NCBI GenBank assembly: GCA_965116495.1
Contig: OZ220696.1
Span: forward strand, 288,001-352,000
Reading direction: 5' to 3'
Length of the DNA: 64,000 nt
Source of the DNA: Gammaproteobacteria bacterium
GTDB taxonomy: Bacteria; Pseudomonadota; Gammaproteobacteria; Eutrophobiales; Eutrophobiaceae
Shown: positions 1 to 64,000 of the stretch, piece after piece
How positions within the stretch are numbered: the stretch's first letter is position 1
How the letters are laid out: every line of letters starts with the position of its first letter
Program-made: the position numbers and the translations under genes
The notes under the pieces: model-generated
Databases searched by the model: none
Seen by the model: the letters and a program-made list of their open reading frames with translations, nothing else
What the model was told of the DNA's origin: nothing

Positions 1-6
1 ACCAGA

Positions 7-74
7 CAAATCTGCCCGGAGCAGATTTGGACGTCCAAAGGACGCCCGCAGGGGGCGCCCCACGGATGGGGCGC
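7..74. repeat. Intergenic multi-hairpin palindromic element upstream of nuoM
   Basis: Stems CAAATCTGC(7-15)/GCAGATTTG(21-29), CGTCC(32-36)/GGACG(40-44) and GCGCCCCA(55-62)/TGGGGCGC(67-74). Confidence 0.55.
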
Positions 75-171
75 ATCAATCCCAGCTATGGTCTCGGTCG
101 CAGGCGCCCGTCAGCGCCAAAAATCCTGCGCGATCATCGCATCCACTGGCGCAATATCCGGGCTAGCCCTC

Positions 172-1689
172 ATGTTCCAGGTCCTGCCGCTGTTGAGTTT
201 ATTGGTTTGGGTGCCCATACTGGGTGGCCTGTTTATCCTGTTCGCCGGAGACCGGCAGCGGGAATCGGTCAAATTATTTTCATTGCTCGTGTCCCTGTTC
301 GCCTTTGCGCTGTCGGCCCTGTTATACATACGCTTCGACACCTCAGCTGTCCTGATGCAGTTTGTTGAATACACCGAGTGGATAGACACGTTCAATATCA
401 ATTACCACCTGGGTGTCGACGGCATCAGCGTGCCCCTGATCCTGTTGACGACGTTTACTACGGTCCTGGTCATCATCGCCGGCTGGGTGGTCATAGACAC
501 CCGGTTGTCCCAATACATGGCGTCGTTTCTTATCCTCGAAGGGTTGATGAACGGGGTGTTTGTATCCCTGGATGCAATCCTGTTTTATTTTTTCTGGGAA
601 GCCATGCTGATACCCATGTTTTTGATCATCGGCGTGTGGGGCGGACCGAGGCGCGTCTATGCCACGATAAAGTTTTTTCTGTACACCTTCCTGGGTTCGG
701 TTTTCATGCTGGTAGCCTTGCTGTACCTGTATTCGAAAATGGGAAGTTTCTATATCTTTGACCTGTACAAGCTGCCGTTGTCTCTCGCTGCACAGAAATG
801 GATATTTATCGCGTTCCTGCTCGCTTTTGCCGTGAAGATACCCATGTGGCCGGTGCATACCTGGTTGCCGGACGCACATGTAGAGGCGCCCACAGGCGGT
901 TCCGTGATCCTGGCCGCGATAATGTTGAAGATGGGAGGATACGGGTTCATCCGTTTCAGTCTGCCCATTGTTCCGGATGCCGCTGCGGCGCTGGCGAACT
1001 TCATGATCGTCCTGTCATTGATTGCGATTGTCTATATCGGCTTTGTCGCACTGGCACAGAAAGACATGAAAAAACTGATTGCCTATTCGTCCGTTTCCCA
1101 CATGGGGTTTGTCACGCTGGGTTTATTCATCGTATTTTCCATCATGGATCAGGCCGGGCCAAACACCGATGCGGTAATGGGATTGGCAGGCGCAATGATG
1201 CAGATGGTCTCACACGGCCTTATCTCAGCCGCCCTGTTCCTGTGCGTAGGTGTCATGTATGACCGGGTGCACAGCCGGCAGATTTCCGATTACGGCGGTG
1301 TGGCGAATACCATGCCGGTGTTTGCATCGTTCATGATGTTGTTTGCCATGGCCAATGCCGGTTTGCCCGGCACCTCCGGGTTTGTCGGCGAATTCCTGGT
1401 CATCCTGAGCAGCTTCCGCGCCAATGCCTGGATTGCCGTTCTGGCTGCATCCGTATTGATCCTGGGTGCCGCCTACACGTTATGGATGTATAAACGCGTG
1501 ATTTTCGGCGACGTGGCCAATGAGAGCGTGGCCGGGTTGCAGGATGTTTCCAGGCGTGAGACCCTGCTCCTGCTCCTGTTGGCCGTCGCGGTGCTGTTGC
1601 TGGGCCTGTGGCCGGCGCCGTTGTTTGAACTCATGGATGCCACGCTCAACCACCTGGTGGAACATATCTCGCAATCCAAGCTCATATAA
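172..1689 (+). CDS. nuoM: NADH-quinone oxidoreductase subunit M
   Basis: Motifs YHLGVDGIS, FFWEAMLIPMFLIIGVWGG, AVKIPMWPVHTWLPDAHVEAPTGGS and ANAGLPGTSGFVGEF. Start placed at ATG 172 (MFQVLPLL); the ORF-track extension from 88 is not NuoM-like. Confidence 0.97.
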   Translation: MFQVLPLLSLLVWVPILGGLFILFAGDRQRESVKLFSLLVSLFAFALSALLYIRFDTSAVLMQFVEYTEWIDTFNINYHLGVDGISVPLILLTTFTTVLVIIAGWVVIDTRLSQYMASFLILEGLMNGVFVSLDAILFYFFWEAMLIPMFLIIGVWGGPRRVYATIKFFLYTFLGSVFMLVALLYLYSKMGSFYIFDLYKLPLSLAAQKWIFIAFLLAFAVKIPMWPVHTWLPDAHVEAPTGGSVILAAIMLKMGGYGFIRFSLPIVPDAAAALANFMIVLSLIAIVYIGFVALAQKDMKKLIAYSSVSHMGFVTLGLFIVFSIMDQAGPNTDAVMGLAGAMMQMVSHGLISAALFLCVGVMYDRVHSRQISDYGGVANTMPVFASFMMLFAMANAGLPGTSGFVGEFLVILSSFRANAWIAVLAASVLILGAAYTLWMYKRVIFGDVANESVAGLQDVSRRETLLLLLLAVAVLLLGLWPAPLFELMDATLNHLVEHISQSKLI

Positions 1690-3140
1690 TGATGCCGATC
1701 ACAACTGAAATCATCTTTGTTATACCGGAACTTGCGCTGCTGGTCCTTGCGTGCTCGGTCCTGGTGTGTGATGTGTTTTCAACAAACCCGAACAAACTGA
1801 CGACCTACTGGCTGGCCCAGATATCCCTGCTGGCGGTGATATTTCTCGTGATTTACCTGGGCCCGGACGCGCGCGTTTCAGTATTTCACCATCACTTCAT
1901 CCTCGATCCGTTGAGCGTCGTACTCAAAGTGACTATCCTTGCCGCTTCCTTCGTAGTGTTTCTGTATTCATACCATTACTTCAGGGAGCGCGGGCAGTTA
2001 CAGGGCGAATATTTCATACTGGGTCTGTTTGCCGTGCTGGGGATGCTGGTCCTGGTCTCGGCGTACAGCATGTTGACCGTTTACCTCGGCCTGGAACTGA
2101 TGTCGCTGTCCTTATACGCCATGGTGGCCATGCATAAGGAATCAGGAACTGCCTCTGAAGCCGCCGTGAAATATTTTGTCTTGGGGGCCCTGGCGTCAGG
2201 TCTGCTGTTATACGGCATTTCGATTTTATACGGTATCTCGGGTACGCTGGTGTTGCCGGAAGTTGCAGATTATATCGGCTCACATGCTGATAACAGGATT
2301 GCCGGAATCTTCGGGCTGGTCTTTGTCGTTGTCGGTATCGCTTTCAAGCTGGGTGCGGTGCCTTTCCATTCCTGGTTGCCGGACGTGTATGAAGGTTCAC
2401 CGACGGCAGTTACCCTGTTCCTGGCCAGCGCGCCGAAAGTAGCCGCATTCGCAATGGCGATACGCCTGCTGATAGACGGTCTGCAGCCCCTGCACGTTGA
2501 CTGGCAGGGCATGTTGATCATCCTGTCGCTGCTGTCAATGGCAGTCGGGAATATCATCGCTATCTCCCAGACCAATATAAAACGCATGCTGGCATATTCC
2601 GCCATCGCCCACGCCGGATTCCTGATCCTGGGTATTTTACCGGGCCTGCAGCCAGGCCTGGGCATGACTTATGCAGGCGCATTGTTCTATGTAATTGCCT
2701 ACGTCATAATGAGCATGGGCGCGTTTGGTTTCATCATATTATCAGGCCGCGCGGGGCATGAGTCCGACCGGCTGGACGATTTCAAGGGTCTTGCCGTGTC
2801 CAGTCCCTGGTTTGCTTTCATCATGTTGTTGTTCATGTTCTCCCTGGCCGGCGTTCCCCCGTTCCTGGGGTTCTGGGCCAAATGGTTCGTAATCAAGGAA
2901 GTCATCGCAATCGGTCATATCTGGCTTGCGGTCCTGGCGGTGGTCTTTTCAGTGGTCGGCGCTTACTATTATCTACGTATAGTTAAACTGATGTATTTTG
3001 ATCAGCCGGAAACCATGCCGGAGATGGCTGCGAGCAGGCAAATGAGAACGGTGGTAAGCCTTAACGGCCTTGCTTTGCTGGTTCTGGGTTTTGCCCCGGG
3101 AGACCTCATACGGATCTGCACAACGGTACTGGTATTTTAA
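1689..3140 (+). CDS. nuoN: NADH-quinone oxidoreductase subunit N
   Basis: Motifs LGLELMSLSLY, EAAVKYFVLGALASG, FKLGAVPFHSWLPDVYEG and FSLAGVPPFLGFWAK. Start overlaps the nuoM stop. Confidence 0.97.
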   Translation: MMPITTEIIFVIPELALLVLACSVLVCDVFSTNPNKLTTYWLAQISLLAVIFLVIYLGPDARVSVFHHHFILDPLSVVLKVTILAASFVVFLYSYHYFRERGQLQGEYFILGLFAVLGMLVLVSAYSMLTVYLGLELMSLSLYAMVAMHKESGTASEAAVKYFVLGALASGLLLYGISILYGISGTLVLPEVADYIGSHADNRIAGIFGLVFVVVGIAFKLGAVPFHSWLPDVYEGSPTAVTLFLASAPKVAAFAMAIRLLIDGLQPLHVDWQGMLIILSLLSMAVGNIIAISQTNIKRMLAYSAIAHAGFLILGILPGLQPGLGMTYAGALFYVIAYVIMSMGAFGFIILSGRAGHESDRLDDFKGLAVSSPWFAFIMLLFMFSLAGVPPFLGFWAKWFVIKEVIAIGHIWLAVLAVVFSVVGAYYYLRIVKLMYFDQPETMPEMAASRQMRTVVSLNGLALLVLGFAPGDLIRICTTVLVF

Positions 3141-3155
3141 CTCCCGTTCCAGCCG

Positions 3156-3449
3156 ATGTCCGCGGGTAATCTTATCTGGTTGCTGATTATCGTTACTGTT
3201 ATCCTGGCTAACGTTCCCTGGTTTTTTGGGCGTTTTCTGCTGTTCATGAGACCGGAAAAAAAAACGGTCTGGATGTGTCTGCTTGAGTGGTTGATACTCT
3301 ATTTTCTTGCGGGATTCCTGGCTTTAGGGGTTGAGAAAAAAATGCAGGGAGAAACCCATGCCCAGGATTGGGAGTTCTACGCGGTTACGTTCTTTTTATT
3401 CATGGTCTTTGCCTTCCCCGGCTTTATCTACAGATCTTTCAGGAATTAA
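3156..3449 (+). CDS. DUF2818 family small membrane protein
   Basis: ANVPWF...QDWEFYAVTFFLFMVFAFPGFIYR signature; usual position after nuoN. Its stop codon lies inside the heptamer array. Confidence 0.85.
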   Translation: MSAGNLIWLLIIVTVILANVPWFFGRFLLFMRPEKKTVWMCLLEWLILYFLAGFLALGVEKKMQGETHAQDWEFYAVTFFLFMVFAFPGFIYRSFRN

Positions 3450-3476
3450 GAATTAAGAATTACGAATTACGAATGA
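3442..3476 (+). repeat. Heptamer tandem array, left arm of element 1 (5 x NGAATTA)
   Basis: GGAATTA AGAATTA AGAATTA CGAATTA CGAATGA, read directly. Confidence 0.9.
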
Positions 3477-3559
3477 ATGTGCCGCCTGTGGCGGCTGTCT
3501 ACCTATGAGTCGTAGATTATTCGTAAGCCGGACCGAGACACATAGTGATATAACACCCC

Positions 3560-3678
3560 CAATTCCCAATTCCTAATTCCTAATTCCCAATTCCCAATTC
3601 CCAATTCCCAATTCCCAATTCCTAATTCGTAATTCCTAATTCCTAATTCGTAATTCCCAATTCGTAATTCCCAATTCC
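3560..3678 (-). repeat. Heptamer tandem array, right arm of element 1 (17 x YAATTCS), inverted relative to the left arm
   Basis: 17 consecutive CAATTCC/TAATTCC/TAATTCG/CAATTCG units; overlaps the 3' end of psd. Confidence 0.95.
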
Positions 3679-4503
3679 CACTGCAACCTGCTGCCCCATA
3701 GCCACCCATTCGGCGCCCGCGCACCAGTTAAAATTATTCGGTTCAGTAAGTACGATCACGGTCGAACCCATATTGAACCGGCCTATTTCATCTCCCTGTT
3801 TGAAGACAGTTCCCGGTTCGTAATTCCATACCCCGTGCCCTCGCCCGGCAGCCGGGGTGACCTGCCCGTGCCACACCGTTTCCATGGAACCTACGAATAT
3901 CGCGCCGATGAATATCACTGAAAACATGCAGGTTGCTGAACTGAAGGTAGTGACAACGCGCTCGTTACGGGCAAACAGGTTGTCGATTCTGCTGGTCGTT
4001 GCCGGGTTGACTGAAAACAAACGGCCGGGGATGTATGACATACTCACCAGTTCTCCATCGGCCGGGATATGTATTCGATGATAATCCCGCGGGGAGAGAT
4101 ACAGCGTGATGAAGTTGCCGTTCCGATAGCGTCCGATATATTCATCGGCGCCATCGAGCAGGTCCTCAAGTGAGTAATGTTTACCTTTGGCCTGGAATAT
4201 ACGGTTATCGTCAATCGTTCCCAGCGCGCTGATGCTTGCGTCAACGGGAGAGACCAGCCCGTCCCTTACCGGGGTTATGGGCCGGACTGCGGGTTTCAGG
4301 CTGCGCGTGAAAAAATCATTGAAGGTTTCGAATTCGTGTGCGGACGACTTCTCTGCCAGGCTCATGTCGACGTTATAGATATGGATGAATAGTCGTATCA
4401 GGGTATTTTTCCAGGGACGCCAGGAACAACGGGTTGCCTTGTACATCAACCTGGAGAGCAGGTGGTGCAGAATATTTGGGGTCAGAGTAAAAATACTCGG
4501 CAT
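3643..4503 (-). CDS. psd: Phosphatidylserine decarboxylase proenzyme
   Basis: Motifs [38 protein letters not shown] and the self-cleavage motif [10 protein letters not shown]. Start uncertain (ATG 4503 or TTG 4524). Confidence 0.93.
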
Positions 4504-4552
4504 AAAATCAGTGCCCCTTTTCAAAATGACTATTTATACTCTGATCCCAAAT
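4474..4552. repeat. REP-like inverted pair (core ACTCTGACCCC) spanning the psd start
   Basis: ATTTGGGGTCAGAGTAAAAATA (4474-4495) and TATTTATACTCTGATCCCAAAT (4531-4552) are reverse complements at 20 of 22 positions. Confidence 0.75.
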
Positions 4553-4594
4553 TTCTTAGGTCAGTTTCCACATGTCCGGACTGGGAAACGGTGG

Positions 4595-5224
4595 CTAACT
4601 CTCAATGAAATGACGGATCCGGTTAAACCTGTCAGTGATGCTGCGGTTGTCGTGAGGAGTGGAAAATATCGCCACCAGCCGGCCCCGGGGATCAATCAAA
4701 AATAATGACGAGCCGTGGTCCACGAGGTAGTTTTCCTGCCTGTCCGTTTTATCCGGAAAATAGGGGAGGCCAATCTGGCCCGTCAGACTTGCGATCTGTT
4801 CGACCGAACCCCCGAGGCCGATAAATTCCGGATTGAAAGAGGTGACGTATTTATCCAGGCGCGCCGGTGTATCCCGTTCCGGGTCAACCGAAATGAATAC
4901 GGTTTGTACGTGCTGTGCCTGCGCCAGTTGCTCGTGCACCTTGTCCATGGCTGCCAGCGTGACCGGACATATATCGGGGCAGTGCGTGAAACCGAAGAAC
5001 AGGAACGACCATTTTCCGTGCAGATCAGCCAGAGTGAAGGGTTTGCTGTCATGATCAACGGCTGTAAACGGTTTCAGGGCCTTCGGGTCCGGCCAGAGCA
5101 GCCCTGGTACTTCGGGTACCGCTTCCTGCCGCTGGTGCAGTGTGGCAAGTACACCGAGAACGGCTGCGAGCACAACAATACCCGACACCATGAGCCCCAT
5201 ATTAAGTGTCTGCCTGCTCACCAT
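4595..5224 (-). CDS. SCO1/SenC family copper chaperone
   Basis: FFGFTHCPDICP (CxxxC), ISVDPERD and YLVDHGS; N-terminal TM anchor. Start placed at ATG 5224. Confidence 0.93.
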   Translation of the reverse strand: MVSRQTLNMGLMVSGIVVLAAVLGVLATLHQRQEAVPEVPGLLWPDPKALKPFTAVDHDSKPFTLADLHGKWSFLFFGFTHCPDICPVTLAAMDKVHEQLAQAQHVQTVFISVDPERDTPARLDKYVTSFNPEFIGLGGSVEQIASLTGQIGLPYFPDKTDRQENYLVDHGSSLFLIDPRGRLVAIFSTPHDNRSITDRFNRIRHFIES

Positions 5225-5231
5225 GGACTGG

Positions 5232-6698
5232 TTATGTTGTAAATGCCGAGGCGTTGATGATGAAATGTGCTGCAACGCTGACTATATAACCCAGCAGGAT
5301 TGCCCAGGACCACTTGAAATGGGCAAAAAACGTGTACACCCCTCTGACCTGACCCATTACCGCAACACCGGCTGCTGAACCGATGGACAGCATGGACCCG
5401 CCAATACCTGCAGTCAGCGTGACCAGCAACCATTGGCCGTGATCCATGTCCGGGCGCATTTCCAGTACCGCGAACATTACCGGGATGTTATCTACCAGGG
5501 CAGATGCGAAACCGACAAAAATGTTAGCGTAGCTCGGCCCCAGGCCTTCGTAGAAAAATTCGGAAACAAGTGTCATATACCCGAGGGCGCCAAGCCCGGC
5601 TACACACAATATAATCCCGTAAAAGAACATGAGTGTGTCCCATTCGACGCGTTGGAGATTGCGGTAGATGTCATAAGATTTGCCTCCATCGCTCAACTCT
5701 CCCCCGACAGAAAGCCTGTTTTCTCCCAGGGCCATATCATCGATCGATTTGTAACGCAGTTCACTTCGTCTTTGCAGGTGATAACCGAATAATTTAAGCA
5801 GGCCGAGGCCTGTCATCATGCCTATTACCGGCGGCAGGTGCAGGAAGTTATGAAAAGATACGGCCATGGTAATGGTCAACAGGAATAAACCCATCACAAT
5901 CCAGGCGCCATACCTGAGTGATGCCTCCTCCGTAATAGCTGCAGGCCGTTCACTACTGACCGCAAAACTCATGATGCCAGCCGTCACCAGCCAGCCGGCC
6001 AGCGACGGGAAGAACAGCACAAAGAATTCCTGGAACTGGACAAGGCCTTGTTGCCAGACCATCAGGGTAGTGATATCACCGAAGGGGCTGAACGCACCGC
6101 CGGCGTTGGCGGCAACGACAATATTGATACAACCGATTGCGACAAAGCGTTTGTTACCGGCGCCGATCGTAGCAATCACCGCAGCCATCAACAGCGCTGT
6201 GGTCAGGTTGTCGATAATTGGCGACAGGACAAATGAAATCAATCCGGTGATCCAGAATAGTTGGCGGTAGGAAAATTCCTGGGCAATCAGCCAGGCGCGC
6301 AGCACGCCGAACACTCCCCGTTCATCCATGGTGTTGATATAGGTCATGGCTGCGAGCAGGAATAAAAACAATTCGACAAATTCAAGCAGGCTGTGACTTA
6401 ACACGGCTTCGATCATGTCTGCATGACCGTGCTGCGTATAGGCTATGGCCACCAGAACCCAGATTATGCCGGCCGCGACAATAGTCGGTTTTGATTTTCG
6501 TAAGTGAATACTTTCTTCGCTGACGATGAGGGAATAGGTAATGACAAATATCACCAATGCAGAGATGCCTGCCCAATGGCCGGTGAAGTCCAACGCTGCC
6601 ACCGGCTCCGTGGCAATAGCTGCGATACCCGTGGCCGGCGCAAGCAGCAACACCATGCCGGCCAACATACCTGAAATACATAAAGAAAATACGCGCAT
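5232..6698 (-). CDS. nhaD: Na+/H+ antiporter NhaD family
   Basis: Motifs LRKSKP, FLFLLAAMTYINTM, SPIIDNLTTAL, AANAGGAFSPFGDITTLMVWQ, VDNIPVMFAVL and GGSMLSIGSAAGVAVMG. Confidence 0.9.
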   Translation of the reverse strand: MRVFSLCISGMLAGMVLLLAPATGIAAIATEPVAALDFTGHWAGISALVIFVITYSLIVSEESIHLRKSKPTIVAAGIIWVLVAIAYTQHGHADMIEAVLSHSLLEFVELFLFLLAAMTYINTMDERGVFGVLRAWLIAQEFSYRQLFWITGLISFVLSPIIDNLTTALLMAAVIATIGAGNKRFVAIGCINIVVAANAGGAFSPFGDITTLMVWQQGLVQFQEFFVLFFPSLAGWLVTAGIMSFAVSSERPAAITEEASLRYGAWIVMGLFLLTITMAVSFHNFLHLPPVIGMMTGLGLLKLFGYHLQRRSELRYKSIDDMALGENRLSVGGELSDGGKSYDIYRNLQRVEWDTLMFFYGIILCVAGLGALGYMTLVSEFFYEGLGPSYANIFVGFASALVDNIPVMFAVLEMRPDMDHGQWLLVTLTAGIGGSMLSIGSAAGVAVMGQVRGVYTFFAHFKWSWAILLGYIVSVAAHFIINASAFTT

Positions 6699-6883
6699 AA
6701 ATGTAACCTTGTCACATAACTCTGGTTAACTGGCTAATACACAAATGAGAAGAATGGTATCATAGAGAGATTAGTAGCGTTGATAATACGAAATCAGGGA
6801 CTATAATTCTTTTTTTCACATTTCAGCTTGCTTTAACGACATTCCTATAGTGGGGTAATTTTATAATAAAACAGGGAGTTATA

Positions 6884-8308
6884 TTGATAACAAAAATAGT
6901 TGCCGGCATCTGTTCAATTGGATTATTCCCTGAATTGACCATTGCCGAGTCCATTCACGCGCAGGTCTCGATAGTTGATGAACCATTGGTGTTCAACGAG
7001 GCGATGCTGGTGTCGGCAATCGTACTGGCCGTAACCTTCATAGGCATCTTCACAGAGATGGTACATGGCCTGGAACGCATGAAGGTGGCCGCCGGCGGCG
7101 CAGTGCTCATGGTTATCGTCGGGCAGGTTTATGGATTTTACACTCCGGAATTGGCAATCGAGGCAGTTGACTGGAACGTAGTCTTCCTGTTGGGCGCCAT
7201 GATGACGGTTGTTGCGATGATGATCCCCACCGGCGGCTTCGACATGCTGGCTTACAAGATTGCCAATTTCAGTAAAGGCCGGTTATATCTGTTACTGGTC
7301 TTGATTGGCACTTGCGTCACGGTCTTATCGTTGCTTCTGGATAATGTCACGACGGTGGTCATATTCGGCCCGCTAATTATCCTGATAGCCCGGGCGCAAA
7401 AGATTTCGCCGATTCCCTACCTGCTGGCGGCTGCCCTGTTATCCAACACGGGCGGTGTCGCCACCCTGGTTGGCGACCCCCCGAATCTGATGATAGGTTC
7501 CGCGGCACATATCTCATTTAACGATTTTGCCATCCATATGGTTCCACCAGTCCTGATTTCCTTGATTGGGGTATTGATCCTGTTGAAATTCCTGTTCAGG
7601 CAGGAACTGGCTGAGACGCCGGCAGACGTATCCGATTATTCGATGGAGCTAAAAAATCCGAAGGTATGGAACGCTTCCCTCTTGATTTTGGGAGCCATGG
7701 TGGTTCTGTTCATGCTGCACCATAGATTTCATTGGCAACCCTGGTTCGTTGCAGGAATAGGCATGGTGGCGCTGATGTACGTATCCCGTAGAATCACCAT
7801 GGATCAAGCGTTCGAACACGTGGAAATCACCTTGCTGGTATTCTTTATTTCCCTGTTCATGTTGGTGGGAGGCGTGGAGCACAGCCAGTTCCTCTTGTTC
7901 ATCGGACAGTTTATCATGCCTTTCGTCCAAGAGGACCTGATGATGGCGACCATTGTTCTGATGTGGGTGGGCGCCATCCTGTCCGCGGCCATCGATAATA
8001 TTCCTTTCACTGCTGCGATGATCCCTATAATTCTCAGTATGGACACTGCGGGGATTAACGTGACACCGCTGTGGTGGGGGCTGGCCATAGGCGTAGGGAT
8101 GGGCGGCAACGGCACTCATATCGGTTCAACGGCCAACGTGTTCATCGTAACGATCTCGGAGCGGTTGGCGAGAAACGAAAACGATCCCAGCTTGCGCATC
8201 ACGCCCGGACTCTGGTTCAGGAAGGGTTTGCCGGTCATGCTGCTGACCCTGGTGTTGTCGACGATCTTCTTTATCATCTTCTGGGACTTCCTGTCACGCC
8301 CCTTGTAG
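6884..8308 (+). CDS. ArsB/NhaD/P-protein-type (IT superfamily) permease
   Basis: Motifs LLDNVTTVVI, SNTGGVATLVGDPPNLMIGS, SAAIDNIPF and GMGGNGTHIGSTANV. TTG start with an AGGGAG RBS. Confidence 0.85.
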   Translation: MITKIVAGICSIGLFPELTIAESIHAQVSIVDEPLVFNEAMLVSAIVLAVTFIGIFTEMVHGLERMKVAAGGAVLMVIVGQVYGFYTPELAIEAVDWNVVFLLGAMMTVVAMMIPTGGFDMLAYKIANFSKGRLYLLLVLIGTCVTVLSLLLDNVTTVVIFGPLIILIARAQKISPIPYLLAAALLSNTGGVATLVGDPPNLMIGSAAHISFNDFAIHMVPPVLISLIGVLILLKFLFRQELAETPADVSDYSMELKNPKVWNASLLILGAMVVLFMLHHRFHWQPWFVAGIGMVALMYVSRRITMDQAFEHVEITLLVFFISLFMLVGGVEHSQFLLFIGQFIMPFVQEDLMMATIVLMWVGAILSAAIDNIPFTAAMIPIILSMDTAGINVTPLWWGLAIGVGMGGNGTHIGSTANVFIVTISERLARNENDPSLRITPGLWFRKGLPVMLLTLVLSTIFFIIFWDFLSRPL

Positions 8309-8344
8309 GGGCTAAGTGATAAGAACCAGGGGCCAGGAAGTGAA

Positions 8345-8431
8345 CCACTCCCGCAACAGCGGGAGTCCAGTGGGCAATATTTCTTATAATGAGTTTTGTT
8401 ATCTGTTGGATTCCCGTTTGCGCGGGAATGG
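8345..8431. repeat. REP-like doublet (CATTCCCGC...GCGGGAATCCA family) between convergent genes
   Basis: CCACTCCCGCAACAGCGGGAGTCCA (8345-8369) and an inverted copy TGGATTCCCGTTTGCGCGGGAATGG (8407-8431); each is internally palindromic. Confidence 0.75.
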
Positions 8432-8435
8432 TTTA

Positions 8436-8666
8436 CTACTCATCAAACCAGCGATCCAGTTCATCGGTTTTCAGTTCTTCAATAGTGTAGGTGTTGAACG
8501 ACTTATAGACTTTCCAGTTGTATATTTTTGCCTCGATATCCAGCGTCTCCATGGCGTCTGCCTGCTCCAGCCGGACCCGGTATTTCCTGATTTGACCGTC
8601 GGCATAGTCATTACATTGCCTGACGAAATCACTGATGATTTTTTTCTTTTCCGTAACACTGACCAT
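8436..8666 (-). CDS. Small hypothetical protein (76 aa, helical)
   Basis: ATG 8666 preceded by AGGAGA; MVSVTEKKKII...WKVYKSFNTYTIEELKTDELDRWFDE has natural composition. Confidence 0.7.
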   Translation of the reverse strand: MVSVTEKKKIISDFVRQCNDYADGQIRKYRVRLEQADAMETLDIEAKIYNWKVYKSFNTYTIEELKTDELDRWFDE

Positions 8667-8724
8667 AATATTCTCCTGGCTGGTAGTTGAAAGGACTTGC
8701 ACTGCACGCCAGTCTTTTCCATAT

Positions 8725-8773
8725 GCACAGATTTAATGTATATTACCGGGTTAAGCAGATTTAACCGTATAAT
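8725..8773 (+). promoter_or_regulatory. Candidate operator/promoter of the Rieske operon
   Basis: Palindrome GGTTAA-N6-TTAACC (8749-8766), CAGATTTAA present twice, and TATAAT at 8768-8773 in an AT-rich divergent intergenic region. Confidence 0.35.
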
Positions 8774-8810
8774 TATCTTACATAATCATATTATAACTTT
8801 GGGGATTGCT

Positions 8811-10055
8811 ATGGCTGATTATGTCACACATACCTTACCTGATGTCAGGTTGACCGATCACCTTCGTGAGATACTGGCCCAGCTTGACGAATCCAATGTT
8901 GAATTGAAGGACTGCATTAGCATGCCGCCGGCGGTATATACGTCCGAAGAGTGGTTCGATTTCGAGAAGCGGGCTGTCTGGGACAGGGAATGGATCTGCG
9001 TGGGGCACGTGGGTACGATACCACAGGCGGGCGATTACGTGTCCGTTACGATCAACGAAGACCCTCTCCTGGTACAGCGGCGGGATGACGGCGGCGTGCG
9101 GGTCATGTCTGCAGTGTGCCAGCACCGCGGTCACCTGTTGGGAGAGGAAAAAGGCAATACCCGGGTTTTTACCTGCCCTTTCCATGGCTGGTCCTACGAT
9201 GAAACGGGCAAGCTGGTCAGCGCCCCGGAAATGGACACTCATGCCAGCCTGGGTGAATTGCAGCAAAAATATTGCCTGCCGACATTGCGTACCGAGGTGT
9301 GGAACGGTTTTATCTTTATCAACATGGATGGTAACGCAAAACCCCTCGCCCCGCGCCTGAAACGGCTCGGCAAGGAGATTGAGAACCATCACCTCGCCGA
9401 GATGGGCGGTGTGCCTACGGTTGACTGGGGACCCAGTCCGTGGAACTGGAAATTCATGCACGAGAATGCCATTGAACCCCATCACACCTGGTACCTGCAC
9501 AAAGGGCCGCACGATTTTGCCCCTTCCAAGCTGGCTACTTTTGCAGAATGGGACGATTTCGATGACGGCGCCATATATCACCCGACCGGGTTCCTGGAAC
9601 TGGATGGTAATTTTACCTCTGCTTTCAGTTGCCTGTTTCCCGTGATCGAGGGCTTGAGCGAAAATGAACGCAAGCGGGTAATGTTCGCCTGTATCCTGCC
9701 CAACCTGTTCTTCGGTTGTGTGCCGGACGGTTGTTTTTATTACTGTATCCTGCCACAGGGCGCCAATGCCATGACCATCCGGGTCGGTTTTGTCTATCCT
9801 AAATCTACTCTGCGCATGGATAACTTCGATATCATTTTCAAGGCCGTTGTCATGGGTCTGGAAACCCTGAATGACCAGGATACCGGCGCCAACACCAATG
9901 TTCACAAGGGCCTGCGGTCACGTTTTGCGCCGCGTGGACGCTATGCCCCGAAAGAGGCGACCCTGCCGCAATTCAACCGCTGGTTGATAACCCGCTACAA
10001 GGCTTACGCGGCAGAGCTTGAAGGACGTAAGCAGACAGCTAAGCGGGTTGCTTGA
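8811..10055 (+). CDS. Rieske non-heme iron oxygenase alpha subunit
   Basis: Rieske motifs CQHRG and CPFHGW; mononuclear Fe site NWKFMHENAIEPHHTWYLH plus a C-terminal Asp (NDQD). ATG 8811 with a GGGGA RBS. Confidence 0.93.
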   Translation: MADYVTHTLPDVRLTDHLREILAQLDESNVELKDCISMPPAVYTSEEWFDFEKRAVWDREWICVGHVGTIPQAGDYVSVTINEDPLLVQRRDDGGVRVMSAVCQHRGHLLGEEKGNTRVFTCPFHGWSYDETGKLVSAPEMDTHASLGELQQKYCLPTLRTEVWNGFIFINMDGNAKPLAPRLKRLGKEIENHHLAEMGGVPTVDWGPSPWNWKFMHENAIEPHHTWYLHKGPHDFAPSKLATFAEWDDFDDGAIYHPTGFLELDGNFTSAFSCLFPVIEGLSENERKRVMFACILPNLFFGCVPDGCFYYCILPQGANAMTIRVGFVYPKSTLRMDNFDIIFKAVVMGLETLNDQDTGANTNVHKGLRSRFAPRGRYAPKEATLPQFNRWLITRYKAYAAELEGRKQTAKRVA

Positions 10056-10057
10056 GG

Positions 10058-10106
10058 GGAATTAAGAATTACGAATTACGAATTAGGAATTAGGAATTAG
10101 GAATTA
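10058..10106 (+). repeat. Heptamer tandem array, left arm of element 2 (7 x NGAATTA)
   Basis: GGAATTA AGAATTA CGAATTA CGAATTA GGAATTA GGAATTA GGAATTA. Confidence 0.93.
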
Positions 10107-10186
10107 GTGCATCCTGGCAATTAGCAATCCATATTGTAAATTTTGCCAGAACTGAAATCCTTACACGTCGCCACATGCGTCTCATT

Positions 10187-10261
10187 CAATTCCTAATTCC
10201 TAATTCCTAATTCCTAATTCGTAATTCCTAATTCGTAATTCCTAATTCGTAATTCGTAATT
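10187..10261 (-). repeat. Heptamer tandem array, right arm of element 2 (10 full units plus a partial YAATTCS)
   Basis: CAATTCC followed by TAATTCC/TAATTCG units, ending 8 nt before the ATG at 10270. Confidence 0.93.
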
Positions 10262-10269
10262 ATATCGAT

Positions 10270-11022
10270 ATGAGTAATGAACTTGCCGAAATAAAGGGAC
10301 TGCTGGAAAAGCTGGATGCCAAGTTGACCCACCTCGAAGACGTGGAGGCGATACAGCGCCTGATAGTAACGTACGCCAGGGGTTGTGATCGCGGCAATGA
10401 CCCTGACGTCATCGGCCCCTGTTTCGCAGAAGACGGTACCTGGGAATGCAAGGGTTTCGGCAAATACCATGGCCGGGATAAACTGGCAAGGGGACTGCAC
10501 GGGATTGCCGGCGAGAAAATCTGGTGGTCGTTACACTACATGATCTCCCCGCTTATCGACATCGCTCCTGACGGTCTCAGCGCCACGGTATTCTGGTACC
10601 TGTGGGAATCGGCAACCGTACCCAACCCCCACACCAATGAGGCGGAATCCCACTGGATAGGCGGCACCTACGACTGTCAGTGCGTCAAGCGGGACGGACG
10701 CTGGCTGTTCCAGTCCATGGAATTGAAGCTGAATATGGTGAGTCCGTACGACGACGGTTGGGTAAAAGCCAAATTCCTCGATGGCAGCCGTAATTCACCC
10801 TACCTGATGAACCTGGACGAGGGTGAGTATTACTGGTGCGCCTGCGGCCGCTCGCAAAATCAGCCGTTCTGCGACGGTTCCCACAAGGAAACGAGACGCG
10901 TGCCGCTGCAATTCAAACTGGACGGCTTCCAGCATGTTGCCCTGTGCGGTTGCAAGTACTCGAAAACCAAGCCCTGGTGTGACGGTTCACATTTAAAACT
11001 CAACCTGGACCAGGGTTCCTGA
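10270..11022 (+). CDS. SnoaL/NTF2-like domain fused to two CDGSH [2Fe-2S] motifs
   Basis: N-terminal LEDVEAIQRLIVTYARGCD...F.EDGTW...H...P.IDI...A...WYL...GGTYD...DGRWLF (SnoaL_4-like). C-terminal WCACGRSQNQPFCDGSH and LCGCKYSKTKPWCDGSH. Confidence 0.88.
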   Translation: MSNELAEIKGLLEKLDAKLTHLEDVEAIQRLIVTYARGCDRGNDPDVIGPCFAEDGTWECKGFGKYHGRDKLARGLHGIAGEKIWWSLHYMISPLIDIAPDGLSATVFWYLWESATVPNPHTNEAESHWIGGTYDCQCVKRDGRWLFQSMELKLNMVSPYDDGWVKAKFLDGSRNSPYLMNLDEGEYYWCACGRSQNQPFCDGSHKETRRVPLQFKLDGFQHVALCGCKYSKTKPWCDGSHLKLNLDQGS

Positions 11023-11024
11023 CC

Positions 11025-12677
11025 ATGCTTTCCAGAAGAATATTCCTTAAATCATCCGTCGCGGCTGCAGGCGCGCCCCTGGCTGCCCATGCAGGGATGG
11101 TGGCAGGAGATGAACTGCAGGGGACCCCCCAGCCGGAGATTTTAACACCTGCCGAGTACAACCAGGCTGTTGAGGAATTGCGTCAGGTCGTCGGTGCTGA
11201 GTGGGTGGTTACCGATGAACAGCAGGAACTGAGAACGTATCGGGATGTCTATTCGACGCTACCTGACGAGGCTAATATGCCGTCTGCAGCGGTTGCGCCC
11301 AGGACCGTTGAGGAGATCCAGGCCATCCTGGGCATTGCCCGCAATTATAAGATTCCCCTTTGGACCGTTTCCACCGGCAAGAATTATGCCTACGGCGGTC
11401 CGGCGCCGCGCAAGCCCGGTTTTTTTGTCCTCGATTTAAACCGCATGAAGCGTATCATCGAGGTCAACGAGGAACACGGCTATGCCGTGGTTGAACCGGG
11501 GGTCAGCTATTTTGAGTTGTATAATTACCTGCAACAACGCGGCAGCAAATTATGGATAGACCCTGCGGCCCCGGGTTGGGGCAGCGTACTCGGCAACCTG
11601 TCGGAGCACGGAGCCGGTTACACACCCTATGGCGACCACCTGTTGATGAACTGCGGTATGCAGGTGGTGCTCGCCGACGGTACCGTCGTTGATACCGGCA
11701 TGGGGGCCTTGTCCGGCTCCACTACGTCCAGCCTGTACAAATATGGTTGCGGACCCTGGGTGGAAGGCATGTTCACCCAGTCAAATTTCGGCATCATAAC
11801 CAAAGTGGGTATCTGGTTGATGCCCGAGCCGCCGGGATACCGGCCATACCTGGTGACATTCCCGCGCGAAGAAGATCTTTACCGGATTACCGAGGTTGTC
11901 GGTCCCTTGCGTCTTAATATGTTGATACCCAATGCGGCAACGACCGTAGGACTGATCTGGGAAGCTGCCCCCAGGGCAACCAGGAAGCAGTATTACCGCG
12001 GTAAGGGTCCCATGCCCATGCGCCATCGCCAAAAAATGGCGGAGGACCTGGACATCGGCATGTGGAATTTTTACGGCGCGCTGTATGGACCTGAACCGAT
12101 TATGGATAACAACTGGAAAGTCCTGGAAGAGGCCTTTCGCAGCATCCCCGGCGCTAAATTTTACTTTGAAGGGGACAGGCCGAATGATCCGGCCTGGCGC
12201 TACCGGGTCAAGCTTATGCGCGGCGAACCGAACATGACCGAATTCAGCTTAATGAATTGGGTGGGCAGTGGTGCGCATATCGATTTCTCGCCGCGCTCAC
12301 CGGTAACCGGCGAGGATTCCATGAAACAGTTCACACTGATTAGGGACCGGGCGAATGAGTACGGGTTCGATTATATCGGTGAGTTCCTGGTGGGATGGCG
12401 TGAACTCCTGAACATCTTTCAACTGGTTTTTGATCGCCTGGATGACGATGAGCGGCGCCGCGCCCATGAGTGTTTCGGCCTGCTGGTCAATGATTTTGCC
12501 GAACAGGGTTATGGTGAGTACCGTACCCATCTCAATTTCATGGACGAGATTGCCGCCACCTATAACTGGAACGAAGGGGCGCTATGGAAATTACACCACA
12601 GAATCAAGCAGGCGCTCGATCCGGATGGTATTTTGTCACCGGGTAAAAGCGGCATTTGGCCATCTCAGGTAAGTTAA
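11025..12677 (+). CDS. VAO/PCMH-family FAD oxidoreductase (4-alkylphenol methylhydroxylase-like flavoprotein) with Tat signal
   Basis: Tat motif SRRIFLK; STGKNYAYGG, VEPGVSYFEL, GSVLGN, GYTPYGDH, FTQSNFGIITK, GYGEYRTH and LDPDGILSPGKSGIWP. Confidence 0.9.
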   Translation: MLSRRIFLKSSVAAAGAPLAAHAGMVAGDELQGTPQPEILTPAEYNQAVEELRQVVGAEWVVTDEQQELRTYRDVYSTLPDEANMPSAAVAPRTVEEIQAILGIARNYKIPLWTVSTGKNYAYGGPAPRKPGFFVLDLNRMKRIIEVNEEHGYAVVEPGVSYFELYNYLQQRGSKLWIDPAAPGWGSVLGNLSEHGAGYTPYGDHLLMNCGMQVVLADGTVVDTGMGALSGSTTSSLYKYGCGPWVEGMFTQSNFGIITKVGIWLMPEPPGYRPYLVTFPREEDLYRITEVVGPLRLNMLIPNAATTVGLIWEAAPRATRKQYYRGKGPMPMRHRQKMAEDLDIGMWNFYGALYGPEPIMDNNWKVLEEAFRSIPGAKFYFEGDRPNDPAWRYRVKLMRGEPNMTEFSLMNWVGSGAHIDFSPRSPVTGEDSMKQFTLIRDRANEYGFDYIGEFLVGWRELLNIFQLVFDRLDDDERRRAHECFGLLVNDFAEQGYGEYRTHLNFMDEIAATYNWNEGALWKLHHRIKQALDPDGILSPGKSGIWPSQVS

Positions 12678-12680
12678 ACA

Positions 12681-13070
12681 GTGCTCCCTGTGTCCTCCGT
12701 GGCAAAAATATCCGTGGCAATATTGTTGTTATTGCTGGCGGGCTGTGGCGGTGATGAAGCCCCCGGGACAGGTGAGGCGGCAGTCGGGCAGGCCACCATG
12801 GCGATAGACCAGTATGATGGCAAAGGCTTGTTCGAGTTATATTGTATCGCCTGTCATGGCGCGGGACCCGGCCACCCGGGTACCATGCGCCTGCAGGAAA
12901 GGCTGAGTGAAGATCAGGCGCCCCTGCTCAGCCGGGATAACCTGGAGCCCGAGTATGTAAAGCTGGTGGTACGGGAAGGCTTCAAGCTGATGCCGCCGTT
13001 TCGCCCCAGTGAAATCACCGATAAGCAGTTGGACCTGTTGACGGGCTATATTACGGGGGAAGAAAACTGA
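12681..13070 (+). CDS. PchC-like monoheme cytochrome c with lipoprotein signal
   Basis: CIACH heme motif, HPGT, and VREGFKLMPPFRPSEITD (Met ligand); lipobox LLAG-C. The start may be GTG 12699. Confidence 0.88.
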   Translation: MLPVSSVAKISVAILLLLLAGCGGDEAPGTGEAAVGQATMAIDQYDGKGLFELYCIACHGAGPGHPGTMRLQERLSEDQAPLLSRDNLEPEYVKLVVREGFKLMPPFRPSEITDKQLDLLTGYITGEEN

Positions 13071-14554
13071 TGGATATGGAGACCGTCACATTATCACCTG
13101 AGGCCCGGGCCGTAGCGAAACGGGTCCGCAATCTACGTGATTACCTTGAATTACTGGCTGAGCACGGTCAGTGTATTACCTGGCCGGAAGCAGTCATGCC
13201 AGAGCCTGATATCCGTAAGGTTGTCGTTGCGTCCGGGCGCGATGCAATGGCGGGGCCGGCCATCCTGTTTGACAAGATCCGCGGTTACCCCGGAAAAAGA
13301 CTGGTAGTAGGCGTGCATGGCAGTTTTTCCAATATTGCCCTGCTGTTGGGCAAGACGAAAGGGACCAGTATCAAGGAATTGTTCTACGAACTTATAGGTC
13401 GTTGGGGCTCCGACAGGCCGCTGATCAACAGGGTGGAACCGGAAGATGCACCGGTGCACGAGAACAGGCTTGAAGCTGATATCAACCTGTATGACCTGCT
13501 GCCGTTGTATCGTATCAATTCCCTGGATGGCGGTTTTTATATCGCCAAGGCCAATATTGTCAGCCGCGATCCCCGTGACCCCGATAATTTTGCCAAACAG
13601 AACGTGGGAATATACCGCATCCAGGTACAGGGTCCTGACCGATTTACCTTGTTGTCTGTCCCGTCCCATGACATGGCGCAACAGATCCGCATGGCGGAAC
13701 AGGATGATGTCCCGTTGAAGATCGCCGTGATGATCGGCAACCACCCGGCCATGGCCATGTTTGCAGCCACTCCGGTGAATTACGACGAATCGGAATTTGC
13801 CTACGCCTCGCAGATGATGGGCAGCCCCATTGACCTGACCCGGTCCGGCAATGGCCTGGATATCCTCGCCGGCTCGGAAATGGTCATAGAAGCGCAATTA
13901 TTGAATAACCGGCGCTGCCTGGAAGGGCCGTTCGGAGAATTTCCGGGTAGTTACAGTGGTATTGGCCGAGTCCCCCTGTTCCAGGTGACTGCCGTATCCC
14001 ACCGTACCGAGCCCATCTTTGAAAGTATTTATATCGGCAAGGGCTGGACCGAGCACGACACCTTGATCGGGCTGAATACCTCTGCGCCCATTTACTCCCA
14101 ATTAAAGGAAAACTTTCCTGAAGTCGTTGCGGTGAACGCCTTGTACCAGCACGGTTTGACCGCGATCATTTCGGTGAAGAACCGGTTTGCCGGTTTCGCC
14201 AAATCAGTTGCCATGCGCGCCCTCGGGACACCCCACGGCCTGTTGTACCTGAAAAACCTTATCATGGTGGACGACGACGTGGATCCCTTTGATCTCAACC
14301 AGGTGATGTGGGCTCTGTCCACGCGCACCCGCGCCGGTGATATTATCGTCATACCCAACATGCCAATGGTGCACATTGACCCGTCTGCGGAAATTCCGGG
14401 CAAGGGACATCATCTTATCATTGACGCAACCAGCTTCATGCCGCCTGATCCCATCGGCGCTGACGCAAAAATCGTAGCGCCGCCCAGGGGTCCCGAAATA
14501 GATGACCTGGCAAAGTATATTCATCGTTTGCAAAGAGAGGCGGAAAACCGATGA
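13070..14554 (+). CDS. UbiD-family prFMN-dependent phenolic acid decarboxylase subunit C (VdcC/BsdC-like), copy 1
   Basis: Motifs GVHGSFSN, QNVGIYRIQV, EGPFGEFPG, WTEHDTL, ALYQHG and VDPFDLNQVMWALSTR. Confidence 0.92.
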   Translation: MDMETVTLSPEARAVAKRVRNLRDYLELLAEHGQCITWPEAVMPEPDIRKVVVASGRDAMAGPAILFDKIRGYPGKRLVVGVHGSFSNIALLLGKTKGTSIKELFYELIGRWGSDRPLINRVEPEDAPVHENRLEADINLYDLLPLYRINSLDGGFYIAKANIVSRDPRDPDNFAKQNVGIYRIQVQGPDRFTLLSVPSHDMAQQIRMAEQDDVPLKIAVMIGNHPAMAMFAATPVNYDESEFAYASQMMGSPIDLTRSGNGLDILAGSEMVIEAQLLNNRRCLEGPFGEFPGSYSGIGRVPLFQVTAVSHRTEPIFESIYIGKGWTEHDTLIGLNTSAPIYSQLKENFPEVVAVNALYQHGLTAIISVKNRFAGFAKSVAMRALGTPHGLLYLKNLIMVDDDVDPFDLNQVMWALSTRTRAGDIIVIPNMPMVHIDPSAEIPGKGHHLIIDATSFMPPDPIGADAKIVAPPRGPEIDDLAKYIHRLQREAENR

Positions 14555-14793
14555 ACTGCCCCCGCTGCCGCTCAACCAAAGAACACCTGCGGGTCGAATA
14601 CCAGGGCAGGGAAGGGGATGCCGTGCTCTGGACCGTGTATCACTGTAACCGTTGTTCGTTCACCTGGCGCGACAGCGAGCCGGCCGAATCGATAAATTAT
14701 ACAAAGCGGGAAGCCTGGTTCAGGGCCGATCCGGACCACCCGGAAAAATACAAACACAATATTCCCCCGGCAAGCCCGGACACAGGGGAATGA
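14551..14793 (+). CDS. Phenolic acid decarboxylase subunit D (VdcD/BsdD-like Zn-ribbon), copy 1
   Basis: CPRC...WTVYHCNRCSFTWRDSEP...IPP; ATGA overlap with the C subunit. Confidence 0.88.
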   Translation: MNCPRCRSTKEHLRVEYQGREGDAVLWTVYHCNRCSFTWRDSEPAESINYTKREAWFRADPDHPEKYKHNIPPASPDTGE

Positions 14794-14882
14794 TAATGTA
14801 TAGCGCACTTTTTTATTGCCCGGCATGGCGTAGAAAGAGGCGGTGGTGAGGAGACGACCCGTTGACTCCAGGATAAGCTTGT

Positions 14883-16316
14883 ATGTCAAAAATATTGATC
14901 AATAAACTGAGAAAAGAACTGGGCAGGGACGCTGTTTTGTCCGGCGCCGTTGCCGGTGATCGTTACTCACGCATCGGCAAATCACCGGTCGGTGTGGCGC
15001 TGCCGGAAGATATTGAACAGCTGCGGGCTGTATTGTCAGTTGCTGATGAAAGCAATATCTCGCTATGGGTCCTGCCCAACACGGCAGCTAACGGAGGCGT
15101 GGTTGGTCCTGCAACGGATAAGGATATCCTGGTAATCGATCAGTCCCGTATGAACAAAATCGTGGAGGTGAACGTCAAGGGAGCTTACGCACTGGTGGAA
15201 CCGGGCGTGAGTTATATGCAGTTAAATAACTACCTGCAGGAAAACAGGACCGGCCTGTGGGTGGATTGCGACAGGAACGGCTTGAACTCGGTTGCCGGCA
15301 GCATCAGCGCCCGGGAGTTCGGCTGTACCGCCTACGGCGACCACACAATGATGCAATGCGGTATGGAGCTCATTCTGGCTGACGGCGAACTGGTGAGACT
15401 GGGTATGGGCGCCATGCCGAAGAGCAACACCTGGCAGCTGGCAAAATATGCCTACGGCCCCTACCTGGATGGCCTGTTTACGCAATCCAACCTGGGCATC
15501 GTGACCAAAATGGGCGTATGGCTGATGCCGGCGCCGCCTGCATACCAGCCCTTCGCTGTGACCTTGAAGAGCGACGGTGACCTGGCCCAGGCGCTGGAGA
15601 TATTGCGTTCATTCAAGGTTAACGTAATCATTCCGAACACGGTGGTCATCAGTAATCCGGAACTGGATGCGAGTCCTTACGCGTCACGGGATGATTATAC
15701 CGACGGCAAAACGGTCGATACGGAACGGCTGGCAGCGGATTATGGTCTGGGCCAGTGGACCCTGTATGGGGCCTTGTATAACACCCCTCCCAACATCGAT
15801 GTATTATGGCCCATGGTACGCAGCGCATTCGCCGGCATTCAGGACGCTGTAGTGTTCGACCTGAACAACCAGGCGGACAACCCGGTATTTGCCGGCAGGG
15901 AGAACATGATGCGCGGCCGGCCCTCGCTGGAATTCAGTAACCTGAACAACTGGTCCGGCCAGTCTCACCTGTACGCCGGGTTTGTCTCCCCCATTGACGG
16001 CCGGCAGGTATTGAAGATGAATAAACTGGCCAGCGACACGGTGCGCAGCAGCGGATTTGATTACCTGACGGAGTACGCGGTCGGCTGGCGCTCCGTCATC
16101 CAGCGGGTTTATCTGACGTATCAAAGTGAAGCCGAACCCAGGGCGGTCGCGTGTCTTGAAACATTGATAGACTCGATGGCACAACGGGGTTTCGGCGTGA
16201 GCCATATCAGCACCGGGTACCTGGACCGGGCCCTGGCCGGCTATGATAACGCCGGCATGTCCGAATTGCGCGGCAGGCTCAAACAGGCGCTGGATCCCGG
16301 CAACCTGTTTGCCTGA
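14883..16316 (+). CDS. Second VAO/PCMH-family flavoprotein, divergent, no signal peptide
   Basis: Retains VEPGVSY, YGDH..MQCGMELILADG, GPYLDGLFTQSNLGIVTKMGVWLMP and LKQALDP. Lacks the GxNxxYG and YR motifs. Confidence 0.85.
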   Translation: MSKILINKLRKELGRDAVLSGAVAGDRYSRIGKSPVGVALPEDIEQLRAVLSVADESNISLWVLPNTAANGGVVGPATDKDILVIDQSRMNKIVEVNVKGAYALVEPGVSYMQLNNYLQENRTGLWVDCDRNGLNSVAGSISAREFGCTAYGDHTMMQCGMELILADGELVRLGMGAMPKSNTWQLAKYAYGPYLDGLFTQSNLGIVTKMGVWLMPAPPAYQPFAVTLKSDGDLAQALEILRSFKVNVIIPNTVVISNPELDASPYASRDDYTDGKTVDTERLAADYGLGQWTLYGALYNTPPNIDVLWPMVRSAFAGIQDAVVFDLNNQADNPVFAGRENMMRGRPSLEFSNLNNWSGQSHLYAGFVSPIDGRQVLKMNKLASDTVRSSGFDYLTEYAVGWRSVIQRVYLTYQSEAEPRAVACLETLIDSMAQRGFGVSHISTGYLDRALAGYDNAGMSELRGRLKQALDPGNLFA

Positions 16317-16335
16317 TCAACAGTTGTCGCGGTTG

Positions 16336-17010
16336 TCACTCTCCCGGGACTCCATAACCCGGGGCTGATGACGGGTTGTTTGCGCGTGATATGTAATCAG
16401 CCATTTGCGGGGCATATCTATCCCATAATTCCCTGAGTTCGGCCAAAGGATTATGGTCTGTCCAGTCAATACGTAGATCTACCAGGGGCCAGCTGTTGCC
16501 ACCGACAACCAGCAAACCGGCGGAGTGTATCGGTCCTGCTTCGCCGCCTGCTTTCAAACCCCCATCCATTGCATCGAGCAAACGGTCAGCCAGCAAAGTT
16601 TTGCCCGAGTCAAGAAATTCGTCAATCATCACCGTTGTGACATTACCGGCGCTTAATAAATTACCTGCGGCTATACAGTTTTTACCCCGTGAGATATTAT
16701 TAATTCCGAGCGATTTGCTGCCGTTGAACCCGCTTGTACTGCCCTGGTTATCTACGGCAATCACCTGTCTGTAATCTGCATTAACTTCATTACTCATCAC
16801 TTCCAGCATAGCCGCTTTGACGTCCTTTCCTTGTTCCATTTGATCCAGGATTGCAGGCCCTAAAGAGGGTAGAGTGATATTTTGGGTAGATACTGCCCCC
16901 ACTCCGGATCTCGCCCATGGACATCTGCTCGCAACGCATATACTGGAAGACGAAATCGCAATGCCATATTGTTCAGTTTGATGACACTTTGCAACGATTG
17001 AGAAAGTCAT
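16336..17010 (-). CDS. DUF1028 (Ntn-hydrolase-like) protein, HinH-like
   Basis: Motifs MTFSIVA, GAVSTQN, RQV..VD, AAGNLL, AGGEAGPIHSAGL and DLRIDW. Confidence 0.9.
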   Translation of the reverse strand: MTFSIVAKCHQTEQYGIAISSSSICVASRCPWARSGVGAVSTQNITLPSLGPAILDQMEQGKDVKAAMLEVMSNEVNADYRQVIAVDNQGSTSGFNGSKSLGINNISRGKNCIAAGNLLSAGNVTTVMIDEFLDSGKTLLADRLLDAMDGGLKAGGEAGPIHSAGLLVVGGNSWPLVDLRIDWTDHNPLAELRELWDRYAPQMADYISRANNPSSAPGYGVPGE

Positions 17011-17025
17011 GATTAGGGATTATAT

Positions 17026-17460
17026 TTATTCAGGAATGACCGCTGTTACTTCTATTTCCATCAGCCATTCTGGTTTGGCCAGGCCCTGTACAATCAATCC
17101 CGTAGAAACGGGATAAACACCCTTCAGCCACCTGCCCAGTACACGGTAAACCGGCTCGCGATAAGATCGATCGGTGATATAGACTTGCATCCTGCAAATA
17201 TGCGCCAGCTCACTGCCTGCCTCGCGCAATAGTTGATCGACATTCTTCATTGCTTGATCTGCCTGTGCTGCCGGGTCACCGGCGCCAACGAGATTTCCCT
17301 TCAGGTCAGTTCCAACCTGGCCACGCAGGAAGATGATGTTGCCGGCTATCACGGCCTGACAAAGATCATTATCCAGGTTTTGCTCAGGATAGGTCTCTTT
17401 GGTGTTGAACTTGCGAAATCGTTTATGGATCGGCATGAAGGGTAAATCCATTATTGTCAT
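17026..17460 (-). CDS. RidA/YjgF family enamine deaminase, HinL-like
   Basis: FNTKETYPEQNLDNDLCQAV, LRGQVG and YPVSTGLIVQGLAKPEWLMEIE; ATGA-coupled to the upstream gene. Confidence 0.9.
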   Translation of the reverse strand: MTIMDLPFMPIHKRFRKFNTKETYPEQNLDNDLCQAVIAGNIIFLRGQVGTDLKGNLVGAGDPAAQADQAMKNVDQLLREAGSELAHICRMQVYITDRSYREPVYRVLGRWLKGVYPVSTGLIVQGLAKPEWLMEIEVTAVIPE

Positions 17461-18956
17461 ACAGCTTTCAGTTTTACTTTATTTTGAAAATCCTCTTTAC
17501 CCGCTGATTTTGAATCAATTCTGTCGGAAAGTCTTGCCGCTTTTTTGACAATATTCAGGGGTTCATCCCAATCGAAGTTACGATATACCGCCGCCAGGTG
17601 TGCAAAAGGAGGTGATTGTGCGAATAATTGAAAGGTAAGCCGATGGCTGGCATAGTCGGAGTTTAATAAATCACGGGCAAAAGCGAGCAATCTGCGACGG
17701 TCTTCCGAGACCCAGTTATCATTTATGCTGTAGTACTTGTCTAACCAGACTCCGCTGTCACTGTCGGTAAATGCGGCCGCATCCGGGGTGATACAGACCT
17801 GACCGCCGCAGAGCTCTCTTGTGAGGTGCATCATTTCATGTAATTGGGAGCAGGCCAGTACCCGACCTGTGTACAGAAGGGATTGATTAGGCATCAACAA
17901 ACCGCCCGGACTTTTCTGCGCCGTTGCGATTGCTGCGGTCAGGTGGGCATTAATACCTTCCCGGTAAACAGCCAGTGCAGAGAGTTTTTCCTGGACAGCC
18001 GGCTGTTTTTCCAGACCCGTCTGTCTGACATTGTACAGGGCTGCGCCAATCATCATGTCGGCCATTTTCAAATTCCGCTGTACGAAAGCGAATGCGCTGT
18101 ACCTGTGCAGGGTTGCTCGAATAAACGTTGCTGCCCTGGTATGGCGATAAAACAGCACGTTTTCCCACGGGATCAATACATCATCGAAAACAACAAGCGC
18201 GTCTATTTCATCAAACCTGTTTGACAGGGGGTAATCTTCAAGAGGCGCACGACCTGTAAAACCTGTCCGGCATATCATTTTAATGCCCTTTGACCCCAGG
18301 TTACAGATGAAGCCAACCGCATATTCTGATAGAGCCGCATTACCCCAATTTGCGATAGTAGGCTTGGTAAAGGCTTGATTGGCATAAGCTGCCGCAGTTT
18401 CATATTTGGCCCCCCTTACTACTATCCCTGCATCAGTTTCCCTGACAACATGGAGCAGCATGTCAGGGTCCTGTTCCTGCGGGGGTTTGGAACGATCTCC
18501 CTTGGGGTCGGTATTGGCGGACACATGAAAAGGATCAGTTTTTGTGATTCGATTAACATGCCGTTTAATGTTGTCTGCAAAGCGCGGGTCGACTTCGTTA
18601 AGAATATCCTGTCCATCGTATAAGGACCACACTTCTCCAACGGTTTCATCACCAACCCTGGTAACTACACCACCGATATCATTTAACACGGTATCCGTTG
18701 CCTTGCGTTTGTCATGCCAGTCCTGTTGTGTATGGGGCAGCTTGAGTGAGATCGCGTTCGTCTCCCCCTTATCATCGATGTAAGTCATAATCTGACGCGT
18801 GCTTTCATCATGCGCCATGTCATAAATACGCGCCCTGATATCGACTATCGGTTTAAATGCGGGATGGGAAGGAACATCCTTGATTTTTTCTCCATCCATG
18901 TAAACTTCACGCCCATCACGAATGGACTCGATATATTCCTTGCCAGTACGAATCAT
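17457..18956 (-). CDS. 4-hydroxyphenylacetate 3-hydroxylase (HpaB) family two-component flavin monooxygenase, oxygenase subunit
   Basis: Motifs RTGKEYIESIRDGREVY, HPAF, TDPKGDRS, GIVVRGAK and DYPLSNRFDEIDALVVFDDVLIPWE. Confidence 0.9.
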   Translation of the reverse strand: MIRTGKEYIESIRDGREVYMDGEKIKDVPSHPAFKPIVDIRARIYDMAHDESTRQIMTYIDDKGETNAISLKLPHTQQDWHDKRKATDTVLNDIGGVVTRVGDETVGEVWSLYDGQDILNEVDPRFADNIKRHVNRITKTDPFHVSANTDPKGDRSKPPQEQDPDMLLHVVRETDAGIVVRGAKYETAAAYANQAFTKPTIANWGNAALSEYAVGFICNLGSKGIKMICRTGFTGRAPLEDYPLSNRFDEIDALVVFDDVLIPWENVLFYRHTRAATFIRATLHRYSAFAFVQRNLKMADMMIGAALYNVRQTGLEKQPAVQEKLSALAVYREGINAHLTAAIATAQKSPGGLLMPNQSLLYTGRVLACSQLHEMMHLTRELCGGQVCITPDAAAFTDSDSGVWLDKYYSINDNWVSEDRRRLLAFARDLLNSDYASHRLTFQLFAQSPPFAHLAAVYRNFDWDEPLNIVKKAARLSDRIDSKSAGKEDFQNKVKLKAV

Positions 18957-19051
18957 TTACATAACTCCGTTAAAGACAGCATCACTTAGGTATTAGAGAG
19001 ATTTCTAAGCGCGGGATAGAGAGTCTAAAGGCAGGAGAGAATAAAACCAAT

Positions 19052-19065
19052 TATAAAAAATGTAT
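19052..19065. promoter_or_regulatory. Possible LysR box upstream of the monooxygenase operon
   Basis: T-N11-A pattern with ATA/TAT arms (TATAAAAAATGTAT) in AT-rich intergenic DNA near a LysR gene; weak because of the AT background. Confidence 0.25.
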
Positions 19066-19114
19066 GTCAAAGATAAAAAATAGTTTAAATATCACCTTCA
19101 TAATTATCCTTGAG

Positions 19115-20269
19115 CTACGGATGTGTCATACGGGAAATTAAATTTCCCATGAATTTTTCACCACGCAATATTTGCTCGAAGGTAATGAATTCATCCGGTT
19201 TATGTGCCTGGGCGATACTGCCCGGACCGCAAATCACGGTGGGAATATTGATACTATGAAACAGTCCGCCTTCGGTCCCAAAATCGATTTTAGCCGTATC
19301 AGATCGGGAAACAAGTGATTTTACGAAGGAGACTGCTTCACTGTCAGGATGAGTGAAGAGGCCGGGATAGGAGGTTTTTTCAATGATTGTGATATCCGTA
19401 TTCTTATGGGTTCTTCGCATCAATGGTTTAAGAACGCTATTTGCAAAATTCTTGATTTTATCCAGATAAGCCTGTGGGTCATCGTCCGGAAGATTTCTAA
19501 TCTCAAATTCAAACTCACAATTATCCGGAACAATATTCAGTAGACGCCCGCCTGAAATCGGGCCGGTATTGAGGGTCGTGTATGCAATATCATAATCCGG
19601 GTCAAACGGGCCTTTATCAGCGATCTCCTTCTGTAGAGACCGGATAAAGACGATTAATTCAGCGGCGTACTCCACCGCGTTAATCCCTTCGATTACGGCG
19701 AGCGCGGAATGGCACTCCTGTCCATCCACACAAACATGAAACGCAACTTTCCCCTTGTGACCATTGATTACCTGCATCCCGGTCGGCTCACCCACAATAC
19801 ACAATCCTGGTAAAACCAAAAAATCCTTCAGTTTGTCAATCAGACTCCTTACCCCCAAACAACCTACTTCTTCATCATATGAAAAGGACAGGTGTAAGGG
19901 CAGCTTTAAATCCAGTTTTGTCATATCCGGAATAAATGACAACACAATCGCGATGAAGCTCTTCATATCCACACAACCTCTTCCAAAAAGACGGTTGTCA
20001 TTTTCCTGTACTCTGAAAGGTTCGGTCGACCAGTCCTGCCCGTCAACCGGAACCACGTCGGTATGCCCCGAGAGCAGGATGCCGGATTGGTTCGGGTTTC
20101 CTATCGTGGCAAAGAGGTTGGCCTTCGTTTTGTCGGCATTGTAGATTAATTCGCTGGTAACCCCATATTCATCCAGGTAATTTTCTATAAACCGGATTAA
20201 CTCCAAGTTGGAAAGCCTGCTTGTTGTGTTAAAGGAAACCAGTTCCTCAATTAATTTCCTGCTTCGCAT
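19115..20269 (-). CDS. M20 ArgE-like deacylase (acetylornithine deacetylase family), HinG-like
   Basis: Motifs LSGHTDVVP, GRGCVDMK, YDEEVGCLG, VGEPT, FGTEGG and GPGSIAQAHKPDE. Confidence 0.9.
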   Translation of the reverse strand: MRSRKLIEELVSFNTTSRLSNLELIRFIENYLDEYGVTSELIYNADKTKANLFATIGNPNQSGILLSGHTDVVPVDGQDWSTEPFRVQENDNRLFGRGCVDMKSFIAIVLSFIPDMTKLDLKLPLHLSFSYDEEVGCLGVRSLIDKLKDFLVLPGLCIVGEPTGMQVINGHKGKVAFHVCVDGQECHSALAVIEGINAVEYAAELIVFIRSLQKEIADKGPFDPDYDIAYTTLNTGPISGGRLLNIVPDNCEFEFEIRNLPDDDPQAYLDKIKNFANSVLKPLMRRTHKNTDITIIEKTSYPGLFTHPDSEAVSFVKSLVSRSDTAKIDFGTEGGLFHSINIPTVICGPGSIAQAHKPDEFITFEQILRGEKFMGNLISRMTHP

Positions 20270-20330
20270 GGCGCGAATTATAGCTTATCTGGGGTGCTGA
20301 ACTGTGTAGCGGCAGTGTGGAGCGACCAAA

Positions 20331-21248
20331 TCAGGAGGCCAGGTCAGTTACATCGTTTGACTGACAAAACTCCAGAAATCTTTTTGCTACGGCAGTAGCT
20401 TGCAACCCATCAAGGTGTGCGGCGCAGACTATGCTGGGTTTCAGTTTTTCAGAGATAGGTCGCCTTACAATGGGATGATGTTCATAGGTGATGTCCGATG
20501 GAGGTCGGGTAACCAGAATGGAAACACCGAGATTCCAACCCACCAATCCACGCAATACTTCCAGCGAGGGTGCTTTGTATACAATATTCGGTTTCAGGTT
20601 GTATTCCTCAAACAGACCTAAGAAGTACTGGCGAGCCGATGAAAAATCCAGAAGCACAAACGCTTCATCCACAAGGTCATACAAAGACACGCATTCTTTG
20701 CCGGCGAGTGGGTGATCTTCTGAAAGCACGGCATAGGGCTGACCTTCCAGGATTGGAAGTACTGCTATGTCATGGGGAACACTGATGTCATACAACAGGG
20801 CGAGTTCAATCTCACCGGTTCTTAATTGTTCAATTATCCGGTCCTGATCGCCTTCTGATAAGGTGAACTCTACTTTTGGGTATTTTTCCTGAAAGCGTTT
20901 AATCAGGGTCGGCATGAATACAGGGGACAGAGGCGCGTAACTGCCGATGCTGAGTTCTCCGGACAACTCCTCACTGAGGGCCATCGCCGTGTGCTGGAAC
21001 GCTTCAGCATGCCTGACCAGGTTTCTTGCTTCTGCGAGAACTTTTTTCCCGGCTGGGGTAAGCGTAATTCCATGAGCATGGTGGCGATTTATCAAATCAA
21101 CGCCGAATTGGGTTTCCAACTTGGTAATTGCGGAAGCAATAGCCGGCTGTGCAATATGCACGTGTCTCGCAGCCTTGGTCAGACTCTCGTGTTCGGCAGT
21201 AGCGATAAAATAAGTAAGTTGCCTTAGTGTGTATTTCAGCCTCGCCAT
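20331..21248 (-). CDS. LysR-family regulator, HinK-like
   Basis: HTH YTLRQLTYF...HIAQPAIASAITKLE...RHHAHGITLTPAG; C-terminal GVSILVTRP. Confidence 0.92.
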   Translation of the reverse strand: MARLKYTLRQLTYFIATAEHESLTKAARHVHIAQPAIASAITKLETQFGVDLINRHHAHGITLTPAGKKVLAEARNLVRHAEAFQHTAMALSEELSGELSIGSYAPLSPVFMPTLIKRFQEKYPKVEFTLSEGDQDRIIEQLRTGEIELALLYDISVPHDIAVLPILEGQPYAVLSEDHPLAGKECVSLYDLVDEAFVLLDFSSARQYFLGLFEEYNLKPNIVYKAPSLEVLRGLVGWNLGVSILVTRPPSDITYEHHPIVRRPISEKLKPSIVCAAHLDGLQATAVAKRFLEFCQSNDVTDLAS

Positions 21249-21394
21249 GCTTCATCCTGTATTTGAGCCTTATGCATATCAGCATATATGAAATCGGCGT
21301 CCGGCACCATGTGATAAGTAGAGAAGGTGTCTTACTTGGTTTTTTTCAGAGATGGGGCTATGCTGGTAAAAAATACAACGCGGAGGGGTTGATA

Positions 21395-22684
21395 ATGAAC
21401 AGTTCACCTGATTTTAACGGCAAGCTCAATCTACTGGATGGCATCGATGGTTCTGCGCTCAGGTTAAGCGCCGACGATCCCCAATTTGCCGAATTCCCCA
21501 TCTCTGAATATACACGCCGTTACGCCCGTGCAATCCGCTTAATGGAAGAGTTTGACTTTGATGCGCTGCTGCTCACCCATGAACTTAATGTCCGCTATTT
21601 CTCCGGTTATCTCTCCATCTTGTGGGAATCCCGTTTCCGTTCGCTGGTCCTTATTTTGCCCCGGAACCCGAAGACAGGCCCTACGCTCCTCGTGCCCGGT
21701 CAGGAGGCCGGCAATGCTTTCGGTACTTCCTGGATACCAGATCGGGTTATCTATCCCGATCAGGAAAACATCGTGCCGTATGTCATCGAAGCGGTGCACG
21801 ATAAGGGACTCCAGACCGGACGCCTCGGGATGGAACTGGGATTTGGCCAGCGAGTGGGAATGACGCAGGAAGATATCGGGCGCCTCTATGAAGGACTTCC
21901 CGAGGCGGACATCAAGAGTGCAACGGAATTGATACAGACAGTGCGCATGATCAAATCTTCCCAGGAGATTGAACGGGTACGCAAGGCCTGTGATATTTCG
22001 CAGCGCGCCGTGGCAGAGGGATTCTCGTCACTTCATGAAGGTATGACGGAAAAAGAACTGGGTGCGGTTCTTGGCGCGGCCATGTTTCGGGAGGGCGCCG
22101 AGTTAAGCTCTCGTCCGAGCATGATGAATGTCTCCAGTTTTCCCGGCCGCCCCAAAATGGTCAATGCCCTGGCCAGCGACCATGCATTATGCCGGGGTGA
22201 CGTGGTGATGATCGACGGGGGCGCTGTCTATGGCGGATATGCGACCGACTTTATCAGGCAGGCATTTCTCGGCCCCCCGACCGATGACCAGCGCCGCTGG
22301 TTTGACGTGGCAATTGAGGCCAACAACGCCTGTATTGGCGCGGTGAAGCCGGGGGTAAGCTGCGCGGATGTTTACGAGGCCGGGATCGGCGTCTTCGAAC
22401 GTCATGGGCTGGTCGATTACAACTGCATAAACATTGTCGGTCATGCGGTCGGTATGGAAGTGCATGAACTACCGTGGCTGGGCGAGCGCGGTGTTGTTTA
22501 CAGTTCAAACACGCGCCTCGAACCTGGCATGGTATTTTGTGTTGAACCGGTCATAGCCGGAATGGATGGGCCTGAGTGGCTCGCGGGTGTTTTCATGGTG
22601 GAAGATAAACTGCTCGTCACGGAGAATGGTTGTGAGGTTCTGACCAACTCGTTATCCAAGGAGTTGTGGATTCAGGAACTCTGA
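21395..22684 (+). CDS. M24 (Xaa-Pro peptidase/creatinase-fold) metallohydrolase
   Basis: RMIKSSQEIE; full set of metal ligands in IDGG...ATD, GHAVGMEVHE, VEP and VED. ATG 21395 with a GGAGGG RBS. Confidence 0.88.
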   Translation: MNSSPDFNGKLNLLDGIDGSALRLSADDPQFAEFPISEYTRRYARAIRLMEEFDFDALLLTHELNVRYFSGYLSILWESRFRSLVLILPRNPKTGPTLLVPGQEAGNAFGTSWIPDRVIYPDQENIVPYVIEAVHDKGLQTGRLGMELGFGQRVGMTQEDIGRLYEGLPEADIKSATELIQTVRMIKSSQEIERVRKACDISQRAVAEGFSSLHEGMTEKELGAVLGAAMFREGAELSSRPSMMNVSSFPGRPKMVNALASDHALCRGDVVMIDGGAVYGGYATDFIRQAFLGPPTDDQRRWFDVAIEANNACIGAVKPGVSCADVYEAGIGVFERHGLVDYNCINIVGHAVGMEVHELPWLGERGVVYSSNTRLEPGMVFCVEPVIAGMDGPEWLAGVFMVEDKLLVTENGCEVLTNSLSKELWIQEL

Positions 22685-22693
22685 CAGCACATC

Positions 22694-23977
22694 ATGGCCA
22701 CTTTTAAGGAGTTGGTAGAGGATTACTCGCGCCACCAGGTCCCTGAACACAAAACGGTGGGTGGTATCCACATCGGCATTATTATCATTGGTGTCGGTAT
22801 CACGATAACCGCTTTCATACTGGGAAGCCAGATGGGTCTGAGGCTTGGCTTCTGGGATAGTCTCCATGCGTTCTACCTCGGCGGATTTCTGCTTGCAGTT
22901 GTTGCGGGATTTACCGGCATCGTCGGCGCCTCGACCAGACTATCCACAGCGATGATTATCAGGACGACCTTCGGTGTATCCGGGGCGAAGTTTGTCAATT
23001 CGGTCCTGATGCTGGTCATGATGGGTTGGTGCATGGTTCTCGCAGCTTTTTTCGGGGATGCGATGCACGCCGGACTCGAGACCAACTGGGGTGTCATATC
23101 ACTACCGAGAGAATTTTATATCGCGCTCGGTTCGGCCGTGATGGCGTTGATCACTGTCTTTGGATTCAAGGCGCTGGACAAGCAGTCGCTGGTCATGGTG
23201 CCAATCATGCTGGGATTCCTGTTTACTATCCTGTATCTGGCTCTGCGCCGAATGAGCCTGTCCGACATCACCAGCCTGGAAACAGCAACCGGCCCCGCTA
23301 TGGGATTGGGGGCCGCAACGTCGATAGTGGTCGGTTCATTTATCGTAGGCGCAACCATTTTTCCCGATATTTGTCGTTATGTTCGGAATCGCCCGCAGGC
23401 AGTTACCGGCTCATTTATTGCCTTTTTACTGGGTTATCCGGTTATCCTGATTTTATCCGCAGTTCCGAGCATTGCGACGGGCGAAACGGATTTGATGATT
23501 GTCGTGACCATGCTTGGGTTCAGTGTGCTCGGTTTCATTTTCCTGGTATTTGCATCACTGACAACCGGTACTTTTCAACTGTACAGCGCGTCACTGGCGT
23601 TTGCGGCCCTGGTTAAAACCGACAAATGGAAACTCGTCATTGTGATTGCCGTTATCACTACGGTTGTCGCCATATTTTTCTCAATTGACTATTTTCTGGA
23701 TTGGTTGACGTTTCTCAGCATACTAATTCCTCCGATCAGCGGAATTTACGTCACGCATCACCTGCTTACGAACCGCAGGACTGCCGGCCGGCATGCCGCT
23801 CCGGATATCTCCTTTCCTGCGTTTGGCGCTTGGATAGCCGGAACCATAGTAGCTTTCATTGCCCATAACGGCTCGTTGCAATTCACGTCGATAGCCGCTA
23901 TCGACGCAATTCTTGTCGCATCGTTCTGCTATTATTTGCTTCAGACGCTGGCAGGGAAAAATACGAACGAGACATGA
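22694..23977 (+). CDS. NCS1 / cytosine permease (CodB-like) transporter
   Basis: EDYSRHQVP, G..TRLST.MI.R.TFG and GATIFPDICRY; about 12 TM segments. Confidence 0.85.
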   Translation: MATFKELVEDYSRHQVPEHKTVGGIHIGIIIIGVGITITAFILGSQMGLRLGFWDSLHAFYLGGFLLAVVAGFTGIVGASTRLSTAMIIRTTFGVSGAKFVNSVLMLVMMGWCMVLAAFFGDAMHAGLETNWGVISLPREFYIALGSAVMALITVFGFKALDKQSLVMVPIMLGFLFTILYLALRRMSLSDITSLETATGPAMGLGAATSIVVGSFIVGATIFPDICRYVRNRPQAVTGSFIAFLLGYPVILILSAVPSIATGETDLMIVVTMLGFSVLGFIFLVFASLTTGTFQLYSASLAFAALVKTDKWKLVIVIAVITTVVAIFFSIDYFLDWLTFLSILIPPISGIYVTHHLLTNRRTAGRHAAPDISFPAFGAWIAGTIVAFIAHNGSLQFTSIAAIDAILVASFCYYLLQTLAGKNTNET

Positions 23978-24124
23978 AGTCCATAACTGAATGATTGTGA
24001 AAATAAAAATAATGTATTTAAGTTGTAACTATTATTATTGAAGTGGAGTTGTCTTATTGCACTGAGTATCTGGTAAATTGACCCTCTTGAGGATTGTTAC
24101 TACGCAATGTAATCGGGGGTAGAA

Positions 24125-26434
24125 ATGAAAAATATTGATTTTCTGGCAAAGTGGGTTGCCATACAATTATTCCGACGCTTTTCCGGCAACTTCGTACGTG
24201 CCCTGTCAATTGCGGCAGCAGGGCTGATTATCGCAACTCCATCGTATGCCCAGGGCGGTGCCTCTTTACTTGAGGAAATTATCGTAACAGCCAGAAAACG
24301 GGACGAGTCGGTGCAGAATGTCCCTATTACTATTACGGCGTGGTCCGCCGAGCAAATGGAGGCGGTTGGAATTTCTCATGCCGGCGACATTCCGTTCTAT
24401 ACACCCAATTTCACGTGGAATTCGGAATACGGGAAAACCACGCCGCAGATTTACCTGCGCGGTGTGGGAACAAATAATTTTTCTCCCATTAATACCGGTC
24501 CGGTCGCAGTATACCAGGATAATATCTATCACGGTCCAAACGTGGTTCAGGCCTTTGCAGCGTATGATCTTGATCGCGTGGAAGTGCTCAAAGGTCCGCA
24601 GGGAACCTTGTACGGTCGAAATTCTACGGCAGGGTTGGTGAATTTTATCTCCAGGAAACCTGAGATCGGCGCCGAAGCAAACGGCTACCTGAGGGCGGAG
24701 GTAGGCGAATACGAAACAACCAATTTCCAGGGGGCGGTAGGCATCCCCATTTCCGATACCGTAGCGGGACGCGCGTCTTTTGCGTTCAACAGGAACACCG
24801 GATTATGGGACAATTCGAACCCGGATTCCGGACAGGACAATGCAGGTCGATTCGACGATATCTCGGGTCGTGTTCAATTACTGATACAACCGAATGATCG
24901 CCTGTCCATACTCCTCAACGGACACTTTACTTATGCCGATCCGGATACCGAACCCTTCAAAAACATCGGTGTCGCATGTCCGCCAGGCGTCACGCCCGGC
25001 CTGACCTCTGCCGGTTCCAATTGCCCGGATTTCACGGGTTTTACCGATACGGGAGATTTTCACGAGACATTCACGACAAAGGACAAGGAGGAACTGGATG
25101 CAATCGGCGGGATTATAGATATCACGTACAATACCGGCGCATTTACTCTGACATCCATAACGGGGTTCGATTTTGTTGAACATATCCGTTTTGATGATGT
25201 GGACGGTGCGCCGACCATCAGCCTGGATGACAGCTTCGACGATGATTTCGATTACTGGAGCCAGGAAGTGCGGCTTTCGGGAGAGCATGAAAGGGTTAGC
25301 TGGCACGTCGGGGGATACTACTATTTTGAACAGAACAAGGGATATGTCACCGCCAACTTCCAGGATGTGCTCATCGCTTTGGGCGCACCGCCCGGAGGTG
25401 TCCTGTATGACCGTGCGATCGAAACAGAGAGCTACGCGGTATTCGGACAAGCGGATTACAAGGTGACGGACCAGCTTCGTATCAGTGCAGGCGTACGCTG
25501 GACGTACGAGGAAAAAACGGTTGAAAAATATGACTTTTATTTTTTTGATGATTCCAATCTGAGGGGACATATCAAGAGCGTCGACGCCATCCCGAATCCG
25601 GCGCCTGGAAACTGGCTGGTAGATCCGGTACTGGATTACGACGAACCTACCTGGCGCATTTCAGTGGACTATGCGTTTACTGAAGACCTGCTCGGTTATG
25701 CGAGTTATTCCCGCGGCATAAAGGGAAGCGAAGTAAACGGGGGCCCGGGGACGCCCAGCGACACCAACCCGATCAATCCTGAAAAACTTGATGCCTGGGA
25801 GGTCGGTATCAAGAGTGATTGGGCAGACGGACGGTTGCGCTTGAATGCGGCAGGCTTCTACTATGAATACGAGGACCAGCAGGTAAGTACTTTCATCGTC
25901 GATCCAAGCGCGGCCGGCGGGGTTCGCGCCGTACTGGATAATGCAGCAAAATCTGAAATTTACGGTGCAGAGGCCGAAATGACTTGGCGTCCTACGGATT
26001 CTTTTACCCTGTATGGCGCAGTGGGATGGACAGATGCTGAATTTGATGAATACGTATCTGCAACCGTATTGGGCGACCTGACCGGTAATCGGCCGGGATT
26101 CGTGCCGGAGTTCGAAGCAACCCTGCTGGCGAGGTATGATTTTACCCTGGGGAACGGAGGCATGTTTACTATACAGGGAGACCTGGTCCACAGGGGTGAT
26201 ATGTTTTTCCAACCTACCAACGATCCTGTGTTGGCCGAAGACGATTTTACGCTCTTTAACTTTCTTGCCAGGTACTCGTCTCCCAACGATGTGTACTCGA
26301 TCGGCCTGCGGGTGAAAAACGCGACGGACAAAAACTATCTTACCTCGGGTTTCGATGTCAGCGGTCTCGGCTTTTATGCACTCAAGGCCGGTTATCCCCG
26401 TGTAATTACCGGAGAATTTCAGTTCAATTTCTAA
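24125..26434 (+). CDS. TonB-dependent receptor 1
   Basis: TonB box LEEIIVTARKR, IYLRGVG and RVEVLKGPQGTLYGRNSTAG; terminal Phe. Confidence 0.95.
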   Translation: MKNIDFLAKWVAIQLFRRFSGNFVRALSIAAAGLIIATPSYAQGGASLLEEIIVTARKRDESVQNVPITITAWSAEQMEAVGISHAGDIPFYTPNFTWNSEYGKTTPQIYLRGVGTNNFSPINTGPVAVYQDNIYHGPNVVQAFAAYDLDRVEVLKGPQGTLYGRNSTAGLVNFISRKPEIGAEANGYLRAEVGEYETTNFQGAVGIPISDTVAGRASFAFNRNTGLWDNSNPDSGQDNAGRFDDISGRVQLLIQPNDRLSILLNGHFTYADPDTEPFKNIGVACPPGVTPGLTSAGSNCPDFTGFTDTGDFHETFTTKDKEELDAIGGIIDITYNTGAFTLTSITGFDFVEHIRFDDVDGAPTISLDDSFDDDFDYWSQEVRLSGEHERVSWHVGGYYYFEQNKGYVTANFQDVLIALGAPPGGVLYDRAIETESYAVFGQADYKVTDQLRISAGVRWTYEEKTVEKYDFYFFDDSNLRGHIKSVDAIPNPAPGNWLVDPVLDYDEPTWRISVDYAFTEDLLGYASYSRGIKGSEVNGGPGTPSDTNPINPEKLDAWEVGIKSDWADGRLRLNAAGFYYEYEDQQVSTFIVDPSAAGGVRAVLDNAAKSEIYGAEAEMTWRPTDSFTLYGAVGWTDAEFDEYVSATVLGDLTGNRPGFVPEFEATLLARYDFTLGNGGMFTIQGDLVHRGDMFFQPTNDPVLAEDDFTLFNFLARYSSPNDVYSIGLRVKNATDKNYLTSGFDVSGLGFYALKAGYPRVITGEFQFNF

Positions 26435-26532
26435 AGGGCCGGGTAACAGTAATCGAGGATTTTTCCGCTACCGGCATCGGCAGCATGAAATAGCTTGTTG
26501 CCCGGAGATGCAATCCGCGCCAAAGATTCCCC

Positions 26533-27717
26533 TTGCCGGTAAAACAGCATAACCACCTTGAGGTTAAAACCATCACCAGTGGTTGGCTGGTAACGGTTGC
26601 AGCGCTCATTGCCGGCACAGTAACAACACTCCCTAGTTACGGACTTCCATTCATCGTCGGCAGCCTTGCTGACGAATTCATATTAACGGGCAGCCAGGCA
26701 GGATGGGTTGGTACGGCGGTCATGGGAGGATTTGGAGCAGGCACACTGTTCACCATGTATTGGCAAAGCCGCTGGAAATGGCGTACTACCTGCCTGTTTC
26801 ATGTCTTGATTGCAGTCAGCTTCTATTTACTGATGCACATAGCTGACAGTATAGAAATCGCGTTACTGTTCCAGTTCGCCGGGGCAGCAGGACTGGGGGG
26901 TATATATGCCCTGGTATTGACTATTTTTTCCCGACACGACAATCCCGACCGCATGCTTGGAATGTTCATGTTCATACAGATCATCTTCACTTCGGGTTAC
27001 ATTCTGGCCTTATCGACCTTGATTTCGCGCTACGGTTCGTACGGGATATTCGGCAGTTTTGCCGCGATTTCATTACTCATTATCCCATGTTTATACTGGT
27101 TCCCAGCGGGAGACATTACTGACAACATAGACCGTAACCATGTGACACGTCCTAAATTACGGCTTGGGCTCGCGTCGATTTTCGCACTCGCATCCTTGCT
27201 TTTCTTTGGCTTGAATACGGCCGGTGTTGCTTCATTTATTGAGCGAATGGGCAAACATGCCGGTTTAAGCCTGGATCAAATCTCAGCCTATATTGCACTA
27301 GCCAACCTGGTAAGCATACTTGGCCCGGCCCTGGCAATCTGGTGGGGTGATCGATTTAATCGTCTGGTGCCGTTGTTCCTTGCCGTTGTTTGTAATGTCG
27401 TCGGTATGGGACTGCTGTGGAACGGCGGCGGTATATGGTTATATCCAATTGGTGCATCGTTGTTTTTCATTTCCTGGATGTTGGGTCTTCCATACATCTA
27501 TGCATCCATAGCTGCTCTTGATGCAACAAAGACGATAATGCCTATTGCGGCAGTTGTTCTGGTATTTGGCAGTACCCTCGCACCGACTGTTGCCGGATCA
27601 TTCGTTACTGAGAACACACTGAATGGCGTGAATCTGTACGCCATCGTCTGCATTCTGGTCTGTTATGCGATAATCATTCCTGCGCTGTTAACCATGAAGC
27701 CTGCCCGTTCACCCTGA
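26533..27717 (+). CDS. MFS transporter
   Basis: 12 hydrophobic segments and an NPDR loop; start uncertain (TTG). Confidence 0.8.
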   Translation: MPVKQHNHLEVKTITSGWLVTVAALIAGTVTTLPSYGLPFIVGSLADEFILTGSQAGWVGTAVMGGFGAGTLFTMYWQSRWKWRTTCLFHVLIAVSFYLLMHIADSIEIALLFQFAGAAGLGGIYALVLTIFSRHDNPDRMLGMFMFIQIIFTSGYILALSTLISRYGSYGIFGSFAAISLLIIPCLYWFPAGDITDNIDRNHVTRPKLRLGLASIFALASLLFFGLNTAGVASFIERMGKHAGLSLDQISAYIALANLVSILGPALAIWWGDRFNRLVPLFLAVVCNVVGMGLLWNGGGIWLYPIGASLFFISWMLGLPYIYASIAALDATKTIMPIAAVVLVFGSTLAPTVAGSFVTENTLNGVNLYAIVCILVCYAIIIPALLTMKPARSP

Positions 27718-27787
27718 TTTATTATGTTAATTCGAAGGTCATTCACCGAAATGTGTACTATCTTTCCATACAAGTGCGAGCAACGGA

Positions 27788-28357
27788 TCAGTTTTTCACG
27801 CCCTCCCAGCGCTTCACGATACCGGGTTCGATATCAAACAGGTCCAGCACGCGGCCGATACTGGCGTTGATAATGTCGTCAAGGCTCTGGGGACGGTTGT
27901 AAAACGCCGGTATGGGCGGGGCGATGATCGCTCCCAGTACCGAAGCTTCGTAGAATAACTTGCAGTGTCCCGTGTGCAACGGGGTCTCACGGGGCATGAT
28001 CACCAGGCGCCGGCGTTCCTTGAGGATCACGTCCGCGGCCCGTACCAGCAGGTTTTCTGCGTAAGAGTTTGTTATTGCCGACAGCGTCCGCATGGAACAG
28101 GGAGCGACAATCATACCGTCAGTCTTGAAAGAACCGCTGGAAATACTGGCAGCAACATCCTTTATGTTGTATGTCACGCCGGCCAATGCCTCTATGTCGG
28201 TGACGTCATGGTCCGTTTCAATACCGATATTGAGCTTGGCCGCGTTGGTCATGACCAGGTGGGTTTCAATATCCGAAATGTCTGCCAGCACTTGAACCAG
28301 CCGGATACCGTAAGGCAGGCCGCTGGCCCCGGACATGCCGATAATAATTCGTTTCAT
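27788..28357 (-). CDS. ubiX: Flavin prenyltransferase (UbiX/VdcB)
   Basis: Motifs IIGMSGASG, ASISSGSF, APCSM, RAADVILKERRRL, RETPLH and PAFYNRP. Confidence 0.95.
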   Translation of the reverse strand: MKRIIIGMSGASGLPYGIRLVQVLADISDIETHLVMTNAAKLNIGIETDHDVTDIEALAGVTYNIKDVAASISSGSFKTDGMIVAPCSMRTLSAITNSYAENLLVRAADVILKERRRLVIMPRETPLHTGHCKLFYEASVLGAIIAPPIPAFYNRPQSLDDIINASIGRVLDLFDIEPGIVKRWEGVKN

Positions 28358-28531
28358 AGAGAATTATGTTCCCTTTTTCAGAAGGAATTTAGAGTATTCA
28401 CAAAAACCGGATAAAATCAAATGCAAAATTTTCGAACTTTTTCAACTTTTATACTATACTCCGATGATACTGATATTTTTTCAGGTATATCCCGAAATTT
28501 GTATTAACTAGCCCGAAGGGGGAGGTCTACC

Positions 28532-30667
28532 ATGGCTGCACAATTGAAAGAAACCTATTACGGCGGTTGCCCGCATGATTGTCCCGATACCTGTTCCATG
28601 GTATTCGAAGTCGAGGATGGCAAACTCACCGGTGTTCACGGCAACCCGGAACATCCCATGACGCGCGGGGGCTTGTGTGTAAAGCTCGATGATTATGAAA
28701 AACGTCACTACCATCCCGATCGCGTTCTCCACCCCTTGCGCCGGACCGGCCCGAAGGGCAGTAAACAATTCGAACGCATCTCCTGGGATGAGGCGCTCAA
28801 CGAAGTGATCAGCCGCTGGAAAGACATCATCGACGAGTATGGCACCCAGGCTATCGCCCCGTACAGTTACCTCGGGCACCAGGGACTGATACATGGTTTG
28901 AACGGCGGTGATGCCTTTTTCAACAGGCTGGGCGCCACGGTTTGTGAGCGCACCTTCTGCGGTGAGGGGTCGGCAACGGCCTGGGTATTGACCAACGGTC
29001 CCACCAGCGGCGTTGACCCGGAAAGTTTCGCTCACTCCAAGTACATCATCCTCTGGGGTTGCAACAGCGTCAGCACCAACCTGCACGCCTGGCATTTTGT
29101 CAAGGACGCCAAAGACAGAGGGGCAAAACTGATAGTGATTGACCCCTACCGTTCACGCACCGCCAGACAGGCCGACTGGCACGTGACCATACGTCCCGGC
29201 ACCGACGGCGCCCTGGCCATGGCGATGATGAATGTCATCATTGAAGAGAACCTGGTTGACCAGGACTACGTGGACAACTACACCGTCGGTTACAAGGAAC
29301 TGGCGGAGCGGGCCAGCACGCGTACGCCTGAGTGGGCTGCTGAAATCACCGGTATCCCTGCCGATGATATCCGCACCCTGGCGCGTGAATACGCCGCCAA
29401 CAACCCGGCCGCCATACGCATCGGCGTTGCCGTGGAGAGAAACTGGGGCGGCGGTCAGGCAATACGCGCCATCAGTTGCCTGCCGTCCCTGACCGGCGCC
29501 TGGCGCGAAGTGGGAGGCGGTATTTACCAGATGACGTTCTGGGAACATCCCTACAAACTGGACGTGATATCGCAACCTGAGCTTATCCCGGAAGGCACGC
29601 GGGTCATCAACAACCTGCAGATCGGCCGGGCGCTGACCGGCGAGATGGAACTGGACCCGCCCATCATGTCCCTGATGTGCTGGAACTCCAACCCGGTAAC
29701 CCAAGCGCCTGAAGGCGACAAGATCATCAAGGGACTGGAACGTGAGGACCTGTTCATGGTGTCGGCCGAGCATTTTATCTCCGATACCGCGGCCTATGCG
29801 GATATCGTCCTGCCTGCAGCCATGGGGGCGGAAATGGAGGATATCATCCTGTCCTGGGGGCACAACTACCTGACCTACAACACCAAGTGTGCCGAATTGC
29901 CCGGCGAGGTGTTATCCAACAACGAGATATTCAACCGCTTGGCCGCGCGCATGGGCTTTGAGGAAGACCGCTTCAAGTGGTCCGACAGCGAGTGCCTGGA
30001 GCATTTCGTTGACTGGGATTCACCGGCCTGTGAGGGTCTCAGCGTGGATTACCTGCGTGATAATGGTTTTGCACGCATCAAGATTGGCGAACCGCATGAG
30101 CGGGCTCCGCACAAGGAGGGTAATTTCCCGACGCCATCAGGCAAGTGCGAGTTTTTCTCGGAAGCTGCAAGCAACGGCAATTTTGTCATAGCGCCGTTCC
30201 GGCAGATGTACGAGGACATGCAACCCGGCAACAGCGAACCGCTGGATAACCTGCCGGATTATGTGCCGTCAAAGGAAGCGCCGGAGACCAACCCGGAACT
30301 GGCGGCGAAATATCCGCTGAATATCATCGCTCCCAAGAGCCACGGTTTCCTCAACTCCTGTTATGCGAATATGGAAAACAAGATCAAGCGGCAAGGTGAT
30401 CAGTTCGTGATGATCAGCGAAGCGGATGCCGAGGCACGGGGTATCAGTGAAGGAGATCAGGTGCGCGTCTTCAATGACCGGGGCGCCTTCGAAGTTGTGG
30501 CCAAGGTTACTGAGGACGTCGGATCGGGTCTGGTTGTATCATCCCTGGGCTACTGGCGGCAGTTGAACAAGGGTACCGCCAACGTCGTATCGTCCGCGGA
30601 TTTTTCCGACATGGGGCATGCCCCGAGGGTGTTCGACAGCCTGGTACAGGTCGAGCTTGCAAGTTAA
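28532..30667 (+). CDS. Molybdopterin (bis-MGD) oxidoreductase of the uncharacterised CPHDCPDTC type
   Basis: Fe-S motif CPHDCPDTC...LC; RISWDEAL, IDPYRSRTA, RPGTDGALA, ADIVLPA and TPSGKCEF; C-terminal dinucleotide-binding domain; no Tat signal. Confidence 0.9.
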   Translation: MAAQLKETYYGGCPHDCPDTCSMVFEVEDGKLTGVHGNPEHPMTRGGLCVKLDDYEKRHYHPDRVLHPLRRTGPKGSKQFERISWDEALNEVISRWKDIIDEYGTQAIAPYSYLGHQGLIHGLNGGDAFFNRLGATVCERTFCGEGSATAWVLTNGPTSGVDPESFAHSKYIILWGCNSVSTNLHAWHFVKDAKDRGAKLIVIDPYRSRTARQADWHVTIRPGTDGALAMAMMNVIIEENLVDQDYVDNYTVGYKELAERASTRTPEWAAEITGIPADDIRTLAREYAANNPAAIRIGVAVERNWGGGQAIRAISCLPSLTGAWREVGGGIYQMTFWEHPYKLDVISQPELIPEGTRVINNLQIGRALTGEMELDPPIMSLMCWNSNPVTQAPEGDKIIKGLEREDLFMVSAEHFISDTAAYADIVLPAAMGAEMEDIILSWGHNYLTYNTKCAELPGEVLSNNEIFNRLAARMGFEEDRFKWSDSECLEHFVDWDSPACEGLSVDYLRDNGFARIKIGEPHERAPHKEGNFPTPSGKCEFFSEAASNGNFVIAPFRQMYEDMQPGNSEPLDNLPDYVPSKEAPETNPELAAKYPLNIIAPKSHGFLNSCYANMENKIKRQGDQFVMISEADAEARGISEGDQVRVFNDRGAFEVVAKVTEDVGSGLVVSSLGYWRQLNKGTANVVSSADFSDMGHAPRVFDSLVQVELAS

Positions 30668-30690
30668 TTTGAAGTAATATAGTCAGAATG

Positions 30691-30732
30691 GGGGCGGTAG
30701 TGATTAAACATAATCACTCCGTCCCTTTTTTT
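30691..30732 (+). terminator. Rho-independent terminator
   Basis: GGGGCGG-T-AGTGATTA/AACA/TAATCACT-CCGTCCC stem followed by T7, 24 nt after the stop codon. Confidence 0.8.
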
Positions 30733-30858
30733 ATGCCTCTATCCATCACAGGGACGTGTTTCAGTGACTCCTGTGCAGGTCTTCCAATAGTCGGCATACG
30801 TGTATTACCCCTGTACGGGTTACCGTAAAGACACATGGCAGGGCTCCCGGTCGTTCCT

Positions 30859-32370
30859 TCAGGAATTTTCTCCTATCAGTTTCTTTATCGGTTTTGTAAA
30901 AAGCAACAAAAGCAGGCCGGCAAAAACGGTGATTGAAATGATCTGCAAATACAGGTTGGGCATATCGTGCAGCGACTCGGGGTCAAATCGACCCGCCACC
31001 AGCCCGGCAATAATATTGCCGAGCGCACTGCCGAGAAACCAGATACCCATCATTTGACTGACAAAGCGTTTAGGCGCCAGTTTGCTGATAGAACTCAAGC
31101 CTACCGGGCTCAGACATAGCTCGCCGGTAGTGTGTAACAGGTAGGTAAAGAACAGCCAGGTAGGCAAAACTGAGTCTCCACTGACCACTAACTTTGATGC
31201 CGCAAACATGACCAGAAAACCGATGCCAAGCTGGATCAGTCCAAGACCGAATTTTGCCGGGATCGACGGGTCCAGGTTACGCCGGCCGAGGTGCACCCAG
31301 AGCGCCGCAAAAAACGGCGCAAATATCAGGATAAACATCGGGTTCAGGCTCTGGAACCAGCCGGCGGGAATTTCAAAGCCGAATATCATCCGGTCCGTGT
31401 AGCGTTGCGCAAACAGGTTGAGAGAAGACCCGGCCTGTTCAAATCCCGACCAGAATACGGCCTCGGCAATAACCAGAATGATGATGACGGCGACACACTT
31501 CTTTTCAGTCAAACTGAGTTCACCAAACGCGTACACGGCCACAAAGTACAACGCAGCTATGCCGGCAATGATAAATGTGGACACTTTGGCGAGCGACAAG
31601 GCATCAACCGTGATGGCGCCGGCCAGGCCCATGATTGTGGTAAATGCCACCAATCCAACACCGATCCCCACCAACAGCCAACCGTATTTTGGCGGTGATT
31701 TGCTTCTCCCGTCCGGACGCTGGTAATCGGGAAAACGTGCGGCATCACCCAGGTGATGACGGGTAAGACGGAACTGGATCAAACCGACCAGCATACCGAC
31801 ACCGGCCGCGGCAAACCCGTAGTGCCAGCCAAATCGATCACTTTCGCCCAATGTGCTGCAAATGAGCGGTCCGATCATGGCGCCCAGGTTTATTCCCATA
31901 TAGAAGATCGTATAACCGGCATCCCGGGCGGAACCGCCATCGGTATACAGTTCACCTACTATGGCACTGATGTTTGGTTTCAGCAGTCCGGTGCCCAGAA
32001 CTACAAACACCAATCCCAGGTAGAAGGTCGGCAACGCCGGGATAGCCAGTGTGAAATGCCCGAGCATTATGACCATTCCACCGTACCAGACGGCGCGTTG
32101 CGCACCCAGCAACCGATCGGCAATCCAGCCACCCGGCAACGCGGCCACGTAGACCGCTGCCGTGTACAAACCGTAAATAGCCGTGGCAGTCACGCCATCA
32201 AAGCCGAGACCGCCTTCAGTGATGGCCGCGGTCATAAACAGCACTAGTAAAGCACGCATGCCGTAGTAACTGAATCGTTCCCACATTTCAGTAAAAAACA
32301 GCGTATACAGACCGCGTGGGTGAGTTCCGGTTTTTGTTATCTGCGGGTCGGCGTAAACGGAAGTTGACAT
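30859..32370 (-). CDS. POT/PTR proton-dependent di/tripeptide transporter
   Basis: Motifs HPRGL...EMWERFSYYGMR, GLLKPNIS, FYMGINLG, EQAGSSLNLFA and GELCLSPVGLS. Confidence 0.95.
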   Translation of the reverse strand: MSTSVYADPQITKTGTHPRGLYTLFFTEMWERFSYYGMRALLVLFMTAAITEGGLGFDGVTATAIYGLYTAAVYVAALPGGWIADRLLGAQRAVWYGGMVIMLGHFTLAIPALPTFYLGLVFVVLGTGLLKPNISAIVGELYTDGGSARDAGYTIFYMGINLGAMIGPLICSTLGESDRFGWHYGFAAAGVGMLVGLIQFRLTRHHLGDAARFPDYQRPDGRSKSPPKYGWLLVGIGVGLVAFTTIMGLAGAITVDALSLAKVSTFIIAGIAALYFVAVYAFGELSLTEKKCVAVIIILVIAEAVFWSGFEQAGSSLNLFAQRYTDRMIFGFEIPAGWFQSLNPMFILIFAPFFAALWVHLGRRNLDPSIPAKFGLGLIQLGIGFLVMFAASKLVVSGDSVLPTWLFFTYLLHTTGELCLSPVGLSSISKLAPKRFVSQMMGIWFLGSALGNIIAGLVAGRFDPESLHDMPNLYLQIISITVFAGLLLLLFTKPIKKLIGENS

Positions 32371-32569
32371 GAGGTCTAATTCTATTGTTTAAGTCGGAAG
32401 ATAATATAACAGAGCGTTGATATCAGGAATTAATTATCAGGTACGTCCATGAGTTATATCCATCGCCGTCGGAAGAAGCTAAAATCATAACCTGGCGGTT
32501 GGCGACTATTTAAGGTGGACCAGTGGATAAACAAAACTTCAAAACTATGGAAAACCACTTCCGGCGGCA

Positions 32570-35434
32570 ATGAATCGCGCATTGTCAATCATAGCCATAG
32601 CGGCGACAGCCGTCGGCGCCTCTAACGCTGCAAACGGCCAGGAAGCCCGGCAGGAAACGCTGGAAGAAGTAGTCGTCACGGGATCACGCATTGCTGCCGA
32701 CCCCAACTTGGTGACGTCCAGCCCGGTAACCATGATCAAGTCGGAAGAGTTAAGCTTTCGCGGCATCACCCGTGTCGAAGACCTGGTCAACGACCTGCCA
32801 TCGATTGTGCCGGAATTGACCGCCAACGAATCGAATGACGCCACCGGTTCGGCAACGATTGACCTGCGCGGCCTGGGTTCTGATCGCACACTGGTTCTCA
32901 CCAACGGGCACCGCATGGGGTTTGGCGATGTAACCGCGCTCGCACCGGACATCAACCAAGTGCCGGGTGCGCTGATCGAACGGGTCGAGGTACTGACCGG
33001 CGGCGCGTCTGCAACCTACGGTTCGGATGCGATATCCGGCGTAGTCAACTTCATCATGAAAAAGGATTTTGAAGGGCTTCAGATCGACTACCAGTTTTCC
33101 GGGTATCATCACGATTCAGGAAACGAGGCTGTCCAGGCCGCAGTTGAGGCGAGTGGTTACGAGCAGGCTCCCGACAGTGTCTTTGATGGTGAAGGGCATG
33201 ACGTTAACGTAACCTTCGGTGTCAACACAGGCGACGGCAGGGGTAATATTACCGGCTACTTCGGCTACCGGGAAACCAATGCGCTTACCCAGTCGGAACG
33301 TGATTTCAGCGCCTGCGCGCTGAGTGGAGGGGGGACAGGTGATACCTGTGCCGGTTCTGCAACGCTGCCGACAGGCCTGTTTACACCTTTCGACGGCAGC
33401 TACTACTACACGGTCGCCGGCAACGAGTTTGTTCCCTGGGATTTCTCGCTCTACAACTATGGTCCGCCAAATCACTTTCAGCGTCCGGATGAGCGTTACA
33501 CAGCCGGCCTGTTCGGCAACTACGGGGTCAACGAGCGCCTGGAAGGGTACGTGGAATTCCAGTTCATGGACGACCGCACCAATGCGCAGATCGCACCATC
33601 CGGCGCTTTCTTCGTGACTTCCACGTTGAACTGCAGCAACGCGTTCCTGTCTGCACAACAGTTCGCCGCCATTGGTTGCACGGATCCGTCGGAGGTATTG
33701 CCGTTATATATCGGTCGCCGCAATGTGGAAGGCGGTTTTCGCAACGATGACATAACCCATACCTCGTATCGAGGCCTGGGTGGCATCAAGGGCGATATCA
33801 ACGACGAATGGAGTTACGATGCGTTTGTCAACATCTCGCGCACGAGCCTGGCCAAGTTGTATACCAACGACCTGTCCACCACCCGGATCATAAGATCGCT
33901 GGATGTGGTCAGTGTCGATGGTGTGCCGACTTGCCAGTCCGTCATCGACGGCAACGATCCCAGTTGCGTACCCTGGAACATCTTTGAGACGGGCGGCGTG
34001 ACGCAGGCAGCGCTCGACTACCTGCGTTTACCTCTGTATGCTTCGGGCAGCCTGGACCAGGACCAGTATGTCGCCTACGTATCCGGCGACCTGACCAACT
34101 ACGGGCTTGTCAGCCCTATGGCGTCGGACGGGGTACAAGTCGTGTTCGGAGGTGAATACCGGGATGAAAAAATGGGCTTTGACCCTGACGAAGGTTATCG
34201 AACCGGTGACGGCGCCGGCCAGGGCGGGCCGACCGCACCCGTAGATGGCGAAGTGGATGTCACCGAGTTCTTCATTGAAGCCAAGCTCCCGCTGGTAGAG
34301 TACCAGCCCATGATCCAGTCCCTGACCCTCGACGTCGGTTATCGTTACTCCGATTACAGCACGGGACATACAACGGATACCTACAATGTGCTTGCTGAGT
34401 GGACACCGGTAGACAACCTCAAGTTACGCGGCGGTTATTCCCGGGCCGTCAGGGCCGCGAACATCAGGGAGTTGTTCGAACCGCGCAACCTGGGGCTGTG
34501 GGCCGGCACTGACCCATGCGCGGGTTCGGCTCCCATACAGTCGCAGGCACAGTGTGTGAACTCAGGGGTGACGGCAGCGCAGTACGGCAGCATTCCCCTG
34601 AGTCCCGCCGGCCAATACAACGCCATTTACGGCGGCAACGCCGAACTCGCCCCGGAGAAGGCCAACACGTTCACCATCGGCGCGGTCATTACTCCTGATG
34701 ATATCATTTCAGGGCTGACGGTCAGCGTTGACTACTGGAGTATCGAGATACTGCACGCTATCGACGATGTGGAGCCTGAGTTCATTGTCAACCAGTGCGG
34801 TCTGACCGGTGACCCGGTCTTCTGCTCACAGGTCCATCGCGGACCCAACGGCAACCTCTGGATCGGCAGTAGCGCGACCGCCCCCAACGTCGTCTCGACC
34901 AATATCAACATCGGCTTTTTCGAGACCTCCGGGATCGACTTCTTCGGCAATTATGTCATGGAACCGGGCAATTACGGCGCCCTGGAGTTTACCTTCCGCG
35001 GCACCTGGCTGGAGAAATTTGACCAGCAGTTGACACCCGGCGCCGTGGTTGAAGGCTGTGCCGGCTATTATGCCAGCACCTGCGTCCGTCCGAGGCCGAA
35101 GTGGCGGCACAATTTCGGTGCGGTCTGGACCTCGCCCTGGGATATGACATTTGCCGGAAGCTGGCGTTATGTCAGCAGAGTCGATGAATTTGCCAACGAT
35201 CGTTTCAGCTCCGGCACTGAGAACTACGTCGACCTATCGGTCCAATACGCACCGGCGTTCATCGGACTGGGCGAAACCACGTTGAGCGTGGGGGTCAGCA
35301 ACCTGCTTGATAATGACCCGCCGGTCAGTGGTTTCTTCGGCAATGTATCGGTGTACGGCAACGGCAACACTATCCCGGGTATGTGGGATACCCTGGGCCG
35401 TTACCTCTTCTTCGGGGTCTCCCAGAAATTCTGA
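32570..35434 (+). CDS. TonB-dependent receptor 2 (large type)
   Basis: LEEVVVTGSRI, IDLRGLGSDRTLVL and IERVEVLTGGASATYGSDAISGVVNFI; terminal Phe. Confidence 0.95.
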   Translation: MNRALSIIAIAATAVGASNAANGQEARQETLEEVVVTGSRIAADPNLVTSSPVTMIKSEELSFRGITRVEDLVNDLPSIVPELTANESNDATGSATIDLRGLGSDRTLVLTNGHRMGFGDVTALAPDINQVPGALIERVEVLTGGASATYGSDAISGVVNFIMKKDFEGLQIDYQFSGYHHDSGNEAVQAAVEASGYEQAPDSVFDGEGHDVNVTFGVNTGDGRGNITGYFGYRETNALTQSERDFSACALSGGGTGDTCAGSATLPTGLFTPFDGSYYYTVAGNEFVPWDFSLYNYGPPNHFQRPDERYTAGLFGNYGVNERLEGYVEFQFMDDRTNAQIAPSGAFFVTSTLNCSNAFLSAQQFAAIGCTDPSEVLPLYIGRRNVEGGFRNDDITHTSYRGLGGIKGDINDEWSYDAFVNISRTSLAKLYTNDLSTTRIIRSLDVVSVDGVPTCQSVIDGNDPSCVPWNIFETGGVTQAALDYLRLPLYASGSLDQDQYVAYVSGDLTNYGLVSPMASDGVQVVFGGEYRDEKMGFDPDEGYRTGDGAGQGGPTAPVDGEVDVTEFFIEAKLPLVEYQPMIQSLTLDVGYRYSDYSTGHTTDTYNVLAEWTPVDNLKLRGGYSRAVRAANIRELFEPRNLGLWAGTDPCAGSAPIQSQAQCVNSGVTAAQYGSIPLSPAGQYNAIYGGNAELAPEKANTFTIGAVITPDDIISGLTVSVDYWSIEILHAIDDVEPEFIVNQCGLTGDPVFCSQVHRGPNGNLWIGSSATAPNVVSTNINIGFFETSGIDFFGNYVMEPGNYGALEFTFRGTWLEKFDQQLTPGAVVEGCAGYYASTCVRPRPKWRHNFGAVWTSPWDMTFAGSWRYVSRVDEFANDRFSSGTENYVDLSVQYAPAFIGLGETTLSVGVSNLLDNDPPVSGFFGNVSVYGNGNTIPGMWDTLGRYLFFGVSQKF

Positions 35435-35439
35435 CCCTG

Positions 35440-36765
35440 TTACCTGAAACGCGGGTCCTGATCAGGACTCCAGGGCTGCTTCAGCAGTTTGTCCGGATCC
35501 CCGTATTTCGCGGCGATGGCGCGAATTTCCGGATCATCAAGCGCCGTCAGGTGGCCGCGGTCGATAATCAGCTCTCCATCCACCGTCAACGTCGGCCGGT
35601 AGATCACGAAGTCCTTGTGGTGTACGGGATAACCGTGCTTGTTGGTAAATTCCGCAGTAAATCCGCCCGCCGTCATGCCGACGGCAATGTGGAACACACC
35701 CGCTTTCAGGTCGATGTTGTAGGTCCACCATTTGCCGGACCAGGCCATATCCGGGATGTCCGGCAGGGGTTCATAGCCTGGAACAGGGTAAAAGCCCCAG
35801 ACCGCGTATTCCACCCAGTCAACCCCGGGGCCGGGGTAGTGCGGGTACTGGACGTCCTGGTACTTCTCGAATGCGGTGCGTAAATGATCACCCATACTGC
35901 CGCCGCCTGTTACCTTGGCGACCCTGCCTTTATCTATGTGCAGTTCAATGGTGGGAATCCTGCCGGAGTGCAGGTGGTCGGATACGAACACGCCCCGCAT
36001 GTCCGGGTTGTCGCTCAGGTGAATACGCGGAGAATGGTTGTTGACGATATCACCCCATAACTCGTTGTAGCGGCTCCACATCTGCTCATCCAGCGTCCAC
36101 TTCAGGTCGGTGCCATTGGGATCCGTCAGGTGGAAGTTTTTGCCGTTGCGCATGGTGTCATAACCCTTGCGGATCAGCGCCCAGACAAGCTCATCGGGGT
36201 AATCCCTGTTGGCGGCAAGCCGCTGGCGCTGCTGGTGCGTATTCCACAGCATGTGAAACACGGTGTCGGTGTCGTGGGCCCATTTGTTTTTCCAGCCGAC
36301 GCCGGGAACGTTGACGGCCGGCATCAGGTTGACCGGGTTGATAAAAGACAGTGGCAGTACCCGGTCATAACCCGCGGCGGCGTCCCAGACCCATTGCGGC
36401 CACGGGTTTTTCTCGAAGATTTCAAGGACGAGTTCGGTGGGGTCTGTTACGTCCAGGCGGCCTTGCAGCATAATCGTGTCCACCTGGCCGGCGCCGAGGC
36501 GCCATGCAGCGACATAGAAAGCCTCGGCAGTTAACGGGTCTACGGAACGGTCGCTTACTATCAGGACCTTTTCACCGGGTTGCATACCCGGTACGTATCC
36601 CGGGCGGCTGAGATTGTCCATCGCTGCGGGAACAATGTCCTCCAGGGTAATATCTTCCGGAGCGGGATAGGGATACAACGGCGGTTCGTTTGCCGGCGCC
36701 TGTTGCATGAACAAAATAAGGATAATCGGGGAGAGCAATTGTTTCATGGAGGTCAGAATATTCAT
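35440..36765 (-). CDS. Secreted hypothetical protein with M29-aminopeptidase/NicX-like fold
   Basis: Signal-peptide-like MKQLL...APA; GEKVLIVSD, FHLTDPNGTDL, FHIAVG and HKD...PTLTVDGELIIDRG. Confidence 0.6.
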   Translation of the reverse strand: MNILTSMKQLLSPIILILFMQQAPANEPPLYPYPAPEDITLEDIVPAAMDNLSRPGYVPGMQPGEKVLIVSDRSVDPLTAEAFYVAAWRLGAGQVDTIMLQGRLDVTDPTELVLEIFEKNPWPQWVWDAAAGYDRVLPLSFINPVNLMPAVNVPGVGWKNKWAHDTDTVFHMLWNTHQQRQRLAANRDYPDELVWALIRKGYDTMRNGKNFHLTDPNGTDLKWTLDEQMWSRYNELWGDIVNNHSPRIHLSDNPDMRGVFVSDHLHSGRIPTIELHIDKGRVAKVTGGGSMGDHLRTAFEKYQDVQYPHYPGPGVDWVEYAVWGFYPVPGYEPLPDIPDMAWSGKWWTYNIDLKAGVFHIAVGMTAGGFTAEFTNKHGYPVHHKDFVIYRPTLTVDGELIIDRGHLTALDDPEIRAIAAKYGDPDKLLKQPWSPDQDPRFR

Positions 36766-36837
36766 AAATCCGGGATAAAATTAAACAAAAAGCTATCTTT
36801 AACTCACTATTCAACCTATGTATTATAGACTGTTATT

Positions 36838-37074
36838 ATGATTTTCCAATGTCCCCGATGTGCTGCAGACGGTGACCGCTGCCGGGAGGACTACAAGGGA
36901 ATGGACGGCGACACCGTTGCCTGGACCGTATTTCACTGCATGGATTGTTCGTTCACGTGGCGTGATTGTGAACCTGAAACCGTGGTAATACATGAGATGC
37001 GCCGGTCATGGGCAAACCTTACCAACCTGGGTCCGGAAGCCTACCCGCACAACATCCCGCCGCCGCAGGGGTAA
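36838..37074 (+). CDS. Phenolic acid decarboxylase subunit D (VdcD-like), copy 2
   Basis: CPRC...WTVFHCMDCSFTWRDCEP...HNIPP; clearly homologous to 14551-14793. Confidence 0.85.
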   Translation: MIFQCPRCAADGDRCREDYKGMDGDTVAWTVFHCMDCSFTWRDCEPETVVIHEMRRSWANLTNLGPEAYPHNIPPPQG

Positions 37075-37079
37075 TATCG

Positions 37080-39170
37080 ATGCATTACAAAATAGGGGTT
37101 GATACGGGGGGGACCTTCACGGATGCGGTTATCCTGGATGAAGCAGGCAACATCACAACCGGCAAACACCTTACTACCTATCACGATTTTTCCGCAGGCG
37201 TCGGTAACTCATTGGCTGTTGCAGCGGAAAAATTATCGATCAGCCTGGAACAGTTACTGGGCAACTGCGTTGCGTTCGCCTACGGCACCACGATCGGCAC
37301 CAACGCCATTGCGACGCGCAGCGGGGCAAAAGTCGGCATGTTAACCACGAAAGGCGCCCGGGATACCATCCATATAGCACGGGGGTTATCACGCTGGACC
37401 GGTTTGTCGGAAGCCGAAACCAAACACATGGCGACAACCATCAAGCCGGCGCCGCTTGTTCCAAAAAAGTTGACCAGGGAGATTCGCGAACGGGTGGATT
37501 ATTCCGGTAGCGAAGTGGTGCCGCTGAATGAAAACGACGTGTGTACGGCCGTGGCGGAGCTTGTCGAGCAGGGCGCAGAGAGTATAGCCGTTTGCTTCCT
37601 GTGGTCGTTTACGAACAGCGGACACGAATTGAGGGCAAAGGAAATCGTACAGGAACTGTACCCGGACCTGTATAGCTGTACTTCCTGTGAAGTGGTGCCG
37701 CTGGAAGGTGAATACGAGCGTTTCATCACCACGGTGCTGGATGCTTACGTGGGGCCGGCTACCCTGAGTTATATGAAATCCGTATCCGGATTTCTCAGGG
37801 AAAAGGGGTTGAAACCGAGACTGCTGCTGATGAAAGCCGATGGCGGTATCGCGTATTCAGACTCCGTGCTGCCGGTTGCCACGGTCCACTCCGGGCCTGC
37901 AGGTGGAGTAAAAGCAACCCGTACATTCGGCCGGATCCTGGGATATGACAATATCATCTCGACTGACGTAGGCGGCACGACTTTTGACGTAAGTCTGGTT
38001 ACTAATGGAAAGGAAACCTTCAACCGGGAACCGCGTATCGAAAAATTCAGCACCCTGTATCCGACGCTGGACATCGTATCCATCGGCGCGGGCGGGGGCA
38101 CCATCGTCCACGCCGACCCGGAACTGAAGACGCTGCACGTGGGTCCGCAAAGCGCGGGCTCCAATCCGGGTCCGGCCTGTTACGGGTTTGGCGGGGAACA
38201 GCCTACAATGACCGATGCCGCGGTGACCCTGGGCTATATCAATCCGGAATACTTCAACGGCGGACGTATGGCGCTGCAACCTGAACGTTCCCGGGAGGCG
38301 TTCAACAGGGTGGCTGCTATCCTGGAAATGGATGTGGTGGAAGTGGCCCAGGGCGCTTACGAGATCATCAATTCGCACATGTCGGACCTGATCATGGGCA
38401 TGACGGTGCGCCGCGGTGTGGATATCAGCAACTATGTGATCTTCAGTTTCGGCGGTGCAGGTCCCGTGCACGTGGCCTACATGGGCGCGACGCTGGGCGC
38501 CCGTAAGGCAATCATTCCTGCCTCATCATCAGTCTACTCGGCCCTGGGGCTGGCTACATCCCCTATAGGACATACATATATCAAGTATGACTATCGCACT
38601 TTACCGATAACTGCGCAGGTATTGAACGACAATATCGGCGAGTTGCAGCAACGGGTGAAACGGGAACTGGCCGAAGGTGGCGTGCCCTCCGGCGGTATGG
38701 ATATCCAGGTGTCACTGGATATGAAATACCTGTTGCAGATCAATACGGTCAATATGACGATCCCGTTAAAGGATACCTATACGGAAGATGATGCGGCGCA
38801 ACTGGGTGACTTGTTCGATCAGGCATATACTGATCTTTACGGCGCAGCCGCTGCGTATCCCGAGGCCGGGCGCGTGGTTTCCTCCTATATGATAAAGGGG
38901 GAGGGCATAGTCCACGATTTTGCCCCGAGTCCGGCGCCCCTGGCAGGCAATGATGCGGGTGCGGGGAACAAGGGAAGCAGGCAGGCTTATTTCAAAGGCG
39001 ATGGTTTCCTGGAAACGCCCCTGTTTGATTTTACGAAACTGCTGCCCGGTAATGAAGTAAGTGGGCCGGCGATCATTGAGGCCGATGAGACCACGATCGT
39101 GGTGCCGCCGGGCTACTCCGCTGCACTGGACGGATTTAAAAATATCGAACTTGTAAGTACGGAAGGGTGA
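37080..39170 (+). CDS. Hydantoinase A/oxoprolinase ATP-binding subunit (acetone/acetophenone carboxylase-like), pair 1
   Basis: Motifs IGVDTGGTFTD, GTTIGTNA, SGPAGG, DVGGTTFDV, SIGAGGG, VGPQSAGSNPGPAC and FGGAGPVH; ATG 37080. Confidence 0.93.
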   Translation: MHYKIGVDTGGTFTDAVILDEAGNITTGKHLTTYHDFSAGVGNSLAVAAEKLSISLEQLLGNCVAFAYGTTIGTNAIATRSGAKVGMLTTKGARDTIHIARGLSRWTGLSEAETKHMATTIKPAPLVPKKLTREIRERVDYSGSEVVPLNENDVCTAVAELVEQGAESIAVCFLWSFTNSGHELRAKEIVQELYPDLYSCTSCEVVPLEGEYERFITTVLDAYVGPATLSYMKSVSGFLREKGLKPRLLLMKADGGIAYSDSVLPVATVHSGPAGGVKATRTFGRILGYDNIISTDVGGTTFDVSLVTNGKETFNREPRIEKFSTLYPTLDIVSIGAGGGTIVHADPELKTLHVGPQSAGSNPGPACYGFGGEQPTMTDAAVTLGYINPEYFNGGRMALQPERSREAFNRVAAILEMDVVEVAQGAYEIINSHMSDLIMGMTVRRGVDISNYVIFSFGGAGPVHVAYMGATLGARKAIIPASSSVYSALGLATSPIGHTYIKYDYRTLPITAQVLNDNIGELQQRVKRELAEGGVPSGGMDIQVSLDMKYLLQINTVNMTIPLKDTYTEDDAAQLGDLFDQAYTDLYGAAAAYPEAGRVVSSYMIKGEGIVHDFAPSPAPLAGNDAGAGNKGSRQAYFKGDGFLETPLFDFTKLLPGNEVSGPAIIEADETTIVVPPGYSAALDGFKNIELVSTEG

Positions 39171-39174
39171 CAAT

Positions 39175-41352
39175 ATGAGCACAAAGCTGGACCCGGTAAC
39201 TTTCGAAATACTCCGTCACCGCCTGGAAGAAATCGTCAATGAAGCCTACTACACCATGGCGCGCGTCTCCGGCAATGCAATCATAACGGAGGCCGGCGAC
39301 CATGAAGAGGCCATCCTGAATGCAAACGGAGATACCATCATGGTCGGTGGCGGCATTGTTGAATGGACCCAGTGTCTGGAGGAAGCGGGGCGCTATATCT
39401 CCAGGGAGTACCAGGACAACCCGGGTATCTTTGAGGGTGACCAGTTTGTATTGAACTGCACCGAAGTGGCGGCGGTACACCTGATGGATATCCAGGTGTT
39501 GAAGCCGGTATTCTGGGAAGGCGAACGGTTTGCCTGGTTAAACACGGCCGGGCACAACATGGACGTGGGCGGCATCAATATCGGAGGTGTCCAGATTGAT
39601 GCCCGTGAACGCGTGCAGGAAGGGTTGAGCATGTGGGGTCTCAAGGTCTGCGAACGGGGGGTTATCCGCAAGGATATTGAGACGACCATAAAGAACATGA
39701 CGCGCCAGCCGGAACTGCTGGTACTGGAATTGCGGGCGCGCATGGCCGCCAATAATGCCGCGGAGAAACGCCTGCTGGATACCGTCAGGGAGTTCGGCTT
39801 CGACAAGGTGATGGCGATCTTCGAGGAATTGCCCAGGTACTCGGAGCAACGTATTCGCCAGAGGCTGGCAAAGCTGCCGGATGGTGAGTTCTCGGCCGTT
39901 CACTATTTCGAATCGGTTATCGAGAGTGAAGGCGCCCTGGCAGTCAAATGTAACCTGGTGAAAAAAGGTGATACCCTGAAGATGGATTTCACCGGGTCGT
40001 CACCACAATCCAAAGGGGCCCAGAACGTGGCGTTACCCGGCGCCAAGAGCAATGCCGAATGCCCCTTCCTCATGATGCTGGCCCACGATATTCCGTGGAA
40101 TTACGGTTTGTGGGGGGTGATTGAGTGGGTGCTGCCCCATGGCAGTATCGTCAACCCCACTGATGACGCACCGGTTTCCATCAATACGCCTGCGGGCGCC
40201 GGCTATGTCACCATCGGTTGTGTGCTGGATTGCATCAGCCAGCTCTACCTGTGTTCGGATGAAATGGAAGAGGCAATGGCCTGCGGCAGTAATGCCTTTA
40301 ATAACCCGATGCTCTACGGCAATGACAAGGAAGGCAATTATTTCATCACGATGATGATGGAAAACCTCATCTGCGGCGGCGGCGGCATGTACCATCGCGA
40401 CGGTGATGACGCCTGTTCCAACATGTGGACGACCAAGCCGCAGGTCACCAACCTGGAACGCGCCGAGCAGCTGTTTCCCTGGTTGTACCTGTGGCGCAGG
40501 GAGGCAATGGATACCGGCGGACCCGGAAAGAACCGGGGCGGTACAGCCTGTATGAACGCTTTCATTCCATGGAAAGTTGATGAGATGGAAGTCCATGACA
40601 ACGGTATGGGCGATACTGTGCGACTCGCCAACGGCCTGGCCGGGGGGTATCCCGCGCCCAACGTGAAACAATATCTCATCAGAAAATCCAACATACAGTC
40701 CCTGTTTGACCGGGGCGAGATGCCCTCTGCCGTGGATGAAGTTGAGGGAACGGTTGAGGAATACGGTGTCAACACAACGCTTCCTTTCTACAAGGACGAT
40801 GTCTACGCGGTTTACTTCGGGGGTGGTGGAGGCTTTGGCGACCCGCTGGAACGCAATCCCGAAAATCTCGTTAAAGACGTGATAAACGAACATGTATCGG
40901 TAGATGAAGCCAGGAAGTTATACGGGGTTATCATTGATAAGGAGATGCTGCAGGTGGACCGGGCGGCTACTGACAGTGAACGGGAAACCATGCGCAAAAA
41001 GCGCCTGGGTCTGGCGCAGGCGCCGAAACTGACCAACGGTAAAGCTGTAGATAGCGGCACTGAACTGATGAACTGGGCGGGGGTGATTTCCCTGAACGTG
41101 GACGCTACGGGTGACCGTTACTGGCAATGCAGGAAATGCGATCATATTCTGGGTGACGCCGGCGCCGACTGGAAGGACTACGCGGCGACCTATCACGCCC
41201 CGATGGAGCACGGCCAACCCGAGGCGTTTGCAACGGTTACCGAAGACTATCACCTGCGCGAATGTTACTGCCCGAATTGCGGCGGATTATTCGAGGTGTT
41301 GAACCTCGGTGTAAATGATGAGGACGTAGTGACATTCAAGTACCTCGACTGA
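39175..41352 (+). CDS. Hydantoinase B/oxoprolinase subunit fused to an acetone-carboxylase gamma-like Zn-ribbon domain, pair 1
   Basis: DPVTFEILRHRL; metal ligands HLMD and GHNMDVGG; DTGGPGKNRGG and GGGGGFGDPLER; C-terminal WQCRKCDH...LRECYCPNCG. Confidence 0.9.
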   Translation: MSTKLDPVTFEILRHRLEEIVNEAYYTMARVSGNAIITEAGDHEEAILNANGDTIMVGGGIVEWTQCLEEAGRYISREYQDNPGIFEGDQFVLNCTEVAAVHLMDIQVLKPVFWEGERFAWLNTAGHNMDVGGINIGGVQIDARERVQEGLSMWGLKVCERGVIRKDIETTIKNMTRQPELLVLELRARMAANNAAEKRLLDTVREFGFDKVMAIFEELPRYSEQRIRQRLAKLPDGEFSAVHYFESVIESEGALAVKCNLVKKGDTLKMDFTGSSPQSKGAQNVALPGAKSNAECPFLMMLAHDIPWNYGLWGVIEWVLPHGSIVNPTDDAPVSINTPAGAGYVTIGCVLDCISQLYLCSDEMEEAMACGSNAFNNPMLYGNDKEGNYFITMMMENLICGGGGMYHRDGDDACSNMWTTKPQVTNLERAEQLFPWLYLWRREAMDTGGPGKNRGGTACMNAFIPWKVDEMEVHDNGMGDTVRLANGLAGGYPAPNVKQYLIRKSNIQSLFDRGEMPSAVDEVEGTVEEYGVNTTLPFYKDDVYAVYFGGGGGFGDPLERNPENLVKDVINEHVSVDEARKLYGVIIDKEMLQVDRAATDSERETMRKKRLGLAQAPKLTNGKAVDSGTELMNWAGVISLNVDATGDRYWQCRKCDHILGDAGADWKDYAATYHAPMEHGQPEAFATVTEDYHLRECYCPNCGGLFEVLNLGVNDEDVVTFKYLD

Positions 41353-41414
41353 CCAGGGTCAATGCCGTGCTTTGCCTGCCGCGCACCCCATCCGTCATTC
41401 TAGCTCTTCCTCTC

Positions 41415-41441
41415 GTCATTCCTGCGCAAGCAGGAATCCAG
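41415..41441 (+). repeat. REP-like palindrome (same family as 8345-8431)
   Basis: GTCATTCCTGCGCAAGCAGGAATCCAG, preceded by a partial CGTCATTC copy near 41393. Confidence 0.75.
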
Positions 41442-41467
41442 TGCCCAGACAGGCGCACCCCCCCGCA

Positions 41468-42946
41468 ATGACATACAAACGCGAGCCGACCCTGACTCCG
41501 GAAGCAATCGCCATCGGTCAACGAATCAAGGGGTTGCGGGACTTCCTCGAGTTACTGGACGAACACGGCCAACTGGCGCGTTGGGAAGAGGAAGTCCTGC
41601 CTGAACCGGACATCCGCAATATCTCCGTGGCCGCGGGCCGCGACGCCATGTACGGGCCGGCGGTGCTGCTCACCAACATCAAGGGCTACCCCGGCAAACA
41701 GGTCGTGGTGGGGGTACACGGCAGTTTCACCAACCTGGCCCTGCTGATGGGTCGTGCCAAGGGTACCTCGGTGAAGGAACTGTTCTACGAAATGGTGAAC
41801 CGCTGGGGCAGTGATGAACCGTTAATCGAGCGGGTACCCCCGACACAGGCGCCGGTGCACACCAACCGGGTTGAGGGGAATATCAATTTGTACGAACTGC
41901 TACCCCTGTACCGTATCAACGAGTATGACGGGGGTTTCTATATCGACAAGGCCAACGTGGTGAGCCGGGACCCGTCGGACCCGGACGACTTCGGTAAACA
42001 GAACGTGGGGATCTACCGCATCCAGGTGCATGGACCGGACCTGTTCAGCCTGGATGCCGTGCCGTCTCACGACATGGGGCAACACATTCGTATTGCCGAG
42101 CGGGAGGGTGCCGACCTGAACATCGCGGCTATGATCGGCAACCATCCTGCCCTGGCGATGTTTGCGGGGACGCCGGTGAACTACGATGAATCGGAGTATG
42201 CGTATGCCTCGCAGATGATGGGTGCGCCGCTGCGGTTGACTACATCCGGCAACGGCCTTGATATCCTGGCCGGCTCGGAGATGGTCATCGAGGCGACGAT
42301 GGTCAACAAGGAGCGTATTCTTGAGGGGCCGTTTGGTGAGTTCCCCGGCACTTACAGCGGTGTGCGCCGTTTGAACGTGTTCCGGGTGACGGCCGTTTCT
42401 TTCCGGGATAATCCCATCTACGAGAGTTTGTACATCGGCAGCAAGAGCTGGACGGAGCACGACACGCTGCTGGGCGTCAACGTATGTGCGACGGTATATA
42501 ACCAGTTGAAACAGAATTTCCCTGAAATCGTCGCCGTTAATGCCTTGTACCAGGACGGGACGACTGCTGTCATCGCGGTGAAGAACCGCTTTGCCGGCTT
42601 TGCCAAATCCGTGGCCCTGCGGGCACTGGGTTCACCTCACGGGCTGATGTTCCTGAAGAACCTCATCATGGTGGATGCCGACATCGACCCGTTTGACCTG
42701 AACCAGGTCATGTGGTCGCTGTCGAACCGCACCCGGGCCGATGACGTTATCGTGTTGCCGAACATGCCGCTCAGCGATGCGGACCCGTCGGCGGAGGTCG
42801 GCGGCAAAGGCCACCGGCTGATTATCGACGCCACCTCCTACATGCCGCCCGATACAATCTCCGTGAACAACAACCTGGTGGAATCACCGGCCGGCCCGGT
42901 TATCGATGAACTGGAAAGGATGATTAATGAGTTGCGAAAAAAGTAA
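41468..42946 (+). CDS. UbiD-family phenolic acid decarboxylase subunit C (VdcC-like), copy 2
   Basis: Motifs GVHGSF, QNVGIYRIQV, EGPFGEFPG, WTEHDTL and DPFDLNQVMW; long stretches identical to copy 1. Start placed at ATG 41468, after the REP. Confidence 0.92.
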   Translation: MTYKREPTLTPEAIAIGQRIKGLRDFLELLDEHGQLARWEEEVLPEPDIRNISVAAGRDAMYGPAVLLTNIKGYPGKQVVVGVHGSFTNLALLMGRAKGTSVKELFYEMVNRWGSDEPLIERVPPTQAPVHTNRVEGNINLYELLPLYRINEYDGGFYIDKANVVSRDPSDPDDFGKQNVGIYRIQVHGPDLFSLDAVPSHDMGQHIRIAEREGADLNIAAMIGNHPALAMFAGTPVNYDESEYAYASQMMGAPLRLTTSGNGLDILAGSEMVIEATMVNKERILEGPFGEFPGTYSGVRRLNVFRVTAVSFRDNPIYESLYIGSKSWTEHDTLLGVNVCATVYNQLKQNFPEIVAVNALYQDGTTAVIAVKNRFAGFAKSVALRALGSPHGLMFLKNLIMVDADIDPFDLNQVMWSLSNRTRADDVIVLPNMPLSDADPSAEVGGKGHRLIIDATSYMPPDTISVNNNLVESPAGPVIDELERMINELRKK

Positions 42947-42982
42947 CGCTACAATGAATTCTACGGCGGTTATCCGGTCGAT

Positions 42983-43927
42983 TTATAAAAACACGACTTC
43001 GGGAAGAGAAGCAGATACGATGTAATTTGGCTTGTCGACGATCTCGTTAATTTTCAGATCCACGCAGACGGAGCAGAGCACATAGGCTTGCTCCCTGGTC
43101 AGACCCCGTTCCCGCTCCAGGTGATCTATCATATAGCGCACCGCCTGCTGGGCGTTTTCATACAGGTTCGGACCGTTGGCGGTAGTGACAAAGAAAGATC
43201 CGGTATTGGTATTGGTACAAAGGGGGCCGTCAGTCCTGAAATGAGGTTCCGGGATCCTGTTGCCTGGTTCGAGGTCAATCCTGAGCGTTACCTTTGCCGA
43301 CATTTCAATAGCCGTGATGCAGACTTCCCCATCGCCCTGTGCCGCATGGGCGTCGCCCACACTGAACAGCGCTCCCTCGACGGAAACGGGCAAATACAAC
43401 GTGGCGCCCTTGCACAGGTGGCGGATATCCATATTGCCGCCGTTATCGCGGGGCGGGATGGTGCTGTGTTCACCCGGTTCCGGCAGCGCCGTACCCATGA
43501 TGCCGGGGAAGGGGGCAACGGGGATGGCGATATCGTCACGGTGTTTCATGCGGGCCAGGTTGCCGTCGGTTAAATCCCAGATCTGCAGGAACTCATCGGG
43601 AAATTCCTCTACCGGCAACAGGCCGCGAGCAGGCCGGATGGCGGTCCAGCCAAAACCCAGCCTGGGAACGACTTCCAGGACGTGTACGACAAGTGTGTCG
43701 CCGGGTTCGGCGCCGTTAACAAAAACGGGACCGGTCAGGGGGTGGCCGGTCAGCGGGCCTTTTGCCTTGACATCTGCGCCGGTTGAATCGGCGGAATAGT
43801 AATAGTCCGCGGCATCGCGGGTGGTAAAGATGACCGTGTCACCGGGTTCGATGGTCAGGCGGGGCGTGTGGGAGTTGTCCCAGGCATAATTCACCACGTT
43901 ATCGTCGAGTTCGTGGGTGGCAGTCAT
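42983..43927 (-). CDS. Acetamidase/formamidase family protein
   Basis: Motifs HPLTGPVFVNGAEPGD, PPRDNGGNMD, GDAHAAQGDGEVCITAIE and AYVLCSV. Confidence 0.92.
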   Translation of the reverse strand: MTATHELDDNVVNYAWDNSHTPRLTIEPGDTVIFTTRDAADYYYSADSTGADVKAKGPLTGHPLTGPVFVNGAEPGDTLVVHVLEVVPRLGFGWTAIRPARGLLPVEEFPDEFLQIWDLTDGNLARMKHRDDIAIPVAPFPGIMGTALPEPGEHSTIPPRDNGGNMDIRHLCKGATLYLPVSVEGALFSVGDAHAAQGDGEVCITAIEMSAKVTLRIDLEPGNRIPEPHFRTDGPLCTNTNTGSFFVTTANGPNLYENAQQAVRYMIDHLERERGLTREQAYVLCSVCVDLKINEIVDKPNYIVSASLPEVVFL

Positions 43928-43936
43928 GGGAGGCCG

Positions 43937-44782
43937 TTATTTCAGTTGGGGCCAGATGACCCATCCGGAAGCGGAACGCCAGGCGTAACTGTCGCAATAA
44001 CCCAGTACGTCGGCGGGTCCCCTGGTTGAGGCGAGCACCACGAACCAGGCGATAAGCTCTGCCGTGCCGCCCGAACCGGCTTCTTCCATGCGCTCCAGCG
44101 TGCATTTCTCCATTAACTTGCGGTGGTCGCCCTCGGCGAGACAATCCAGGAACATGCGGTCGAATTCTTCATCGATATAGAAATAGCGAGGCCCGCCCGG
44201 CTCATGGGACAGGCCGCCGGAACCGATCAATGCGATGCGTTCATCCCCCGGATAACTGTTGAGCACGTCGCGGATGATGTGTCCCACCTGGTAGGCCCGC
44301 TCCGGCGTCGGGATAGGGGGCACGGTACAGTTCATGGTAATGGGGATGATCGGAATACTCATATCAGGGTTGAGATACTTGGTCGGCGTGGATATCCCGT
44401 CGTCAAACTGCATGTCTTCCTGGATGTAGGCCAGTTGTAAACCGTGCCTGGCCGCTTCGTTCACGATGTAACGGGCCAGTTTTGAGTTACCCGGCACATG
44501 GTATTTTTCATCCTGCGCCAACCAGGGTTGGTACCAGTCGGCCGGGCCGCTGTGGTGCCCGGCGATACCGACCGTGTATTCGGGGGTGTTGCTCAGCGGC
44601 CAGTTGAGCAGGTGATCGTTGGCGAAAATGATCAATACATCGGGTTTAGCCGCGTTGAGGTGCTCGCGCATTTTTTTGAATGAATCCAGCGCGGTCTGTT
44701 GCTGATGTTCCGGTGCATCGTCAAACCAGCCCAGCAGACCCGGTGTGTGGGTCGAGGCTACTGCGGCAACGATCTCAGCCAT
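43937..44782 (-). CDS. Class III extradiol ring-cleavage dioxygenase, catalytic subunit (LigB-like)
   Basis: Motifs STHTP, PDVLIIFANDH, IGSGGLSHEPGG, IDEEFD and GTAELIAW. Confidence 0.9.
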   Translation of the reverse strand: MAEIVAAVASTHTPGLLGWFDDAPEHQQQTALDSFKKMREHLNAAKPDVLIIFANDHLLNWPLSNTPEYTVGIAGHHSGPADWYQPWLAQDEKYHVPGNSKLARYIVNEAARHGLQLAYIQEDMQFDDGISTPTKYLNPDMSIPIIPITMNCTVPPIPTPERAYQVGHIIRDVLNSYPGDERIALIGSGGLSHEPGGPRYFYIDEEFDRMFLDCLAEGDHRKLMEKCTLERMEEAGSGGTAELIAWFVVLASTRGPADVLGYCDSYAWRSASGWVIWPQLK

Positions 44783-45131
44783 CGCCCTTGTCCTGCATCA
44801 TGTCCCACTTGGAATCACCAAGGGACTCTTTTGATTCCTTCGGGAAGGCCTTCTGGTAGATGGCGACGGCCGGGTGGGCATTGGTCATGTTGCCGACCCC
44901 GTAGGTGAGGCGCATGATGTGCGGAACCAGGTACTGGTGTACGCCCAGGTCCATTAACCGTTTCGGATCGGTATCCCGCAGCGCCTCGTATTCTTCCCGG
45001 CTGCAACCGAATTCCCTGGTCAGACTCTCCAGGTCTTCCAGCCAGCGTTTTTGCAGGGCCGGGTCCTTGCGCACGTAATAGATCATATCGTTAGTGGGCA
45101 GGGTTTTGTCGACTCGAAGAACGTTGCTCAT
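44775..45131 (-). CDS. Extradiol dioxygenase small subunit (LigA-like)
   Basis: DPALQKRW.ED...FGCSREEYEAL...L.DLGVH.YL pattern; overlaps the LigB-like start; ATG 45131. Confidence 0.75.
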   Translation of the reverse strand: MSNVLRVDKTLPTNDMIYYVRKDPALQKRWLEDLESLTREFGCSREEYEALRDTDPKRLMDLGVHQYLVPHIMRLTYGVGNMTNAHPAVAIYQKAFPKESKESLGDSKWDMMQDKGDG

Positions 45132-45303
45132 TTTCGGGCCTGCTTTCTTTTGATCTGATGTAAATCGAATACCTGGGCATGGGTGATTTCGCTCGTGTGT
45201 GCTGCGTCTGTGCCTGCCATGCCTTGTGCCTCTGTTCTTTTGCTGATCCGTATATACTAATGTGTACGCGCCGGTAATCATAGTGCGGCGCCGGGTTTTC
45301 CCT

Positions 45304-47028
45304 TCAGTATGTATAAGTGGTATAGGGAGCGCCGTAATCCGGCAGTATCACACCGTTTTCTCGCGCATAGATTTCCCACTCCTGCACCAGTTCTTCCAGT
45401 TTGTCCGGTTGATCGTCTGAGAGATCATTCAGTTCCCCGGGATCTTCCTTAATATTGTAAAGACGCCATTTATCAACCGGAATGTCCGTTTCCCTGGGTT
45501 CCCAGGGTATTCCTACCGGTTCCCATACGATTTTCCAGTCGCCTTTTCGGATGGCCCGGCGGCCGAACAGTTCCCAGCCCATCACGTAGTCCTGGTTGTG
45601 GGTGGTTATCCGTTCTCCCTTTAGCATTGAAAGCATGGAAGCGCCCTGCAACGGCAAAACTTCGCGTCCGTTGAAGGTGGGGCCCGGATGATCAACGCCG
45701 GCCAATTCCAGGATCGTAGGCAGCACATCCTTTACGGTCACGAATTCACCGATCGTCGCGCCTTTCTGAAGCTGTTGCGGAAAATGGACGATTGCCGGTA
45801 CACGGATCCCGCCTTCCGTGGTGAATTGTTTATACATCCGGTAACCTCCGCTACTGGCCCAGGTCCAGTTCGGGCCGTACCAGGTATAGGAATCACCGTT
45901 CCCCAGGTTTTCCAGACTGTTGTCGCAGCATTGCTCAGCCCACTGCTCCAGCGCCTCCCAGCCGATATCCAGGTGCGCTCCCTCGGCGCCGTTGTCGGAC
46001 ATGAAGAAAATCAACGTGTTTTCAAATTGCCCCGAAGACTTCAGATAATCGATTACCTCACCGGTATACCTGTCCATGTCGTCAACCATCGCGGCAAAAA
46101 TTTCCATCTTTCTCGCTTCAAGCTGTTTCTCCTCATCCGGCAAATCCTGCCAGGTCGGTTCTGTCTCTAACCTGTCGAACGGTACCGCATCCTGTTCAAT
46201 CAACCCCAGTTTCTTCAAGTTTTCAAAGCGCCTGCCTTGCAGTACGTCCCATCCCGCATCGTACCGGCCGGCATAGTTCTCGACAGATTCCCTCGGCGCC
46301 TGCAACGGCCAGTGAGGGGCGGTAAACGCAAGATAGGCAAAAAAAGGCCGTCCATCCTCATCATTACTTTTAAGGTATTCGATCAGCTTGCGGGCATAGA
46401 AGCGGCTCGAATAGAAGTCGTCGGGAATCCCGGCAGGGTTACCGTCTTCCCTGTAGATTGACGGGTTGAGGCCAATCAACGGCAGGCCTCCGAGATGCGC
46501 CGCGCCGCCCTGTGCCAGGTCAAACGAGCGCTCAAACCCCCGGGCATGCGGGCTCGTATCCCCTGTCAATCCCAGGTGCCATTTGCCCGTCATATAGGTG
46601 TGGTATCCGGCATCGCGCATGATTTCCGCCACCGAAGCCACGCGAAAATTGAGGTACCCTTCATAACCGGGATGACCAACCTGGTTTGCTCTCAGTTCTT
46701 CATACATATGACCCAGGCCTGCCAGGTGATTGTCAGTGCCGGAGAGCAGCATGGAACGCGTGGGCGAACAGGTGGGCGCGGAATAAAACTGCGTGAGCAG
46801 GATCCCGTCACGGCCGAGGGCGTCCAGGTTCGGTGTGTTAATTTCACCTCCGAATACCCCGAGATCGGAATATCCCAGGTCGTCCGCAACGATTAGCAGC
46901 ACGTTGGGTCGATCAGTCTGATGCGACATCTGGCTGCGTTTCGACCCTTGAGCACTGCCGGTATCCGAGTTGCAGGAACACAGGTTTGGAAGAGCAAGGA
47001 TGATGGTCAATATGAGGGAATGTCGCAT
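45304..47028 (-). CDS. Arylsulfatase (formylglycine type, AtsA-like), exported
   Basis: Motifs PNVLLIVADDLG, CSPTR, GKWHLG, FTAPHWPLQAP, SDNG and EGGIRVP; N-terminal signal peptide with Cys. Confidence 0.95.
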   Translation of the reverse strand: MRHSLILTIILALPNLCSCNSDTGSAQGSKRSQMSHQTDRPNVLLIVADDLGYSDLGVFGGEINTPNLDALGRDGILLTQFYSAPTCSPTRSMLLSGTDNHLAGLGHMYEELRANQVGHPGYEGYLNFRVASVAEIMRDAGYHTYMTGKWHLGLTGDTSPHARGFERSFDLAQGGAAHLGGLPLIGLNPSIYREDGNPAGIPDDFYSSRFYARKLIEYLKSNDEDGRPFFAYLAFTAPHWPLQAPRESVENYAGRYDAGWDVLQGRRFENLKKLGLIEQDAVPFDRLETEPTWQDLPDEEKQLEARKMEIFAAMVDDMDRYTGEVIDYLKSSGQFENTLIFFMSDNGAEGAHLDIGWEALEQWAEQCCDNSLENLGNGDSYTWYGPNWTWASSGGYRMYKQFTTEGGIRVPAIVHFPQQLQKGATIGEFVTVKDVLPTILELAGVDHPGPTFNGREVLPLQGASMLSMLKGERITTHNQDYVMGWELFGRRAIRKGDWKIVWEPVGIPWEPRETDIPVDKWRLYNIKEDPGELNDLSDDQPDKLEELVQEWEIYARENGVILPDYGAPYTTYTY

Positions 47029-47155
47029 GGCTGGATGAGCGATTCAGTTTAAAATTGTTATTGTGCGCAATATTATTTATAATCACAACTCATCATCGCT
47101 ATGCTCGATTGCTTCTTGATCCTGTAACAGTCAATAAAAAAGTGGGACAAATATC

Positions 47156-49474
47156 ATGCTACGTACTATCCATTCACGAAATCATAGGAATTTCCCGGGT
47201 TACTTTCCGGCATTATTGTTAACCGTTGTATTTTCCGTTCCTGCCACCTTGCCGGCACAGGTCATTGAAGAGGTCGTGGTGACCGCGCAAAAACGTGAGG
47301 AATCCCTGCAGGATGTACCTATCTCCGTAGTGGCGTTTACCGGTGATTCTCTGAATGAACTTGGTGTACAGAACTCACAGGATGTAATGCAGCTTGTTCC
47401 AAATGCAGGTCTTCAAGGTCAGGGGGGGTCCAAGTACAACTACTTCATTCGAGGGGTTGGGACCGCAGATTTCCACATTAATTCCGTGGGCGCGGTAGGT
47501 GTCTACCTTGATGACATCGCACTGAATGCGCCAAATGCCGTTACATTCAGTGCCTTCGACCTGGACCGGGTAGAAGTGATGCGCGGTCCGCAAAACACCT
47601 TGTTTGGCCGTAATACCACAGGTGGCGCGGTGAACTATCTCAGCCGCAAACCTGATGTTGATGCGGGCCTGAACGGGTACCTGCGAGGCGGGTATGGACG
47701 CCATGATCAATTCGATATGGAAGGCGCCATAGGCGTCCCTCTTGGAGAAAATGCCGCAGCGAGGGTATCGTTCGTGAGCAATATTCGTGATGGGGTGTAC
47801 GAGAATCCCACGCTCGGAAAGGATGAGGGAAGTTATTCCCGCCAGGCGGGCCGCGGCCAGTTACTTTTCAGGCCAGACGACGATTTGGAAATTCTGTTTA
47901 ACTTCCACGGCGGGGTGGCCCGGGATAACCCTACGCCGTACAAATCCGTAGGGCTTCAGGACCCGAACGATCCCTCAGCCCGTTGCGCGGTGCCTGAATC
48001 TGACCTGATTCCGCAGAATAATCCCAACTGTGTCGACTCATCGGGATTCAGCCACCAGTTTGACGACTGGGATACCGCCTATGGGAACATGGAGTTCAAG
48101 GAAGACGTTGACTTGTGGGGAACATCACTTAAGGCATCCTGGGATACCGGACCGATGACACTGACATCGGTCACTGCTTATGACTCATTCGAAGTGCAAT
48201 ACAGGGAAGATGCTGATGGAGCTCCCTCAACGATGTTTAATTTTTACCAGCAGGGTGATTACGAGCAATGGTCCCAGGAATTGCGTTTGCAATCGGATGA
48301 TGACCGAAAATTGCGCTGGATTCTGGGTTTTTACTACTTTCATGAAGATGCAAGGTATTCGACGGCGTTACGTATAAACTGGGCCATCCTGGCTCCGGGC
48401 AATTTTAACGTACTTCCCAATACCCAGGTTAACCAGGACAACGAGGTGTATTCGGGATATGGTCAACTGGAATTTGACCTGCAGGATAACCTGACGGCGA
48501 CGGTTGGCTTCCGCTGGACCAATGAAACCAAGGACGGTTCCAATACCGGCTCCATCAGGTGTTCAGGGGTGGGTGGTCCGCCATTTTGCCCCCAACTCAG
48601 CGCACATGCGTTCCTGGGGTATGACCTGATTCCCACACTGCCCGGGGTATTCTTTCCACCTACGGAAACCTTCGGGGCGGAGTACGAAGAATGGGGTGCG
48701 CGTTTTGCGCTGGACTGGCAGGCAAGCGATGATTTGCTTGTATACGGAAGTATTTCCCGTGGCTTCAAGGGCGGTGGTTTCGCCCTTGCTCCTTTAGCGC
48801 TCTGGACGGGTACTGCTACGGACAGCGTAGATCCGGAAGTCTTATTGGCTTACGAGATAGGTTTCAAGTCCACTTTGATGGACGGTGCACTACAACTTAA
48901 CGCGGCGGGATTTTATTACGATTGGAAAGATCTGATATCTTTTCAACCATTCGATGGGCTTGTCCGGCTTCTGAATGTTGCGGAGAGCAGTAATATCGGT
49001 GGGGAGGTTGAGGTGCAATGGGCGCCGGCAGAAGGGTTGTACATCTCAGCGGGTATAGGCATCAGCGATGCTGAAATTGACGATCCCGGCGGGGTTGACA
49101 ACGTTTTTAAGGGTAATGCTCTACCCAACGCTCCTGACCTGACATTCAATGGTTTGGTCAGGAAGGAGTTTCAAATTGGCGATGGTATGCTCGCGTTACA
49201 GACCAATTGGCGCTACAAGGATGACGTAACCTATGACCTGACTAACGCCGCCCACCTCAGTCAGGATGGTTGGTGGAACCTGGATGCACGCGGATCATAC
49301 GCATTCGGACCGGGTCAACAGTACGAAATTGCCGTCTGGGGCAAGAATTTGACCGGCCAGGAATATTGTACCGGACTGGTCAGCCTCAAGAATGCGGCTG
49401 CAGAATCTTTCGTATGTTATGGGAATTATTCAGACCCGACCTATGGAATCACGGCCAGCTACAGCTTTGATTAA
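47156..49474 (+). CDS. TonB-dependent receptor 3
   Basis: IEEVVVTAQKREESLQDVP, FIRGVG and RVEVMRGPQNTLFGRNTTGGA. Confidence 0.95.
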   Translation: MLRTIHSRNHRNFPGYFPALLLTVVFSVPATLPAQVIEEVVVTAQKREESLQDVPISVVAFTGDSLNELGVQNSQDVMQLVPNAGLQGQGGSKYNYFIRGVGTADFHINSVGAVGVYLDDIALNAPNAVTFSAFDLDRVEVMRGPQNTLFGRNTTGGAVNYLSRKPDVDAGLNGYLRGGYGRHDQFDMEGAIGVPLGENAAARVSFVSNIRDGVYENPTLGKDEGSYSRQAGRGQLLFRPDDDLEILFNFHGGVARDNPTPYKSVGLQDPNDPSARCAVPESDLIPQNNPNCVDSSGFSHQFDDWDTAYGNMEFKEDVDLWGTSLKASWDTGPMTLTSVTAYDSFEVQYREDADGAPSTMFNFYQQGDYEQWSQELRLQSDDDRKLRWILGFYYFHEDARYSTALRINWAILAPGNFNVLPNTQVNQDNEVYSGYGQLEFDLQDNLTATVGFRWTNETKDGSNTGSIRCSGVGGPPFCPQLSAHAFLGYDLIPTLPGVFFPPTETFGAEYEEWGARFALDWQASDDLLVYGSISRGFKGGGFALAPLALWTGTATDSVDPEVLLAYEIGFKSTLMDGALQLNAAGFYYDWKDLISFQPFDGLVRLLNVAESSNIGGEVEVQWAPAEGLYISAGIGISDAEIDDPGGVDNVFKGNALPNAPDLTFNGLVRKEFQIGDGMLALQTNWRYKDDVTYDLTNAAHLSQDGWWNLDARGSYAFGPGQQYEIAVWGKNLTGQEYCTGLVSLKNAAAESFVCYGNYSDPTYGITASYSFD

Positions 49475-49678
49475 GACATATTCCGGACGGTTGCACACCT
49501 GATTGAAGGGGCGTTTCAGTTCATTAAGCCGGCAGTCGGATCGCGCTCACGAGGATTGCCGGCACTGAGCCGTTGTATCCAGTTGTATCAGATCTTAATT
49601 CCCATTACAGTGAAGAGGTTTGGGTATTAATGCCTTCGTGGCAGCGAAACCCAGCAATTTTATGTAGCCGGATCTGAA

Positions 49679-50806
49679 ATGAAGAAATCGCATCAACTGA
49701 TGATCCTCATCGGCGCCATCTGTGCGTATAACCTGTCATCTTTCAGTTGGTGGGCCCAACCTCAAATCGTCCATACCCTGATAGACAAGCTCGGATTGTC
49801 CGATTCCAGGGCCGGCCAGGTAGTCTCAATAGAATTACTGGCAATAGCTGTAACCGCATTTGTTATTTCCCCATGGATATCGAAATTCCATGTCAAAAAA
49901 GTCTGCTATTCGGCCGGGATCATCGCAATTGCCGGGCATTTTATGTCGGCATCGACTCAATCAATTGAGCTATTGTTTTCTGCCCGGCTGGTATCAGGCA
50001 TAGCTGAGGGATTGATACTCGCTTTTGCCAACGCTGCGCTTGCTTCCACCAGCAACCCCGACCGTTCCTACGCGTTGCTCAATACCTGGAATGTCGCCTC
50101 GGGTGTGGTGTTATTGACGGTAATGCCGGTCCTGGAGCAGAAATACGGCATCGCAGCCGTCTTTGGGCTCATCGGTATTGCCTGTTTGTTGATGATGCCG
50201 CTGTTCAAGCATTTACCCGTGAAAATAGCAGTCGTACAACAAATCAAAATCTCCCGGGACAGGATAACAACATCTATAGTCATGTTGTTATCCCTGCTGG
50301 TGTGGGGCACGGCATCAGCAATGGTCTGGGCGTTTTATATTTCCATAGGCGCACTCACTACACTGGAGACCTCGACGGTAGGATTAATAGTGGCAGTTGC
50401 TGCGCTCGGGGGTCTGGTGGGAGGTACTTTAGCGGTATACGTCAGTAGCAACCATGGACGTTACCTGCCTTTCTATATAGCGCTGCTGATACATACGGTT
50501 ATTGCGATGGCGCTTACACACGTGTTTTATAACTGGGTTTTCATTTTGACCGCGCCTGCAGCATTGGCCTGTGTTTATTTTATCCTGCCGCTCTACCTGG
50601 GGATGGCGGCTGAACACGATCCCAACGGCGGGTTGCCGGCAGCGATGGCTGCAGTGTTCCTGTTGACCGGCGGGACAGGACCGTTGCTTGGCGGCTACCT
50701 GGTGGAATACGGGGGTGTCCAATTTATCGGATGGGCCATATTAACCGGTTGTATCTTTGCCGCACTATGTAATAAATGGCTGATTCAGAGGCTGTCGAAA
50801 ACGTAG
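49679..50806 (+). CDS. MFS transporter
   Basis: 12 TM segments; ARLVSGIAEG and NPDRSYA. Confidence 0.85.
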   Translation: MKKSHQLMILIGAICAYNLSSFSWWAQPQIVHTLIDKLGLSDSRAGQVVSIELLAIAVTAFVISPWISKFHVKKVCYSAGIIAIAGHFMSASTQSIELLFSARLVSGIAEGLILAFANAALASTSNPDRSYALLNTWNVASGVVLLTVMPVLEQKYGIAAVFGLIGIACLLMMPLFKHLPVKIAVVQQIKISRDRITTSIVMLLSLLVWGTASAMVWAFYISIGALTTLETSTVGLIVAVAALGGLVGGTLAVYVSSNHGRYLPFYIALLIHTVIAMALTHVFYNWVFILTAPAALACVYFILPLYLGMAAEHDPNGGLPAAMAAVFLLTGGTGPLLGGYLVEYGGVQFIGWAILTGCIFAALCNKWLIQRLSKT

Positions 50807-50871
50807 AAAGGTTTGCCCAAGCCTCTGCCTCTCCCGGTTTCGCCGTATCTGCACGGCGTTTTTCGAGAAAA

Positions 50872-50923
50872 GGGGACGGATTTAAAATCCGTCCCCGGAG
50901 AATTTGCGTCCCCGGAGAATTTG
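50872..50923. repeat. REP-like hairpin plus a 17-bp tandem duplication
   Basis: Perfect 12-bp stem GGGGACGGATTT-A-AAATCCGTCCCC (50872-50896); CGTCCCCGGAGAATTTG twice (50890-50906, 50907-50923). Confidence 0.8.
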
Positions 50924-50924
50924 A

Positions 50925-51782
50925 ATGAAAACCGTTGAATGCGGTATCAAAGCGTTCGATGTCCATGAACTGCTGTGCCATTTTGTCGCCCAACGGGGCG
51001 GCTTTTACGCGGCTGCAGGCCTGGACGTAAGACTTGTGGATACCACATTTACGCCGGATGACAGGCTTCCCGGTGCGAATTATTTCCAGGTCGCCTGCGG
51101 CGCTGCGTTATTTTCCCGGAGCGTACGCTTCAGGGTTTTTCTGGCTGCCGTAACCGGACCCATGTTCTGGTTATATTCAGCAGCGGAGATAAAGTCTGTC
51201 GAGCAACTCGCCGGCAAGCGCATTGCCACCTACCCATCGCTTGCGCCGCCTTACTGGTTCAACCGCATCGTGCTGCGCAACTATGGACTCGATCCGGACA
51301 ACGATGTCGAGTTGATGCCCGCGCGGGATGATGCACTGCGTCTCGGCCTGTTGCGTGAAGGCGCGGTGGATGCGGCGCTGATCAGCTCCGCCATGTCACC
51401 GGTGGCGATCCGACAGTTAGGCTTGAATACCCTGACCTTGCTGGCAGATGAGATAAAGTTTGTAACCAGCGGTATCGCCACCACCGAAAAGATCGCGCAG
51501 GATGACCCGGACCTGGTGCAAAAACTGGCCAGGGTTTATCGGCAGAGCCTGGCTGTCATCCATGATTCACCGGCTGAAATCTATCCTATCCTGGCAGATG
51601 TAATGGGTGTCTCGAAAGATGTTGCTGAAAAAACCTATGAGTTGATTTTACCCTGCTATACACAGGACGGCTTTCTAGAGATGGATACGTTACAGACGGC
51701 TCTGGACACCCTGAATGCGGAGCAGGGCACAGGTGCTCCGGTATCTGCAGGCGATGTGTATCATTTCCACCCGGCCGAATAA
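50925..51782 (+). CDS. NMT1/THI5/SsuA-like periplasmic-binding-fold protein without signal peptide
   Basis: VAQRGGFYAAAGLDV, IKSVEQLAGKRIA, GLDPDNDVEL and GAVDAA. Confidence 0.75.
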   Translation: MKTVECGIKAFDVHELLCHFVAQRGGFYAAAGLDVRLVDTTFTPDDRLPGANYFQVACGAALFSRSVRFRVFLAAVTGPMFWLYSAAEIKSVEQLAGKRIATYPSLAPPYWFNRIVLRNYGLDPDNDVELMPARDDALRLGLLREGAVDAALISSAMSPVAIRQLGLNTLTLLADEIKFVTSGIATTEKIAQDDPDLVQKLARVYRQSLAVIHDSPAEIYPILADVMGVSKDVAEKTYELILPCYTQDGFLEMDTLQTALDTLNAEQGTGAPVSAGDVYHFHPAE

Positions 51783-53005
51783 TGAAACTTGACCTGACCG
51801 GCTTGTTTTCAGCCGACTGGTGGCGTACCCCGCTCTCACCACGGCAAGGTGCTGACGGGAATGATTTTGACCGGCCCATTTCCCTGTTGAGCATAATGTT
51901 GACAGGTATTGCCGGGGTGACGGTAGCTGGCCTGAACCCGATCATTGCAACTGCTTATGTTGACTATCTTGGTTTTTCGGAAGCACAGGCCGGTTATTTG
52001 CTGGCAGCGGACATGTCGGGGTTCACCATCGGGACATTATTCGTATCAACACGGATCCATGTATGGAACCGGCGCATGATTGCAGTGACCGGGTTGGTTA
52101 TCCTGTTGCTCGGCAACCTGGTCTGTTTGGCATTAAGTTCATTCGATGCGCTGTTGGTTGCCCGCCTGTTTATCGGACTCGGCTCGGGGAGTGTGGCGGG
52201 CGCCATGGCAGCCAGCCTTGCCGCCTCAGGCAGCCCGGATCGATTCTTTGGTTTTTACACTATCCTGACGCTCAGCACCATCGCCATTCTCATGTTAATG
52301 ACACCCCGGTTGTTAATTGCATTTGGTATCGGGGGACTTTTCTGGTTGCTGGCTGCCATGACCCTGCCGGCGTTTTGCCTGGTCAGGAATTTTCCGGAAT
52401 TTGCCGGCAACGGTAATGATGTCAGGCATAGCTCAAGTGCATCATGGCGTGATATGCCGCTGAATATCGTTATGGTCGTCTCTATTGCTACCCTGGTTTA
52501 CTATGTGGGTACCGGTGGTGTGTGGCCGTATATCTCCCAGGTAGGGAAGGCGCAGGGCTTCGCGATTGAAGAAATAGGCAAACTGCTTGCAGTGGCGCAA
52601 CTGTTTGGTATAGCCGGCGCAATGGTACCCATAGTTCTCGGCTCCCGCCTGGGCCGCGCGCTGCCCATTGCAGTTTCTTTACTTAGCTCGATAATTTGTC
52701 TTATTGCCTTGCTTACTCTTGGCGGCAAGCTGGTATATGCCCTGGTTGTCCAGTTATACATGTTTGTCTGGTTGCTGTTCTTTCCGTACCTGATGGGTAT
52801 TGTTTCGGAGCTTGACCCGCTCGGTCGACTTGCCGGGATAAGCTACGCGCTGCAGAGTGTCGGTTTTGCCGTGGGACCTGCGCTTGCCGCACTGTTGATC
52901 ACTCATGGAGGTTACACGGCCCTGTTTTACCAGGGTATAGCTTGTTACCTGATAACGCTGTTCCTGTTACTTCCTCTCGCCCTTAAACAAGGTGCCACTG
53001 CTTGA
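51782..53005 (+). CDS. MFS transporter
   Basis: 12 TM segments; ARLFIGLGSG, SPDRFFG and LDPLGR. Confidence 0.87.
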   Translation: MKLDLTGLFSADWWRTPLSPRQGADGNDFDRPISLLSIMLTGIAGVTVAGLNPIIATAYVDYLGFSEAQAGYLLAADMSGFTIGTLFVSTRIHVWNRRMIAVTGLVILLLGNLVCLALSSFDALLVARLFIGLGSGSVAGAMAASLAASGSPDRFFGFYTILTLSTIAILMLMTPRLLIAFGIGGLFWLLAAMTLPAFCLVRNFPEFAGNGNDVRHSSSASWRDMPLNIVMVVSIATLVYYVGTGGVWPYISQVGKAQGFAIEEIGKLLAVAQLFGIAGAMVPIVLGSRLGRALPIAVSLLSSIICLIALLTLGGKLVYALVVQLYMFVWLLFFPYLMGIVSELDPLGRLAGISYALQSVGFAVGPALAALLITHGGYTALFYQGIACYLITLFLLLPLALKQGATA

Positions 53006-53066
53006 TAAAACGTGGATAATATGTCTTGAAACCAGTAATTCAAAATAATGAAACCAGGCAGCTGAT

Positions 53067-54359
53067 ATGACTTCCGATACGATACTTATCAAGAACGCAC
53101 ACATATTTGACGGACATGCCCCGGAGTTGTCGGACCGGAGCAACATACTGTTGGCGGACGGTGAAATCAGGGAGATTTCCAGCGGCGCTATTGACAGCGG
53201 TAGTCATCACGTGGTCGATGCCGAAGGTCGTACCGTCATGCCGGGCCTGATAGATAACCACATCCATGTGACCATACCTACCCTGGATACGACTGCATTG
53301 ACGAGGATGCCGGAGACGTATATTGCCCAGTATGCAAATGTTTTTCTGAATGCGACCTTGCAACGTGGGTTTACCACGATACGCGATATTGGTGGCGGAG
53401 ATGTCGGCATCTCCCGCGCTATCGACCACGGCCTGGTGCGCGGCCCGCGGTTTTATTATGCCGGAAAAATCATGTCACAGACCGGGGGGCACGGCGATAT
53501 GCGGCCGGGCTGGGAAGTTGACCCCTCGGATCAACTTTGCACATGTGGCAGCTATTCGACAAAACTTACCCGTATAGTGGACGACCCGTATGAGATGCGC
53601 CGCGCGGTACGAGATGAATTACGTAAAGGTTCTCACTGCATAAAGATAATGGGATCAGGCGGCGTAGTCAGCCCTAATGATCCGTTACACCATACACAAT
53701 TTACTGAAGATGAGATTCGCGCAGCGGTGGATGAATGCGCCCGGCAGGAAACCTATGTATCAGCACATTGTCACCCGACTGAAGCAGTCAAGCGCTGTGT
53801 CGAGTTTGGCGTGCGCTGTATTGAACACGCAACCCTGATTGACAAGAAAACAGCGGAATACGTGGCAGGCCAGGGAGCATTCGTTGTCCCGACTTTTGCA
53901 GTGCTGAACGCATTGTATGAAGAAGGCGCAAAATATGGACTGGCGCCGGTCAGCCAGGAGAAAATCAAGATTATTTACGCACAGGCCATGAACGGCCTGG
54001 AAATTATGCGGGATGCCGGGGTAAAAATGGGCCTGGGTACTGACCTGCTCGGCGCGCAACATGTTCGGCAATGCACTGAATTTACCATCAGGAAGCAGGT
54101 ATTTACACCGTTTGAAATACTACATCAAGCCACGGCGGTGAATGCCGAGATTTTGCTGGAACCAGACCGGCTGGGCTGTATCAGGGAAGGCGCGTTTGCC
54201 GACCTGCTGGTAGTTGACGGCAATCCCCTGGAAGATATCTCTTTGATGGAGCAGGACGGCGCGGCGCTTTCAGTCATCGTACGCAAGGGTGAGATGGTGA
54301 AGTGTGAACTGCCCGTCTCAGAGGGAGCGGTGAGAGCGTTCAGTTGGCCGGCGAGCTGA
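53067..54359 (+). CDS. Amidohydrolase superfamily, prolidase/imidazolonepropionase-like
   Basis: Motifs MPGLIDNHIH, GFTTIRD.GG, SQTGGHGD, IKIMGSGGV, SAHCH, IEHA and GTD. Confidence 0.92.
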   Translation: MTSDTILIKNAHIFDGHAPELSDRSNILLADGEIREISSGAIDSGSHHVVDAEGRTVMPGLIDNHIHVTIPTLDTTALTRMPETYIAQYANVFLNATLQRGFTTIRDIGGGDVGISRAIDHGLVRGPRFYYAGKIMSQTGGHGDMRPGWEVDPSDQLCTCGSYSTKLTRIVDDPYEMRRAVRDELRKGSHCIKIMGSGGVVSPNDPLHHTQFTEDEIRAAVDECARQETYVSAHCHPTEAVKRCVEFGVRCIEHATLIDKKTAEYVAGQGAFVVPTFAVLNALYEEGAKYGLAPVSQEKIKIIYAQAMNGLEIMRDAGVKMGLGTDLLGAQHVRQCTEFTIRKQVFTPFEILHQATAVNAEILLEPDRLGCIREGAFADLLVVDGNPLEDISLMEQDGAALSVIVRKGEMVKCELPVSEGAVRAFSWPAS

Positions 54360-54366
54360 TCGGCGG

Positions 54367-55380
54367 TTATTTCCACACGGCGCGGGCCACGCGCATGAGA
54401 TTCCCGCCCAGTATCCTGGCGATGTCCTCATCCCGGTAGCTCAGGCCGAGCAGGGCGTCGACCATCTCCGGCGCTTGTTCGGGTTCCACGAATTTCACGC
54501 CGTCAGCGTAGCCTCCTTCCGGCGGGAAAGTATCCGGGTTCTGCCTGACGTATTCGTTCAACTCCTCCATGTCGAAAACATAATCAAGGCCAATTCCAAC
54601 ATGGTCTATTCCGGCTTTCTCCACTATGTAATCGATATGCCTGGCTATGGTTTCCGACCGGGCATCGTTTTCACCCAGAAAGATACCAACGCCGTTAACA
54701 CATATCACCCCGCCGGTAGCGGCACAGGCGCGGATGGCTTCGTCGGTAATATTGCGTTTATGCTCCCACATCCCCAGAGGGTTGGAATGTGAAAAAATAA
54801 CAGGGTTTGCAGAATACTCCATGACGTCCATGGTGGTCCGGTAGCCGGTGTGGCTGCAACAGGCCACCATACCCACCCTGGCCATCTCATCGAGCACCTC
54901 GCGGCCGAAAGCGGTCAACCCCTGGTCGTCATCCTGGCAACCCCCGCCCAGGGAATTGTTTTGGTTGTATGCGATCAGCATCCAGCGGGCGCCGAGGTCA
55001 TAATACATTTCCACCATACTAATCTGGTCCGCCAGTACGCAGCCCCCTTCCAGGTCGAAGAAAACCCCCAGCTTGCCTTCAGTAACGGCGCGCTCTATGT
55101 CACCGGTGGTTTCAATCAACATGTAATCATCAGCGTGCTGCCTGGTCCAGTGCCGGAAAGCAGCCATTACCAGCAGAGTATTTTCCCAGGGGACGGCGTC
55201 GAAACCCACATTCAATGAGACCACGTTAAAACCGGCATCCCGGTAGCGCGCCAACTGCGGCAAAAATCCGGTATCGCCGCCGCGCAGCGGCATGCAACCG
55301 TGGTTGTCCCATGCCAGGTTGTCGGCGAGGATGTGTTGTGCTTCAGCGCTTATGGTGTCTGCGATTACAGGTTCGGTCAT
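54367..55380 (-). CDS. M19 membrane/renal dipeptidase family protein
   Basis: Motifs WDNHGC, DLEG, GLTAFGRE, CSH, FSHSN, RNITDE, HVGIGLD and ILGGN. ATG 55380 with an AGGAG RBS. Confidence 0.9.
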   Translation of the reverse strand: MTEPVIADTISAEAQHILADNLAWDNHGCMPLRGGDTGFLPQLARYRDAGFNVVSLNVGFDAVPWENTLLVMAAFRHWTRQHADDYMLIETTGDIERAVTEGKLGVFFDLEGGCVLADQISMVEMYYDLGARWMLIAYNQNNSLGGGCQDDDQGLTAFGREVLDEMARVGMVACCSHTGYRTTMDVMEYSANPVIFSHSNPLGMWEHKRNITDEAIRACAATGGVICVNGVGIFLGENDARSETIARHIDYIVEKAGIDHVGIGLDYVFDMEELNEYVRQNPDTFPPEGGYADGVKFVEPEQAPEMVDALLGLSYRDEDIARILGGNLMRVARAVWK

Positions 55381-55499
55381 TGTTATGGCTCCTGATGCGG
55401 TCAATCATTAGTGTGATAAACTTCCGGTTCGGCAACTCCTTTCCGGGAAAGAGTATAAAACCCTGAGAACAAACTCAAGACTGGAATAAACCGGGTGTA

Positions 55500-57527
55500 A
55501 TGATGCGAATTGCAGTTGACGTGGGAGGCACCTTTACCGATGTTGTGGTATTGGATGAACAATCCGGTGTCCTCCGTTTCGATAAAGTTGAAACAGTCCC
55601 CAGTGACCCTGGCGCCGGTGTCATCAATGGTATCGTGAAGGCCGGAATTGATTGTAACAGTGTAGACATTTTTGTGCACGGTACTACTCTGGGGCTCAAT
55701 GCCTTGCTCACCCGCACCGGCGCCGATCTCGCCATTATTACGACGAAGGGATTTCGCGACGTTTACCTGCTGGGACGTACCGACCGGGATCCGCTGTATG
55801 ACCTGAGATACCGCAAACCCGATTCCCTGGTACCACGTCATCGAATATTTGAAGTGACGGAACGGATGAATTACAAGGGGGAAGTTCTGCTGGAACTGGG
55901 ACGGGAAGAGGCGGTTGCCCTGGGTGAAATGTTAAAGCAGCGGGGTGTCCGCTCCGTAGCCGTTTGCCTGTTACATTCCTACATCAATCCTGCCCATGAA
56001 CTGGCACTGGCAGACGTGCTTGCGGATGTATACCCGGAACTATCCATCACGCTGTCGCACAGGTTGACTCGTGAGTATCGTGAGTATGAACGTACCAGTA
56101 CGGCCGTTATCGATGCCTATATCAAACCATTGACACGGACTTACCTGGAAAAACTGGATGCAGAACTGAACGAGCGCGGTTTTAAAGGTTCTTTTCTTCT
56201 GACTCGATCCGGCGGTGGCGCGATAACCGTTGACGCAGCCAAGGATGAGCCGGCGCATCTGATTCTATCCGGTCCGGCAGGTGGCGTAATCGGGGCGACG
56301 GCATTCGGCGCGCTCATCAATGAGCCGAACCTTGTTACCATCGATATGGGTGGTACCAGCCTTGACGCCTCATTGATCGTTGCCGGCGAACCCAACGTGG
56401 AAACACAACAACGGTTTGAGGGACTGCCGATCGCGATTCCTACACTGGATATCCATACCATCGGCGCCGGTGGCGGCAGTATTGCCTGGGTAGACGACGG
56501 GGGGCACCTGCAAGTGGGTCCGCAAAGCGCCGGTGCCGTACCGGGTCCTGCCTGTTATGCCAAGGGAGGAAAGGATGCGACCTATACCGATGCCGCATTA
56601 GTGATGGGTTACCTGGATGCGAATAATTTCCTTGGTGGCGAAATGGCGCTGAATAAGGATCTCGCTCACCGGGCCGTTTCGGGAACGGCCGAAGCCGTGA
56701 AACTTTCCGTGGAAGAGACTGCGGCCGGGATCATGCGTATCAGTGATGCGAAGATTGCCGGCGCAGTCAGGGTTATATCGATTGAACGGGGACATCATCC
56801 GAAAGATTTTGCGTTGCTCGCTTTTGGGGGCGGTGGAGCGTTCGTTGCAACCAGTGTCGCCCGCGAACTGGGTATTCCCAGGGTCGTGATTCCTCCCGTT
56901 CCAGCGACTTTTTCAGCGTTGGGCATGATGATGGTGGATGTTACCCACGATTTATCACAGACCTGCGTTATGGACCTGGAACAGCTTGAAGTAGAGTCAA
57001 TCAACGGTATTTTTGCTGAATTGAGCAGCAGAGGGCATGATGCCCTGGAAAAAGACCAGATAGACCCTGCACGCAGGCGCCTTATTCCCATGGCGGAGTT
57101 GCGTTATCAGGGGCAGGAGCACACGGTCAACCTGGTGTTTCCCACAGTCGAACTGGGTCCCGGGGATAAGGAGAAAATAGAGTTGTTGTTCAATGCTGCC
57201 CATGAAAAACAATATAGACATTCCATGGGAGATCCTATCCAGATTGTGACCTTGCGCTTGCGCGCAGTGGGCCTGCTTGGACGCCCCAACCTGCCGAAAC
57301 CGGATATGGACACAGCGGCGCCGTCAAGCAATAACAGCAGAAATATTTACCGTTCCGAGACCGGTGCCAGGGAACCTTATGTCATATATGACAGGGAAGT
57401 TCTCAGGGCGGGTATGCAAATCCGAGGGCCGGCTATCATAGAAGAACCCACTTCGACTTCTGTGATACACAAGGGTGATAATTTGATTGTGGGTTCATAC
57501 GGTGAACTCCAGGTCAGTATCGGTTAG
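55500..57527 (+). CDS. Hydantoinase A/oxoprolinase ATP-binding subunit, pair 2
   Basis: Motifs AVDVGGTFTD, HGTT, REYERTST, SGPAGG, DMGGTS, IGAGGGSIA and VGPQSAGAVPGPAC. Confidence 0.94.
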   Translation: MMRIAVDVGGTFTDVVVLDEQSGVLRFDKVETVPSDPGAGVINGIVKAGIDCNSVDIFVHGTTLGLNALLTRTGADLAIITTKGFRDVYLLGRTDRDPLYDLRYRKPDSLVPRHRIFEVTERMNYKGEVLLELGREEAVALGEMLKQRGVRSVAVCLLHSYINPAHELALADVLADVYPELSITLSHRLTREYREYERTSTAVIDAYIKPLTRTYLEKLDAELNERGFKGSFLLTRSGGGAITVDAAKDEPAHLILSGPAGGVIGATAFGALINEPNLVTIDMGGTSLDASLIVAGEPNVETQQRFEGLPIAIPTLDIHTIGAGGGSIAWVDDGGHLQVGPQSAGAVPGPACYAKGGKDATYTDAALVMGYLDANNFLGGEMALNKDLAHRAVSGTAEAVKLSVEETAAGIMRISDAKIAGAVRVISIERGHHPKDFALLAFGGGGAFVATSVARELGIPRVVIPPVPATFSALGMMMVDVTHDLSQTCVMDLEQLEVESINGIFAELSSRGHDALEKDQIDPARRRLIPMAELRYQGQEHTVNLVFPTVELGPGDKEKIELLFNAAHEKQYRHSMGDPIQIVTLRLRAVGLLGRPNLPKPDMDTAAPSSNNSRNIYRSETGAREPYVIYDREVLRAGMQIRGPAIIEEPTSTSVIHKGDNLIVGSYGELQVSIG

Positions 57528-57570
57528 ACTGTGGCAAACAGATATATAAAAGAGGTATGAGATCAGAAAG

Positions 57571-59295
57571 ATGGCTACTGTCGACTCCATTACGGTAGAG
57601 GTAATACATAACTATCTGTTATCGGCGGCGCGGGAGATGAACCGGAATCTCATGCGCACCGCCTACAGCACCTTGATATACGAGGTACACGATTTTGGTC
57701 TCGGTCTCTATGACAGGGAGTGCCGACTGCTGGCCGAGGCGCCGGGACTGGCCGTTTTTACCCGCAGCAATGATTACGGGCTGAACAAGATGGTCGAATT
57801 TCTCGGTTATGACAATATTCATCCCGGTGACGTAATCCTGCTCAATTACCCTTACTGGAGTTCAACCCATACCCTGGACGTGATGGCGGCGTCCCCCATC
57901 TTTCATAAAGACGAACTCGTAGGTTTTACCGCCGTGAAAGAACACTGGCTCGACCTGGGACAGAAAGACCCCGGCTATTGTCTGGACACCCTTGAACTTG
58001 CCCAGGAAGGGCTGGTTTTCCCCTGCTCAAAGATCTACTCACGCGGAGAACTGAACAAGGAGCTGGAAACGCTTATTCGATTTAACAGCCGCATGCCGGA
58101 CCGGGTCATCGGCGACATGAATGCGCAAATTTCCGCCTGCCGCACCGGCGAGCGGCGTGTACAGGAACTGGTGGAAAAGTTTGGTGTTGAAACCTACAGG
58201 TCGGCCATCAAGGAGATGCTGGACCACGGTGAACGTCTTGCGCGTAAGCGCCTGGCGGAGTTGCCGGACGGCACCTGGACCGCGGAAGACTATGTCGATG
58301 ATGACGGTGTTGTGCGCGACCAAAAGATGCGCCTGCAGGCCACGGTAACCATTGCCGGTGATGAAATGACCATAGACTGGACCGGATCCGATGATAAATG
58401 TAAAGGCCCTATGAATGTGCCCATAGGCACGACCGAAGGAGTGTGTGCGCTGGTCTTCAAGTCAATCACCACCCCGGATACACCTGCTAATGAAGGCAAT
58501 TTTCGGCCGTTAACAGTAATTGCTCCGGAAGGCTGCATCATGAACGCACAACCGCCGTCACCGACTTTTACCCTGTGGACGGCGCTGATTGCGCCCGAGG
58601 TAGTGACCAAGGCCCTGGCCCAGGGGATGCCCGACAGCATCCCGGCGTGCAGCGGCGGAGATATTTTCTCCCTGATGGGAATTGGCACCCATCCCGATAC
58701 CGGCAAGCTGTGGATTGAAAGCACCAATGAAGGCATCGGATTTGGCGGGCATTCCGCCGATGATGGCGAGAGCGGCATTATGCACATGACCGAACCCGGT
58801 TGCCGTAACAACCCGGTTGAGGTTCTGGAGACCAAGGCGCCCTGGCTGATAGAAAACTACAGCCTGCGGGCCGATTCGGGGGGAGCCGGTAAACACCGGG
58901 GAGGGCTGGGCATTACCCGCACCTATCGTTTTCTCTCGGACGCGTCCGCATTGACCCTGGTTAAAAAAACCAAGACTTCGCCATGGGGTATGGCTGACGG
59001 GGAGGACGGGCAGGCGGGGGCGGTTATCGTGCGGCCCGGCACTGAGCGGGAACTGGTAACCGGCGCCATATACGAGGAGATGTCGGCGGGTGATGTTATC
59101 ATCAACCAGTCCGGCGGCGGCGGCGGGTGGGGCAACCCCCTGGAGCGTGATCCGGAGCAGGTGCTTGACGATGTCAGGAACGAATTTGTATCGGTTGTTG
59201 CCGCGCGGGAGAAATATGGTGTAATAGTCAATGCTGAGACCATGACGATTGACGGCGTGGCTACTGTTGACTTGCGAACATCAATGTCAACTTGA
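57571..59295 (+). CDS. Hydantoinase B/oxoprolinase subunit, pair 2
   Basis: Motifs HTLD, EHWLDLG, QEG, NSRMP...GDMNAQ, DSGGAGKHRGG and GGGGGWGNPLER. Confidence 0.94.
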   Translation: MATVDSITVEVIHNYLLSAAREMNRNLMRTAYSTLIYEVHDFGLGLYDRECRLLAEAPGLAVFTRSNDYGLNKMVEFLGYDNIHPGDVILLNYPYWSSTHTLDVMAASPIFHKDELVGFTAVKEHWLDLGQKDPGYCLDTLELAQEGLVFPCSKIYSRGELNKELETLIRFNSRMPDRVIGDMNAQISACRTGERRVQELVEKFGVETYRSAIKEMLDHGERLARKRLAELPDGTWTAEDYVDDDGVVRDQKMRLQATVTIAGDEMTIDWTGSDDKCKGPMNVPIGTTEGVCALVFKSITTPDTPANEGNFRPLTVIAPEGCIMNAQPPSPTFTLWTALIAPEVVTKALAQGMPDSIPACSGGDIFSLMGIGTHPDTGKLWIESTNEGIGFGGHSADDGESGIMHMTEPGCRNNPVEVLETKAPWLIENYSLRADSGGAGKHRGGLGITRTYRFLSDASALTLVKKTKTSPWGMADGEDGQAGAVIVRPGTERELVTGAIYEEMSAGDVIINQSGGGGGWGNPLERDPEQVLDDVRNEFVSVVAAREKYGVIVNAETMTIDGVATVDLRTSMST

Positions 59296-59321
59296 TATAA
59301 CGAAGGCAGGGGAGAAGCTGA

Positions 59322-61361
59322 TTGAGCAGCCGTATCGGTGTTGATATAGGGGGTACTTTTACCGATCTCATTTTTTTCAATGAGGACGATGGTTCCGTAC
59401 TGGTGGACAAAGTGCCCACCACCCCATCGGCACCGGAAATCGGTTGTGTGGATGCCATAAATTCGGCTGTTGCGCCTGAATTACTCCGATCGTCCTCCTA
59501 CTTCCTCCATGGCACGACAGTTGGGCTGAATGCCTTGCTCGAACGCAAGGGTTCGGTAGTGGGTCTGTTAACCACCAGCGGTTTCCGTGATGTACTGGAA
59601 ATCCGCAAGGGTTCCAGGGAAGAATGGTATAACGTATTCTGGGTTCCCGATGCGCCTCTGGTGCCGCGCAGACACCGGCTTGAAATCAGGGAGAGGGTGC
59701 TGGCCAGTGGTGAAGTGCTGGAACCATTGCTTGAAGCAGATGTCATAAATGCCGTGAATGTATTTCAGGATCAAGGGGTTACCGCCATAGCAGTGGCTTT
59801 CCTGAATGCTTACATGAACCCTGACCATGAGATAGTAGCCGAGCAGCTTATCCACGCTGCAGGATTCACCGGGGCCGTTTCTCTCTCCCACCGCGTGTCG
59901 GGTGAGTACCGTGACTATGAACGAACTTCCACTACCGTGATTGACGCTTATGTGCGCGGGCGCTTGTCAAACTACATGGACCACATCGAATCCAGGCTGC
60001 GCGCGGACGGGTTTGGCGGCACGTGCCTGATCACCCGATCGGGCAGCGGTTCCATGACATTCACCGAAGCGGCAGAACGCCCCTTTGAAACCATAATGTC
60101 AGGACCTGTTGCCGGGGTTGAAGGCGCAGCCGGATTGGCGCGCAACCTGGGTCTGGGTGACATCATCTCTGCCGACGTGGGCGGCACCAGTTTTGATACG
60201 GCCTTGATTCGGGACGGCCGTCCGCAGTTGCTTTATGAAGGTTCGGTGTTAGGCATGCCGTTACAGACACCCTGGGTAGATGTGCGTTCCATCGGCGCAG
60301 GCGGTGGCTCCATTGCTTATGTTGACGTAGGAGGCCTGCTGCAGGTCGGTCCGCAGAGCGCAGGCGCGGAACCCGGCCCCGCCTGCTATGGCCGCGGCGG
60401 TACACATGCCACGGTGACGGATGCCGCATTTTACCTGGGCATGCTGGCGTCAGGGGTCCTTGCTTCCGGTATCAGGCTGGATCGCGGCGAGTCGGAAGCG
60501 GCGCTGAAACCTCTGGCCGACAGGCTCGGCTATGACCTGACACAGACGGCGGAAGGAATCATAACCATCGCAGTGGCCGCCATGGCCAATGCCATACGCG
60601 AGATTACCGTGGAGCAGGGTTTCGACCCCAGGGAGATGAAGTTACTGCCGTTTGGCGGCGCGGGGCCCATGCTTGCAACCGAGTTGGCGCGGGAACTGGA
60701 CATGCGCGAGATCATCATTCCGCCTTGCGCCGGAAACTTTTCCGCGCTGGGATTGCTGACATCCGACCTGTTGCAAAGCGCCGCCCTGACACGGCCCATG
60801 CCGCTCAATGATGAATCGCTAAGCCAGGCAAACGATATACTCGAAGGCCTGTTCAAGGATTTGAAATCCAGGGGGGCGGCCAGTGTAAACGGAACAACGA
60901 CACAACTGGAAGTTGCCCTGGATCTGCGTTATACCGGGCAGGAACATACCATCAACGTTCAACCTGACGCCGATGACGGAATGATTACGGCTGCGGCGGA
61001 TGACGTGCAAAACCGGTTTGAGGCTGCATACCACGAAGCATATGGTGGCATACTCGATACGCTTATTGATATTGTCTCCATCCGGGCCTCAGTGCGCCGG
61101 CCTTTATCCGGCTCGATAAATTTCACCGGGACCGGGAGCATTTCGACCGGTGGTTCTACCGATGCTGTGCGGGCTTACAGCTTCATCCGCGGGGAATACT
61201 CGAAATTTACCGTCATGGAGCGGAGTCAACTGTGCGCCGCTGAGCAGCGTGAGGGTCCCGCCATTATCATCGAACCCACCACAACTACCTATGTCGATGC
61301 AGATTGCCGGTATACTATTGATCCCGGTGGTTGTTTACGAATTAATATCGAGGATACCTGA
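59322..61361 (+). CDS. Hydantoinase A/oxoprolinase ATP-binding subunit, pair 3
   Basis: Motifs IGVDIGGTFTD, HGTT, SGPVAG, DVGGTSFD, SIGAGGGSIA and FGGAGP; TTG start with RBS. Confidence 0.94.
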   Translation: MSSRIGVDIGGTFTDLIFFNEDDGSVLVDKVPTTPSAPEIGCVDAINSAVAPELLRSSSYFLHGTTVGLNALLERKGSVVGLLTTSGFRDVLEIRKGSREEWYNVFWVPDAPLVPRRHRLEIRERVLASGEVLEPLLEADVINAVNVFQDQGVTAIAVAFLNAYMNPDHEIVAEQLIHAAGFTGAVSLSHRVSGEYRDYERTSTTVIDAYVRGRLSNYMDHIESRLRADGFGGTCLITRSGSGSMTFTEAAERPFETIMSGPVAGVEGAAGLARNLGLGDIISADVGGTSFDTALIRDGRPQLLYEGSVLGMPLQTPWVDVRSIGAGGGSIAYVDVGGLLQVGPQSAGAEPGPACYGRGGTHATVTDAAFYLGMLASGVLASGIRLDRGESEAALKPLADRLGYDLTQTAEGIITIAVAAMANAIREITVEQGFDPREMKLLPFGGAGPMLATELARELDMREIIIPPCAGNFSALGLLTSDLLQSAALTRPMPLNDESLSQANDILEGLFKDLKSRGAASVNGTTTQLEVALDLRYTGQEHTINVQPDADDGMITAAADDVQNRFEAAYHEAYGGILDTLIDIVSIRASVRRPLSGSINFTGTGSISTGGSTDAVRAYSFIRGEYSKFTVMERSQLCAAEQREGPAIIIEPTTTTYVDADCRYTIDPGGCLRINIEDT

Positions 61362-61363
61362 TC

Positions 61364-63088
61364 ATGGATATGGAAACCAAAACCTATACCTATGTAGCAG
61401 GCAAGAAACTTGACGTGGACAGTTCTGCCGCGGACCCGGTAACCACGCAACTGGTGCGTAATTCTCTCAACTCCATCGCCAACCAGATGCGCAACACCCT
61501 GACCCGGGCCTCGTTTTCGCCTATTGTCTACGAGGCAAACGACTTTTGCGTGGCGCTCTATGATCACAATATCTGCCTGTTGTCCCAGGCGCCGACATTG
61601 CCGGTATTCCTGGGCACCATGAATTTCTGTATCGAAGCTGCCGTTGAAGGCGTGGGCGGAGTTGATGTGCTGGAACCCGGTGATATCGTGCTTTACAACA
61701 TGCCATATGGCACCGGTTCCCATGCTCAGGATGCCGCGGTGGTGATGCCGGTGTTCATGGAGGACGGGGAACTGGCAGGTTACGCCTGTAACAAGGCGCA
61801 CTGGTATGACATCGGCGCCAAGAACCCGTATTGTACCGATACCGAGGATCTGTTCCAGGAAGGCGTGATCTTCCCCGGTGTAAAAATATACAAACGGGGC
61901 GAGAAAAATGACGACATTTTCCGCATGGTGGAGGCCAATACGCGCACCCCGGATTTTGTCCTGGGAGACATCCATGCCCAAAGCGCTTCTGCGCGGGCCG
62001 GGGCTGAGGCTCTGGTCAAACTGATACACCGCTTCGGGCGGGATACGTTCCGCCTGTGCGTACAGCGCATGTTCGATCATGGTGAAGCATTGGTGCGGGA
62101 TTTTTTCACGAAATTACCTGACGGTCGCTATACCGCGACCAGCACCATGGATAATGACGGCATTACAGATGAGACCATCGATTTTGAAATTGTCGTGGAA
62201 ATCGAGGGCAGCACTATCCGTATTGATTATTCCAAAGTGCCTGACGCGGTCGCCGGACCCATGAACTGCCCGTTCCCGTCGACCGTATCCGGCAGCCGCG
62301 TGGCCATCGGCATGATGCTGGGCGAAGGGGGTTCTCCGGCGGAAGGGCATTTTCGCCCGCTTGAGGTGGTCACACGTACCGGGTCCATGTTCCATCCGGT
62401 TGCGCCGCAGCCCTGTTATTTATACGGCTGGCCGCTGATGCATGCGATGGAGGCGATTTATGAAGCCTTCTCAAAGGCTGCCACGGACCTGGTGCCTTCC
62501 GGCAGTGCCGGTGACATTTGCGCCGTGCAAGCCTATGGCTACCATTCAGAGACCGGCGAGTTTTTCTTCAACGGTTACGCCCTGCCCGTAGGGCACGGTG
62601 CTTCCGCCGACGCGGATGGTGCGACCCTGTATGTCCCCGCACTGGCCAAATCCACCCTGCCGTCGGCGGAAATACAGGAAGCCAAGTTTCCGTTCGTGTT
62701 CAGGAAATGGAACCTGGCCCCCGATTCCTGCGGCCCCGGCAAGTACCGGGGCGGCCTGGGCGTAGATTACGAATGGCAGGTGATGCACGATGCGCGCCTG
62801 ATCTCCACGGTTGAGAATACCAAGACACCGGCCTGGGCCCAGCAGGGCGGACTGTCCGGGACCTGTAACGGTTTTACCATCGAATATCCCGACGGACGTA
62901 TCGAAAAACGCAACAAGGTCACGGGATTACCCGTACCGGAAGGGACCGTTGTGAAAATCCATTGCGGAGGAGGTGGTGGCTATGGATCACCGTCTGAGCG
63001 GGCTCCGGAAGCGGTGCAGCGGGACCTGGCAGAAGGCTATATCAGCGAACAGCACGCCAGGCAATATTATCCTCATGCATTTGCCTGA
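61364..63088 (+). CDS. Hydantoinase B/oxoprolinase subunit, pair 3
   Basis: Motifs DPVT, SHAQD, AHWYDIG, QEG, GDIHAQ, DSCGPGKYRGG and GGGGGYG. Confidence 0.94.
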   Translation: MDMETKTYTYVAGKKLDVDSSAADPVTTQLVRNSLNSIANQMRNTLTRASFSPIVYEANDFCVALYDHNICLLSQAPTLPVFLGTMNFCIEAAVEGVGGVDVLEPGDIVLYNMPYGTGSHAQDAAVVMPVFMEDGELAGYACNKAHWYDIGAKNPYCTDTEDLFQEGVIFPGVKIYKRGEKNDDIFRMVEANTRTPDFVLGDIHAQSASARAGAEALVKLIHRFGRDTFRLCVQRMFDHGEALVRDFFTKLPDGRYTATSTMDNDGITDETIDFEIVVEIEGSTIRIDYSKVPDAVAGPMNCPFPSTVSGSRVAIGMMLGEGGSPAEGHFRPLEVVTRTGSMFHPVAPQPCYLYGWPLMHAMEAIYEAFSKAATDLVPSGSAGDICAVQAYGYHSETGEFFFNGYALPVGHGASADADGATLYVPALAKSTLPSAEIQEAKFPFVFRKWNLAPDSCGPGKYRGGLGVDYEWQVMHDARLISTVENTKTPAWAQQGGLSGTCNGFTIEYPDGRIEKRNKVTGLPVPEGTVVKIHCGGGGGYGSPSERAPEAVQRDLAEGYISEQHARQYYPHAFA

Positions 63089-63151
63089 TATATAGAAATT
63101 TATTAAAATAATTCTATACCTACATAAATAACATCCATGAAGGGGGACAGT

Positions 63152-64000
63152 ATGAAAATCCAGATTACTTGCCTTACAGCGCTGGTTATGGGTTTCCTCA
63201 TTAACCTGCCTGTATTTGCACAGGGTACCGGCACGCTGGAAGAGATCGTGGTAACCGCCACCAAGCGTGAGACCAACCTGCAGGACACCGCCATGTCCGT
63301 TTCCGCGTTCACCGGTGAACAGCTCGCACAGGCCGGCGCAACGGACCTCAGGGAAATGCAGTTGTTCACACCGGGGCTCTGGGTAGGCGGTAATGCCGGT
63401 TTTGGCACCAGTCCCATCGTTATTCGCGGCATCGGCTCGTTGATTACCGGTATCGGCGCGGATGAAGCAGTCGGTATTTACATTGACGGAATATACCAGG
63501 GACGCTCTGCCGGCAACATATTCGAGTTCGTCGATATTGACCGGGTTGAAGTCCTGCGTGGTCCGCAAGGGACGCTGTACGGACGTAACGCTACGGGGGG
63601 CGCCATCAACGTCATCACCAGGACACCGGGAGATGAGTTTGAAGGCCGCGTGGAAGGCGAGGTCGCATCTTTCGATGGCTGGGGGGCGCGCGGTTATTTC
63701 CTGGTGCCTGTCTCCGATAACCTGGGGATAAAATTTTCCGGCGGCAAGTACGACCGTGACGGCTGGGTCCATAATCCCACGACCGGCGTTGCCGGCGCTT
63801 CCGTGGAGAAGGAGTATTTTTCGTTTGGGATGCATTGGACGCCAACAGATAGAACCACGGTTGATCTGCGCGGATATACGGGTATAACAAAAATTCCTTC
63901 CGCATATAAAGACTTGAACGATGGGATAGATACATTGAGTGTTTATACCGCTGATCATCCCAATACTTCCAGGCGCGAGTTTACTTCTGTCAGCGGCACT
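63152..64000 (+). CDS. TonB-dependent receptor 4, truncated by the window end (absent from the ORF track)
   Basis: Hand translation from ATG 63152 (AGGGGG RBS) gives MKIQITCLTAL...FAQGTGTLEEIVVTATKRETNLQD; later RVEVLRGPQGTLYGRNATGGAIN. Confidence 0.92.
   Translation, partial: MKIQITCLTALVMGFLINLPVFAQGTGTLEEIVVTATKRETNLQDTAMSVSAFTGEQLAQAGATDLREMQLFTPGLWVGGNAGFGTSPIVIRGIGSLITGIGADEAVGIYIDGIYQGRSAGNIFEFVDIDRVEVLRGPQGTLYGRNATGGAINVITRTPGDEFEGRVEGEVASFDGWGARGYFLVPVSDNLGIKFSGGKYDRDGWVHNPTTGVAGASVEKEYFSFGMHWTPTDRTTVDLRGYTGITKIPSAYKDLNDGIDTLSVYTADHPNTSRREFTSVSGT

Follow-up and report, generated by a model that had tools for sequence, protein, structure and literature searches.

The 250-aa protein encoded behind a Rieske oxygenase α gene is best explained as a trimeric NTF2-family lyase that acts on the product of the Rieske oxygenase. 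Its tandem CDGSH tail would have an auxiliary redox or cluster-support role, and conventional ferredoxin and reductase, encoded elsewhere, would supply the electrons; we give this explanation a probability of roughly 0.55. The predicted CDGSH tail probably assists the normal electron supply and does not replace it, and the best reading of the substrate is an oxygenated N-heteroaromatic intermediate. The pairing of the α and fusion genes recurs in dozens of distant bacteria. The window hereafter designates the whole stretch of DNA analysed, 64 kb in length.

The Rieske α subunit, CntA/Stc2-like and of a lineage called clade A, is encoded on the forward strand at positions 8811 to 10055. It comprises 414 aa from the ATG at 8811 to the stop at 10055, the listed open reading frame beginning at an upstream TTG (8697). 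A Pfam scan identified PF00355 and PF00848. All metal ligands (C103/H105/C122/H125 and H225/H230/D357) and the bridging E222 are present and are invariant or near-invariant among 108 homologues, which bears out the original prediction of an intact α subunit. In both sequence and structure the subunit most closely resembles CntA and Stc2, which belong to the group devoid of β subunits. CntA is an α3 trimer (PMC7948474), and from these nearest structures a similar α3 assembly without β would be expected. Between α and the fusion lies an intergenic element (10066–10255, unstranded) made of inverted heptamer repeats that form a long hairpin. It is dispensable for the pairing, as the gap between the two genes varies from 15 to 215 bp in close relatives.

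The fusion gene occupies positions 10270 to 11022 of the same strand. Pfam places SnoaL_4 at residues 21–150 (E 9e-23) and detects two zf-CDGSH domains. The NTF2/SnoaL_4 domain extends over residues 1–172 (10270–10785) and carries Y35, D40, H89, E113 and Y134. The tandem CDGSH domain, of the type 6 CISD or CISD3 kind (10786–11022), contains two complete motifs at residues 190–205 and 226–241, confirming the architecture first described. The AF2 model has a pLDDT of 94 and a pTM of 0.88, and the CDGSH part matches 3TBN with an E value of 3.8e-19 and an rmsd of 1.4 Å over 71 columns. Tandem CDGSH domains of the MiNT/CISD3 type bind redox-active 3Cys-1His [2Fe-2S] clusters, and two such redox-active clusters are predicted in the fusion from its homology to 3TBN and 6AVJ. 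Both Pfam domains are found in 103 of the 120 homologues listed and in an Atlas cluster of 169 members, so that the two-domain architecture is not a product of chance. Trees are compatible with a single origin of the NTF2–CDGSH fusion.

Known CDGSH fusions associate type 5 with glutamate synthase and type 7 with DUF1271 (Lin 2011, PMC3174974), or involve Fer4_19, Glu_synthase, ferritin-like and Rieske_2 domains (Sengupta 2018); SnoaL or NTF2 is absent from the text and supplement of the latter study. A literature search, largely restricted to papers available without subscription, retrieved no publication in which CDGSH is combined with a SnoaL/NTF2 domain, and the original prediction likewise knew of no characterised protein with this combination. 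No larger fusion to α or to a reductase was present among 115 longer matches (7987 candidates scored), which is weak evidence; these matches were mostly CDGSH–glutamate synthase and CDGSH–Rieske–thiamine enzyme fusions. P0120 was set aside as a likely chimera, as was P0236 (Rieske N-terminal part plus CDGSH, 306 aa), which stems from one 2-kb contig and ends before the Fe-binding Asp.

LinA (Z 18.9, rmsd 1.7, 142 aligned) and LdpA (Z 17.1, rmsd 2.3, 167 aligned) head the structural matches of the NTF2 domain, and LdpA provides the best Foldseek and sequence matches. Mutagenesis established that Y35, D40, H97 and Y147 of NaLdpA are required (PMC9942872). These residues align with Y35, D40, H89 and Y134 of the fusion, a Tyr/Asp/His set that is common in the NTF2 fold, a point against the lyase reading. 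The four positions are invariant in 90 fusion homologues, and in an alignment of 138 fused and unfused locus proteins they are kept in every row without a gap. The LinA/BaiE-like lyase originally offered as an alternative is strongly supported by the structure, sequence and pocket matches.

Among fusion loci with enough upstream DNA, 75 of 77 have a Rieske α directly upstream (clade A in 68, clade B in 7), which strongly supports a functional link between the fusion and the oxygenase. Such a gene order, with 68 of 77 fusions directly behind clade A, is equally expected of a subunit. In a set of 151 relatives, a clade-A α occurs in 21/21 fusion genomes, and the converse holds for 21/22. Pairwise identities of α and the NTF2 domain are correlated (rho 0.66, 39 pairs), shared ancestry not being removed from this value. 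Thirteen paralogous pairs show a more flexible arrangement: the fusion comes first in 7, the genes are divergent in 4, one has no adjacent α match and one is uninformative. A co-duplicated paralogous pair of α and fusion was seen. Five clade-A α subunits are without an adjoining fusion (53–54% identity in the three aligned). In the family of locus L047 (401 genomes), clade-A α was found in the centre genome only, and for 21 more distant α subunits no member of the NTF2 family was encoded within 1.5 kb. Clade-B α subunits are 25–28% identical to clade A. Unfused NTF2 relatives with the same pocket stand beside clade B in 25 of 30 loci, never with clade A, and are often accompanied by ferredoxin and reductase. 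The small protein behind clade-B α subunits matched no named family. Contigs from RNA libraries of relatives include parts of each gene but none that spans the two; such contigs cannot show a transcript.

CDGSH motif 2 is intact in 95/95 fused loci, and its preservation in every fusion examined implies that the C-terminal motif is under selection. Motif 1 is intact in 87/96 and lost outright in some fusions. Its decay (9/96) is confined to the clade with ferredoxin-adjacent loci, which hints at a partial overlap of CDGSH and ferredoxin roles. Alternatively, the protein could be a pathway lyase whose tail serves only to sense redox state, O2 or NO or to stabilise the protein, and takes no part in supplying the oxygenase with electrons or clusters. 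NEET proteins do act in redox sensing, and both H2O2 and NO react with CISD3 (PMC10937110). Moreover, 17% of type 5/6 CISDs in general carry one degenerate motif (PMC3174974), so that the decay of motif 1 needs no special cause. However, the fusion follows one oxygenase lineage, the co-duplicated pair included, which better fits an oxygenase-related task; a tail confined to sensing or stability is thus unlikely.

A Pfam scan of proteins from the window detected no ferredoxin, oxygenase reductase or PF00866 β subunit, in agreement with what had been noted for the 64 kb. In genome-wide HMM searches the closest candidate lies 283 kb from the locus. This absence is not special, because 35 of the 49 Rieske α subunits of the genome are likewise without such a partner within 32 kb. 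The genome encodes HcaD/AndAa-like reductases, BenC-like reductases and HcaC/AndAb-like ferredoxins. Across 40 fusion clusters, a Rieske ferredoxin adjoins α in 15 and is absent from 25, and none of the 40 contains a reductase. The loci with an adjoining ferredoxin form one alphaproteobacterial clade and therefore count as about one event. A Rieske-type ferredoxin match was obtained in 34/34 entries, representing 31 distinct fusion genomes, all those tested. In 6 genomes the matches are weak (best E 1e-18 to 2e-21), and these ferredoxins could work with other enzymes. With a ferredoxin beside α in 15 clusters and one encoded in every fusion genome tested, the original proposal that the CDGSH pair replaces ferredoxin and reductase is unsupported.

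The same data bear on the possibility that the fusion is a β-like subunit of a new α3β3 oxygenase, in which the CDGSH pair would replace ferredoxin as carrier to the Rieske centre. The upstream α, the genome co-occurrence, the correlated identities, the lack of reductase and frequent lack of ferredoxin in fusion clusters, and a motif 1 that decays only beside ferredoxin are all in its favour. Rieske oxygenase β subunits have an NTF2-like fold, as does the fusion domain; the 50 structural matches listed are lyases and other NTF2 proteins and include no β subunit, which leaves room for one below them. Pfam yields only SnoaL_4 and zf-CDGSH for the fusion, with no match to PF00866, and no NCBIfam β-subunit model matches it. 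The 39 PDB matches of the family profile (E<=1) include no β subunit either, and hhalign gives a probability of 2.4% against an AndAd-like β. The conserved catalytic pocket, the kinship of α to the β-less CntA and Stc2, the reversible order of the paralogous pairs and the five clade-A α subunits lacking a neighbouring fusion also argue against a subunit. The Rieske centres of oxygenases lie at roughly −100 to −150 mV. CISD3, whose two clusters are cooperative with one potential, lies above them at about −31 mV (PMC10937110), and a CISD3-type cluster would therefore be an uphill donor. The β-like subunit of the original prediction thus finds no support in sequence kinship, and we consider it quite unlikely.

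Least probable is a cofactor-carrying dehydrogenase, in which the His–Asp base would deprotonate the product and the clusters would take two electrons and might return them to the oxygenase: the confident inter-domain packing of the monomer model (pTM 0.88), the unfailing motif 2, the cooperativity of CISD3 clusters and the distribution of an SDR cluster, a possible diol dehydrogenase counted as one sequence cluster (10/15 unfused versus 1/52 fused genome loci), would suit it, but unfused relatives have the same pocket, outright loss of motif 1 removes the two-electron capacity in some fusions, and we know of no NTF2 enzyme that uses an Fe–S cluster. Transfer of two electrons by the NTF2 enzyme from the oxygenase product via the CDGSH clusters to the Rieske centre is likewise improbable. 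If true, the fusion would represent a new type of oxygenase partner, the oxygenase would partly recycle its own electrons, and a bacterial CISD3-type domain would for the first time have a function within an enzyme.

In the preferred lyase explanation, NAD(P)H, a reductase and a Rieske ferredoxin would act in trans to reduce the α3 oxygenase. Judging from gene context, the oxygenase would hydroxylate an aromatic substrate at one of its ring carbons to yield an unstable diol or carbinolamide; the likeliest substrates are benzo-fused N-heterocycles such as indoles, benzimidazoles or quinoxalines. The H89–D40 dyad would serve as the base while Y35 and Y134 would hold the oxyanion, and the ensuing elimination would be a C–N cleavage, a dehydration or an aldehyde loss. 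Amide or urea hydrolases and ring-cleaving enzymes would complete the degradation. As the least certain step, the CDGSH pair, presumably joined once to an older stand-alone lyase, may buffer electrons for the oxygenase or give clusters to it.

The genes that follow the fusion in the window lie on the forward strand. A VAO-family FAD oxidoreductase, which we take to be PchF-type (Pfam FAD_binding_4 and FAD-oxidase_C), begins 3 bp after the fusion (11025–12677) and precedes a small c-type cytochrome, presumably PchC-like (12681–13070). A UbiD decarboxylase that scores 657.6 bits against a VdcC cut-off of 650 (13070–14554), a VdcD subunit (14551–14793) and a second VAO/PchF-type flavoprotein (14883–16316) come next. 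The PchCF-like, VdcCD and HpaB neighbours point to phenols rather than N-heterocycles. An amide or urea hydrolase gene accompanies 15/15 unfused and 17/52 fused genome loci, the other 35 fused loci showing none. In Acinetobacter piscicola p38, the gene for the unfused relative ACDW34_08345 (34% identical) is located between a Rieske α and a skatole-oxidising monooxygenase in a skatole-induced operon (PMC11434297 and its supplement). The NTF2 gene of this operon, gene1686, was not found among the differential-expression rows listed in that supplement, and the assays in the accessible part of the study concern flavoprotein monooxygenases and not the Rieske or NTF2 genes (PMC11434297). The skatole link covers the unfused clade-B branch only. 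The riboflavin/lumichrome pathway was rejected as the identity of the module: its enzyme types are similar, but its Rieske enzyme is α/β, and NTF2, SnoaL and CDGSH are absent from the text of the paper. The Rhodococcus ska/skt Rieske enzyme, an unrelated α/β aniline dioxygenase, was also discarded as a relative.

The function of CISD proteins is yet to be understood, according to the paper that classified them (PMC3174974). The NTF2–CDGSH family couples a module of the CISD3 type to a single defined oxygenase that can be purified. Unfused relatives and the one-cluster variants of Novosphingobium provide natural controls, and cultured hosts exist (N. profundi F72, Leaf2, AP12, Rr 2-17 and BL-52-GroH), which makes the choice between electron carrier, cluster donor and sensor directly testable for NEET-type domains. 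The family also points to an undescribed oxygenase and lyase module for aromatic, probably N-heteroaromatic, catabolism in several phyla.

Among known systems, the NTF2 domain is closest to trimeric SnoaL_4/NTF2 lyases, namely the γ-formaldehyde lyases LdpA (LsdE) and PcfL as well as LinA and BaiE (PDB 8ABT/8ABU/8ABV, 3A76, 4LEH). It shares with them the fold, the long N-terminal helix, Tyr35, the Asp40–His dyad and the second oxyanion-hole Tyr, with 22–26% identity to LdpA. However, motif II (NaLdpA Glu143 and Tyr165), described as exclusive to LdpA (PMC9942872), is replaced by I130 and L152, so that the reaction of the fusion is not that of LdpA, a diarylpropane lyase that deformylates erythro-DGPD. 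The tandem CDGSH domain takes the place of the LdpA C-terminal arm, LdpA is cofactorless and colourless whereas the fusion carries predicted clusters, and the fusion, unlike these lyases, is tied to a Rieske gene. The α3β3 dioxygenases (NDO, BPDO, LumCD) also have an NTF2-fold gene directly behind the α gene, LumCD being an α/β pair that works with ferredoxin and reductase (lumichrome paper). The fusion differs from their β subunits in sequence, in its retained catalytic pocket and in a gene order that can be reversed or divergent.

The α subunit best matches the group V Rieske monooxygenases (CntA, Stc2, GbcA), with only ~20% identity, and its E222 corresponds to the bridging E205 of CntA. 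Position 203 of CntA is Tyr/Phe in group Va and Asn in group Vb (PMC7948474); α has a near-invariant Ala220 instead, and its site is therefore unlike a typical quaternary-amine site. A CntB-like reductase gene is absent near the α of the window, unlike in the CntA system. The A. piscicola p38 operon (ACDW34_08330–08350 onward) encodes a formamidase, a clade-B α, a small unknown protein and the NTF2 relative. Their order matches that of plasmid locus L205, where ferredoxin and reductase are encoded as well; the operon differs from the fusion locus in its unfused NTF2 protein, its lack of CDGSH and its Rieske clade. Finally, in the fusion as in type 6 CISD, MiNT and CISD3 proteins (PDB 3TBN, 6AVJ), some 20 residues separate two complete CDGSH motifs of the 3Cys-1His type; the fusion differs from these proteins in carrying an NTF2 enzyme domain.

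The Rieske alpha and fusion genes of the window are genuine and intact. The alpha subunit (8811–10055, + strand; 414 aa) carries a full set of metal ligands in addition to its Rieske and catalytic Pfam domains, and is followed on the + strand by the fusion gene (10270–11022), whose 250-aa product joins a SnoaL_4 (NTF2-like) domain to two complete CDGSH motifs. The monomer model is a confident two-domain fold (pLDDT 94, pTM 0.88). A gene for a VAO-type flavoprotein of the kind known as PchF begins 3 bp after the fusion (+ strand), with cytochrome c, VdcC, VdcD and a second flavoprotein further downstream. Profile searches found no ferredoxin, oxygenase reductase or beta subunit within the 64-kb window, as the original prediction had it. 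Inverted arrays of a 7-bp unit at 10066–10255, and also at 3457–3656, would fold into a long hairpin (−82 kcal/mol, z −13); similar forward/reverse arrays form 16 pairs genome-wide with variable middles, resembling a REP/MITE-type element. An 88-aa conserved ORF (8439–8702, − strand), without family match, is divergent from the alpha gene in 18 close-relative loci.

The architecture recurs: SnoaL_4 and CDGSH were both present in 103 of 120 homologues among the matches listed. The best 150 rows at 50% clustering contain a single full-length representative that spans both domains, and the fusion proteins therefore constitute one coherent family. Their hosts, by record title, are Gammaproteobacteria, Alphaproteobacteria, Binatia, delta proteobacteria, one planctomycete and one actinobacterium. 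The 144 loci analyzed (143 fetched and the window) comprised 95 fused forms, 41 unfused forms lacking CDGSH, and 8 truncated at contig ends. For the count of upstream genes, 77 fused loci offered 1.5 kb or more of upstream sequence, the other 18 being too short. A Rieske alpha lies directly upstream of the fusion in 75 of these 77 loci, 68 belonging to clade A, like that of the window, and 7 to the distant clade B. The exceptions are L021, with no Rieske alpha in 9.3 kb, and L034, where the alpha is 4 kb away on the opposite strand. After clustering at 90%, the upstream alpha was found in 38 of 40 fusion clusters. Among 151 related genomes, 21 encode the full fusion, all 21 with a clade-A alpha, and the only clade-A genome without fusion is 83% complete. 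Since kin are not independent, these counts exceed the number of independent events; the pairing is real. Decay or sequencing error may account for two loci: in L051 the fusion is split into two frames, and in L175 (genome G038) the clade-A alpha is in two frames, the fusion of that genome lying beside a clade-B alpha.

In the NTF2 tree, a single change separates unfused and fused forms (support 86/79). Clade B is the partner of the unfused forms, together with a small protein without named family; of 30 such loci, 14 also have a ferredoxin and 12 a reductase. The window's genome (G000) carries a second, co-duplicated pair of fusion and Rieske alpha, fusion first (L144:8786–10735, equivalent to C1:1964785–1966737, ~1.965 Mb), with a TonB receptor before it and RidA and a 2OG-Fe dioxygenase after it. 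In 13 paralogous pairs the fusion comes first in 7, is divergent in 4, unlinked in 1 and uninformative in 1. Five clade-A alphas are either beside a TonB receptor and an alcohol dehydrogenase-like gene or have no fusion within 1.5 kb. The NTF2 protein partners two alphas only 25–28% identical (clade A versus clade B), and does so in flexible gene order, which points to an enzyme of the pathway more than to a dedicated subunit with a structural role.

Two unfused copies occur in the G000 clade-B cluster near C1:3.32 Mb. This large catabolic cluster (L145–L146, C1:3308000–3340000) contains two clade-B alphas, the two unfused relatives, two homotrimeric ring hydroxylases, formamidase, amidase, cyclase, isochorismatases, a ferredoxin and ring-cleavage dioxygenases, a gene content that likely serves an N-heteroaromatic compound. 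Directly behind most clade-B alphas lies a ~120-aa protein without named family (L133:294–668 and 34 other loci; in G000 at C1:2053288, 3318750 and 3322005), a candidate unrecognised small subunit. In Acidobacteria (L056, L058, L060, L120, L121), genes resembling glycine/sarcosine/betaine reductase and an amine oxidase gene precede the unfused clade-B module, an unusual mixture of reductase and oxygenase genes.

The proposal that the CDGSH pair replaces a missing ferredoxin and reductase is not supported; the electron chain is not missing. G000 encodes about three Rieske ferredoxins, two HcaD/AndAa-like and three BenC/MmoC-like reductases, and a Rieske-ferredoxin match was obtained for 34/34 handles tested (31 distinct fusion genomes), six of them weak. 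A ferredoxin or reductase candidate lies within 32 kb of only 14 of the 49 Rieske alphas of G000, a generous count including some PaaE- or PadH-like candidates. The few ferredoxins and reductases are common to 49 alphas; about ten UbiD-family genes are also present. No reductase was found in the fused loci examined. Despite the fusion, a ferredoxin gene is divergent from the clade-A alpha in 15 of 40 clusters, in one mainly alphaproteobacterial clade.

We favour, with a probability of roughly 0.55, a reading in which the oxygenase would draw electrons from a ferredoxin and reductase common to several oxygenases, the predicted NTF2 lyase domain would cleave the oxygenase product, and the CDGSH domain would serve as an auxiliary redox or cluster-support module. 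That CDGSH is a sensor only is unlikely. It is rather improbable that the fusion is a beta-like subunit with a built-in electron carrier and a putative contact to the alpha. Motif 1 (residues 190–205) is decayed only in the ferredoxin clade, in 9 of 96 fusions, all of its sphingomonad branch, with a ferredoxin seen in 7 and the locus cut off in 2; motif 2 (residues 226–241) is decayed in no fusion examined. This pattern fits a partial redundancy of CDGSH and ferredoxin, but PMC3174974 reports a single degenerate motif in 17% of type 5/6 CISDs generally. The ferredoxins, the many alphas with no partner gene nearby and the unfused relatives described here lower the probability of a built-in carrier. 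No sequence kinship of the NTF2 domain to oxygenase beta subunits was detectable by Pfam, PDB profile search or profile-profile alignment. BenB also matches SnoaL_4, so that this match alone cannot settle the question. The Rieske centres of oxygenases have potentials below the about −31 mV of CISD3. At the CISD3 value, reported in PMC10937110, a CDGSH cluster would thus be a poor forward donor. The beta-like role is further weakened by the alpha, whose nearest relatives by sequence profile and fold are CntA and Stc2, CntA being described as a trimer without beta subunit (PMC7948474), and by the service of two divergent alphas in flexible order. A role of CDGSH as catalytic electron acceptor is quite doubtful. 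Our literature search found no paper on the SnoaL/NTF2 and CDGSH pair, and the available part of Sengupta 2018 does not list it among CDGSH fusions, in line with the original prediction, which named no characterised protein of this kind. Two stand-alone tandem-CDGSH proteins are encoded in G000 (C1:759571–759843 and 998579–998824), the first adjoining an opposite-strand Rieske-domain gene; five other matches (P0242, P0248, P0291, P0326, P0333) recurrently combine tandem CDGSH, a Rieske domain and thiamine-pyrophosphate enzyme domains.

The genes around the fusion vary with lineage. Gammaproteobacteria and Binatia have PchCF-like, VdcCD, HpaB and extradiol dioxygenase genes; in delta proteobacteria the neighbours are molybdenum hydroxylase, catechol 1,2-dioxygenase and urease accessory genes, and in sphingomonads they are TauD-like, ribokinase-like, isochorismatase, amidase and urease genes. 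The experimental anchor for the substrate lies only in the unfused branch, where plasmid locus L205 matches the A. piscicola p38 operon in gene order. In p38, ACDW34_08345, the NTF2 gene, is flanked by the alpha and by a monooxygenase reported to degrade skatole (PMC11434297). With skatole, the alpha rises 5-fold, the small protein 69-fold and formamidase 4.8-fold (PMC11434297); ACDW34_08345 is not among the differential-expression entries covered here. Aligned with the window domain, the NTF2 protein of L205 shows 34% identity and retains the Tyr, Asp, His, Glu and Tyr. We infer benzo-fused N-heteroaromatics to be the most probable substrate class; a phenolic substrate is possible for the window module because of its phenol-type neighbours.

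The window alpha has the bridging glutamate of CntA, but its Ala at the substrate-defining position fits neither group V subgroup, and its substrate is therefore probably not a quaternary amine. The closest solved relatives of the NTF2 domain among the matches listed, by sequence and structure comparison, are the lyases LinA, LdpA and BaiE, which favours the alternative of a LinA/BaiE-like lyase already raised in the original prediction. The domain also has near-invariant features of its own, E113 and aromatic residues. In LdpA, His97 and Asp40 are reported to form the base and Tyr35 and Tyr147 the oxyanion hole, with Glu143 driving dehydroxylation (PMC9942872). The fusion retains Y35, D40, H89 and Y134 at these base and oxyanion positions, whereas I130 and L152 replace Glu143 and Tyr165; its NTF2 domain would thus act like the LinA/LdpA/BaiE lyases, yet not as LdpA itself.
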